64,000 nucleotides of DNA. Origin: Paraphysomonas bandaiensis (lineage: Eukaryota; Protista; Chrysophyceae). Below, one piece after another: positions 1-64,000 of the stretch. Every line of letters begins with the position of its first letter. Position 1 is the first letter of the stretch. The stretch is taken from contig CBFFRP010000263.1 of the NCBI GenBank assembly GCA_965644295.1, positions 310,001 to 374,000 of the forward strand, in the 5' to 3' direction. The notes under the pieces are model-generated. The model searched no databases, was not told where the DNA came from, and saw only the letters and a program-made list of their open reading frames with translations. The position numbers were made by a program, and so were the translations under genes.

Positions 1-70
1 GACGCGGCAACAGCCGCTGGGGGCACATTGCTAGTAGGTGGAGGATCATAAGCAGGTGAAGGATCATAAG

Positions 71-688
71 CAGTTAGTACAGTGTATAGTAACAACGCAC
101 AACAATAATCAGAACAATACCGCATATATACGACATACGACCCCGTCACCATCTTTATGAACAGTATTACTTACCCTGCTCGTGCGCTTTCGTGGTATCT
201 CTTCCTCCGCCTCCGGGTCGTCGTTGGATATGTCGCCACGAATGTTGACAACATTCTTCTTCCCGTTGCACTTCTCCTACACCATAATATGTACACAGTT
301 AGTGCAGTGTATAGTAACAACGCACAACAATAATCAGAACAATACCGCATATATACGACATACGACCCCGTCACCATCTTTATGAACAGTATTACTTACC
401 CTGCTCGTGCACTTTCGTGGTATCTCTTCCTCCGCCTCCGGGTCGTCGTTGGATATGTCGCCACGAATGTTGACAACATTCTTCTTCCCGTTGCACTTCT
501 CCTACACCATAATATGTACACAGTTAGTGCAGTGTATAGTAACAACGCACAACAATAATCAGAACAATACCGCATATATACGACATACGACCCCGTCACC
601 ATCTTTATGAGCAGTATTGCTTACCCTGCTCGTGCACTTTCGTGGTATCTCTTCCTCCGCCTCCGGGTCGTCGTTGGATATGTCGCCA
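71..688 (-). repeat. 225-bp tandem repeat (about 2.7 copies); each unit is a 102-nt phase-0 exon (EKCNGKKNVVNIRGDISNDDPEAEEEIPRK(R/C)TSR) plus an intron, in an unknown minus-strand gene running off the window start
   Basis: Near-identical units offset by 225 bp. On the minus strand each has TAG|GAGAAG...AGCAGG|GTAAG (exons 175-276 and 400-501, partial third ending at 625). Confidence 0.7.
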
Positions 689-689
689 T

Positions 690-1547
690 GTCTGAGAGTG
701 GTATCAGCTCTGCAGCAATCTGATGTATGTGTACGTGTCTGTCTGTCTGTCTGTGTGCTCAGGAGGTGTGATCCACACAACAATGAACACCTCATCCGAT
801 AAACCACACCTCCTGAGCACTCCTCACTGTCATCAACAATGTCACCATATTAACATCAGAAGATACTAACTCAGAAGATACATGCATCACTCTATATGTA
901 TGCATGTGTATGGTGTGTTAAGTTATGCATATATATATATTATTGTCATGATGTGCGTGTTGTAAGCACTGCTCGTGCAGTGTGGTTGCGGTGTAGTATG
1001 ATGGGTTCAATGTTCAGGTGGGCTCAAAGCAGGGGGAATAGGAAGTGTTCTAACGTGCACAATCAAACGATGTTATAATGTTTCGTCTGCTTGTACTTGT
1101 TGGACCTCTCTACACGAGTCCACACTCCTCAATCCACTGTATGAGGCTCTGTGCTACAGCCTCGTGACCAAACACTGTCATGAAGACCTTCCTGGAAGGC
1201 AGTTATAAGCCTGCAACTCTGAACCACATAGTAAGAAGTGTCATCTGAGAGTGGTGTGACCTCTGCAGCATTCGGAGGTGTGTGTATGTATGTGTGTGTC
1301 TGTCTGTGTGCTCAGGAGGTGTGATCCACACAACAATGAACACCTCATCCGATAAACCACACCTCCTGAGCACTCCTCACTGTCATCAACAATGTCACCA
1401 TCTAAGCACCAGAAGATACTGACTCAGAAGATCCATCCCTCTATATGTATGTATGTGTGTGTGTGTGTGTTAAGTTATGCATATGTATTATGGTCAAGAT
1501 GTGCGTGTTGTAGTCACTGCTCGTGCAGTGTGGTTGCGGTGTAGTGT
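690..1547. repeat. Diverged direct duplication (about 690-996 and 1243-1547); each copy has a 16-bp inverted repeat GTGCTCAGGAGGTGTG...CACACCTCCTGAGCAC
   Basis: Shared blocks visible in both copies; the hairpin and its loop are identical in both. Confidence 0.8.
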
Positions 1548-1814
1548 GATGCACACCGCGTCCTCATCACACACTCATGACGCGTGTTCGACGCTCTTGT
1601 GGGGCGTTTTTGGTCAAATTCAAATTTTTTTTGTACGTGTTTTTCTATATGTTATGCTGCGCCGTGCTCGATCTGGGCGCACATGCATGTCTAGATGTGT
1701 CCGGTGCGAGGAACATATTTTGAAATGCATGCACTTCATCTCCATGTGCAGTTAGTTTCTATCACATCAACACCATATCAATAGTAGCATGTGATGTGAT
1801 GTGATGTGATGTCA

Positions 1815-2715
1815 TCTGTGATATCCACTCGTGTCAGTAGCGGTGGCGACTGCTATTGGCGCAGGGTTGTCATGAAAAGATGTCGACAGAACTTACTTGT
1901 ATGTTATACTGTATATATAATGGTTGCGGAAGGAAACCTGTGACTTCAACTCGCCTCAATAGCGGTGGCGACTGCTATTGGGACAGTGTCGTCATGAAAA
2001 GATGTGACCTTCCCAACCTTCATATGTTATACTTGTTTGTTCGGTCACCTGTGATATCCACTCGTGTCAGTAGCGGTGGCGACTGCTATTGGCGCAGGGT
2101 TGTCATGAAAAGATGTCGACAGAACTTACTTGTATGTTATACTGTATATATAATGGTTGCGGAAGGAAACCTGTGACTTCAACTCGCCTCAATAGCGGTG
2201 GCGACTGCTATTGGGACAGTGTCGTCATGAAAAGATGTGACCTTCCCAACCTTCATATGTTATACTTGTTTGTTCGGTCACCTGTGATATCCACTCGTGT
2301 CAGTAGCGGTGGCGACTGCTATTGGCGCAGGGTTGTCATGAAAAGATGTCGACAGAACTTACTTGTATGTTATACTGTATATATAATGGTTGCGGAAGGA
2401 AACCTGTGACTTCAACTCGCCTCAATAGCGGTGGCGACTGCTATTGGGACAGTGTCGTCATGAAAAGATGTGACCTTCCCAACCTTCATATGTTATACTT
2501 GTTTGTTCGGTCACCTGTGATATCCACTCGTGTCAGTAGCGGTGGCGACTGCTATTGGCGCAGGGTTGTCATGAAAAGATGTCGACAGAACTTACTTGTA
2601 TGTTATACTGTATATATAATGGTTGCGGAAGGAAACCTGTGACTTCAACTCGCCTCAATAGCGGTGGCGACTGCTATTGGGACAGTGTCGTCATGAAAAG
2701 ATGTGACCTTCCCAA
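1815..2715. repeat. 233-bp tandem repeat, about 3.9 identical copies, each a dimer of two diverged ~115-bp sub-units
   Basis: Identical ORFs at 1856/2089/2322/2555 (period 233). AGCGGTGGCGACTGCTATTGG and TCATGAAAAGATGT occur twice per unit. Confidence 0.95.
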
Positions 2716-2899
2716 TCTGCACGTGTTGCATCCGTGTATTCTGTGCCCATGGTCTTTTGCTTGCAGTAAAATACATATCTATTATAAATATACATTAACT
2801 ATTGAAATATATTGTACAGATATATTTACTATTAGCATGAAAGAACCAGTGCCATGTTGAAGACCTTTATGTCCGCCTGCTGCATGCATTATGTGGTAA

Positions 2900-5800
2900 G
2901 AGTGAGATGGTATAGTGTATATAGTTAGATGGTATAGGGATGTATAGTGAGATAGTATAGTGGCATATATTGAGATGGTATAGTGGTATATATTGATATG
3001 GTATAGTGGTATATAGTGATATGGTATAGTGGTATATTGTGAGATGGTATAGTGGTATATTGTGATATGGTATAGTGGTATATTGTGAGATGGTATAGTG
3101 GTATATTGTGAGATGGTATAGTGGTATATAGTGATATGGTATAGTGTTATATAGTGAGATGGTATAGTGGTATATAGTGGGATGGTATCTGCGTGTATTG
3201 TGAGATGGTACAATGGTTGTATAGTGAGATGGTATAGTGTATATAGTTAGATGGTATATGGGTGAATCGTAATATGGTATAGTGGCATATGGTGAGATGG
3301 TATAGTGATATGGTATAGTAGTGGTATATAGTGAGATGGTATAGTGGTATATAGTGAGATGGTATAGTGGTGAATAGTAATATGGTGTAGGGATGTATAG
3401 TGAGATGGTATATTAGCATAGTTAGATGGCATAGTGATATATAGTTAGATGGTATAGTGCTATAATATAGTGAGATGGTATAGTGATGTATAGTGAGATA
3501 GTATAGTGACATATGGTGAGATGGTATAGTGGTATATAGTGAGATGGTATAGTGGTATATAGTGGGATGGTATCTGGGTATATAGTGAGATGGTACAGTG
3601 GTTGTATAGTGAGATGGTATAGTGGTATATTGTGAGATGGTATAGTGGTATATTGTGAGATGGTATAGTGGTATATAGTGATATGGTATAGTGTTATATA
3701 GTGAGATGGTATAGTGGTATATAGTGAGATGGTACAGTGGTTGTATAGTGCGATGGTACAGTGGTTGTATAGTGAGATGGTATAGTGTATATAGTTAGAT
3801 GGTATATGGGTGAATCGTAATATGGTATAGTGGCATATGGTGAGATGGTATAGTGATATGGTATAGTAGTGGTATATAGTGAGATGGTATAGTGGTATAT
3901 AGTGGGATGGTATAGTGGTGAATAGTAATATGGTGTAGGGATGTATAGTGAGATGGTATATTAGCATAGTTAGATGGCATAGTGATATAATATAGTGAGA
4001 TGGTATAGTGATGTATAGTGAGATAGTATAGTGACATATGGTGAGATGGTATAGTGGTATATAGTGAGATGGTATAGTGGTATATAGTGGGATGGTATCT
4101 GGGTGTATAGTGAGATGGTACAGTGGTTGTATAGTGAGATGGTATCTGGATGTATAGTGAGATGGTATAGTGACATATGGTGAGATGGTATCGTGGTATA
4201 TAGTGAGATGGTATAGTGGGATGGTATCTGGGTGTGTAGTGATATGGTACAGTGGTTGTATAGTGAGATGGTGTAGTGGTATATAGTGAGATGGTATATT
4301 AGCATAGTTAGATGGCATAGTGATATATAGTTAGATGGTATAGTGGTATAATATAGTGAGATAGTATAGTGGCATATGGTGAGATGGTATAGTGATATAT
4401 AGTGATATGGTATAGTAGTGGTATATAGTGAGATGGTATAGTGGTATATAGTGAGATGGTATAGTGGTATATAGTGGGATGGTATAGTGGTGAATAGTAA
4501 TATGGTATCTGGATGTATAGTGAGATGGTATATTAGCATAGTTAGATGGCATAGTGATATATAGTTAGATGGTGCAGTGGTTGTATAGTGAGATGGTATA
4601 GTGGTATATAGTGAGATAGTATAGTGGTATATAGTGAGATGGTATAGTGATGTATAGTGAGATGGTATAGTGGTATAATATAGTGATGTATAGTGAGGTA
4701 GTATATGGGTGTATAGTGAAATATAAAAGAATATCTGATTATTACATGAGAACGGTTGCGTACAGAAACTAGTTTTACATCTATAGAATAACTAATAACT
4801 CGACTTACTATATACTACTATTAGCGGGCTACCGTCTCGGGACTGCTTGTGCATCGCTGCGAGCACCATGGTTCAACCGTCCCTTGCAGTGAGGTTAATC
4901 GGGGGGTCTGCCTTTGGGCAGTGTGTCTGCCGGGCCTGTATCGTGAGTTTTACGGGGGATGGTTGGGGCTAGATGTATATGAGAGTGTAAGTCGGTGGTG
5001 TAGATGGTGCTCGTTGTCGAGGTGGGATTTCGACCACAAGTAAGGAGGAGTTGTTTCCGGAGTGGTGGTGCTTGTCTCTGTCGGGTTCGGACTCTTGCAG
5101 CGGATAGAATTCTTGGGGTGGATGTCGCTAGGAGTAGTTGGAGTATTTTTGGTGTCGGGTGAGTATCCTGCGACGGGCGTTGCTGTGAGTGTGGTGGGGT
5201 CGTAATCGGTGTTACTGATGCCGTGTCTGTGTTGTGATGTCTGAGACCTCTGTTTCGAAGCATGCGGAGCCCTCCACCATATAGGGGAAGGAGGATAGAG
5301 GTTACGGATTTTTCGAGAACGTGGAACTGATGTTCGAGCAGTGAGCTGGATATGTGGCGTCCGAATGCGTCGGTCAATTGTGTGGCAGTAATGTGGCCGG
5401 TCCAGTAGCGCTCAGCCTGGGGTGTGTGTGGATTCCATGCGGCTTTTGCTAGTTTGATTATGGCGGTGTGGAACCAGGGATGGGGGAGCGTGCGTGTGCG
5501 AAGTTTGTCGAACTTGTGGTGTGCTTGGTGAACATCTTCACGTATGTGAGTGAGGTCGGGGTGTGTGCAGGTGAGAAGCATGTGTGCCATGTTGTCGATT
5601 GGGAGTGCACAGTCTGCGCATGCTGAGGCCGTTGTTATGTGATCAGGCCCGGTTTTCCCTTTGGCTTGATTTCTGCCCATCGCGTATGATTTGTCCCATA
5701 CGTAGGTGTATAGTGAAATGGTATATGGGTGTATAGTGAGATAGTGTAGTGATGTATAGTTAGGTGGTATAGTGGTATACAGTAGATGGTATAGTGGTAT

Positions 5801-6090
5801 AATATAGTGGGATGGTATAGTGATGCATAGTAATATGGTATGGGTGTATAGTGAGATGGTATATGGGTGTATAGTGAGATGGTATATGGGTGTATAGTGA
5901 GATAGTGTAGTGATGTATAGTTAGGTGGTATAGTGGCATACAGTAGATGGTATAGTGGTATAATATAGTGGGATGGTATAGTGATGCATAGTAATATGGT
6001 ATGGGTGTATAGTGAGATGGTATATGGGTGTATAGTGAGATGGTATGTGGGTGTATTCTGAGATGGTGTAGTGGTGTTTAGTGAGATGGT
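2900..6090. repeat. Degenerate ~23-bp minisatellite (consensus about GTGAGATGGTATAGTGGTATATA) with a higher-order ~548-bp duplication, interrupted by a LINE fragment
   Basis: Dozens of variant copies; the blocks at about 3226 and 3774 are near-identical. Confidence 0.95.
4723..5704 (-). mobile_element. 5'-truncated non-LTR retrotransposon (LINE) 3' fragment with 15-bp target site duplication
   Basis: ORF 4895-5680 carries the CxxC...H...C zinc knuckle typical of LINE ORF2 C-termini (CADCALPIDNMAHMLLTC). GGTGTATAGTGAAAT flanks it at 4708-4722 and 5705-5719. Confidence 0.85.
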
Positions 6091-6322
6091 TATAGTTCAT
6101 ACTTGTGAACTGTATGTAATATATATGTGTAGTCGGTGACTTTTATTGCTGTAAAACTGAAGTAATATGGAAGAAATTAGTAAAAAATATTATAAATAAT
6201 ACTCTTCACACTGTTATTAACTTCATAGTTACTTATTGTGCATAGTTATACCCTTTTCCGACCATCACCAAAAATTTCACCAGGTTTTACATCAAAACCC
6301 AGGTTTTGGTATTACCTCGACT
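6068..6322 (+). repeat. ~255-bp repeat, inverted partner of 10519-10772
   Basis: Reverse complement matches 10519-10772 with scattered mismatches. Confidence 0.9.
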
Positions 6323-7088
6323 TGTTGAATAAACAGGCATCCGGGAATGGGCCCACCTGACACCTGACAGATTTGGCCGCCTACCAATTCATATTTTTAA
6401 TATATTGCTTCCTAGCAATGTGTTAGGTTATCATGTACTAATATATAAGGTAAATGCAATGTGAAAAATGGTAATACGTAGTTCTCATGACCATTCAAGA
6501 CAGTGGTCAGTGATTGCTATCAGAATGATGAAGTTCTGGTGATGTATTTATGCACAATGACACAATAGTGTGGGCAATAATTAATAATCTATCCAGTCTG
6601 ACGACTTAACGATCTGAGATATAAAATTGCTAAAAGCGTGCAAAAGAGTAAATCTATTTAACAAAATCAAAAAAGTTAAATTACCTCAACACTATAATCA
6701 TTGGCACTGTCTCTGAATTTAACGCTTTGTAATCTTAGTTGGTCATATTAGTGTAAGCATAAATGCATAAACCTATATAATTCGTGTTATTATGTAGTAC
6801 AGAGTACAGGAACCAGCACTGAGGATCCCATAGTATCTACTGTAGCACCTTAATTTTTTTTATACTACTACATATCTCACTATTTTCTATGCACTATTCA
6901 AAATGGGAAATATATTGGAATATCTTTTATCTGATACATTTGTTTCGGTAAAATAGAACACACCGTTGTCAGCACAATAGTGATTGAGCATATTGGTACA
7001 ATATTTGACATTACGTCAACAGTATAACTTTAAACTACTATCCGCAACTACTTCATCAAACCTATTTACTATATTCAATACAATACAT

Positions 7089-8064
7089 CTATATACAGCT
7101 ACCTGGCAGCATATCATTTCGCACTCGTCGCTTACCATTAGCATCAGAAATGAGTGGAATAGTGAGCTCTTCGTTAACATCAATATTTCGTGCTGCCCTA
7201 AACATCACTAGCATTGTTTCTGAGCAAGAAACAGTACTATAATTGGGATGATCTGTGAACCATTCGTAGGTTAGAGTGGGTTCATGACTCGAGTTGCTGG
7301 GTGGCTGGTACAGGGCACCCGTGCCCAAGAGAAGCATGAGTCCGAGGTCTGCTTTGCTGTCTGCATACCATGCATACTTCATAATATCAGTGCCTTCTCC
7401 GTGCCAAGCAGGCATGATAAGCCCCCTGGAGATTTCTACGACTTCACCCTCCCATATCCGCTGCCGAGCATAGACACGCCCATTGAATACTTCCGTCATA
7501 TCTGACGGGCATCCGGGCAAAGCCCTTACATTTCTAGCCGTATCATACTCGGGACTTTCCACAAGAGGAATCCCCCGTTCTTCAAACCACAGGGATGTGC
7601 CATAGGAAGAAAACATCTCCTCCCCTTTATCGATGTTCCTAGCAGCAGTGATATAAAAGTCAAGTACACCTTCATGAGCCACACGGTGACTACGGATTTC
7701 AGTTGAATGCACATGCAGCGATGAATTAACGTGATGATTATATACCTAACAAACATACAAGATTAAGCAATGCATGAAGTATTATATTATCAATCACCAT
7801 TGCGTAACCAAGCACTATATCAGAGAGCCCCGGGCTGTGAAAGAATACATAATTGTTAAGTATTGAAGATTTAATTTTATGCTCAGGAACAACAATGGTG
7901 ACACATCGCTCGATGATTTCACCTATCTCATAGCTTCTTCCTGCATACACTCCAATTCCATCTACAACATCGTGTTTTTTTTGAACTAGACTGCAATCTA
8001 AGCACAGTGTTTGTTGTGTACATAGAATCAGATAGTAGATAATCAAGACATATATACTGTACAT
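7089..8064 (-). CDS. Tandem (double) SET-domain protein with putative signal peptide; exons 8064-7798 and 7745-7089
   Basis: SET motifs GIGVYA...GEIIE, LGYAMVYNH (spliced across a 52-nt GT-AG intron) and AARNIDKGEEMFSSYG. Second SET-like repeat: RVYARQRIWEGEVVE...AARNIDVNEELTI. Hydrophobic N-terminus MYSIYVLIIYYLILC. Confidence 0.8.
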
Positions 8065-8568
8065 TATACAGGGGAAACTAGAAGATGTTTGTAAGTATAT
8101 CAGGCCTAATTTATGATTCATGATCTTAACTGCTAGAGTAGCTCATAGTTACCTACTGCTGCTGTATATGCATGTACGGGGGGGGATACATACACTCATA
8201 TCTCATATATACATAGATACACATATACAACATCGGCTCAATATAAAATACAGCTTTGTATATCCAGATATACTCCTGTATATACATGCATCATATGGAT
8301 ACTTGGATACTCTGTGTAGGGGTCACTGTATACCAGAAGTATACACTGTATATGAATCACATATATACGCAGCTGACACACACAGCCACAACTATTCTAC
8401 AGAGTATAGATCAGTACACTGTACATGTATATGTATATAACACTCACATACTCACTTAAACTGATCGTCTACATAACACTGTCTCTTTGACGTCTTATAT
8501 TTTCATTCAACACTGTCAAGTGACAGAAATCAAGGTTGTTAATACTTCGAGATCACAATATCAGTAGG

Positions 8569-9012
8569 ATGGAGATTATCTCCTCGAATGATGGCATATT
8601 ATGCAATGCTGAGGTGTATGATATAATAAAAGAAAAGAGGGGTCAGAGACCAAGCTGTAATAACCCGGAATTACAGAACAGAGAAGTCATAGAAAATAAT
8701 TTAATGTCATATGTAGAAACACAGAGACAAGGAACTGTCAGTCTAGATGCTGTTGGGCCTTTCATTGAGGCACTGACAAAAGAGGGTATTGTTTTAACTA
8801 AGGCCGAAGTATTGCTGATCATTAATCATTTACCTACAACTCCTGTCGAAGTTCATCTGGTAATTATCTATTTCAAATTGTGCCCGTCTTTACTGATGAA
8901 ATATGTGCAGATTGTTGAAGAATGTGACGAAAGGCTTTCCGAAGATCAAATGCAAATCATACTTGATTCAATAAATAAATATTTGAGCAATGCGGAACCC
9001 TCTGTAGAATAA
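8569..9012 (+). CDS. RPC9: DNA-directed RNA polymerase III subunit RPC9/C17 (Rpb4 family); intron 8860-8910
   Basis: LCNAEV at the N-terminus and LTKAEVLLIINHLPTTPVEVHL|IVEECDERLSEDQ match the C17/CRCP consensus once an in-frame 51-nt GT-AG intron is removed. Confidence 0.85.
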   Translation: MEIISSNDGILCNAEVYDIIKEKRGQRPSCNNPELQNREVIENNLMSYVETQRQGTVSLDAVGPFIEALTKEGIVLTKAEVLLIINHLPTTPVEVHLVIIYFKLCPSLLMKYVQIVEECDERLSEDQMQIILDSINKYLSNAEPSVE

Positions 9013-9378
9013 GAAGAATCAATAAATACATATATCATTAGTAATTAAGAGTCATATATATTAGACGATTATAGCACTCGTGTATATTGCTATAAATAAC
9101 ACTCACCAACTAGATGTAGTATAGAACAGCGAATATAGAATATAGAGGATTCTAACAAGAATCCAAATTCCAATCAGCAACTGCCCCATATTGACAGCGT
9201 AACTAATCACCGCGTGCGGCCCTCTAGTGGGTGCGGCTGAGTGTTGCGACCGCGCACCTCTACCTATGTTTACATTGCATAGTTCAGCGCTACCCCACCC
9301 GGGTTCTTGTTGGAAATTGCTCATTCTAAGCTAGTAGATCACAGCGCTCTAATTTAGCATGTGTCACTGCATTAGGAA

Positions 9379-10175
9379 TTAGTTCGTTGACCTCATTGAC
9401 CTCTTCGCATGCTGAGCCAAGTTGGACCATCCTGCTTTTCTCTGTCGCGGATACGATTTTTGGCATTCTCTGCATTCCCATTCTTTCTGACGGCCATCAT
9501 CAAAGTCCTCAAGTTGGGTAAAAAACACCCTTGAAATGGATTCTGGTGTTAAGTTGTCAGACATTTCTAGTAAATGATACATACATATTGTAAATAGTAT
9601 TATGATTATATAAACGAGTATAATATACTGTATATTACATGACCAAAACTCTAAGTATCCAGTATTTCGACTGCATAAAAAACAGAAATAGCCCTGATAA
9701 TCCATGTCCATACCGCTGCACATTACATTTGAATCCTGCAGTGTCTTGTATTGACAGTCCAGGATCGGTAAGAAGATGATTGCCACACTACTTATAGATA
9801 TATAAGGGTAATACGCTATGGATTGAGCTGAACTTAGTCTTGTTGCTCAAGGTCAAGAGTAAAGACACATAATCGACCGTACAAAGAACAAGGTACTTCT
9901 CTTAATGTAAAGATATTTATAATGAGAGGACAACCTCTTCCCACCATTTGAATAGCCGTTATAGTAGCCATTAAGGGCGATGGCCATTACAAGGGCAATA
10001 AATGGCTCTATTGACTATTGACCTTAATGTGTTCCAACTTCTATTTCTAAAATTATGTCCTAATACATATAGTAAATAATTGCCAATTAATTGCAATTTA
10101 ATTGCAATTATTATGTATGTTCCATGTAATTTAATTGCAATTAATTGCAATTCAATTAATTATTACGCAGCCCTG
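9379..10175 (-). mobile_element. hAT transposon relic: BED zinc finger fragment plus one TIR (CAGGGCTGCGTA) and AATTGCAATT subterminal palindromes
   Basis: WECRECQKSYPRQRKAGWSNLAQH is a BED finger. The TIR at 10164-10175 is identical to the TIRs of the MITE at 62788-62916. Confidence 0.7.
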
Positions 10176-10343
10176 CTGATGAGTCAAACTAATATATTGC
10201 AATATATTGTAATTGTATTGTTGGGCCTGTTTAAAATCTCCATCAATAGTATTGTTGGAACGCTCTCTAACAATACTATTGCAATATAGTGTTTCCTAGC
10301 CCTGCTGGTTAGAACTAATTTCACTTATGTTTTATCAATAACA

Positions 10344-10483
10344 TATATGGAATGTCTAATTATTAGCAATAGGAATTTAATCGTCAGAACTATTTTAGAA
10401 TCACAATTAACCTAATCAGTGCTCAACTCTCATATCCTACTATTTGACGCTACGAAAGCATCAAGGTGCAAACACTTTCACTC
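10344..10483. mobile_element. Short interspersed repeat family, copy 1 (GAATGTC..ATTATTAGCAATAGG ... ATCCTACTATTT..CGCTACGAAAGC ... AAGGTGCAA)
   Basis: Related copies at about 22547, 46041 and 46341. Flanked by TT(A/G)TCAATAACA direct repeats (10332-10343, 10484-10495). Confidence 0.65.
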
Positions 10484-10518
10484 TTGTCAATAACACAAAA
10501 CATTATACTGGGAGAGTT

Positions 10519-10772
10519 GAAGTCGAGGTAATACCAAAACCTGGGTTTTGATGTAAAACCTGGTGAAATTTTTGATGATGGTTGGAAAAGGGTATAACTA
10601 TGCACAATAAGTAACTATGAAGATAATAACAGTATGAAAAGTATTATTTATAATATTTTTTCCTAATTTCTTCCATATTACTTCAGTTTTACAGCAATAA
10701 AAGTCACCGACTACACATATATATTACATACAGTTCACAAGTATGAACTATAACCATCTCACTATACACCAC
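10519..10772 (-). repeat. ~255-bp repeat, inverted partner of 6068-6322
   Basis: Reverse-complement match; ends in a single unit of the 2900-6090 minisatellite (ACCATCTCACTATACACCAC). Confidence 0.9.
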
Positions 10773-10779
10773 TTTACCA

Positions 10780-11050
10780 TCATCAACATATATCAGCAAT
10801 AAGTGCAATTGACCATTACTCCATCGCATATACAAGCATGTATCTAAAATGCAAGCAGTAAAATGTAACGATTTGATGAACTTGTCAATATGCTTGTTCC
10901 ACTGCCTCGGTGATGACCGCAAACCATATAAGGCCTTGATCAATTGAAAACACCACCCCGCTGGCAACTCTTCATCAGGTGGAGGTGCCATATAAACATC
11001 CTCTTCAAGATCGGCATAACAAAACGCTGATGATACATCCAACTGAATTG
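10780..11050 (-). mobile_element. Ty1/copia reverse transcriptase fragment
   Basis: DVSSAF..ADLEEDVYM, LIKALYGL and LLIYVDD motifs of copia RT (RVT_2). Confidence 0.9.
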
Positions 11051-11153
11051 TACATCATGATGGGTATTTCGGATTATGTTTCTGGATACTTTTCTCCCCA
11101 TTCCATGCAATCCAATGCATAAATATCATCACTTCACGTCGCTCCACAACATA

Positions 11154-14100
11154 TTAGATAGCGATCCCTAATTCTGAAATGGTCTCCGTCACAGACTTAA
11201 TTAACTCCTCACGAACACCCTTACGAATAGTAGCTAAATAGGCTTGCAACAACTCAGTCCTGCGAATCCTCTGGGACTCCTCAAAGTCAGCCCGACAGGT
11301 AAATACATTTGGGCTACGGTTATTATATCCACAATTGGCAGTATGTATGTGAGCATCGTTACCACAATCCTGTAGACAGTACCCACAGAAACCACAGTTG
11401 CAATTCGGGCAATAAAGAGCTAGGCAATGGTCATAGTCTAAGCTATCTGGAGTGAATATCCAAGCACATCTCGGACATCTAAGAGACAGAATACAATCCC
11501 TTATGTAGTTCCTATGTGTTTGTACCTCTCTATCTCTCTCGGATAACGCGGCAAGACGGATATTCTCTAGTCGTTGAGCCTCTTCGTATTGGCACCTTTC
11601 CCGCCAAGCAACAAGTTCTCGTTCACTGCGTTGATACAAACGGTGAACCTCTTCTGTTAATAACCGAACCACTTTATGGGAATCCAAGGGACCCACATTA
11701 CATCCGTGAGTATGGTAGGGGCACATGATTCGGAACTCGCCACCGTAATCTGTTCGCTCCTCCCAAACCTCATCAAACTCAGAGGCCGTCATGTTGATCC
11801 AAGGCTTCTGCAGCTCCGTGCTATTGGCTACTTGCTTAAACTTCCTCAGTATATCTTCTTTGTTGCCTCGAAGGTAAAGGTCTCGTTGCCCAGATATGTC
11901 CCATACATGAACTAATCGACGTCGACCTCTCTCAGACGTGGCCTCAACTTTGACATAAGCGTTAAGACAGCCGTCGCAAGTAAAGTGCCGAGCCTCGCCT
12001 TCGCACTGCAGCCCTTGACACATGTCTACCTCTTCCTCACACAAACAACATACTCGCATGCGAGCTTGTTGTTCTCTCTCCAGTCTCTCCTGCTCCTGCG
12101 TTCTCTCCCGCTCCTGACATAGGATTCGGTCCCGGAGGGTTTGCACATCATCAGCTAAATCTTGTATGGAAAAGAAAGACCTTTGTAGTGCATTCCTGGA
12201 GGAAAGTCGTTGCTCCGGATTTTGACACAGAATCTCACTGAGATGGTCCCTCAAATCATTGAGTTCTCCAACACACTCCGGAATCGTGTGCACTAGAAAT
12301 TCATCCACACTGCCCCGAGTGCACTCCAGGCCGAAGATATGAAGCACACACACACCAAAGGAGTACATATCAGAAGCACAAGACGGTGCTTTACCAATGA
12401 ATATCTCAGGGGCCATAAAATCATGAGACCCTCTCATTTTTCCGCCCAAAGTGGACTGATCTCGGCTCAAAGAGTCAATAGAAATATCAAAATCTGTCAA
12501 CATTGCGGTTCCCCTTTCTGAAATAAGGATATTGTCTGGCTTCACATCACAGTGTACGACATTGCTGCCGTGCAAATGAGCCAACCCATTCAGCACATCG
12601 TTGCATAGTAGACGCCTGGACAATATCCCTAACTCATGTTCTTGTCTCTTTAGGTACACCGCTAAATTTCCGTTTGTGTAAAACGGCATTTCTATATACG
12701 CTTTACTCTTCTCCAGGAATACAGCAGTGATGTCCGCTATGTACGGACTTTGACAATGGGTGGCTAATATGCGGGCTTCCCGCCAGAAGCTTTTCTGTTG
12801 GTCCTCATCGATGCATAAAAAAGCCTTTAAAAATACGTTCCTCTTAGCAAAGCGACCCCTCATAACCGAGTTTCGACTACTGCTGTCGACATATTCCAAG
12901 TCAGTGTAATCATCAATAGATCGGTCGATTATCAGTAGTCCCTTAGCCACATCAGGCAAATCTTTCGGGTCAAAACCGATACTAGGAATAATGATTGGCA
13001 GCTCAGGGTAATGAGTCAACGCAATTCGGGAGAGAGCAGCTCGCTCTTTGCACAGTGCGTTACGCTTGAACTGAAGATCAATTTTGGCATTTTTCAGATT
13101 TTCCTCGAGTTGTTGTTGTCTCGCTGTGTCACAAGTATCATCCTCAAGTTCTTGTATTTCAAACTTGTACCGCCTTATACGCCTCTGAATATTTTTAATA
13201 TCTTCCAACAAGTCGGAGAAGTGTTGCCCTTTAGGAGGACCATCAACCCATACCTCCATCTCCTCGAGCTGGCTTCGTATTCTGGCCCTCTGTTGCACAA
13301 TGTCAGCTGCTTTATGACACCAGTATGAGGTGAACCGCGTCACTGCTACACATGCTTCCCTGGTATCTCTCGTTAAGCCTGGGTAAAAACGCATAGGGTT
13401 CTGCCAATGATCCCTCTCAACTCGAAGACACGCGTCCAATTCCTTTGCACAAACTTCCAGATTATGCATACTCATGTTATTTTCTTCAACTAAGATCTCT
13501 CCAACACATCTTAAACAGTTATGGAATGCTGGAAGAGCCCTCTCAGTTTCCTCAGCGGGGGAGCGCGAGAACTGGTACACCCATTCTCTCATCTTTTCTT
13601 TGAAATCGGACAAAAGCGTCATCAGCTCAGTACACGAATACTGCCGGGTTTCTCCAGTGCATTCTACACCTTCAATCACCACATTTCCTGACCATCTACA
13701 ACCGCAGTCGACTTGCTTCAGAACCTCCAGCCAATTTTCCACGGGGGCTGCGAGGATTCTACGCATTTCAGATACTAGTGCTCGCCGAACACTATCGCGC
13801 TCACCCCGAAGTTCTTGTAGATATTCCATATCAATATCCTGACTTTCTACATGACAACGGATAGACTCTTGTAAGGACAGAAGCTTCTGTTCCAATTCTG
13901 TAAAGACAACGTCCGAACCATCAACTGACTCCAATGCTTCTATATCGGGAACAGTTAACCACGAGTCTTTGCTTTCAAATGCTGACAAAAGGCCCATCAC
14001 AGAGTCACGTAGATCATCATCAACAATTAAGGACATCCACTTCTCATCCGTACAGGTCAAATCTGGTTTACGCAAACTCCTCACTTCAGCAACTTTTGAA

Positions 14101-17100
14101 TGCACAACTGAGATATAAGAAACACATCGTCCAGCAGTCTGTCCATAACAACCATACCAATGGTATCAAACATATTATAGAACTACATCACCATCACACA
14201 CATACCTCTGCAGCTGCAGCAGCAGCTTCCTGTCTCCACCGCTTAGCCTAAACATTACACACACACAAACTCAACTCAAATCCAAAACTCACTCCGCACT
14301 TAATTACACCAACCATACCAATGCTATCAATCATATTATATCTTATAACTACATCATCATCACACACATACCTCTGCAGTCGCAGCAGCAGCTTCCTGTC
14401 TCCACCGCTTAGCCTAAACATTACACACACACAAACTCAACTCAAATCCAAAACTCACTCCGCACTTAATTACACCAACCATACCAATACTATCAATCAT
14501 ATTATATCTTATAACTACATCATCATCACACACATACCTCTGCAGTCGCAGCAGCAGCTTCCTGTCTCCACCGCTTAGCCTAAACATTACACACACACAC
14601 AAGCTCAACTCAAATCCAAAACTCACTCCGCACTTAATTACACCAACCATACCAATACTATCAATCATATTATATCTTATAACTACATTATCATCATCAC
14701 ACACATACCTCTGCAGTCGAAGCAGCAGCTACCTGTCTCCACCGCTTAGCCTACACATTACACACACACATACATACATGATTCGAATGATGCTATATCT
14801 CAGGTTCTACATACGAAATATATACTAACATGTGTATTTATTAACGACTGGCGCATCGCATCATCTTTTGCCAAGTCAACAGGAGTCTGACCCTTCTACG
14901 AAGCATAACAATAAACATAGAGAGTAGTAACACAGTGCATCACCACATGTTCCTATTGCCTTTCACATAATGGGTGTGCGGGGTCAATATATGCGTCTGT
15001 ATATGTATCTATGTGTGTATGTATGAATGTATATGTATAGAGGGGTTACTTACTTTGTTTTGTATAGTAATATCTGCTCCTTTTCTAGTAAGATACTCAG
15101 CTATATCTCTGCGACCTTTAGATACAGCCAAGTGAAGAGCTGTATCACCACCCTATAAAACAATAACAATAATCACATATGAGCCCTTACACACTCTATG
15201 TATGTATGTATGTAGGTAGGTATGTAGAGGGGTTACTTACTTTGGTTTGTATAGTAATATCTGTTCCTTCACTTATCAGATACTCAGCTATATCTCTATG
15301 ACCTTTAGAGACAGCGAAATGAAGAGCTGTTAAACCGCCCTATAAAACAATAACAATAATCACATATGAGCCCTTACACACTCTATGTATGTAGGTAGAT
15401 ACGTGTGTATGCACACATAGAGGTGTTACTTACTTTGTTTCGTATAGTAATATCTGTTCCTTCACTTATCAGATACTCAGCTATATCTCTGTGACCTTTA
15501 GAGACAGCCAAATGAAGAGCTGTATCACCCCGCTATAAAACAATAATAATAATCACATATGAACCCTTATAACCCTATATGTATGTTGGTAGGTACGTGT
15601 GTATGTATACATAGAGGTGTTACTTACCTTGGTTTGTATAGTTATATCTGCTCCTTCACTTATTAGATACTCAGCTATTTCTCTGTGACCTTTAGAGACA
15701 GCCGAATGAAGAGCTGTCCAACCACCCTATAAAGTAGTAATAATTATAATCACATATCAGCCTTTATAACACTCCATGTATGTATGAATGTACATATGTA
15801 TGTCTATAGTGGGGTTACTTACTTTGTTTCGTATAGTAATATTTGCTCCTTTACTTATAAGATACTCAGCTATATCTCTGTGACCTCCAGAGACAGCCCT
15901 GTGAAGGGCCGTGGAACCACCCTTAAACACAATAACAACAATCAAATATGAATCCTATAACCCCGTACATATATAACATAAACTGTATACATATGTATGC
16001 ATGTATGTATGTATCTATGTGTGTATGTATGCATGTATGTATAGAGGGGTTACTTACATTGTCTCGTATAGTGATATCGGCTCCTGCTCTCATAAGATAC
16101 TCAGCTATATCGCTGTCACCATTAGAGGCAGCGTAGTGAAGAGCTGTCCAACCATCCTATAAAACAATAATAAAAATCACATTTGAGCCTTTATAAGACA
16201 GTATGATTATATGTATATATGTAGGTACGTGTGTATGTACACATAGAGGGGTTACTTACATCGCCTCGTATAGTAATATCTGCTCCTGCATTTATCAGAT
16301 ACTCAGCTATATCTATGTAACCTCCATAAACAGCCAAGTGAAGAGCTGTATCACCATCCTAAAAATAATAATAATCACATTAAACAATATATATGTATGT
16401 CTATAAGTATGTGTATCATTATACATTAAAAGTATGTATGTGTGTGTATGTCTATATATGTGTATGTATAGAGGGGTTACTTACATTGGTTTGTGTAGTA
16501 ATATCTGCTCCTGCTCTTATAAGATACGCAGCTATATCGCTGTCACCATTAGAGGCAGCATGGTGAAGAGCCGTCCAACCATCCTATAAAACAATAGCAA
16601 TAATCACATACGAGTCCTTATAAGACTGTATGTAGGTATGTATATATATGTGTATGTATAGAGGGGTTACTTACATTGGCTTGTATAGTAATATCTGCTC
16701 CTGCATTTATCAGATACTCAGCTATATCTATGTGACCTCCACAGACAGCCAAGTGAAGAGCTGTATCACCATCCTAAAAATAATAATAATCACATTAAAC
16801 AATATATATGTATGTCTATAAGTATGTGTATCATTATACATCTATAAAAGTATATATGTGTGTGTATGTCTATATATGTGTATGTATAGAGGGGTTACTT
16901 ACATTGGTTTGTGTAGTAATATCTGCTCCTGCTCTTATAAGATACGCAGCTATATCGCTGTCACCATTAGAGGCAGCATGGTGAAGAGCCGTCCAACCAT
17001 CCTATAAAACAATAACAATAATCACATACGAGTCCTTATAAGACTGTATGTAGGTATGTATATATATGTGTATGTATAGAGGGGTTACTTACATTGGCTT

Positions 17101-17403
17101 GTATAGTAATATCTGCTCCTGCATTTATCAGATACTCAGCTATATCTCTGTGACCTCCATAAATAGCCAAGTGAAGAGCTGTATCACCATCCTAAAAATA
17201 ATAATAATCACATTAAACAATATATATGTATGTCTATAAGTATGTGTATCATTATACATCTATAAAAGTATATATGTGTATGTATGTAGGTATGGTATGT
17301 ATGTGGTTCTTACCTCGTCATTTGTATTGATATCACCTCTACGAACACACCTCTTGACTACATTGATATCACCGTTATGAGTAGCTGTAATAATATCAGT
17401 CAT
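11154..17403 (-). CDS. ~1465-aa protein: N-cap, 11 single-exon ankyrin repeats, 4 AKRWRQEAAAATAE micro-exons, helical/coiled-coil region, Ser/Thr protein kinase, RING and IBR/RING2-like zinc domains
   Basis: Exons 17403-17314; 99-nt exons 17191-17093, 17001-16903, 16773-16675, 16583-16485, 16358-16260, 16156-16058, 15921-15823, 15726-15628, 15532-15434, 15339-15241, 15152-15054; then 14895-14830; 42-nt exons 14750-14709, 14579-14538, 14413-14372, 14247-14206; terminal exon 14138-11154. All are phase 0 with GT/AG ends and open. Kinase motifs VFLK, HCDVKPDNIL, DFD, APE, SDMYSFG. C-terminal Cys/His patterns. Confidence 0.85.
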
Positions 17404-18920
17404 CTTTATATCTTAATGGAAATATAGCAACATACCCTCATATCTGCATGTATATCCTCATATGAGTATCCATATTTTGGACATCATTCATGTTGCAGTT
17501 TTTTTGACCGACACAAAAACCCTGGACATTTACCTGTAAGACATAAACATATCCAGGGTTTTATATCAATATCAAAAATCAGCATACAACAAGAAAATCT
17601 GGATTTCTATATGCAGAATTCTGAATTATAAGTATTTCTGTTGTGCAAAAGTATGAATATATAGATACTTTTATATGTATAGTATGATATTGTGGTGCTT
17701 ATCACTGCACTGAAGTGGATCATATTCTTATTATTGAAAGGGTCACTCACACTATTAAACTGCTCAAAGAATATATCTGATCTGATATCCAGTGTATTAT
17801 ATGATTAGAGAACATGAGTGTGGGTTCCTATCAATGAATGTATATACGTACGACTAGTACAAGTAGTATGGAGCAGGGTAGCGTGGCCATAGTGTAGGCT
17901 CACTGGTACACCACCTATAACACCGAGATAGCACTGATTCTACCACCCACGTACCCGTGTACCAACGTAGCTGACCGCATAGATTAGCACAGACACTGTT
18001 GCCGCCTCATCGGTATTCACCTTCACTGAGATTACGCCGGATTTCTCATAGCTATGCATGACTTATATATATATATATAATTCGCGTAGATTCTAGTAGG
18101 ACCATGTTTACCTTACCATAACCTAGCAAAGATTACGCGGAGCTTCTCGTGACCATGCATGACTTAGTATAGGCCTAGTGTGACATTGGCCGGGGCCCCT
18201 TCTCCCCTTGAATGCACGGGGTTTCTCGTAATCTCATATAGGCTATGTAAGTATAGTGTAGACCATCGTTTCTTTATGTATGTGTAAATTTTAAATTTAG
18301 AGAATCAATTCATTTCTAATAATAAGTAATATATATTATGACTGTTGGAAGTAAAGAGCAAGTTTGGCATGGAACAGCCGAAAAAACTAGGTGGTCAATC
18401 AGAAAGCAGAACCAATAGCGTCCAGTTGAACTCCAAAGAAACTAAAGCTTAGAACATTCAGACACAACACCGGAATCTATGTATTGCTTAGTTTAGTTAA
18501 CACTAGTACACTAGCACTATACGAGAGAGCACGCCCTCAGAATGGGGCAGCAGCATTCTTTATTGTGTGGTGTGCATGCGAGCCTCCACTATGGCATGAT
18601 TGTATGATTGGGAAATGAGAATAGCTAGCTATTTTGATGTTCTTTACAGCGACTGCCTCCTATAACTATAGAATAATATAGTTTTTCATAAGATATTCTG
18701 AATGCAATTGTATATAATATCAGATATCAGCACAGTTCCCTTGTCCAGATTGGACTATATCTTAGAAAGTATTTATTCGAAAAAAGAATCTACTTAGCTC
18801 GCCATTTAGTGCAAAGGAAAATAAGCGTAAGTAAGCAAAATGGCTATTATTATCAGCGCGTTATAGTGGAGCACATATAACACAGATACAGTCACAAAAG
18901 CAACCGCTAACGTCTTTCGG

Positions 18921-19004
18921 ACACGCAGCGGCCTTTATCAGCTAAACAGCACTATCAAAGTTAATGGCACTGTCTACCGTCATCCCACCTAGTGACTGCG
19001 CATA
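18921..19004 (-). promoter_or_regulatory. Candidate SECIS element in the 3' UTR of the selenoprotein gene
   Basis: Minus strand: ATGAC (18983-18979), then GGTAGACAGTGC / loop CATTAACTTTGATA / GTGCTGTTTAGC, then TGAT (18940-18937). This gives an AUGA/GA core, a 12-bp helix II with one mismatch, and a lower helix ATGCGCAGT/GCTGCGTGT. Confidence 0.65.
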
Positions 19005-19046
19005 TCATACATGGAGCACATAACGCGCTAATGCAGCGATTTCGAC

Positions 19047-19811
19047 TTAAAGCTCGCTGGAGTCAGGGGACAGCTGTTTCAGGATAGCTATCCGCTGCTT
19101 CAGCCATTGAGCCAAATCAGGAGTCATTTTTGACGCCTTCATGCCTTGTAGACGAGTTAGCTGGGAAGCTGTTGAGGCTGAGTCTTTATCTTTCCATTTG
19201 GCAATAAAATCTTTCTCTCGGTCACTGCAGCCATCTCCAGTTTCTACAGTGCAGAGAGATATTCCACCTGCCTCAATGACATAATCCTCCATCATCTTCT
19301 CGTCTCCAAGCTCATCACACATGGCTTTAGAGGTTTTCTTTTCATAGGGTGCGCCCTCGTACCCTGTCTGTTTGTTGAAGTATTTTATCGTTGGCCAGCC
19401 CCCAGCACCAGGTTGGTGGTTACCACGAATTTGTTGTTCACTAAGGTTGATGTCTCCGAAAGCAACATCAGAACGACCAGCATAGCGCCTGGTGATAGCA
19501 TTCCACGCAGGCGCCTGCTTTCTGATATCAAAAGTGCAGCTACATTAACAAGTTCGGATATCGATATGCTCTTGTTTACCGTCATCATCCTCATCCAGGA
19601 CTAGCTATCCACCGCACGAATAGCGTTTTTCCGGCATCGACTTCAGATTTGACGATATCATCAAAATTATCAGTAGTTAACTGGTGACTGTATTGCCTGT
19701 ACAAGATTTATCATACACTGTATGGGGCTATGCGATACGTTACCAATGATCATCTGGATAGATGGCAGAGGCAAACCCAGTCATTGCTACTAGCAACAAC
19801 GAGTACATCAT
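19047..19811 (-). CDS. PDI/thioredoxin-like selenoprotein with signal peptide and G-U-G-U-U active site (three in-frame TGA); exons 19811-19744, 19696-19580, 19521-19047
   Basis: Spliced frame: MMYSLLLVAMTGFASAIYPDDHW...NFDDIVK...LFVRWIASPG*G**RKQAPAW...VAFGDINL...GGWPTIKYF...SSEL. The TGA codons at 19593-19591, 19587-19585 and 19584-19582 lie where the thioredoxin CxxC belongs. C-terminal SSEL resembles an ER-retention signal. SECIS-like hairpin downstream. Confidence 0.88.
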
Positions 19812-20281
19812 ATTTAATAGAGCACTGAGAGTTACTCAACACTCTTTACAAAATCTGATTGCTTACTCAAATTATTGACAGCTGGCACATACATATGTAC
19901 GCTATATGTATACCTATACGGCACACTGGTGCGTGTTGTGGTCTCGAAATTTCGATATACATACACAACGTACACAATAGTATCCTGCGTACCATACTAT
20001 ACTGCTGTATTCCACATATTGAGATCTTCGACAGTCATTACCGATACTATTTCAGTTTCATACTATCATATATACTGTACTCATCTGTATTCTCTCCTAC
20101 ATATACTCTCTATACTATATTCACATATGTATGTATCGTACGAGTAACCGTTGAAAACCATCACCACTTCTGCCCTTGTGAAACGATTCTTCCCATGCAT
20201 GTATAACAATCACTCTTGTTTCACTCTTCATATATTTTTCACATTTCAGCATTGTGGTAGATATTGACACCAGGAAAGCAA

Positions 20282-21999
20282 ATGGGAAATTCAAGCAGTA
20301 AAGGTAAGAAATCAAAGAATGATGCCGCACCCGTTGCGGAGGGAACCGCAGGCAATAACAAGTAAGTTCTACACCCTCATAGTACAACCGTTCTGATTTT
20401 GTTACATACAGATCTCCCCAAGAGTCAGCTGTATTGGAAAAGGAAGAACCAAAGGCAGAGCCCGTGGTAGCGCTTGATACGAATGATAAGGATACTAAAC
20501 CTGAAGTCGTCGAAACTCTACCTCAGAGTGCTGAAACTGTAGAAAAACCCAACCCTGTCGAGTGCAATGATGTTGAGGAGATTTGCCAAAATATACCTCC
20601 AACTCAGACAGAGACAGTTGATAATACTCCTGCTGAATCTGAGATTCAGTTGGAGAAAGATATGGAGTTAGAGGAGCCATTTGCTGAATTATCTGAAACT
20701 CCAGCAATTGCCACCACTGAGAAACCGGACCCTGAGCAAGAGGCCCGCGATGCTGAATATGCTACAAGCATGGAATTAGTTAAAGAAATATGCAGCCCTA
20801 CTGTATCCTACAGTCTAGCATCTGATCAATGGGCTCATCGTAAGGAAGGCCTTGAGATGATTCAGAAGTGTATCGAGAGAAACAACACCAAAGCCAAAAC
20901 TATGGAATACGAAGTGGTAGTTAAAGAATTTTCTGCAATTTGTGTTATATTGCGAAAATTCTTTGAAGATCGCGTGGCTCCAGTATATTTTGCGGCTTAC
21001 GATTGTTTCCGGGCATTACTAAAGGTTTATGCGCCATATGTTGATGGACCTGGTGTAATGGATCTGCTGCGGTCGCTAGCTGTACGTCTTTTGAACAGTA
21101 TGGGTGGAGAGGCAACTGGCACCAACAGGAGAACACAGAAAGAGGCATGCAGGTGTATGCTTCGCATTGCACGCTTGACGCACGTGGATGGTTTAGCAGT
21201 AGTGCTGCCTCTTCTCACTGACGACGCATGTTCCCTCCGTCCCCGACTTGCGTTGCTGAAACTCTTGGTTCAAGAGTTCCGCATTGAAGAGTCTTCCAAC
21301 GGTAACTGTGGTGGAGGCATCTCTTCAGAATTAGTTATGTCAGTTTGTCATCCTGCCCTCTCCCATCCCGATGACAAAACCAGAAAAGCCGCAGTAGATA
21401 ACATTGGCGTCGCCTACTCAATGGCTGGAAAGAGTATCAAGATGCTTTTGGGCGACGTTAAGCCAGCTACTCTGAAAGTTTTGGAGAGGAAATTCGCTGA
21501 AATCGACGGTGTTGAATTACCAGTGTCAGCTAGAGAACCGGACAGTGGTCTCAAAAAAAGGAAGTCTAAGAAGAGGTTGAATGCTTCTAAGAGCGGAGAG
21601 AATATTCGTAATCTTGCTCCTGTGCTCGTAAAATCCACGAGCAGCTTTATGAGCAGCACGGTCCCTTCTGATTTTACAATAACGGAAGAGGTAAAGAATA
21701 AGGAGAACAACGAGAACAGTGCACGTGTTGTGAAACCTGCTTCTCAGCAACAAAATAAAGATGATTCTCCACAACAGGAGGTGGATAACAATGATCGGCC
21801 TCTACAAGAATTAAAGCCTATCAGTCGCCAACTATTTATGGAGTCAGCAGCAGAGGGAAGCTACGGCAATGGGGGATGTAGATTCCACATTGAAGATGAC
21901 ATCATTGAAAAAACTAAGAAACCGAACTCTATCAGCAAGCCTTTGGTGAAGCCACGGCATGTGGATAACTCTAGATTCGTAATCGATGATGTTTGCTAA
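20282..21999 (+). CDS. TOG/HEAT-domain protein (CEP104/XMAP215-like single TOG) with N-myristoylation motif; intron 20362-20411
   Basis: Exon 1 MGNSSSKGKK splices in frame to ORF 20434. TOG-like motifs WAHRKEGLE, EDRVAPVYF, HPDDKTRKAA and VKPATLKVLERKF. Confidence 0.7.
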
Positions 22000-22546
22000 T
22001 CTGCTTGAAACTACAGTATAAATACTCGGAAGTAGCTCCTGTTACTTCCTCAATGTGTATCGAAATAGAAAATAGCACCTTGGATGCATAATATACACAC
22101 AACGGAAATTGTATTTTCCTGTGATGCCAGAAGAAATATATCATGTAGTTTTTTGTCAGTTCCCGTTTAGTGGACAAATGTGAGTCATAATAATATAGTT
22201 ATTGCTTGTGTTCTGCAATTTGCTAATGTAACAGATTGTATAGAATATAGTACTAGGTACTAGCTAGTCAAGGTTGGGCCGATTCCCCCGTCAAGGTTGA
22301 ATTATCTGCATTTACCTACATATCGAAAGCTAGCTCTCAATATAACATATATATCCAATATATTTGTACCTGACCCTGCGTAAGAAAATACTGGCTGTTG
22401 AGGGATCACAATATAACAGCTCTATTCTACACTATACAGTATATTGCAGATTTGCAGAATGCAGTGTTCTGCTAACAGCAATATACACTAACATTATACG
22501 ATGTAATATGACTATACGCCGGTATAAGATATGCACAGATAGGCAG

Positions 22547-22667
22547 TAGTGAATGTCTCATTATTAGCAATAGGCGTGTAAGTATCAGAACTATTTTAGC
22601 ATTTAATTAAGCGAACTAGTGCTTCACTCCTTAACTCTGATATCCTACTATTTTTACGCTACGAAAG
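22547..22667. mobile_element. Short interspersed repeat family, copy 2 (truncated)
   Basis: TAGTGAATGTCTCATTATTAGCAATAGGCGT...ATCCTACTATTTTTACGCTACGAAAG shared with the copies at 10344 and 46041. Confidence 0.65.
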
Positions 22668-23654
22668 TGGCATATGCATCACAGCAACAATTCAAACACA
22701 GTGAGCAAGCAGAATGTTGATATACCTGACATCTGCCGACTTCAGAAAATATGTATTACATCTGAATGTGCGTAGTGTAAGTCAATATTATAGCAGATAA
22801 TATGAAATCTAACAAGTGAATAACACTGAAATTATCTCCTGTCTCACTTTCCATTTCTATTTTATTGTGTTTTGTATTGGTGCTATTGATGAATCATTAC
22901 TGTATTCTTTAGTAGTGTAAGTTATATAGTACTCTGAAAAGAGGTAATACTTGTAAATAGCTCAGTTGACTGTCAGTAAATGCAACTCGCTTAATTGAAT
23001 AGTAAATGTAGTTCACACAATAGAATAGAGCTGTGAAAATATCAAGCCATAGCTACACTGCACTACATGTTTACGAGAAACGAGAGACTCTTATGAGAAG
23101 CGCCGTATAGTTCATATCAATACTGCTGTAGGTCCTTGACAAAATCTTGGGGCGTCCTACATGAGCAGCCGAGATGGTGGGGGGAATGGCCGGGTGGATG
23201 AATTTAAGCAGAATTGTAGCACTATTTGTATTGCGAGCAAAGCAACAACAAACAACACCAACTGCTTTGGACTTGAACCACACACACGCACAATATGTCC
23301 CTTTCTTATTGTAATGAAAAAATTGGAATTTTGCGATAGACAACTATTGAAAACCTTGAATTTTAGGGAAAAACGGGAGTTTAACTCATCCACTCTCTAT
23401 GTTATACACAGTATATTCCGGTACCAAATCAGTTTTTTGGGATATGATAAAAACATCTGCTATGTATAAAAAGTGTATGGTGTCAGAAGTGGAAGTGAAA
23501 GTGAAGTGGCTGAAGTGAGTGTATATTCCAAGAACACTTTGAAGTGATTGGACATATATATATATATGTATGTATGTATTCTACGAGAGATACACATATA
23601 GTTCACAAGTATCTCGAACAGTGATCTGTTTGTATAAACATCTTGTTATAATAA

Positions 23655-25678
23655 ATGGGAGATAGAGGTGGGGGTAGAGAACCAAAAGGTATGTCTTCAT
23701 TGTATTGATCATGTGAATATACTCATATTGTATATACAGGTGCTTCATTAAAGAAATCAAAGGCATGAGACACATTACTACTGTATACATACATTAACTT
23801 TCATATCTTTAGAAAAATCCTGGATCCAAAGTAGCCAAAGCAAAAACTCAACCAAAAAATCAAGATTCTCATCGTACGAAAGTGTCTAGTTTACCAGTAC
23901 CATTGTCATCAAATGGACCGTACTTTGATTGCTCTTGTGCACTCTTATCGAGACAATTTGATCGTGATCGCGAACGTGTTATCTCTCGAGCATTAAATGA
24001 AGGCGTTAGTGGTATGATAATATGGTTTTCTGACGTTGAAAAGCAACAAGCAGTAATTGATGCTTGCAAACCTTATCGGGGAAAATGTTACAGTATCATA
24101 GGCATCAGTCCTGACAATATTGACAAAACAAACAAGAAATTACACACGGATTGGCTAGCGAAAGTAGAAGAACTCTCTCAACGCCCAGAATGTGTTGGTA
24201 TTTTATCTGGATTGAATCTCTGTCGGGAGATGGGAACTCATTTTGCACAGGAATCAGTATTACGGTCGTGCCTGTCACTGGCCACCACAGCCGAGATACC
24301 TTTAGTGTTGCACATCGCCTCAGACGGAAACAGCTTGGATCGATCTCTTGATATTATTCTGGAGCACAAACAGAGTTTGTCTGAGTGCTCTGAAGCAGAT
24401 ATGGGAACAGGTAGTGGTGATAATAATAACAAGATACCGGCGATCGTACTGCACGATGCAATCACCGTGTGTGCGGGAGACAGGACGAGGATGGATCGAG
24501 TGGTAGCAGCTGGGCTGTTCTGCTCTGTGTCGGGTGCAGGCATCACAGAGCAAGACGATGCCAATCTGCGAACGAACGCACAGAGTTGTTTGGGCGCAGT
24601 GCCTTTGTCTTCTCTTATGGTGTGCACAGATAGTCCGTGGAAGACCCCACAAAATATTGCAGATGTCTACCTGCGCACACTGCGCAATGAGCCCAGTAAT
24701 ATCGCGGATGTGGTGCGTGGAATATGTGAGGCTCGTGCGTCACAGCAGAGCAGTGAGGATCAGGAAAGCGCAGAGACTGTGGCAGCGACACTGAAAGAAA
24801 ATGCACTCAGAGTGTTTCGTATTGGTGTCAGCGAGACGCAATGTGGGACAGAGGATAGTAGAGCGGAGGAGTCAGAAATGAAAATGACAACTGATGCTGA
24901 AAAGAAGAAACCGTCCTCTACTCTCGATCGTGGACAGACTGCTCTTGAGAAGTCCCAAAGAATTCGAGGAAATGATCCCGCGTCGCTCGATGTGGCACAC
25001 TACTATAGCTGTGCAAAGTGTCGGCAAAAACTGTTCGATCAAACCACTGTGATGTCGCACCGTTTAACTGACGCCAAGTCGAGTGTTTTTCGAGTAGGCG
25101 AGGAGGGACTGTGCAGTGCGTGTGTGTTCGTTCACCCTCCTTCAGCCTCGTCGCCACAGTCGGAGACATTGTCGCTGCAGGGAGAGACCGTGCAGTGTTC
25201 CTCCTGTCGCAGGAAGCTAGGTCGACTCTGCGTCCAAGAGGGTATATGTGCATGCGGCGTGACTGTACCAGGTCCCATTCTTCGACTTAACGCTGCGAAA
25301 ATGGATTGCACATACTCAACCCTGCAGACAGCTGCACTTGTGGAACACGCCAAGGTGGAGGCAGGACAGCTGGAGGACGAGGATTTGCTGGCTGAGGGAA
25401 TGATCGGAAAATCCGCGAAACAGAAACGGAAGAAGAAGGCGAAGCTGGTATCGAATAATAAAGGCAACTTCTCTTCCTTCCGCAATAAATCGTTTGTCCC
25501 AAATGCGTCTCGGGTGAGGAAGAGTGCTGGCGCTGAACAGAATCATGACAACGAAGACAGTGATGATAACAGCGAAAAAGATAATAACGAATACAGTGAA
25601 AATAATAGCGGCACCGACGACGACGAAGATGATGTTCAGGTACTGACTCTGTTGAGAGAGAGCAGATTGTCGGCTTGA
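23655..25678 (+). CDS. TatD-family nuclease-like domain fused to a YVH1/DUSP12-type C-terminal zinc-binding domain, with a basic and acidic tail; predicted exons 23655-23688, 23740-23762, 23813-25678
   Basis: TatD motifs DRDRERVISRA, QESVL, PLVLH, TDSPW, RNEP. YSCAKCRQKLF..H..C...QCSSCRRKLG...CACG..P...KMD matches the DUSP12/Yvh1 zinc domain. The 5' exons are inferred from splice signals. Confidence 0.8.
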
Positions 25679-27105
25679 ATGCGTACTTCACGCTTACTTG
25701 AATCTGTCATGCTCATAGTCATTTGGTCATCTGAGCTAGCACATATCGAGTTCATAGTCGGTTGGTTAGGTAGTGAATTGTTGAAGATCATTAGTTGATA
25801 CACTTCTACGAGACGAAGGTAGAGTACGGATTATGTGGTATTAGGAGGTCCCGCGTTGAACTACTGATGAAAATTGATGAGCATATTAAATAGTATAGAG
25901 TTGTAAAAATTAATTATTTGTACTTTATATATATGTGATTAGTTTGTTCTATGTATTCCACTAATATAGCGTTGATATCGCCTATACATCATTCTCTATT
26001 CTGTATGTACAGGTCAACAGGCCACAACGTAGTTACACACTGCGGTCATTTTGGTATGAATTATGGAATATTTCCAAAATAGTGCCATCAACATCAATAC
26101 TAAAATCACATCGAGCTATGCAATTTACTAATATTTATCATTACGAAGTTCTTTGTGGTTGAGGTAGCTACTAATAATATTGCGTGCAAGCCAGGCGAGT
26201 TTGTTGTGTTAACTGGTGAAATGAGCTCTTAGAAGGAAGGGCTAATTTAGATACAAAGCAAAGTATGCACCACTCGAGGGTGTATCCTATATCCTATTAT
26301 AATGTTGGTTGCGATGATTAAAATAAGAACTACAAACATCTGTACTTCCAGGCGAAACCTTTTGTGTGATACAAAATAACCCAACCTAAGCTAGCACAAC
26401 ATTGTCATGACATTGTGAGAAACTCCGTGCACTCTTTGTCAAATGATGGTAAATTGACATAGTTCTTGTTCGCTAGTAAGTAAGTATCTAGTCAAGTGCC
26501 CAGGGAGAGATTATGCTAATGCCGTGCTAGGTCTACACAAGTGGGTCATCATGTGTCCTTACGAGAACCCTGTAAATTCACTGTTAAGAGAAGTAAAGAG
26601 TTAACACAGGGTAGAAACGGTAGGGCGACTGGTGCTTACAGAGTTTGCAGGTGTGTTTCAATATTCAGTAGTCACGTTGCTACATAGATGTGTAGCGTTA
26701 TATGGCTGTGTTGCTTGGCGAATGTACTGGCGGGCTTTATGCTCGGGCCACACTGTTGAAATAAGGAAAGATTGTACTGTAAACATTATTTAACAAATAT
26801 TGATAGATTTCGTTGAAGCGTGCATTACCTTGATATAGATTTATTATATAACGAAATAGTACCAAAGTGAGATTGTAAACGTAAACTATTTGTATTAAAC
26901 GCACAAAAGTGCAAATAATTACGACTTCGTAACGGTGTAAAGTCAAACAATTTCAGAGGGTGAAACGTATATCTTAATGTTGTATTACAATTACAAAGTT
27001 ATCAATTAATAGAAGGGGAAACAAAATTATATCAAATATACACTAATCCTGCTTCCAAGTAGCATATGCAATAATGGAAGAAAGATGACAGTGAGATAGT
27101 CGCTA

Positions 27106-27446
27106 CTAATGCGTAGTATCATTTGAAAACATATCCATGCCGTAGTCATTCCACATACACTCACTTCCATTGTCTGAAACATCGTCATCAATCTGATAAA
27201 CATTTCAAATCAAATAACATAAATAAGCTGTTATTATCAATACTGATACCTCTTCCCCATGATTATCTACTGTAAACTCAGTATCTTTCGGAATATCAAT
27301 ATCTGTAATATGTTATAAATTAGTCTCTCTAACTGTATATAGTTATACCAACCGTCATCACTGAGTGTATCTTCAGCCCAACTAGCATCTATTATCTCTA
27401 CAGGCACCCATTCTCTAGATAAATCAGTGTATCGTACGTCAGACAT
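27106..27446 (-). CDS. ANAPC13: Anaphase-promoting complex subunit 13 (Apc13)-like small protein, 3 exons
   Basis: Spliced translation MSDVRYTDLSREWVPVEIIDASWAEDTLSDD|DIDIPKD...EE|IDDDVSDNGSECMWNDYGMDMF. IDxxWxEDxL..DIxIP and the C-terminal WxDxG pattern fit Apc13. Absent from the ORF track. Confidence 0.7.
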
Positions 27447-28417
27447 GAGAATTTAATGATTTTAGTAATTTGTTATTCGTGGTTAGTTGTTGTTCTCTGT
27501 GTTTAAATTAGTGGAAGTATGTACCTCTCTCTCCATACTAATCGTTCATACTGCTGTGTAGCCTGGTTTCGATACTCACATACTGTGTGTACATAATAGC
27601 AGTGTACCATGTACTGTATATAGGTACATGTATAGTGTAGAGTATACACATAAACTGCTGTTTTTTTTAAACATGATGTATACAGCAGTATACAGTATAC
27701 AGCAGTATATATCACGTATATTGTACACCATGCCACAGTGTACCATTGTGCTCATTTTGCTCTGTGGGCAGAGTGTACAAGACAGACCAGCATCTTGTAG
27801 ATAGAGATAGAGATACCCAGATACCTCTCATATCTACATGATTTATGCATCACATGACGGTGCCAATATCACTTGCCCTAATCTTGTCATCTTAGATGAC
27901 CCACAAGACAGACTGTGAGAAGTGTATGCAGTAGTTAGAGGGATATATAGACAGCTGCGAGTTAGAACCTGAATAAGCTGAGCAGAGTGACTCTATAGTG
28001 TATACGGTACACTGTAATGATTGTGAATCGCCGAAGGAGATGTAATTAGATGGATATGTGCACCGAATGTCTATTCTAATCAGATTTTTGCAAAAAGCTT
28101 ACATGTCCAACATAAACTCAAACATGTATAACAGCATTAATAACATCAAGTATATTAATATTATTAATCACCGGGAAATTCTGTAGGATCTAATCGGAAT
28201 GGAGCATTGATCCATGTGTCGTCAACAAATGATACATTAAGTGATGTAATTATTGTTGATTCTTCTGCTCTCGGTTATATGTATTTTGTATAATAATTGG
28301 AAATAAATAGAAAAACTATCAACCGATTTCAGAATACGAGAAATGCTAGCTAAACAGTTTCATCTCAACAATACGCAACAACACGTGGCTGATCTCATAC
28401 TGTAATTAATTTTGTAC

Positions 28418-31400
28418 TCAGTAGTGTCCCTTCTGAATTTGTGTTACCATATCCTCCATAAGTCTCTTTGCTGACCCAGATATAACATCTATTGCAGTCA
28501 ATCCTTGTGCATTATCGCGGTATATGTCAGCACCATTCTAAAGAGATGAAAAATACTTTACTAGATATAAAGGCATGGAAAGAATTACCAGTAAAAGAAA
28601 TCCGAAGACGTTTGGCTTCGCTCGCGAAGCCGCCAAATGTAATGGTGTATCGCCAGACTCATTCACACAATTGACTTGGGCTTTCAATGACATACTATAC
28701 ATGACCTACAGACCTTATACATTACGCCCAAACGCAAGCACTGACGAACATATGAACCTACCTTTGGTACACTTCCCTCTCCCACAGCGTTGAATATAGT
28801 CTGATAACACAAATAATAATATCACGAATATAGGAGACGTTAACGCACCTCAATCAATTCTTGATCAGAAGTCACTCGAACTTCATCGACAAAAGCGTAC
28901 CAACGATATTTCGCGAGTATCCACTTCGATCTATCTTCAGGAGACGATCCCTGTAAAAATGTATCCCATTTATTTCAGGTAAACAAACAACTATATACGT
29001 ATGACGCGCAATCAGTACATACACATGACCTTTGACGGCTTCGTCCATCCAGCTGGAACATTTTTTTCCCATATGGAATTAACAACATCGTTTCCAAGTT
29101 CATAGTGAATAATTTTCATCTGCCCCAAAATAAGTGTGGCGTAGCATTCAATAAAGTATAGCAGCCTACCTGCCACTCAGAAAACTCGTCCAGTTCTATA
29201 CTTTTCAGTTTCGAAATCGCCCATGATAATTGTCTGTCTCAGATATGGATTTAAATAACCTTTTTCATACACTAAAAATATGCTACGACCTGTGTACGGC
29301 TGCACACTGTTGGCAGAGAGTGATCCCAAGACTTGTGGATAACCACCTATATAGTAAATATTACTTTCTAAATTGCATAATGTCAAAACAATTAGTACGT
29401 TACAGGTCCAGAATTGCATTCTGCGCAGGTTCTATTGGCTGTCACAAACTCTCGCAGGAGTTTCTTGCCAGGTCCATCTTGAGGAGACTCTGGAGGAAGC
29501 AAGAGCGGAACTTCTCCTTCGCCAATATTATCATCGGTAGAGCTTTCTAACATCTGTCTTCTTCCCACAGCTGTGGTGTGTCTGCCTGGAGCACTCACAG
29601 AGCAGCGGCGGATCGCGGTTATCCACAATACCATTTCATCTTCACTCTCCGCCTGTCGTCCACCGATCTCAGTCACACTGCAGATTGATCAACACATACA
29701 CATAAGTTACCTGAAATTCAAGCCGAGTGCCATCACTGGTACCGATAATAAATGTGTACGGCTGATCACCAGGTTTAACGGTCACTGAACAGTCTTTGAT
29801 ATCACATACGGGTTCCATGGAACATGATGGTTGCCCAGCAGCGATATCAGTTAGGTAGAGGGTCGTCGCGTATAACCTGTGCCATTTTCTAGAATATAAT
29901 GTGACATTAGATACAGATCATTAAGAAAGACTTTGTACCTTTTCTTGGTGCCAAAGTATCCAGTTTTTACGCATAAGTAGCCTTGTTTAAATACTGTATG
30001 CATAAGGTTATAACAGAAAAATTAGTGTAGCACCCGAGACAATAGGATACCTCCTTCGTCAGCAGCATGACGGACGTCATTAAAAGTAGCCTTGCGTGTG
30101 CTACTAGAGAGAACTTCTGTAGAGATGGTAGCAGAATACACCGGCATTCCCTATCACGTACTTTAGTTCAGAACACAAAACCATGCACCAGGTCATACGA
30201 CAGGAACAATCAACAATTCAGCACGCCGACGCAAAGGTATAACAGGAAGTAAAGCGAATATCACACAAAACTACTCTATCATAGCAGCGCTGCACGATTG
30301 TAATGTGGTAATATAGAATACCTGGTGTGTCCGCGGCTGTATTGGCGACAAAGCGCCAGGAGGTGACCCCGGAGCAGGCATAGCCCCCATTAGTTCGCCC
30401 TGTAGCCTAGCTCGAACACGCCCCCACAGCATATCCTAAAGCACGTATTTAATTAAAAAATACAAAAATACGATCACAACGAAAGCGACGAATCAAGTCA
30501 CAAATAGGCTGTGCACTTGATAGTATAAAGTGGTTTTGGGCAACAGTACCAAATAAACCCTACTCCTAATCACACCTGCGAGTTTAAGTCTACAGCCGCT
30601 GCAGGAAGCGCTTCTTCAATCGGACCTAATACAACACGTTTCTCTTCAATAATACTCCGACCTGCTGTGAAGAAATTGTCCATAGTATTTATTACAGCGC
30701 ACGCCACCTGGACACGATAAAAAAATGAACTCAGACATAACTTGTTTACAATAATATATAACACTATATGAAGCACACAAGTCTCACACGGAAAACAAAC
30801 CCGACATTTCAATAACTTCTACCTTGGTCAAGATATACTTTTTCTTGCAATTCTCCCTATTCAATCTAGCTACGAGGTCGAATCTTGTCAGCTCACATTG
30901 TACGCGTAGCTCGCACATCTCATTCACTTTCTCTGCTGACGGTGGAGTACGACTTGAAAGTGTACCAATAAGCTTCGACTCAAACGTATCATAAAGCCTT
31001 TCCATATTTTTCTTCGAGGATTCTTCGGAAGTAATAGGATCCGTCAAATCGTTCACCAAGACACTTAACTCTCTTCTTAACGATTGTCTGAAATTGTCAA
31101 GGTTGTTATTGGAAGCCTCAAATGCATCTGCAACCTCATGTAGTGTATTCGTTAGCAGTCCCAGTTTGGGGAAGGCATTTGTGAATAAGCAGCGACTATA
31201 TCCTCCTTCTCTTCCGGTGAGTCTAGTTGCTAGCTTCGTTTGAGCTTTCTGTAAGGTGACAATGGCAGAGTCAACTTCCGAGAGGGCTGACATTATCCTA
31301 TATCAATAATTGTGCTAAGTTAATATATCTGAGTAAACTAAATTGAAATTTCATTTAGAAATCAAATCCATAAGTGAAATTAAGCTTCAATAGTAACATA

Positions 31401-31662
31401 ATACCATCCACTGTGAGGCACTCATACATCAGTCACAGCCTTACCCTTGTGTGTATCCCGATAGTCCAATACAACTTTCTTCAAAAGCATTTAATTGTTG
31501 TCTAAATAAAGGAGAATCTCGAATATATTCCAATGCTATATCGTATAATTGTATTGTAAAGGGTTAGATAAGGCTGTATACAGGAATGGATCTATTACCA
31601 AGATTTTCACCCAATTTCTCACATACTTCTCCATCACTTAATCTTTGTGAACTTAAAAACAT
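28418..31662 (-). CDS. Multi-exon BAR-PH-ArfGAP-ankyrin protein (ACAP/centaurin-beta/AGD-type ArfGAP)
   Basis: DSPLFRQQL BAR start, BAR helices (30823-31293), PH end QAESEDEMVLWITAIR, ArfGAP NRTCAECNS and DRSKWILAKY, ankyrin SGDTPLHLAA...NGADI. Stop TGA at 28418-28420. Confidence 0.85.
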
Positions 31663-32039
31663 ATTGTAAATAGATTAGATTATAAGTATAAAGGTGTTTA
31701 GAGTGTTCACACCACTGAGATGTTAATATGTAGATGTGTTAGTGGGATAATGTGATCTGATTATGTACGGGCTACATTATCATTTGTATATGATGATATG
31801 AGGATTTTAACCGGATGGAATGACGGGAGGATATGTATGATCTACGTATCATACGATACATACTCCTCCTGCTGTACATCTACACACCACCATATATATA
31901 TATGCATACCCACTGCACTGCTCTCTATATATACGTCTCGGCATCCTTTGTATATTTTTGTTCAAAGATGCCTCTAATATTGAGACAACAACTATGTGTA
32001 TTCCAGCCGTATTTATACTGCAGTTATATAGAGAGTTTA

Positions 32040-34550
32040 TTTGCTTCATTTTATTACCGAAAAATATCCCACTTTTACGAATATTTGGATCACCGTATAA
32101 CGGCCTTGCCGAACAAAAAATGTTCGGAAAATCGGTTTATCTCCACCGTATAATTATGATATCTAGAATATCTCGATTTTACGAACACATTATTGTTCGG
32201 CATTTTTTTACCGTTTGGCCACTATCGCCATTCAAACCATACAACACCAATGCCCATAAACTGCAAGAACAAAGAACTTAGAACAAACAAAGAACTTAGA
32301 ACAAACCAAGCACAATGGATATTATTAGAGAGCAAAGTGAGTTCAGAGATGAGATTGCACAGCAAACCAAGCAGATGCGGTTAACGGATAGCACCCGCAG
32401 GCAATATGCAGACAGGGTCAGGGCCTTTGCACATTGGCTTGATGAGCATTACCCCGCCTGCGTGGAAAGAGACAACGGTGACAAGCTCACACCAATACTA
32501 CCGATACCTGACGTAGTCATGGAAAAGTACATGGCTCATGTGCTTCTTAAAATAGACAGCCGCACTGGTCTGTACTATGACCCTCCACAATATTACTCGT
32601 TTGCACACGTTAATGGACATCGAAGTGCTCTTAAGAATATGTACACGGAAAAGCGAATGAACCCTTCACCGGAAATAGAGAGTATGTTTAAGGAAACTCT
32701 CGAGGGATTCAAGAGGAAGGTTGCTGACCTTAAGCAGCGTGGCTTATTACCTTCACGAGAAGGCAAGGCTGCAATGACCATGAAAGGGTACATATTTCTT
32801 GCAGAGAAAGCAGCTAAACAGGACCATGACTTTGGACTGTATACATTTTGTTTGTCCTATTTATTGCTATGCTGGAATTTGATAGCAAGATCTGTAACAG
32901 TTGCACATATAATGTACGATCATATATCTTGGGAGGAGGATGCACTGACCATTAATATTGGCAAACAGAAGAATGATCAGGAGGGAAGCAAAAGGTGTTG
33001 CAACGGCATTAGCTAATTGCCCTGGTGGACCCAGTGCCATAAATATATGGTTGCGAGCTGGATGGAGTTTAGGACCCGTTCAGAGTCGATACATATTTGA
33101 AGGAGCAGGTGGAGATCAATTTGTTGGCAGGGCAGCTACAGGTATATCAAGCAGTGATCCCGACTTTGCTATTCTTCCACCTCATTTCGATGACACTAAT
33201 GGCCCGGTTCTATCCGTTGAAGAATGGGAAGACATACTGCCTGGCTTCACATCATTCTATCCTGAGAATTTTAGAGTGGCTTTGCCTTATCTTCTTGCTT
33301 CGCTGGCATATCATCATGACTGGCTATTAGAAACTCTTTCACCAAATCATCCTCTGTTTCTTCAAAGAGTTTGGACAAGTGGTATACTACAACGTCTACG
33401 ACCGAAAGTATTAACTGGTGTGTTTCGAAATGATGTGTCAAGAATGAATGCTACTGGTGTTCCACCCAATGTGATTCTAGCTAATCGTATGTCGTCGCTG
33501 GAAGCAAATGTCGGGAACTTATCTAGAGATATGCGAGGAATGCAAACGACATTACCGGAAGCATTGTGTACGAGAATGCTTGATAAGTTTACAGTTAATG
33601 GCGCGGTGCCAATAACTAGTACCGACATCGATAGTCTACGTGAAACACTTTTAGAAGAAATCAGAACAAGATGTACTCCACATAATGTGGAGCAAATATC
33701 TACACAAGAAGAGCAATCCACATCACAAGAGAAGCCTGGATTTTACACATGGGGAGGGCACCATCATTTGTTTCCAGAGGGCTTTCGTTTTCCAAAAGGT
33801 AACATAAAAATGCTGTGGGATCTGTGGTGGGGGGGAGAACCTCAGAGACATATATTACCCTACAGAAAAATCAAAGGCTTCGATTTATCCCGAACTGACC
33901 GGGTAAACTGGAGTAAATGTACCTGCATCATGAACGCACTAGTCTCCAAGGGCATAGAGATGAACGAGATCGGAGCAGTAGAGGATATTAGTAGCCTACT
34001 ACCACGACAAAGAGATGCGTTATTCAGCAAAGTGTTTATACCTTTCTGTATGAACATATTCGCGGTTGCTAATCCCGTTCTTCTCGATGATATAGGCATC
34101 GGAAAAATGTCATATACGACATTCTACGATTACATGAAGGGCCGCAAGAGAAATAAACGTAGACGGAATGAAATGGAGCAAACGGAAGAAGATAATTGAC
34201 TGGTACATGTCTCTGTTTGTGTCGTATATACGTGAGGGGGTCTGTGAGACTATTAACAGTCACCTTCACGTATATACATGAACAGACATCGCATCAATGG
34301 AGGGGTTGATGAGAATATGACGCTCAAGTAGATAGCTATCGGCTTCTGGTGTAGATATCATCTTGTTTCATGGCACTACTGACAGTTTAAAGTAACATAT
34401 AAAGATGAACGTTAGATGACATACACATACAACACCATTCTACAACAGTACTCTACCACAATTATACAACAGTATACAGCAGTAATACTACATAATACCG
34501 TTCTGTTCGTATACTGTTCGTAAAAGCGGACCTTCTATAAATAAGATGCT
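32040..34550 (+). mobile_element. Crypton (tyrosine-recombinase) DNA transposon, internally deleted and frameshifted; ORFs 32315-33016 and 32958-34199
   Basis: Crypton-type motifs LCWNLIARS, KQKNDQEG, KGVAT...PGGPS...LRAGWSLG.VQSRYI..G.GGDQFVGRAA and a C-terminal GCR1-like domain (LWDLWW..LPYRKI). Subterminal inverted motif CTTTTACGAA/TTCGTAAAAG at about 32072 and 34517. Boundaries approximate. Confidence 0.85.
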
Positions 34551-34768
34551 GACTGCCGATACGTATGCTCCCCCTAATATACTGTACATACAGCAGTATA
34601 TACGTATAAGTGTGGCTCTACATAACATGGATATGATTATTTGATTCCTCCCTCTAGTAAACATGCTTCATAACCACACCATATGCCATAGATCTTAATC
34701 ATATAATGTTACCGGTACATTACATGTAATAGCAGTATATAAACATCTGCTAAATTCATAATCCGGTA

Positions 34769-37700
34769 ATGGGAAATAAAGCGACAACACTATCATCAAC
34801 TGAAAGTATACAAGATCTATTAGATGGTAATATATCATTAAAGAAATGTACATGTGAGGAAGTTGCTAAACATCTTGAAATAGTAATTGCACTTACAACT
34901 CATGTGGTATCTGGTGAAATTGCTTTATCAAGCAAAGAGTATAAAGATCTTATAAAAGTTTCTACTGTGATTACAGGAATATTAGATGATATATATTCTG
35001 GTGTAGTATCTGATTATCATGCTTATGAGTGTAAATTGAAAGCATTACAAGCATTAATTCGATTGTTAGTTATTCCATTATTGTCGAAACGAACATTTGA
35101 GCAATCAGTTGTTTCGATTATAAATCACACTAACACACCCAATGCCGAGGTATTTACTCTTGCATTTATAGCTTTCTTCAATGGATTTCGATGCATTGAT
35201 GAAGAGTCTACTATTATTGGTGGACTGCGGGCGGGCGGTGTTGAGGAGGCAAGTAGGAACGGTATCTGCTTGCAATTGGACAAAATGGGGCTGTATCCTC
35301 GTCTGGTCAATTTTTTAACCCAAACTAGTGCGAAGAGTCAAGAATACATGACGCTTACTTCGATATTAATATTTCGATTTCTTTCGTGGACTTTAACACG
35401 CACGTCATCCTCAACAAGTATTCTACGTGTCAAGCTACGTCAAATTTTGTTGCAACATCAGGATACTTTGTTTGAACTGATACGAAGTGACGACCAGTGC
35501 CTCGGTGATGCCGCAGTCAATATGATTGTACTTCTTCTTAGACTTGAAGATCGTTTGACATGTGTTGCAGTACAGGTAAGTTGTAATGTATATGTGATGC
35601 TTAGCTCATGTGGAGTGTATCTGGGTGTTATATTTTGAACGACACTTGGGTTTCATTTTGCTTTTTAGGATGCCGCGAGAGGATACGGGGCCTTGTTGTG
35701 GGCATTACATCGTCTGACTGGCCTTTTAATACAGTCGAATGCCTCAATCACGCAATCGGCACAACTGTCTACACGTTCTACAGGAGGGCAAGGTCTTACT
35801 AGTGCTAGTGGATTCAGGGCTCCTACAAGTAGTATTTCGTCCCAGTCAACCCGTGGTATTACGAATGCAGATGAGAACCAATCGAATAACGCAGAGTCCA
35901 CAAATGATACTGAAAGCAGTGCTTTGAATTGTGGTGAGATTAACGCAGGTGTTAGCGTAGAAAACGTACGGGGTGATGAATATATTGGATCATCCCATAC
36001 TGGATTAGTCGACCCTTTGTTTTTGCCACCTATGCAGCCAGCCTCCTTGGAGGAACGAATACATCGTACAGAAATATTGCTATCCTGTCTTTGCATCGGT
36101 AATCCGGTTAGTACGGCCGTCATCCTTCTTGCTTTCCCCAGTGCTATGAAGCAAGCCCTGTATCCATCTCAGTCTGTGTTAATGAGGAATGTTTTTCGTT
36201 ATTGGTCTCCTCCAGAAGACAGGCTATTGCAATATTCGGGACCGTTTTGTGAAAAAATGCAAGTGAATTATCCAGCATGGTACCTTTTGTTTGGTTTATT
36301 AACACAGAAAGTGGAAACTCCTGCACTAGTGTGGAACGCTGATATGCTAGGGCATTTGCACAACTCACTTCAGAAAGAGTGTGATGACTTGGATTTCATG
36401 CGACGACTAAGGTGTGTCTATATATATTGAGTAACATTAGTAATATCGTTGATTAGGCACGAGGCATGGGATCCCAGTAGTTTAGATGTGAACTATTTCT
36501 CGGTATATGGTAAACAGAAGTATATTGTTGTCAACGGCATCTTCATGCATCGCGCGATTGACGTCCTCGAATTGGGTAAAACGGAGTATATTAAGGACCC
36601 GCTAGCATTTGCATGGGCACTTATCGACCGTGCCCTAGCCCCCCTCAATCACCCGTGTTCCCATTTTGATGAAAGCGGTTTGATTGTACTGCGAACGCTA
36701 CATTTACTTCTATTGAGGTATAGATAACACACATATTTTGCTTTGTGACGTATGCATAGGTACCACAATGACATCTGCGAGAAGATACCCGTGAGTGCCT
36801 TGTGTGCTGTATTGAAAATGGGTCTTGCGACTGGCGATAGGGATTGTATTGTTCCAGACTCTAGTTTAGCTCAATGGCTGCATAGATGCATCAATATTCT
36901 CAGGTTGCGGCGCCATAGTAGCTCTCGGAGTACGATGGCCGAGTTTGCTAGCTGCTCAGGAGTGGATATGCTTATCACTATTTTATCAGATTATAATATA
37001 GTCGAGAATATGTGTGCTTTTAGAGCAGAGGTAGACGATGATGATGTGGATGGTGAGAGTGCAGACGAATCTGTTCATGGTGATGATGCCCCAGACATCG
37101 ATTTGACAGAGAAAATCTCCAGTGCGACTTTAAGAGTGGGCTCGCTCGTTCCCAACGATGCCACCTTGGTGGAATCGAATCACAGTGCAAATAATATATT
37201 CAAACGACTTTCCTTGAATAGATCGCTAAGGGGGACAGAAAAAGTGGACGTAAGCAGCCCTGCTGGGCCTGCTGCTTCTACTCATCATGTTCAGAAGGCA
37301 GATGATGGTATTAGTCAGTATGTTGTTGCTGGCCTTGCTGATGGGGTGAGTGTATTGAACGATACATCGACCTTGCTTCATGCACTTGTGCACGAGTCGT
37401 CATCGTGTGCTCTTCATATATCCTCATGCCCCGAGCTTTTTGGTCGCCTTATTAGGGCAATATGGTTATTATCTTGTCATGGGCCTCGAAGACCAAATTT
37501 TGTGGCTGTAGCCCTTGAAAAAACTCTTCATGTGGTTTTACGTGTACTTCACTCGTCACCTGAAGAAATGTACTCGCCTATGCTGCTAGATACCAAGATT
37601 CTTCATATTGTATTCGCTACGGGTGTGAGCCCATCAGGCGAAGGTTGCTTGTCACTTGCCGCCGCGGAACTGATTTCCGATATTGTTGTCAGTATCCCAG

Positions 37701-40615
37701 AACCAACTAGCGATTCAGCATTGGAGATGCAGAGATTGCCGCCTAGTACATGTGGAACAAAGAATCACAGCGCAGGCCCTTCATCGGTATCTAGTGAACC
37801 ACTTCCGCCGAAATCTCTCAGTGATTCGAACTTGGAATCTACCACAACTACCTGCAGCAATGCGGTATCGACAAAAATGTCTGAGTCAACTGTTATGGAA
37901 CAGCACTCCACTCGTGTGCAGAGACGCCCTAGCCTTCGTCAAGCACTTATTCACGAAGGGCCAAAAGTTCTTTGCGCGGATCCCTTCGAAAGCCACGCTT
38001 TAGATGACAGTGTAAGCGATCGTTTGATAATGGGGCGAACGAAGCGAACTATTCGGTCGAAGCGATCTCCCCTACCATCTGTGATAGCCAAATTGTGCTC
38101 GATTGTTCCTCTCCAGTTGGTCCGTCAATGTTTCGAGCTGTCAACGTCATTATACTGCAATGCTGTGTTTAACGCAAGCATCGCCGCTCCAGATGTTATA
38201 TGGAACACTCATCTTAGACAAGATTTGGTGGTTAGTTTGTACGATGATTTGAAAGAATGGCACGAAGATAACTTTTCAAAACCTATCCCCAGTGTTGATG
38301 TGTTAACAGCATCTGCTCAGTGCCCCAGTGAAAGGTACGCTGTATTGAGTACCCAGCCTCAGCTCTCCGGAATTTTTTTGCATGTACTTATGCGGATATC
38401 GAACTGTAAGGACTTGCTGGGTCCTTTTGATGTGCGAATGTTCTCTAAAGACTTGCTTCGTGCGTTGCAGAGAAGTTTGAGTGCACTACGAATCGCGAGT
38501 GGTGTTTCGCCATCTAGGTCGAAATCATTTAGTGCTATTTCGAATGCATCCGGTAGTGAATCTAGGAGGCGATCATCGGGAGATATGAATAAGTTTATTC
38601 CTGGCGAGATGCCTGACCACAAAGTTACCGATCAAATTGGACCGAATAGTGCCCTGCTAGAGTTGAAACCGGAAAGACAAGCCAGTCTCTTATTACTCTG
38701 TTTAGGTAAAGTAGTAGATATGTTTCCATTTCCAGAAGACGTCTGGTATGATGATGCCATTCCGTCACTTTGTAATACCATCGATTCTTTCTCTCGAGCC
38801 GTCAGCGATTCCGTATTGGCGAACAATTTGTGCCTGTCCCCTCTTGAAACTTGTGCAATAGGAGTACTCACTATTGTGAAGTCGCTGTATGGAGCTGGCT
38901 TCGTACAAGATGATTCTGTGCAGCAAACTCAGGCGAAGAATTTTTCGAAATCACTTCGTGAATTCCGGGCTGATGAGAAAGGCATGGAAGGGTCATTACT
39001 ACTTTGCAAAGATTGCCATGGAGCTGTTGGGAATGCACTCAGGTTATGCACCACGGCTGTTGAAGAGGGAAAATTTTTTCCATCCTCAGAGTTTAACGTA
39101 GTTGTTGATGTGCTGTTATCTTCCGCAACTGTACTTCTTGTGCACGTGGCATGTCAGTCTCTAGCTCTAACTAAAAAATCATGTGATGGCGACCCAACAG
39201 ATAGTCGTAACGCAGCTCGAACGGGAACTAGATCTCTACATGCATCTGGCAATGCTGAGAATACTTCCTCAGATTCCACTGGCCAGGTGCGTGCTGTTCC
39301 AGTTGAGGTCAAGGTTTGCTTGCGCACTCTGCTGGAGGGAGGTATCTTTGGTGAATTGGTGCGCTGCACGAGGCTTAGTGTGGCGCGGTCATCTCCATAT
39401 GCGACTCTACATTCACTAATATCGTTGCGTTTGTTTCTTATTCAAGCTGGTGAAGAAGCATCCTCGCTGCTGCTAGACTTGTCACAAAAAGGCTTACCGT
39501 TGTTTCTTCTTGATACTATGCTCGCACTATTGACGGACGATCTCCCTTCTTTCTCGGCGAATAGTCAGTCGTGGGCTCACCACCCCGCATTAGATTCTCC
39601 AGATATGTTTAGTGAAAAAGTCTTACCGCCTCTTAACCGCAAAAAGGGTCATGGGGACCAGCAAGACTCCAGAAGTTATAACGAGGTTTCATGTAGTTCT
39701 CCATCTGTACCTTTACTAGATGCATGTAAGGACGTCTTGCTACACAACGAGAGTCGAATGGTGAATTACATTTCGAAGTCTGGGAAGGAAAGTGCCGAAT
39801 CTGCTGTTTGCACAGATAAAGAATCCCCTCGCGTAGTTAGCAGTAGAACCGAGGTTGATGAGTTGTTATCCGAGAGCATGAAGTGCTTCCTCATACGCGA
39901 ATGTGTATTATTGCTTCGAAATCTGGTGATATCGGCATTCGACTCCAACTGTGATTCTTCTAACACTTCTTCGGACAACCCAGTACAATCTGCCACAGCG
40001 CTGTCACCTTCGCAGCCCGTGTCTTCCAGCAAGCGGATTAAAAACCCTTATCTAGTTGAACTTCTTGAACTTATCTTGACACCCTCATTGTTACATGTAT
40101 TGAGATATAACCTTGGGACTTTTGTTGAGATTATACGGGCTACAAAGCCGACGAAACGCCCTCTAGCCATATGGACATCCGGTATGTTGGCAACACTCAA
40201 GAGTTTTCTGGGCAATGAAATTAAGAAAATTACAGCATTGGAACAGTCCAGTGAATCACCTGTGTTATTTGATATTCAAGCTCTATTATCACGCGAGAGT
40301 TCTCATCCATTTCATCCTTGTGTGGCAGACGAGGTGGTGATCGATGGCGTATACATTAATCTGTTGTTGGACCCTGTTCATCGAGACGATATCGGTGCGA
40401 GAAACCTTCCTGAATTTGTGGAGATATTGCAGGCCAGTGTTACGAGCAGCAAGCGTGTACTGGAGTTAGTGAAGCAGCGTCGACAGAGTTTAAGTGGGAA
40501 AAATTCGCTGACTTCACAACTCTCTATCAAGCAGCAAGTCTTGGATCATATAATTAGACAACACCCCGAATTAGGATATTCCGACCTGTATGTTGTCGAC
40601 GAACAGAATTATTAG
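34769..40615 (+). CDS. Large (~1900 aa) ARM-like protein with RME-8/DNAJC13-type IWN repeats; exons 34769-35575, 35669-36411, 36457-36717, 36760-40615
   Basis: Four ORFs joined in frame by GT-AG introns. Three IWN-like motifs (TPALVWNADM, APDVIWNTHL, RPLAIWTSGM), each followed by a V/L-x-G-I/V-F/Y motif. Confidence 0.7.
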
Positions 40616-41081
40616 CATAATCTTACTTATGTTCTGCGTCCATGTTGCTATCGTTCTGTTCAAGCACGTAGTAGTAAGAGTATCATAGTATTTTGGTAGT
40701 TATGAATTGTTCTTCTGACGAATAATTAGGTAATTTTGATTGCTTTCTTTGAAAACAGATGGTGCATTGGATACGCAATAAAAGTCGATCATTTGATTTA
40801 ACTCTACTCTATTCTCACTTAATCTTCTATTGTATCGAGATGTTTCGGCTAAAAAAAGTTACGACCGCGTTTTTCTAATCTCCGGATATACACAAAAACA
40901 TTTGTATTATTTATGCATGAAAAGTGGTAACTAATTTAAGGCGCGCGTTATCTGTACTCCTGCTTTAACTATAGAGTCGTTACATAATAATACTACTTCA
41001 CTCTTCACTTATACCACAATTGACATGCACTTATATTTCTGAGATTTCAGTGATATAGTTTCAATTATTATGTAAGTGTCA

Positions 41082-44000
41082 TGTTGAGTTCTGCAATATG
41101 ATGTGATATATATTGTGCAATTGAAGTGAGTTAACAGTGTGCAATAGGTAATGTCAACTCATAGGTAAAACGGGTGATTATAGTTACAAAGGAATTAAAT
41201 TCAGTTACTGATGTGTGACTATACAAGATATAGAACTGACTGATGAACATATGATAAACAGGTGTTGCTGGGAACAGATGTTTCAACATATGTTACACGA
41301 ATATGTAGTGAAGTGTTCAGAATAATAATCATAATTTCTTACTTGAAAGTGCATTGTGTTCAACAGCAAGGTTACGGTTTACGCGTAGAGCAAAGTTAAC
41401 TTCAGTGAAATGTCCTTTGTTAACATGGTAGCGAGTGGTAGCTCTGATGAGGCGATGGAGGACAGCAAGGTGCTGAAGTTTGACAAGTGAAACGACACGT
41501 GTGTTGTAACGATTTGGGAGGCATGTGAACATGACGCAGCTGTGTTGGAGGGTGCCAGCCGATACATGGAGGCGACTCCCACATGATGATCCCAATAAGG
41601 AAGCTTTGTCCAATCATATGCTTCAAACGCTTGTGGATAGGTCTAGGAGTGAGTTGGGAGTAGTACTCCAAAAGACTACAGCGAAATACCAGCTTGTAAA
41701 TATTGGCCAATGATATGGACGAAATAGAGATTGATAGGCTGAAATGTATTTTCTACTAAAACTGCCTTGTACACTGAGCAGAGCAGCAGAGCAGTGCAGC
41801 TGTTCATAGTTAACGAGCAGGAGTGCTGAACATACACATGAACAGTGACAGAGACAGAGTTCATCGGCGGAATGGTGCTAATATGTAGATGATGATGTCT
41901 CATCTGGAGGGGAGTCCAATAAGATAGATGGTGAAGTGCTTATGACTGAAACAGTAGACCAACGAGTGTATCTAGGCAGTTGTGCCGGAAAGCAGCTATT
42001 CATTGTTGTTAAAGATCATAGAGTGCTAGAGAAATATTATGAAGCAGAGCCAGGAGTCATATCTCTGACGAAGAAGGGGTCAGCAATGGAGACTCAAGGA
42101 GTAGGAAGCTTTCAACACTGGCAAAAGAGAAGGCATCAAAGTATGTAAAGATGCGGTGAAGAATATTGTCTCAGGCGGAATGCTGCGAGCACTGGTGTGT
42201 GGATTGGAACTACTTAGAGTACCGAGAATTGTAGAGTTAAACACTGGTAGAGAGGTACTGGTTGGAGACTATATGATGAGCATGGAGGAATGCCATGGGA
42301 GGCATTATATAATATTATGACGTTTTGAATTTGCCTATTATTACGTCATCATGCCATCATGTAATGGAGGAAAATGCCAAGGAGGACAGTAAAGTTAGTG
42401 GATGCTGCCTTATGAGTGTGTTCCTGGGAGGAAAGGTGCCCGAGTTATCCTGGTTGATGAGAGGAAATGGGGGTGCAAGGCGTATGTATTAGTCCCGAAG
42501 GCCGATAGTCGGAAAGACTGGGAGGAAAAGGCACAAACAGGATATTTTGTGGGTTTCCCAGATGAGCAGATGGGGTATCAAGTGTTGATAGGAGATACAA
42601 TAGTCACGTCTGTTCATGTCCTGTTTGATGTATCAGTGCCCTAGAGATCGGCTGAATACTACCGAGAAATGGACTAAGCCACGGTGGCAGTGGTTCCTCA
42701 GGGAGGAGTGTTATCGACAAAACCCATGTGAAGATGGCGGCCAACTGTACAACAAGACCACGCGAATATAGATTCGGAAAGAGGTCTAACTGTGGGATAT
42801 AGATCCCTGATGTCAGGTGGTGAGGAGCAACTGGAAGTTAAGACTCCTATTCACATCATCGCGGATGAGTGAAGACCTTGTGACAAGAGTATCTGCTAGT
42901 TCTGGATCTCGTGACGACGGGACCAGCGGACATTTATTACAGCAGTTGACTGGGACGGTTCCATCCCCTTCTGACTTCGTAAGTGCTCCGGGAGAGGAAG
43001 CTCCATCAGATCGCTCAACTAGGGGCAGGCGCACAAGGGCTCCAAGGGTAGTGACGAATGTGTCAGTAGTAGGTGAGAAGCACGTATTACCTTCGTGTGA
43101 CGAAGTGGAGTGCAGCCTACTAGAGGAGGCAAATTCCATCTGGTGCTCGTCAGCGGGACCTAAGGTGCCTCAGACATATTCCGAATTCTTGGAGTTGCCG
43201 GAACGGAAGCAATGGAGTTCAGCCAGGCTGAATATGACGAACTGGAACGAAGGGAAGTGATGGAAGTTAAGCCCATACCTACCCCAGTGTCACTCCATTG
43301 ACAGCAAGACAGGCTGAGCGTGACAGACTGGAACGAAGGGAAGTAATGGAAGTTAAGCCCATCATCCCTACCCCAGTGTCACTGCAATTTGAATCCTGAG
43401 TATGTCTTTGCTTTGAAACGCAACAAGGAGGGTGCGATTCAACGATAGAAAGCACGACTTGTGGTACTTGGATATGGAGGCCATGAGGTTGGTAGAGCCA
43501 ACAATTATACTCCAGTGGTAAAAGCGGTAACAGTAAGATTGCTATTAGCTATCGCGTTTGTTATGAATATGGTGGTGCATCAACTCGACGTATCTAATGC
43601 ATTCTTGTATATGCAGATATAAAAGGAGATGTGTGTATAAGTATGCAACACCAGATTTCAAATTGCCACCAGGATATTGCTTTAAACTGAAGAAAAGTTT
43701 ATATGGTCTTCGAAGCTCACCACGGTCATGATGATAATATGCTGAGAGCATGTCGAGATACGAATATTATTTTGGAAATTAAGCGACGAGTATGTGAAAG
43801 GTTCGATATTACAGATATGAATGAGATTGGCTAGTTTTTGAACGTGAGAGTGACGAGAACTCCGAATTGTCTCAAACTTGACATGACAGTGTTCATCAAA
43901 AAGATATTGGTGAAGTATGTGGTTTTCTGGGTGTCCAAGGGACAAGACGCGGCGATACCCACTACATAGTGATGTCATGGATAGGATCAAAGTGGGAGTG

Positions 44001-45180
44001 GAACATGTGCATTCGACTCTGAAGAGCAGGAATTAGTTGACAATTTTCCCTATCGTCCATTAATAGGAGCGTTACTTTATTTATCTATGAATACAAGGCC
44101 GGATATCTCATATGCAGTGGGAGTATTCATTATAGAGGGAGAGATTTTGATCTTCATATGTTCACTGATGCTGACTGGGCAGGCGACCCGTTGACGAGGA
44201 GATCAACTTCAGGTTATATGTTATGTTTGGAGCTGGTGGACCACTATCGTGGGGTTCCAAACTTCAGTCTACTGTAGCTACATCGACTATGAAAGCAGAG
44301 TATCAATGCTTATATAACGGATTACAGGAAATGATATGGTCTCGGGGGGTGACTAGAGAAGTAGGGTTGAAAATTGACGAGCCCACACCATTATTCCTGG
44401 ATAGTCAACAAAGTGCTCAGGATATATCGGAAATCCAGTGCAACATCAACGATCGAAACATATTGAGATTAAGTATCATCATATGATTAGAGAGCATGTG
44501 GATCCCGAACAGTTTAATACAGCGAAATTAATTCATGTGAGCAGTCGACAACAGATGGCTGATATATATACCAAGGCTTTGAGAGGCCCAATATTCATTG
44601 AACAGAGGGAGCGAAATCTTGGGGGAAAATTTAAGACTACTGCACAAATTATCGCAGAGGTACCCAAGGTAAAGAGAGTTCGTCGTAACTAGATAGAGGT
44701 GAATGAATGGTGGGAGCTAGCTATACCAGCGGAGTCATACGTCCACCAGTGTCCTATGAGGTTCGGTGGTTGCGTATCCGATAGCAATGTTCTTCACAAA
44801 TTTTAGAATGGTTAACTACATCCAATTGAGTGGGAGTGTTGAGTTCTGCAATATGATGTGATATATATTGTGCAATTGAAGTGAGTTAACAGTGTGCAAT
44901 AGGTAATGTCAACTCATAGGTAAAACGGGTGATTATAGTTACAAAGGAATTAAATTCAGTTACTGATGTGTGACTATACAAGATATAGAACTGACTGATG
45001 AACATATGATAAACAGGTGTTGCTGGGAACAGATGTTTCAACATATGTTACACGAATATGTAGTGAAGTGTTCAGAATAATAATCATAATTTCTTACTTG
45101 AAAGTGCATTGTGTTCAACAGCAAGGTTACGGTTTACGCGTAGAGCAAAGTTAACTTCAGTGAAATGTCCTTTGTTAACA
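41082..45180 (+). mobile_element. Ty1/copia LTR retrotransposon, non-autonomous; identical 344-bp LTRs (41082-41425, 44837-45180), TSD TGTCA
   Basis: TG...CA LTRs, PBS-like TGGTAGCGAG at 41426, PPT GAGTGGGAG at 44828-44836, TGTCA on both sides. Broken integrase (WGCKAYV..KA..GYFVG), RT and RNase H (SKHIEIKYH, QMADIYTKAL) remnants. Confidence 0.97.
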
Positions 45181-45604
45181 TGTCATTCATGACGTTAATA
45201 CTTAATGTGATTATCGCTTCACTATACTGAGTAAAGTAGTGGTGGTGTCCCAGATATTTTATGTAAGATTTATGTGTTCCCGATGCAATCTTGTGACACT
45301 GCTTCTCTCAGTATTATTTTTGTAATTAATGTAACTGCAAGAAAGTACCTAATCAACCTGTGAGGAATTATCAGTATATGCTACACACCTTCACTAAGAG
45401 ATTTTTATAAATTTTTATAATATATTGAAATAACTTGTTCATCTGAGATATAACCGTGTTATTCGTTAACTACAATGTGATGAAACAGTAATGCGTTGTA
45501 GTATAGCTATATGACTGTGAAACTGAAGTATCGTGACGATTCAAGATTGATAATACGGAAATGTACCAGTGGCTAAAAAAAGGAAGCTAAATTATGCTGG
45601 TGAT

Positions 45605-45735
45605 TCGTACCACACAAGCGTTGAGTGGACAGAGCACTATCTGCTGACTATATATGCTGCTCACGTTAGTTTCCCGGAGAAATATTTTCGGTACTTATCC
45701 CCCAGAACACCAAGAAAAGGTGCGAGTCCGACTTT
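45605..45735. repeat. Dispersed repeat, diverged inverted copy at about 63053-63198
   Basis: TACTTATCCCCCAGAACACC...AAAGGTGCGA matches the reverse complement of 63060-63095; the flanks also align. Confidence 0.7.
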
Positions 45736-46040
45736 GTTGCGGGACCAACTTCATATACCTAGGATGACGAACATGTTGTCTTGTATCTTTCATTCATCTG
45801 TTTATGAGAAATTCCGATGTGCACAACTGAAATATAGAAGGGCTACGGGTTAGAAGTTATTATAACGTCGCTGTTACAATTTTCACATATACTACAGTCA
45901 CATATCACATACATATACACTACATAAATTTACAATATCGTTATATAAGTTCATTAAAATAATACAGCTCTATGGTTTCATTGTAATGTATTACTTTCTC
46001 ATATTTCTGCTTTCTGCTCAAACAATATAGATACACCACA

Positions 46041-46232
46041 TAGTAGTGAATGTCTGATTATTTAGCAATAGGCGTTGAGACCTTGCATCAATTAGTGGCT
46101 AGAAGAATGCTAGTCATACTAGTTAGACCACTACCCGTAACTAATCAATACAAACTCTTTTATCCTACTATTTAACACTACGAAAGCTGCTTGTGCGTCG
46201 CCGCAAGCACCAAGGTGCAACCACTTCCGTTC
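46041..46232. mobile_element. Short interspersed repeat family, copy 3 (full length), with 13-bp TSD TAGATACACCACA
   Basis: Direct repeat at 46028-46040 and 46233-46245; shares both ends with the 10344-10483 copy. Confidence 0.75.
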
Positions 46233-46340
46233 TAGATACACCACACAATGGAGATACACATTGCTATAATTGTGATATGACTAGCACACAGTAATAATTA
46301 GATTGTCAATAATGCATATTTCTGTAGTGTGATGCTCATG

Positions 46341-46498
46341 TAGTGAATGACTTATTCTTAACAATAGGCCTGTAAGAATCAGAACTAGTTAGTAAATGGT
46401 AGATGCTTATCTAGCTTGACTTGACTACTTCGTCCATCTAACTAGTACGCTGGTGCAGATTTTTTAACGCCTATTGCTAATAATAAGACTTTCAATAT
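46341..46498. mobile_element. MITE-like derivative of the same family, with the TAGTGAATG...CAATAGGC end present as an imperfect inverted repeat
   Basis: Left end TAGTGAATGACTTATTCTTAACAATAGGC versus reverse complement of the right end TATTGAAAGTCTTATTATTTAGCAATAGGC. Confidence 0.6.
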
Positions 46499-46647
46499 AC
46501 GACAAGAATAGCCAGTCATACAATTATAACATTATATACAGAAGAATAATTCACACGCGCATATACGCAGACATTTCTCACAATCAATTCATAGGCATTA
46601 CGTAAGCAGGCAAGCGTACGAATATGATGGCTCCAAACATCAAAACA

Positions 46648-47735
46648 CTACAATGCATTTTTGTGACCCTTTCGCTTCGCCTCTTTCGCTTTCTTGGCTT
46701 TTTTCGCCTGTTGTTTTTTGCGGTCGACTTTCTGTTTTGCCAATTTCTTCTCCATTCGGCATAAGTAGATGAAGTACATACTCGCTGGGTCATCGGGGTC
46801 AAGTTCTTCCCAATCGTTCTCTAAAGGCTTTTGTATTCCAATAACGTCTGTATACCAAGGAGTAAATAGAGGAGAATCAATGTCATAAATCTCAAGATAT
46901 TTGAGTCGATCCTCAGGCTCGCCATATGAGATACAAATGAAGAGCCCATCAGGAGTTAGAAGTCGTTCGACCTACCCATTTGTGAATTATTGAGATAAAA
47001 AAGATGATACGGCGTTGATGCTACCTACCTCTGAGACGTAGTTCTGGACCGCCTCCTCCCCCTTAAGGTTACAGAGTATAGCATCGAGCAGCCCTTTATC
47101 TATAATGCAATCAAAACTCTTCTCCGGCAGGTTCGAGTCTTGCATATTCGCTGTTACAAGCTTTATCTCTGGGTAGTCCTTGCATCTAGAATAGATATAT
47201 TTTTCACAGCGGCCGGTAGAACATACGCATTATTAGCAAAAAATGAGAGACCCACCTGATTTTCATTCCATCAATAACTACTCTTGAAAAATCAACACCC
47301 GTGATATCCTCGAAACCATCATCCACCATATCTTCCATGAAAAATGAGTTTCCTATTCCGTTCAGTATATTATCGGAATATAAGAGAACAATATAACTCG
47401 ACATACCGCATCCTGCATACATAATATGCGCCTCCTTCGCAACATAATCATTTATAATATCCTTAAATGTAGTGTATGGATAAAACCATTCAAACGGCTC
47501 AGGATCTCTATAAGTAACCATAACAACAAATAGACAACAAATAAGACACTAACTTGCTATATCTCTCATCCCAAAAATGTATTTTTCCGTATTGACAATG
47601 ATCAGAATACTGTTTATCAAATTCCTTCTCTGTAATATAATAAAAATGATAATTATATAGAGGTTTGTATGATAATATACCGCCAACTGCTTTAACTGCT
47701 AAGTTATCACTTAATTCAACTGATTTAAGTGCCAT
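46648..47735 (-). CDS. SAM-dependent methyltransferase, EEF1AKMT4/METTL13 N-domain-like, multi-exon, Lys-rich tail
   Basis: YGKIHFWDERY, PFEWF, AGCGNS, GVDFSRVVI, FDCIIDKGLLDAILC and VERLLTPDGLFICISYG.P..R after splicing. Stop at 46648-46650. Confidence 0.85.
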
Positions 47736-48529
47736 GAATGTCTGTTATTATCTAATGGACTAATAATAGACGGGGAATATGATAAAGTTATCTCAATAAA
47801 TGGATTTATTATTCATATTAAGGTTATACTACTACTCAGTTCTGACTATATATATATATGTACACGACTGTAACTGTACACAGTGTCTACATGTTTCTAT
47901 ATATGGGTATTATACACTACTGTATATGAGGTAATGGGTACAGTAATTGAAAACCGAAAAAAATGAAAGTTTGTATATCAGAAACCCCTGTTTTTGTTGG
48001 ATTGTATTGGAATACAGGAGGAAAAACATCACCCATATATAAAAAACAGTGATTTCGAGATTTTTTGAAACAAACAGATCTGTGTAATTCAATGAAATTC
48101 ATAATTACACAGGAGTAAAATCTTGATTTTTAATCTATTTTTGAGATTTTTTTGGAGAGTAAACAGAAACATCATACAGCACACAAACAGAGCAGCGAAT
48201 CGGCAGTCAGCATCTTATTTTTCGGAAATATACTGAAGCAAATATACTCTATATTACTGATATAGAACTACGGCTGGAATACATAAAATTGTTGTCTCAA
48301 TATTATAGGCATCTCTGAACAAAAATAAACAAAGGATGCTGATACGAGAGACAGTGAGAATAGTGTCATATTAAAGTATAGCTGGAATGAAGGGATACAA
48401 CTGCGGTAGAGTATGTTTTATTGTATTCATTCATGTATATCAAAGATAGTCCTTGTTAAACATACTCTTCCTCGTGTGCTGTCCTTCTCTCTCAGCTCTA
48501 TACATGTTTGTATCTATCGTATCATTGGA

Positions 48530-49030
48530 ATGGAAGGTACTCGTCGTGGTCGTCCACCCATAGCTACCACTGTTAATCACCACAATCAGATAAGGGTTGA
48601 TATTGACTATATGAGATATTTACATCTATCTTGGTCGATTATTGCCGAGAGCTCACGGCAACAGCGTAAAGAGAACGCATATTGGATCACGGTCGGACAT
48701 TACAGATCAGCATTGGATGAATTGGTGGAGGATATTCAACGTGAGTGACCATTCGGATAGAGGCGAGGTGATGATTTGGTTTTATATTTGCGATATTGGA
48801 GTGCAAGCGCCAAGATCTCGTGTCAGAGGGAGCACATATCGAGTAAACCCCAATAACGTCAATATCGGGCTGCTACAGCGGTATAGCGAGTCATGTATAA
48901 GGTGAAAGATCCACACCGCCTATGACACGTAGATGGTAACCATAAGATGAATGACTTTGGTATCGCCATTGAGGCTGGAATGGATGGGTTTTCACGGACC
49001 TACGTATTTGTGAAAGCGGCCTTGGCGGAG
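48530..49030 (+). pseudogene. Degenerate integrase-type (IS3EU-like) transposase relic
   Basis: RGEVMI...GVQAPRSRVR..RVNP followed by HVDGNHK and G.DGFSR fragments, with stops and frameshifts. Confidence 0.55.
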
Positions 49031-50809
49031 ATGCATGCTTTATCGACATGGCGGATATGGTGTTACTACCGAAGGATAAAGACAGCAGTGTAAAGCAAGC
49101 TTGTTAGTAATTATACTAAAATACAATCCAAGGCGTACGTACGTACTTGTAGCTTGTTGAAGTATATCGCCAGTAGCTATGTGTGTAGCACTGAAATACA
49201 GATTCAGAAAGCTAGAACAATGAGAGTAGATATTAATATACAAAGAAACTAAAAATACAGTGTACGCTAAAGAATATATGATTTGTAGAGTAAAGCATTT
49301 GTGTTGGTGATTGATGTGTTACCACAATCACAGATCTGCAATATCACAATCTTACTCTATATCTCCAATACTAATCAGTGATCACTGCAATTTAGAATTT
49401 AGATTCATATTTTAATAAATTAAGGTACATTGAGGCAGTTTTTCTAAAGTATTACAAGTAAGCACCGTTCACCAACACTAAATAAAACGACGGCAGGTAA
49501 CTGAAACATTAAAAAATAGAACACATGAGGTGTAGTCACCCTCATGAAGTCAAGTCAGCCGCACCTTCATAATGAATGTCCAGTCTATTTCGTTCGGCTT
49601 TTGCCAACGCTGCGACTTGTAGTTTTGCGCTACCAGCGCACTTATCGCTTCCTGAGTCACTGGTGAAGAAAAGTTCTTCTCTTGCTACATTTTATTCATT
49701 CCCTTTCGTATGTATCCCCGTTATTTGCTATCTCAGGATCAATAAAATTTCTGTGTGAGGGTGGACATATCAACTCATCATTTGTTCATTTTTTTTCATC
49801 GTCCTGCTCACTGAATTTTAAATTGGCATCAAGTACCTTTCCACCATACAGTCCTCGTAGTGTTTTGTATTGGCGGAAAGTGGTATTTACTGTATACAGA
49901 TGACTCAGGACAGGACAGGGCAGATGAAGAAGTATGGGGAATTCTTTTTTTAGTGCATTAGAAAAGAGTAAATAGTTAGAATTTCGTATTCATAGGTACA
50001 GCATAATAAATATTTCTGGAGTTCCTTTACAATCATCAATGGTGCCTGTAAGTGAACTTTCTTAATTTACCCCCTTACGATTAAGTCTGAATTTCTTTTG
50101 GGAGTTGGGAAGCCAGTAGACATCGTCAGTGTCGTACACAGTTATGTCTATTGTTAAGGCGTTGCCTTGATCGGTCATAGTTACAGCTTTGGAATACTTT
50201 GCGTTTTTCGGCTTTCTTGTTACTACCGTTATGAAACTATACAGTTCGAACTTGGTTACTGCAGAGCTGGATGATGCTGATGGTGATGACGATGACGGCC
50301 ACGACGACACTCATACATACACTTCACCTTCAGTCCACCTGCACATATGTATGTGTGATAGTCATAACCAAGAATGAACTGAAACATAAGTTCGAACCGT
50401 ATAGCTTTCATAACGGTAGTAAAACGTTTGCCAAAAATTCATTGAAATGCTTGACAAGGACAGGACTTGTAACAGTCAATTAAGTCACAACATCGCCTAC
50501 GAATAGTGAATGTCTTTGGAGGCATATTTATACGAATGATTGATAGTAAACGATAGTGTTATTAACTTTGTTTAATCAGATTACAATAATGCCTTGTACT
50601 GTAATCTATCATTAGTATCACAGACTATACTCTTATAGCCCTTTGGACAATACTTACACTACATTAACGAGATTCGATACATTGGACTGACTATCTAGAT
50701 ATCTGGATATCTGGATATCGTAAGGAACTAGAGTGATTGCGATAAGTACTTTCGTAGTTTGGGATCTTGAAACTATTGTTTGTTGTAATGTTACTTTTAT
50801 TCTAGGTTC

Positions 50810-51323
50810 ACAAACTTTTGTACATATTGAGTGTAAATGCATTTGGACTCATCACCTATTTTAATGGTCCCCATCTTGGATCACAGCAAGATTTAGGTGC
50901 ATTTAGAGATAGCAATATCAGACCTGCCTTTGAGCAAACTTTTAAACGTTTCAATATACCACTTCACGAATTCGCCAAGATTGGCGACAAGATTTTCGTG
51001 CAGCGTCTTCCTTCTTTTTTAGCACTGCTGAAGAATCCTGCACCAGGAGACCAGGAGGAATTTGAAAGGATCGAGAGCACTTGTCGTACTGTGTGGAGTG
51101 GGTCAATGGAAAGATCACTGAAAATTGGAAATATATTACGTATAAGTCACAATTAAAAGTACAACTAAGTGATGTAGCAGTGCATATTGTGGTAGCAGCT
51201 ATATTGACCAATGCGTTCACACTATGCAATGGCGGCCAGACTGCAAATTATTTTAGTGATAGCGAAGGTAATCCTTTTGGTATGGAAATTCCCACGTTGG
51301 AGGAGTGGTTTGAAATCATTTGA
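50810..51323 (+). pseudogene. PIF/Harbinger (DDE_Tnp_4-like) transposase C-terminal fragment, frameshifted
   Basis: GLITYFNGPHLGSQQD, GDKIF, R..VEWVNGKI..NWKYI and VAAILTNAFTL..G.QTANYF are HARBI1-type motifs, split across two frames. Confidence 0.8.
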
Positions 51324-51396
51324 GTTTCAAGTCATATGGTATATATATTCTTTCGAACTTTTATAGTGATATTATTGGTAATTTGTAAAAGTATCC

Positions 51397-51620
51397 CTTG
51401 AGTTTTTCTGTATGGCATGATGTATAATTGTGTAATTGAAATGAGTTAATCGTATGCAATACGTGAATATAGTTGTAAAGGGTGAATATAGTTATAAAGG
51501 AAGTAGGTTCCGTTACTGATATATGTCTACATAAACTATTTATGAGTACGCATAGGATTGAATTGTGAACATAGGATTGCAGTTTGGTTAAGAAATTATT
51601 TCTTGAAAGGACGTCTGTTT
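51397..51620 (+). mobile_element. Diverged LTR relic related to the 41082/44837 copia LTRs
   Basis: Collinear motifs AATTGAA.TGAGTTAA, TGCAATA, GGGTGA.TATAGTTA.AAAGGAA and GTTACTGAT are shared. Confidence 0.6.
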
Positions 51621-51882
51621 CAAAACTAATACTAGCTACTATACAAAATACAATCAAACGAAGCACAAACAATAATACATTTGAATTCATATATAGCGGT
51701 CGAGGTCATAGTAATTGGCGGCAGGGATGTCATTCCTTCTTTGTACATCACATTAAAATATTGTCAAGGCATCAGAACGTAGTAAATAATATATTATATC
51801 ATATATCACAATATACATACATTGCCATCATACATTATGTTTGAGTGTACATACATTGCGGCGTTGCGATTCGATTTTAGCG

Positions 51883-52285
51883 AGCTCAAGTTGAAGTTGA
51901 TCTGCTCGGTCCGTGATTTTTCAATTTCGAGTTGACCACGTTGGCGTTCTCTTTCAATTTCAATATTTTCATGTTGACGTTCTCGTTCAAGTTCTATCTT
52001 CTCATGTTCTGTGGCCACCAGTTCAGGCGAACGCAAGCCAGACACACGGTAAGTTTGGAGGGCGGCTTCGGGGCATCAGAAGGCCCATCTTCAGCTCCTT
52101 CATCACCCACCAAACTTACCGTGTGTCTGGCTTGCGTTCGCCTGAACTGGTGGCCACAGAACATGAGAAGATAGAACTTGAACGAGAACGTCAACATGAA
52201 AATATTGAAATTGAAAGAGAACGCCAACGTGGTCAACTCGAAATTGAAAAATCACGGACCGAGCAGATCAACTTCAACTTGAGCT
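51883..52285. repeat. Long perfect inverted repeat: 176-bp arms (51883-52058, 52110-52285), 51-bp spacer
   Basis: The arms are exact reverse complements; the ORF track shows mirror-image peptides. Confidence 0.97.
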
Positions 52286-52638
52286 TCTTTGGCGGTTTAT
52301 CCTTACCTTAATAAATAGTAAATTTCATACCGTTGTAACAAGGCAAGGTAAGATTATACCATCTACTATATATATACAGATGATATAGTCCTGCAGTGAG
52401 ATAACTATGTATATAGTACATTACTGTCCTTACCAAGAGCACTATCAATGAGGTCCGCTCCCACAGCATATGTCGTCATCTTCTCTCTCGCCGCGCTGGC
52501 TTTGGCAGCTACCGTAGCTTCAAAGAACGCAACCTTAGCTGCACAATAGATTTACACATTCAAGTATGGATATATACATTTGAAACATGTAAACCCATAC
52601 CTGCATGGATGGATTCAAAATTGGACTTAACGTTTGAG

Positions 52639-52875
52639 TATGTAAAGGTATCATAATTTTACTACTCACTGTTTACGACAATGACAGCAGTAATTTACCC
52701 CAGTTCAATGGAAAACATCATAGAATTCGCTGTCAGCTCCTCCCTGGAGCGGCCATCAATTCGGAAAGGGTTTGCCGAGTCCTCTATGCTGACAGCGAAT
52801 TCTATGATATGCTCCATTAAACTGGGGTAAATTACTGCTGTCATCGTCTTGAACAGATTATGATACCTTTACATA
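52639..52875. repeat. Second, imperfect long inverted repeat (about 90-100-bp arms, 50-nt loop 52738-52787)
   Basis: TATGTAAAGGTATCATAAT, ATGACAGCAGTAATTTACCCCAGTT and ATCATAGAATTCGCTGTCAGC each have reverse complements on the right arm. Confidence 0.9.
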
Positions 52876-53388
52876 TGAGCTCTTATCCAGAAATGACTGA
52901 TGTCAACACCACAACACTTATGATATCTTAACATCGAACTGATGTCAACACCGAGCGAGTTCTACTCATTCCAAATGTACAAAATTACGCATCCATTTTT
53001 GTATTTAGGATTGGTTGGACAATTTGTACAAAAAAGCAAAAGTCCTTATCGCAATGCTGTGGTTTCAGGCAAATGCAATATTGCTTTTTTTGGTCCAACT
53101 AGCCCTTCATCCAAAAATGCGAAAGTTTTATCGCAATCACTCACCATATCTTGCTGTATTTTAGATTGCTGTACATACGGAGTGCTGATCCTCTGTAAAA
53201 ATACCACATTTTGAGTGCAATAATATACGTTTTCTAGAGTGAATGGATGTATTTTGACACAGATATCTGCTTGAAAGAACAAAGCAAAGATGTGAAATGA
53301 GATATGGAATAAACAGTCATATGATCGTCACAATGTATCCTCTTTATAGTCCTCAAGCTTCTCTTTTACTATAATTATCTTGAAGCAT

Positions 53389-54615
53389 ATGATTAATTAT
53401 CTGCGTATGCGTTGTATTACATATGAAGGATATAGAAAGACTAACGCTGTGACGATAGTACCACAGATACGAATACCACTATCAACTATTCTACCCCGTG
53501 TAAGCAATGGTATAGTAGTGGGGTTCGTTCAAGAAGGACGCTGTGTGCTTATTGTAAATACTGATAGTGTAGAGATTGCAGAGTTCTTTCCACTGACAGC
53601 TTTATCTAGAAAAAGGATGTATCTTGATCATCATTCAGACTCACCACTACAGGAGAAACGCTTTGTTATTATAGCCCATGAAGATTCATCCGTTGTTGCA
53701 ACTATAGTTACATGTGAGGACTTACTGGATAACCCCAATGGCACAGCTTTTGATGTGAGACTAAGGTTGTTTAGAGGGTGTAGCCTGTTGTACGATAAAC
53801 TTGTCAGTGCCACACTCCGAGGGCATTACATATACAAAGATTACTACCATAGCGAAAACCAGTCTAGTGTTGTGGTTGTCAATGGAGGGTTTCAATTATT
53901 ATTTTTTTTAGTTGAGCATACAGAAACGAATCCTAAATTTCTAAACTGTGGTGTAAGACTTTTGAGAGATTCGTTACGTGGTAGTTGCTTACTTACTCTC
54001 CGTGAGCCTTTTCCTTGTCAGTCAAAATGGGTATGGAGTTCTCTCTCTTCCTGTCGATGTAGAGAGTGTGTGGCTATTGACGGGGGTGAAGACTTAGGAG
54101 GAACAATTGTACAAGTTCAAATTGATTGTGATATTCTTGCAACAACGCTCATCCGACGGTGCTATCCATCTGTGTCCCTAACTCCTTCGAATTTTCTAAG
54201 TGAGACAAGGGTAATTGGTCCATGTGCTGACACTGGGGCAATTCTAGTTGCTCTCGCGGTATCTTTTTGCTATCAAGAGAGAGTTCTATTTATGGTGTGG
54301 CTACTCGCTATCTTGCCCTGGACGTATGAAGCAGCCGTGCTTAAGATTGAAGACCTGGCACAATTCGCTCGACAAAACGGACATGATACTCTACCGCCAG
54401 ATAAATGCTTGAGCAGGGCCTTGCATTTACAGCATGATATTGATAGATATGTGGATTATTTGCGTAAACGAGATCCGCATGTGCTGGGGTGGTGTAATAG
54501 TCGTAGCCGTGAGTTTGTAGCGCCTTCATTGTCCGGTGTCGTGAGAAGTGTGACAGAATTTAAACATCCGTTGACTCCATTTGTGCTGTTCAATGATGAA
54601 TTCGAATATGTTTGA
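53389..54615 (+). CDS. Hypothetical ~408-aa protein, possibly DCAF15-like beta-propeller
   Basis: Long open frame. N-terminal IPLSTIL...VVGFVQEGRCVL and C-terminal SVTEFKHPLTPFVL recall DCAF15-like ends; the family call is weak. Confidence 0.55.
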   Translation: MINYLRMRCITYEGYRKTNAVTIVPQIRIPLSTILPRVSNGIVVGFVQEGRCVLIVNTDSVEIAEFFPLTALSRKRMYLDHHSDSPLQEKRFVIIAHEDSSVVATIVTCEDLLDNPNGTAFDVRLRLFRGCSLLYDKLVSATLRGHYIYKDYYHSENQSSVVVVNGGFQLLFFLVEHTETNPKFLNCGVRLLRDSLRGSCLLTLREPFPCQSKWVWSSLSSCRCRECVAIDGGEDLGGTIVQVQIDCDILATTLIRRCYPSVSLTPSNFLSETRVIGPCADTGAILVALAVSFCYQERVLFMVWLLAILPWTYEAAVLKIEDLAQFARQNGHDTLPPDKCLSRALHLQHDIDRYVDYLRKRDPHVLGWCNSRSREFVAPSLSGVVRSVTEFKHPLTPFVLFNDEFEYV

Positions 54616-55545
54616 GGTGTATATTTGTGAATGTGCTATATTTTTTGCTTCGGTAACCTGCATATTACTTTGGTCACATAGTGTTTTACAGTCGTGGAGT
54701 ATGAAGATACATACGACGTGAATTGTGATTAATATTTCTACTACTACTTGAACAGATACAGTATAAGTTGAAATATCAAAATTACTGCCGCTGAAAGTAG
54801 CACACTACGCTTTCTGGTAGCATACAAAGTACAGAGATCTTGGAATAAAATTGATATAAACACAATTTTTAAACTGAAATATCTGAGAAGATATTCAAAT
54901 AAATATAAAGAAGTAAATTATAATACAGTTACAAAAAAATTAAGTGCTGCAATGGAACCGCAGCTTTCATGTTTGAAACTGAGGAAGGCCTAAAACTAAT
55001 ATAAAACTCCACCAATTCTAAAGAGTTAAAAAATAGCTTGTGCGAAGAAACAATAGAAGGGAAGCGTCAACATTTTGCACGACGAACATATGATCACTAA
55101 CAACACTCATCCATTCAATGACTCTGTGGGGATAAAATGGTGGTATTTTTGCTACCTGTGATATCACATACAGTACAGCCAGCCCCTATCCTTAGTAGTA
55201 AGTCATCTACCGTCTACCTTCATGAGAAACTGATGAAGCACTGTTTAACGACATATACGTCGCTCTGAATACATACATATATTAAGTGGCTATGTGGGAG
55301 TATGCCTACATACATACGAGATGAGAGGGTGTGTGGCTCCTGTACCATATATATATCACTATATCCACTGATACAAACTCATGTAATCTGATGCTATATA
55401 GAGAGCCATAGACTCAAAGACACTCATTCTATATGAGCAACGACAAGATTATGACACACATCTGAGATAATCTCTGTAGCTGTTATGACTACAAAGCTGA
55501 GGTGATTGATACCTGCTGGACACAACTGTACAACATGCTCACACG

Positions 55546-58500
55546 CGTTCTTAACAAAAAAAAACCTACCCACAAATCCTACCTTTTTCAAAACCTCGGT
55601 GGTGAGGTTTTGGGCTTTCGTTTTGCACCGTACTAACAAAAAAATCCTACCCATAAACCAGAGGATTTCGAAAACCTCTGCATTCGTCCACCAGGTTTGA
55701 ATATTTAAACAGTGTACAATAGAATTACTCGATAAATCATTATTATTCGATAGTATAAGGTTAACAATGGACACTTCTTCAGTTTCCAATGACACGGGTG
55801 GGTCTGTTGACCCTCAATAGGAAGCAGATATTGATGATATCGAGTCACCAACTCTTGGAACAATTGAAGGTCGAGGCTTCATCATTGACATATCAGACTT
55901 GAGTGAAGTTGTGACCTAAGAAGCGTTTCGAAGAGGGACTGTTCATTGCTGTTGGTAATTCGGCTCAGTTTTCCATGGTGAGATGAATCTCAGGAGTGAG
56001 TATCTACATAGAAACGTAGACGAGCTGTAGGAGCGTGGTGAAGGAATACAGGCAACAATTTCTGCGCGAGAAAACGAGCAAGGAATTACGGAATACGAGA
56101 TAGATCTTGCGGAGTGGGAGTTCGGAAAGCAGTTCCATCTAGCTGCGTCAATGAGAGCATCAAAGTATAGCCATGAGATAAACTGTTAGCCATGAAAACT
56201 ATTCGTAGTTCGTAGTATATAGTATTCACTAGCTTCAGCTCCACCCCCATCAGTAAATTTTGATGACAGTAGTGTAAAATATGATAGCTAGGATGTTGCG
56301 AACACTCACAGTTGGAAATGTTAACGACTGATGTGATGACTTTGCCATTATTAAAATACTTAACGATATATAACGGTAGTGAATTCAATTGTTGATAGCG
56401 TGGCGAATACATGGTAATGAAAGTGACACTTTTAATAAACAAATGCAATACGTGACGAGGGATATGTATACAGTCACACCTATTGCAACGTGCCCCAGGG
56501 GACATATCTGTGTTGGTCAACATTCAACATAAGGCAGCCAAAGAACTCTAGACTGGTGTCTAATATTTTGGAAGTCAATAATAATTGTTATTATCATCAT
56601 TTTCAGTGTTCTACACTGTTGATTACACACAGTCTCCCTACTCAACATAGTAACACAAATCACAGTCTTTACTCTTTCAAAGGAAGGATATAGAAGGACT
56701 AAATAATAAGTGTTACTTTTTCGGTCCTCTCCAACAAATCTCAGAAGATAATGTGCCATATATATATATCATGCTGCTGGGAGTAGATTTCCTCTTTCAT
56801 CATAGTTAACTCATGATGAATCTTCGGTATAATCTGGAATAAGTTGTTAGAGATAAGTTTGTATCGTCGACAGAGGATCGCCAACAGAGCGATCCTGAGT
56901 TCATTGCGATTCAGTATATACTATTCCCCATAGTACAGGTGGCATATAGTAATAGAAAAGGTTTGCTCAAATTTACCGCACTCCTTCGTCAGTGTCCAGC
57001 CCATAATATGGATCTTCAATACCAGACACTTCTTCACCACTATCACTGTCAACGTCCTTCATTAGCACATCCATGGTCAAGGGCTAAACCAGTTATAATA
57101 TGTGTTTAGTGTGCTCTATTTGTTGTATAATATCGATTCATATGGTACATCGACCAGACCATAGGTTTTGGACCCGAGGTTTTGAAGGACCACCCGGATG
57201 GTCGTTCAAAACCTCACCCCCCCATTTTTGGGTAGGTTTTGAAAACTCGTACTTTTATGCTACTCAGCCGTTACAAAATATGGCTGTGTGCTATTGTGAT
57301 AACATGTTTTTTGATGTTTCGTTTATGGTTCATATGAAAATCCACGTACAATTCGACTGTTGTTTCTGTATAGGGGAAATATGCTACTTTTAAATCACTG
57401 TAGGATTGTATAGGAGCAATACATATAGGATTGTACAGTACAGCAGTAGTGTATGGGATTGTACAGTGCAGGATGAACCATATGTATATATATATATAGA
57501 ATCTAGCTGTTATAGAACCATATCTATATATGAATACGATATACGTCATCCTGTCATTTAACCTCACAGTGAAGTAAGTAGAATACGATACAGTGCCATG
57601 TGGTCATTTGAGGTCACAATGAAGTAAGTATAGTACGATGCAGTGTGCTGTGTATTATTAATGGCATTATATATCCAGCAATATATAAGAGGAGCCTCTG
57701 ATACATAGTCCGTATGATCCTGAGGCATGAGTGTATAACTAGAGTGAAGAGCATTGTGTTTACGCTGAGAGTGTAAGGTGTGTATGTGTGTATTGTGTTG
57801 CTTTATTATTGATTGATGAGGTGTGAATGATGGTATGATGTCCCCATAGTGAGATGATCATATGTGGAGGTGCTAACTGTAGCTTACAGTACGGAACTAC
57901 TGCAGCATCCCTGAACATATATTATATATATGATATACCATTCATCCTGTCATTTGAGGTCACAATGAAGTAAGTATAGTACGATGCAGTGTGCTGTGTA
58001 TTATTAATGGCATTATATATCCAGCAATATATAAGAGGAGCCTCTGATGCATAGTCCGTATGATCCTGAGGCATGAGTGTATAACTAGAGTGAAGAGCAT
58101 TGTGTTTACGCTGAGAGTGTAAGGTGTGTATGTGTGTGTTGTGCAGCTTTTATTATTGTTTGATTATTATTACTTTTTTCAAATTAATTGAAGCTTGCTG
58201 ATATCTTACTTTCTAATTTTTATTTTGTTGGCTATGGTATTTATATTAATTGTAGCGGGTCGTTTAGGGTAGACATCGTACAGATCCTGTAGCAACTTAG
58301 TGTAGGCAGAATCGTACACTTCTTGTTCGTTGTCCCTTGTTATATCTTGTGCCCGAGTGATTTTGTTGTCGTGGATAGCTATGTCAAGTAGTTTTGACAT
58401 AACTTTTTTGCAACGGCTAAAGTTATTTCTGCAGGCTCTGGTTACTAGATCCACTGATGGTGCAATGAATCTATATGGACCAATGGCCATATATTTTTTT

Positions 58501-61334
58501 TTTTGATATAGATTTTTTTAGGGCTTCGTCCATTCCACCTGGCCATGGTGATCCTATTTTGTCCATGTCAGGACGATCGTAACAGTGCCACCATTTAAGG
58601 GCTGACTTATAGTTTTGATAAGTCTGTGCACTAACCGTTACTTTATTTGCAGCAGGGTTGTGAGTGTCAACTACAGCAGGATCATCAAGGTTCTCCACTG
58701 GGTCTTGCCCACCGTGTTTCCGCTTCTTTGGTAATGTGGTGTCTACAGAAATTTTTGCGAACAAGAGTTTAGCTGTTTGTACTGCCATTGGAAGTTTCAG
58801 TTTGAGAACATCTTTGGCTAGTCCAGTATGTTTCCTTGCCACTCCAGTCTCATCGACATCAAGAGCCACTTCACGTAACCCCTCAATGTCATTGATGAGT
58901 CTGGTCATAGTTCGGCAGCGGCTCAAATAGTCTCTCATTGAAGAATTTAGAATATTTCGTTCCTGCTGACCTTGCACTACCAAGCACAAGTCTTCCATCA
59001 CGATGATAGTAATTCAATTGAAATGTGAAATAGCTCAAATTGCTTAATACTGATAGTGTGTTAACCGCTATAGTTATGGACACTTTTAGACATCAAGCTA
59101 TGGCGATAACAGCACTAGCCTATAAATACACTGTACTACACAATACTGAGCTGTATAATACGGTACTGAACTGTATAATAGAATACTGATCTGTATAATA
59201 GAATAATGTAGATTGTGGTTTACAATTAGCACGATTTCGACCGTTTACTAAAACTCGTACTTTTATGCTACTCAGCCGTTACAAAATATGGCTGTGTGCT
59301 ATTGTGATAACATGTTTTTTGATGTTTCGTTTATGGTTCATATGAAAATCCACGTACAATTCGACTGTTGTTTCTGTATAGGGGAAATATGCTACTTTTA
59401 AATCACTGTAGGATTGTATAGGAGCAATACATATAGGATTGTACAGTACAGCAGTAGTGTATGGGATTGTACAGTGCAGGATGAACCATATGTATATATA
59501 TATATAGAATCTAGCTGTTATAGAACCATATCTATATATGAATACGATATACGTCATCCTGTCATTTAACCTCACAGTGAAGTAAGTAGAATACGATACA
59601 GTGCCATGTGGTCATTTGAGGTCACAATGAAGTAAGTATAGTACGATGCAGTGTGCTGTGTATTATTAATGGCATTATATATCCAGCAATATATAAGAGG
59701 AGCCTCTGATACATAGTCCGTATGATCCTGAGGCATGAGTGTATAACTAGAGTGAAGAGCATTGTGTTTACGCTGAGAGTGTAAGGTGTGTATGTGTGTA
59801 TTGTGTTGCTTTATTATTGATTGATGAGGTGTGAATGATGGTATGATGTCCCCATAGTGAGATGATCATATGTGGAGGTGCTAACTGTAGCTTACAGTAC
59901 GGAACTACTGCAGCATCCCTGAACATATATTATATATATGATATACCATTCATCCTGTCATTTGAGGTCACAATGAAGTAAGTATAGTACGATGCAGTGT
60001 GCTGTGTATTATTAATGGCATTATATATCCAGCAATATATAAGAGGAGCCTCTGATGCATAGTCCGTATGATCCTGAGGCATGAGTGTATAACTAGAGTG
60101 AAGAGCATTGTGTTTACGCTGAGAGTGTAAGGTGTGTATGTGTGTGTTGTGCAGCTTTTATTATTGTTTGATTATTATTACTTTTTTCAAATTAATTGAA
60201 GCTTGCTGATATCTTACTTTCTAATTTTTATTTTGTTGGCTATGGTATTTATATTAATTGTAGCGGGTCGTTTAGGGTAGACATCGTACAGATCCTGTAG
60301 CAACTTAGTGTAGGCAGAATCGTACACTTCTTGTTCGTTGTCCCTTGTTATATCTTGTGCCCGAGTGATTTTGTTGTCGTGGATAGCTATGTCAAGTAGT
60401 TTTGACATAACTTTTTTGCAACGGCTAAAGTTATTTCTGCAGGCTCTGGTTACTAGATCCACTGATGGTGCAATGAATCTATATGGACCAATGGCCATAT
60501 ATTTTTTTTTTTGATATAGATTTTTTTAGGGCTTCGTCCATTCCACCTGGCCATGGTGATCCTATTTTGTCCATGTCAGGACGATCGTAACAGTGCCACC
60601 ATTTAAGGGCTGACTTATAGTTTTGATAAGTCTGTGCACTAACCGTTACTTTATTTGCAGCAGGGTTGTGAGTGTCAACTACAGCAGGATCATCAAGGTT
60701 CTCCACTGGGTCTTGCCCACCGTGTTTCCGCTTCTTTGGTAATGTGGTGTCTACAGAAATTTTTGCGAACAAGAGTTTAGCTGTTTGTACTGCCATTGGA
60801 AGTTTCAGTTTGAGAACATCTTTGGCTAGTCCAGTATGTTTCCTTGCCACTCCAGTCTCATCGACATCAAGAGCCACTTCACGTAACCCCTCAATGTCAT
60901 TGATGAGTCTGGTCATAGTTCGGCAGCGGCTCAAATAGTCTCTCATTGAAGAATTTAGAATATTTCGTTCCTGCTGACCTTGCACTACCAAGCACAAGTC
61001 TTCCATCACGATGATAGTAATTCAATTGAAATGTGAAATAGCTCAAATTGCTTAATACTGATAGTGTGTTAACCGCTATAGTTATGGACACTTTTAGACA
61101 TCAAGCTATGGCGATAACAGCACTAGCCTATAAATACACTGTACTACACAATACTGAGCTGTATAATACGGTACTGAACTGTATAATAGAATACTGATCT
61201 GTATAATAGAATAATGTAGATTGTGGTTTACAATTAGCACGATTTCGACCGTTTACTAAAACCTCCTATGGGTAGGTTTTGTAAAAGGTAGGATTTTTCC
61301 GAGGTTTTTTGGTAGGTTTTTTTTGTTAAGAACG
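55546..61334. mobile_element. TIR DNA element with multiple subterminal AAAACCT(AC)C repeats and a decayed interior; hosts the nested Crypton dimer
   Basis: CGTTCTTAAC-A9-CCTACC at 55546 and its reverse complement ending at 61334. The subterminal repeat arrays at 57160-57245 and 61258-61320 rejoin when the insert is removed. Superfamily not determined. Confidence 0.75.
57242..61262 (-). mobile_element. Head-to-tail dimer of an apparently identical 2008-bp non-autonomous Crypton-like element
   Basis: ORF pairs offset by exactly 2008. N-terminal Crypton-like region (LKLPM...VSAQTYQNYKSALKWW) joined to a GCR1-like C-terminus (IGPYRFI...FSRCKKVM). AAAAC at 57242, 59250 and 61258. Confidence 0.8.
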
Positions 61335-61342
61335 GCTGTCAG

Positions 61343-61640
61343 TGTATGTATGTATGTATGTATGTATGTATGTATGTATGTATGTATGTATGTATGTATG
61401 TATGTATGTATGTATGTATGTATGTATGTATGTAGGTATGTATGTATGTAGGTATGTATGTATGTATGTATGTATGTATGTATGTATGTATGTATGTATG
61501 TATGTATGTATGTATGTATGTATGTATGTATGTATGTATGTATGTATGTATGTATGTATGTATGTATGTATGTATGTATGTATGTATGTATGTATGTATG
61601 TATGTATGTATGTATGTATGTATGTATGTATGTATGTATG
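61343..61640. repeat. (TATG)n microsatellite, about 74 units
   Basis: Directly visible, with two TAGG interruptions. Confidence 0.99.
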
Positions 61641-61707
61641 GTTTAGTTCAGCATGGATGCATTAGTTTATATAGTCACTCTCTATCCACTCACTTTAACA
61701 TCCTCAA

Positions 61708-62264
61708 ATGGACAACATCACTGCAATATTGTCATATAATGGCAATATCATCGACGTATATCTAAACTACACTGCTCTCTTCCTCAACACTCTTCCCTTC
61801 TACATATTCTCAAGATCATTCTCTCCATCTCTTCATATACACAGACACATATGGTTGATATTATTAATTGGACTCTTCTCTTTTCAGGTTAATCATATTA
61901 CTATAAAATCATATTCATTATATTAATATTATTCTTTTTCATGTTTTTATAGATTGGTCTCTGTCATCTCATGATGTGTTATGGCATATCAGTCGTATGG
62001 TGTGCACAGTGTGGGTTTAACGTAGCTTTTAGTAGAACTCTTTTGCTCCCTCAAAATGTTAATGTTTTTGGAAATAAACACTTTAGAACGACAACATATG
62101 TGGCAAATATTTACAATATTTTTTTGTTGATATACTATGCCCTGATTGAAGAGAGTATCACCACAATTGCACATGTTTGTGCTGTTATATTAGGTATACT
62201 TCTTGGGACATTGTATACCAGAAATTCTGTTTGGTATCGACCGGACACGAAAACCTCGAAATAA
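61708..62264 (+). CDS. Small multi-pass membrane protein, rhomboid-like; exons 61708-61887 and 61953-62264 (163 aa)
   Basis: A phase-0 GT-AG intron joins two hydrophobic ORFs. YGISVV (GxS) and TIAHVCAVILG resemble rhomboid TM4/TM6 motifs. Confidence 0.5.
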
Positions 62265-62787
62265 TTAATGAATACATATAGCTATGCAATTTGTTGTCTT
62301 TTAGACATTGTTCCTGCTCTGATCGTGCCAATAACTCTTCTGTTACACTTACCGTAATGTGTAATATTATATATTGCAGATGGTAGTGAAATATGTTACC
62401 ACCATACCTCTTCAAGTTTTAATGAGTTTGTTTGATACATGACTTGATTTCAGGTACGTTATACCTATCAGGGTTTGAACATTACGTAACTGGACATTAA
62501 CTCACTCAGTAATCAATTAGTGAAATTATTATCAGTATCGCTCAACATTCATTGTCAAGCGCTAAATTTATATCATGTCAACGACCTATCAATATTATCA
62601 GGTCTTAATGATCTTATGTAGTCAACGTATTTCAGTTGGTCTAAACTATCTCATGGCTTATCAATAGATTTCACATGATATTTGTCTCTGGCTCCTGTAT
62701 TATTCAAATAACAGTTAAAATTCAGAAACCTTGAAATGCAGCTTCTAATTGCTCAAAATTTCAGTGCTCAATAATACCATATATCTT

Positions 62788-62916
62788 CAGGGCTGCGTAA
62801 TAGTTATTAGTTAAAAGATGCCGGTTGTGTCAATTATAACTGCAATTATTACGCGCTGTCCGAATTTTAATTATATTGTAATAAATTGAAAGTTAATTAA
62901 CTGATACGCAGCCCTG
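62788..62916. mobile_element. 129-bp hAT-type MITE with TIR CAGGGCTGCGTA
   Basis: Perfect 12-bp TIRs, the same terminus as 10164-10175. No 8-bp TSD retained. Confidence 0.75.
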
Positions 62917-63289
62917 GCTATTCTTTAGGTTAACTAAAATACTAAAAATAACTTTCAAATTTTCAAACATTCCTACTAAGTTAATTTTTTATTAACACTA
63001 CTTAACTTAAATACGGCTCAACTACCTTTTTTATATCTTGTAGGAACATCTGAAGTCAGATTCGCACCTTTCGTGGTGTTCTGGGGGATAAGTATAAATA
63101 CCAGAGATATTTCTCCAGAAACTAACAGGAGCCGCATAATATAATATAGTCAGCTAATATTGTTCTGCCCACTGATAGCCAAATGCTTGTGTGGTACATG
63201 AGGGACATGATACATCGTCATCATAATGATCGTCATTGTCAGTTATATATATCTAATTCTTCATTGCACGTAATAGTCATAAAAACGTA

Positions 63290-64000
63290 GGTTCTGCGAA
63301 ACGTTTGAGATGCACGATCTGGGTGTGTGCAAACGGTTTTTAAATATCAGAATCACGAGAGGTGAAGAATGATACATGTTAGATCAATCTGAATATGCCA
63401 AGAATATTGTCAAGAAATTCAGTTCGTTTTTATGGGAAAGAGCAGTAAGAACAAGGAGACTCCACTACCTATCAATGTTTAGGATTTGTTGGCAGAGCAA
63501 CGTGAGCTGACGGGGGAGCAGAAGCAGTGGGTCGAATCATTTCCGTATAATAGAGGAATTATTGGAGCGGTGTTGAATTTGGCGATTCATACTAGACCTG
63601 ATCTGGCTTATGCTGTGGGGTTATTGGCTCGATTTAGTACTTCTCCAGCATATGCGGCTTGCAGATTAGCTATTCATTTGTTGAAATAATTACGTGGTAC
63701 AGTTGATAAGGTCATCAGATTCAGTGGGAGTGAGTTTGATTTACATGTGTTCAGTGATTCCGACTGGGCTGGTGATAGGATGACTCGGCGGACCACAACA
63801 GGATACATAGTGTTTTTATGTGCGGGCGCTTTGGCCTGGCAGTCAAAGCTTCAGACTACAGTTGCGACTTCAAGCATGGAATCTGAATATATGGCGGAGA
63901 ATGCGGCTATGCAAGAACTGGTGTGGCTTCGGGGGGTGTTCAAGGAGCTCGGACTCTTGGTAGCGAAGCCGACTCCATTCTTTATGGATAGTAAGAGTGC
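63290..64000 (+). mobile_element. Degenerate Ty1/copia RT-RNase H fragment, runs off the window end
   Basis: FEMHDLG, TRPDLAYAV, FSDSDWAGD..TRRTTTG and WQSKLQTTVATSSMESEY, with stops and frameshifts. Confidence 0.93.

Follow-up and report, generated by a model that had tools for sequence, protein, structure and literature searches.

A protist gene joining an exon-per-repeat ankyrin array, an atypical non-RD kinase and an RBR-like ligase module with helices in place of the IBR domain

RBR ubiquitin ligases are defined by the domain order RING-IBR-RING. ANKIB1 combines ankyrin repeats and a canonical RBR with IBR in one chain, and in the PINK1-parkin pair as well as in phospho-activated RNF216 a kinase activates an autoinhibited RBR ligase. 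Ankyrin repeats are joined to a kinase in RIPK4/ANKK1, DAPK1, ILK and TNNI3K, and in rice the non-RD kinase XA21 and the ankyrin-RING E3 ligase XB3 belong to one pathway. To our knowledge, none of these ankyrin-kinase proteins, nor XA21/XB3, has all three domains in one chain or an RBR-type ligase. Variable arrays with one repeat per exon are found in the ROCO-LRR and NB-ARC-TPR candidate receptors of Ectocarpus (PMC3341825, PMC11378527), and an earlier note on the DNA studied here correctly cited this precedent (PMC3341825).

We analysed a 64,000-nt stretch of genomic DNA (the window) from the marine protist Paraphysomonas bandaiensis, in which a gene on the minus strand comprises 17 upstream phase-0 exons that join in frame into a last exon of 2,985 nt (14138-11154) and encodes a product of ~1,465 aa. 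As the earlier note had read, the open reading frame track displays only the 983-aa tail; each of the 17 upstream exons has a length divisible by 3, is in frame and contains no stop. Exon 1 (17314..17403) has an in-frame ATG and a GTAAGA donor, and its 30 aa resemble an N-terminal half-ankyrin cap, which gave no Pfam match when scanned singly. It is followed by the ankyrin array (15054..17191), built from 11 phase-0 exons, each exactly 99 nt long and flanked by AG/GT (17191-17093, 17001-16903, 16773-16675, 16583-16485, 16358-16260, 16156-16058, 15921-15823, 15726-15628, 15532-15434, 15339-15241 and 15152-15054) and showing tandem periods of 187 and 418 bp. A C-cap exon (14830..14895) encodes half an ankyrin repeat of 22 aa with a G-x-T-P-x-D-L-A start, and paralogues C618- and C461 keep its GTTAGT donor. 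Four tandem 42-nt linker exons (14206..14750; 14750-14709, 14579-14538, 14413-14372 and 14247-14206; period 166, 95% identity) contribute 14 Ala/Glu/Arg-rich residues apiece and likely form one long helix. The last exon encodes a helical region, a kinase and a C-terminal module. No signal peptide or membrane segment was seen in the translation, by reading alone.

The RING and RING2 of the C-terminal module were undetected by single-sequence Pfam and PDB searches. A profile of 113 sequences compared with the PDB found parkin with both RING1 and RING2 aligned (E 3.4e-5; 5e-4 for the RING1 stretch) and also aligned CUL9, ARIH1 and HOIP Rcat. The AlphaFold model of the module (pLDDT 95.7) gave Foldseek matches of which the top 45 were all RBR ligases. 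These ligases were the only families found by profile and fold searches, and RNF216 was the best structural match for both halves, with VIA-align Z values of 8.1 to its RING1 and 6.2 to its Rcat plus helix. RING1 (11691..12059), supported by profile and VIA-align, superimposed on RING1 of RNF216 and parkin with Z 7-8.1 and an rmsd of ~2.5 A over 90-98 residues; its conserved residues are C31, C34, C46, H52, C55, C58, C140 and C147. In the IBR place the model has two long helices (11490..11681; module residues 163-198 and 201-217, pLDDT ~95), and the family alignment contains no conserved Cys/His columns between RING1 and Rcat, so the central IBR is absent; on relatives, Pfam IBR models gave only sub-threshold scores. 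The Rcat/RING2-like zinc domain (11325..11486), likewise supported by profile and VIA-align, shows the Rcat pattern C-x2-C ... C*-x4-C-x2-C ... C-x2-C. By pattern and profile it has a Cys at the catalytic position, residue 894 of the 983-aa frame (module C239), for which catalysis is predicted. In the sequence and the AlphaFold model a loop and helices follow (11154..11324) before the stop codon.

The module therefore belongs with the RBR ligases, with RING1, two helices for the IBR, and Rcat/RING2. It shares with parkin, ARIH1/HHARI, RNF216/TRIAD3 and HOIP the RING1 fold followed by a helix and the C-terminal Rcat with a Cys at the catalytic position, but differs from them by the two helices, by the lack of a His after this Cys and by a ~60-aa RING1 insert specific to its subfamily. 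The earlier note had proposed a RING and an IBR/RING2-like domain; the RING and the RING2 are retained, whereas the IBR is not, the second zinc domain being Rcat/RING2. ANKIB1 resembles the window gene in uniting ankyrin repeats with an RBR-type ligase in a single chain, but it has an IBR and few repeats and lacks both a kinase and an exon-per-repeat variable array.

The helical region of ~400 aa at the start of the last exon (12921..14138) contains no known domain and had no match in domain searches. Its last ~100 aa are coiled-coil-like and conserved in P0129, a homologue from another sample. The protein kinase domain (12126..12920) matched Pfam Pkinase with E 1e-29 and 104 bits, compared to a cut-off of 31.7. 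Its catalytic loop reads HCD within HCD-x-K-x-x-N, which makes it a non-RD kinase as the earlier note had stated; APE is present and the beta3 Lys and alphaC Glu can be aligned. As the glycine-rich loop is absent and DFG is changed to DFD, the G being replaced by D, nucleotide binding may be poor, or the domain may be a pseudokinase. The best solved relatives (PKC-theta, STK24/25, S6K and PDK1; E 1e-18 to 1e-14) were matched without preference. They are generic AGC/STE kinases, and a closest kinship with IRAK/Pelle/RLK kinases was rejected. A separate clade of module-bearing kinases has the signature HRD-x-K-S-x-N, and the window gene lies outside it. The association of non-RD kinases with immunity, on which the earlier note had relied, derives from plant receptor-like and animal IRAK-type kinases; as the window kinase is not of that type, the association does not transfer. 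The ankyrin-kinase proteins and XA21/XB3 have no kinship with the window gene beyond shared domain folds.

In the genome, four close paralogues are full and have 5, 7, 11 and 18 ankyrin exons, which does not fit the conserved single-copy gene with invariant repeats that the earlier note had named as its counter-case; a distant paralogue is present too. The close paralogues are 86-96% identical in the body, and the layout from head to body recurs in four paralogues. For the distant paralogue a complete transcript, P0194, carries ankyrin repeats, kinase and module, and corresponds to the same protein as the C409 open reading frame apart from a single difference noted by eye. Omega for the helical region, the kinase and the ligase amounted to 0.11-0.43 (0.13-0.29 between more diverged pairs; ~0.2 for the body), which shows that the body is under purifying selection. 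Beyond this genome, the module forms a large family of 2,270 representatives for which the Pfam copy used has no model. In dinoflagellates, a choanoflagellate and other organisms it is often fused to kinases whose heads are ankyrin, LRR, MATH or ubiquitin-like; in P0094 and P0152 a single chain has the module together with a kinase and a ubiquitin-like domain. The combination of kinase and ligase module is thus widespread in protists and the architecture is not peculiar to the window gene. ZNFX1-like helicases carry the module as well, as do MATH-kinase and LRR-kinase proteins. Pyramimonas orientalis virus, a giant algal virus, encodes a look-alike of the whole module (E 1.5e-11). Literature searches for an ankyrin, kinase and RBR-like architecture found no description, in agreement with the earlier note; this is weak evidence, and the architecture seemingly has not been described.

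Nine of the ankyrin exons, scanned singly, each gave an in-register match to Pfam Ank (positions 1-33 or 2-33) above the cut-off with E 5e-12 to 3e-9; of the two remaining exons, one encodes the same peptide as a scanned exon and the other is a copy of a different scanned exon at 96% nucleotide identity. An HMM built from the same exons matched 11 of 11, a circular result expected by construction. Tandem 33-aa Ank repeats are present, which makes the product an ankyrin repeat protein, and the modular phase-0 array of the earlier note is borne out by these exons. All 42 units in five gene copies (11, 18, 5, 7 and 1) are 99 nt long with AG/GT flanks, apart from one GC donor. One repeat per symmetric exon, in a number varying among paralogues, is also the rule in Ectocarpus-type receptor families, whose repeats likewise change faster than the body. 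Those families belong to a different stramenopile and have LRR or TPR repeats with a GTPase or NB-ARC effector, whereas the window gene has ankyrin repeats with kinase and ligase, and the pattern observed in it, with most units closest to others of the same gene, points to tandem duplication more than to shuffling between genes. Omega of the ankyrin exons was 0.92 overall, with 1.65 at six pre-chosen DARPin-equivalent binding positions versus 0.72 elsewhere, and dN of the binding face was nearly 3x that of the other ankyrin positions (p = 4e-12). These results show that repeat number and binding-face residues turn over fast.

The best explanation of these observations, which we hold to be somewhat more probable than not as a whole, is that the gene is intact and expressed and encodes a cytosolic protein of ~1,465 aa, composed of an ankyrin solenoid (caps and 11 full repeats), a helical spacer from the four 14-aa exons, the ~400-aa helical/coiled-coil region, an atypical non-RD kinase and an RBR-type ligase with IBR-replacing helices, an order of domains that upholds the earlier note except for the IBR. 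In the mechanism proposed with it, the ankyrin array would bind a protein target, and the kinase, tethered beside the ligase, might gate the ligase in cis by analogy with parkin and RNF216. Ubiquitin would be taken from an E2 by the Rcat Cys and handed on either to the target on the array or to a partner in signalling. That the heads vary suggests fast-changing targets, as in conflict with viruses, prey or symbionts. The PINK1-parkin and RNF216 systems share the pairing of kinase and RBR, and the ubiquitin-like family members add to this likeness; they differ in that the window gene has its kinase, which is not PINK1-like, fused to the ligase, and activation here is suggested by analogy.

The product could instead be a signalling scaffold or an E3 ligase of an ordinary kind that recruits substrates, its ankyrin array serving generic protein interaction with endogenous targets and the variation of repeat number being a neutral by-product of tandem exon duplication. 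Ankyrin repeats with an RBR (ANKIB1), with a SOCS box or with a kinase are common housekeeping designs. The ankyrin units are closest mostly to neighbours within the same gene and introns of the newest copies are 97-99% identical, a pattern given by unequal crossing-over, and omega above 1 at the binding positions alone was not significant (p = 0.12, with non-independent exon pairs). Against it stand the binding-face dN, nearly 3x that elsewhere, beside a body omega of ~0.2, and the 18 versus 5 repeats in paralogues whose bodies are 95.5% identical, and we regard this explanation as unlikely, though a serious one.

A dedicated innate-immune or surveillance receptor, in which non-self ligands of viral or parasite origin are bound by the variable array and set off signalling through phosphorylation and ubiquitin, appears slightly less probable again. 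Exon-per-repeat arrays of variable number with fast binding-face change resemble the Ectocarpus candidates (PMC3341825), and both the sharing of the ligase module with ZNFX1-like helicases, MATH-kinase and LRR-kinase proteins and the viral look-alike agree with such a role. On the other hand, signature immune domains such as an NTPase switch, a death-fold or a TIR are absent, the central NTPase of NLR/STAND proteins (NB-ARC/NACHT) being absent from the 983-aa frame, and the kinase is outside the IRAK/RLK type. Changing endogenous or prey substrates would equally fit fast-evolving heads. In addition, the same ankyrin exon cassette is attached to PARP, other kinases and other domains in this genome and hence is a general building block of it. 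For the window gene an immune role is hypothetical. In a broader form, which we consider improbable, the kinase and IBR-less RBR cassette with swappable heads (ankyrin, LRR, MATH or ubiquitin-like) and, as its sister, a fusion to ZNFX1-like helicases would constitute unrecognised, widespread single-chain innate-immune sensors of protists, where capture of a ligand by the array frees the kinase-gated ligase and giant viruses took the module to interfere.

It is more doubtful still that the protein is a catalytically dead scaffold whose kinase-like and RBR-like folds were retained for binding alone. Besides the missing glycine loop and the DFD motif, this would fit the distant paralogue, which lost the catalytic Asp (HCG) and the Rcat Cys (Ser) and is yet expressed, so that catalysis is dispensable for at least one family member. 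However, HCD-x-K-x-x-N, the Asp of DFD, APE, the beta3 Lys, the alphaC Glu and the Rcat Cys are all retained in the window gene, as they are in every close paralogue; among 113 members of the family, conservation of the Cys at the catalytic position is 90% or higher, and omega remains low between the more diverged pairs.

Spliced contigs, which are short and none of which spans the whole gene, confirmed 4 of the 17 junctions (16903|16773, 15628|15532, 15434|15339 and 14206|14138, the last joining linker exon 4 to the kinase exon) and contained a joint between linker exons (tool label 'goes back 42'). The junctions from ankyrin exon 11 to the cap and from the cap to linker 1 were not seen among them, and the cap exon had zero depth in the RNA-like run X1. 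Two separate genes, an ankyrin-only gene (17403 to ~14830) and a kinase-ligase gene whose start lies within or beyond the linker exons, would account for these gaps and for an in-frame ATG inside the cap exon but are very unlikely, given 17 of 17 stop-free exons in frame, linker exons that lack a start codon and are joined by splicing to one another and to the kinase exon, the layout repeated in four paralogues, and the complete transcript of the distant paralogue with all three parts.

Within the favoured reading of a single protein with ankyrin, kinase and ligase parts, an immune role would be of the greatest importance and has the least support. If true, a family of more than two thousand representatives with RING1 and Rcat and with helices for the IBR would test what the IBR is for, and a kinase fused to an RBR ligase would represent a natural single-chain version of the PINK1/parkin logic by which a kinase activates an RBR. 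The 99-nt symmetric cassettes, numbering 5 to 18 in near-identical paralogues and changing fastest at binding-face residues, would, if true, offer a tractable case of the evolution of modular recognition by exon duplication in a unicellular eukaryote.

The gene under study reads as a single gene with 18 exons on the minus strand of the window, from 17403 to 11154. Exon 1 (17403-17314) begins with an ATG and is followed by 11 ankyrin exons of exactly 99 nt each with AG and GT on either side, a cap exon of 66 nt (14895-14830), four linker exons of 42 nt each situated within a 166-bp tandem repeat, and a last exon of 2,985 nt, which has its acceptor at 14138 and contains the 983-aa ORF. The donor GTTAGT was assigned to the cap exon in preference to GTATGT 15 nt downstream because it is conserved in the paralogues. 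Each of the 17 upstream exons has a length divisible by three and continues the reading frame, and a protein of about 1,465 aa is thus predicted. Nine of the 11 ankyrin exons were scanned singly against Pfam, and each of them matched Ank in register (positions 1-33 or 2-33, E-values 5e-12 to 3e-9); one of the two remaining 99-nt exons is peptide-identical to a scanned exon and the other is a 96% nucleotide copy of another scanned exon. Just beyond the 3' end of the gene (10704-11042, minus strand), an ORF resembling part of a Ty1/copia-type reverse transcriptase, with the motif YVDD, is, judged from its translation, a transposon remnant.

Four sequencing runs were compared with the window over positions 12000-17500. 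Contigs of runs X1 and X4 carry canonical CT..AC joints, equivalent to GT..AG on the minus strand, exactly at four predicted junctions, namely 15434/15339, 15628/15532, 16903/16773 and 14206/14138, the last of which connects linker exon 4 with the kinase exon. This splice into the kinase exon speaks against separate transcripts for the ankyrin and kinase exons, the outcome which the earlier note had named as contrary to its proposal of an immune or surveillance receptor. An additional joint that goes back 42 nt has the look expected from splicing between two identical linker exons. The junctions between the last ankyrin exon and the cap exon and between the cap exon and linker 1 were not seen among the run contigs over this interval, and no single molecule spans the whole gene because these contigs are short. 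In run X10 the introns are covered too, as is expected of DNA, and parts of the gene are present in poly-A marine metatranscriptomes. Contigs of the DNA-like X10 and of X4 cease to follow the window at position 14779, within the intron that precedes linker exon 1. Two joints in the DNA run (from 14779 to 17269 and from 14780 to 17273), each side of which measures just 21-22 nt within repeated intron sequence, were treated as repeat artefacts; a variant without the entire ankyrin array is the alternative.

A Pfam search with the last exon revealed a protein kinase only (E 1e-29). The first ~400 aa encoded by this exon form a helical region without a match in Pfam or Atlas searches, and its final hundred residues are conserved in P0129, a homologue from another sample. 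The kinase carries HCD in the catalytic loop and is non-RD, as the earlier note had stated; DFD replaces DFG, APE is retained, the beta3 Lys and the alphaC Glu can be aligned, and the glycine-rich loop is absent. The use of non-RD kinases as a pointer to immunity goes back to receptor-like kinases of plants and IRAK-type kinases of animals. As the nearest solved kinases are generic AGC/STE members and not IRAK or RLK, this argument does not extend to the window kinase.

The last 328 aa are rich in cysteine. Single-sequence Pfam and PDB searches with this region gave no RING or IBR match, a word-indexed homologue search returned generic kinases only (two matches only for the C-terminal region alone), a profile of seven paralogues reached only E 8.6 to HOIP, and AlphaFold on the seven-sequence alignment produced an unusable model (pLDDT 56). 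The paralogue profile run against 1.84 billion representatives retrieved 2,270 proteins at E <= 1e-3, 1,303 of them at E <= 1e-10, and in the best 150 matches of these 2,270 the module forms the C-terminal end of proteins 141 to 3,225 aa long. A 113-sequence alignment of the module (A2) showed conservation of the RING1 ligands C31, C34, C46, H52, C55, C58, C140 and C147 and of an Rcat set comprising C222, C225, C239, C244, C247, C252, C255, C259, H264, H266 and C270, with no conserved Cys or His columns between the two sets. Its profile aligned with both RING1 and RING2 of parkin in the PDB (E 3.4e-5) and also with the Rcat domains of CUL9, ARIH1 and HOIP. With A2, AlphaFold predicted the module at pLDDT 95.7. 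All 45 top Foldseek matches of this model in the PDB were RBR ligases, at modest E-values (6e-3 and weaker). VIA-align placed model residues 24-184 on RING1 and the next helix of RNF216 and parkin (Z 7-8.1, RMSD ~2.5 Å) and residues 198-319 on Rcat plus helix of RNF216 (Z 6.2), while the nearest ESM Atlas clusters were unnamed hypothetical proteins, followed by the IBR and RNF216 families. Taken together, these results describe the module as RING1, two long helices and Rcat. It shares RING1 and Rcat with RBR ligases and differs from them by two long helices where they carry the IBR; by sequence and modelled structure it is an RBR-like ligase without IBR, in which C239 (position 894 in the 983-aa ORF) is predicted to occupy the catalytic position. 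The domain anatomy given in the earlier note hence holds for the ankyrin array, linkers, helical region, kinase, RING and RING2-like domain, and fails for the IBR, in place of which two helices without conserved Cys/His columns are found. The subfamily of the window gene has an insert of ~60 aa in RING1.

Sixty sequences longer than 550 aa, six of which are paralogues from this genome itself, were screened for a kinase catalytic-loop motif, and such a motif was present in 36. One clade shows the signature of the window gene, H-[C/G/A/S]-D-V-K-P-x-N followed by DFD and then APE, and was found among EukProt transcriptomes from dinoflagellates (Biecheleria, Polykrikos and Gymnodinium). A second clade, with the choanoflagellate Acanthoeca among its members, has the RD catalytic loop HRD-x-K-S-x-N. 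At the N-terminus, members with a kinase carry heads such as LRR, MATH, ubiquitin-like and ANK domains, and further proteins carrying the module are ZNFX1-like SF1 helicases. The whole RING1-helices-Rcat model was also matched by Foldseek to an uncharacterised 361-aa protein of the giant algal Pyramimonas orientalis virus (BFVD A0A7M3UPC4, E 1.5e-11, 302 aligned columns). The homologue P0199 is annotated with the precomputed Pfam accession PF27087, which may be a recent Pfam model of the module; if so, curation of the family would already have taken place, perhaps without a published description. A different gene on contig C447 (L008:15-1505 and 1543-1935) encodes a Cys-rich head and a RING, with an Rcat-like domain on a separate downstream ORF; this domain produced the best match to Pfam IBR_2, though still below threshold (E 5e-5), and the gene, too, belongs to the family with the IBR-less module. 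Literature searches for an architecture of ANK, kinase and ligase yielded nothing relevant.

The window belongs to contig C263 of a 62.5-Mb assembly, which was searched for paralogues. Close paralogues with a last exon 86-96% identical in nucleotide sequence are located on contigs C618 (two copies, C618+ and C618-, arranged head to head) and C138, and a truncated copy on C461. A further candidate on C453 was rejected, since the contig end matches 2,622 nt of C618+ at 100% identity (L005 and L017 versus L002) and probably reflects assembly redundancy. A distant paralogue on C409 (L007:1369-4299) is ~27-30% identical, and its ORF encodes what appears to be the protein of P0194, a complete MMETSP transcript of 1,137 aa, with a single difference spotted by eye. 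P0194 comprises 3-4 ankyrin repeats, kinase and module; for the paralogue, the architecture is thus carried by one transcript. This copy has HCG instead of HCD in the kinase and Ser at the position of the Rcat cysteine, so that an expressed gene has lost the two catalytic positions together.

An HMM made from the ankyrin exons of the window counted 11 units in the window gene, 7 in C138, 1 in C461, and 18 and 5 in C618+ and C618-, respectively, the bodies of which are 95.5% identical. Every unit found is 99 nt long with AG/GT flanks except for one GC donor. The gene is therefore multi-copy and variable in repeat number, contrary to the single-copy gene with invariant repeats that the earlier note had set against its proposal. 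Most units have their nearest relative in the same gene; in the window, ankyrin exons 2 and 4 do not differ from each other, exons 1 and 3 share 96% identity, and the introns after them share 97-99%. This near-identity of exons and introns indicates that the array is enlarged by recent duplications, in tandem, of a 418-bp unit with two exons. Between paralogues, omega is 0.11-0.43 for the body, and for the ankyrin exons it is 0.92 overall. At six positions chosen beforehand as equivalents of those randomised in designed ankyrin binders, omega is 1.65 versus 0.72 at the other 27. The dN contrast between both sets gives p = 4e-12 and the excess of omega over 1 at the six positions is not significant (p = 0.12), and the exon pairs are not independent.

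A stretch of the array with two exons, together with introns, has at least 210 matches at 71-90% nucleotide identity, spread over more than 25 contigs. In a sample of regions downstream of such arrays, a PARP catalytic domain follows the 99-nt ankyrin cassettes on C71 (L022:1972-2655, Pfam PARP E 4e-14) and C457 (L029:8485-9234, E 3e-13), a tankyrase-like design made from the shared cassette. A different protein kinase is found on C124 (L030:5363-7159), and on C633 (L026:1825-3645) and C508 (L027:1308-2813) the ORFs are long and lack known domains. As the arrays are joined to several types of effector, the cassette is a general-purpose building block in this genome and not peculiar to the window gene. 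One-repeat-per-exon candidate receptors of Ectocarpus, correctly cited in the earlier note, provide a precedent (PMC3341825). Several silicon-transporter (Silic_transp) genes above the Pfam cut-off lie on C348, C406, C398, C150 and other contigs; these genes suggest that the organism is a silica-forming stramenopile, not a brown alga as in that comparison.

The best reading of the window gene is that of an ankyrin head which would bind targets, joined to a putatively kinase-gated, IBR-less RBR ligase, with the head apparently under pressure to change. Its purpose may be conflict with viruses, prey or symbionts, or ordinary substrate recruitment, both of which are candidates.
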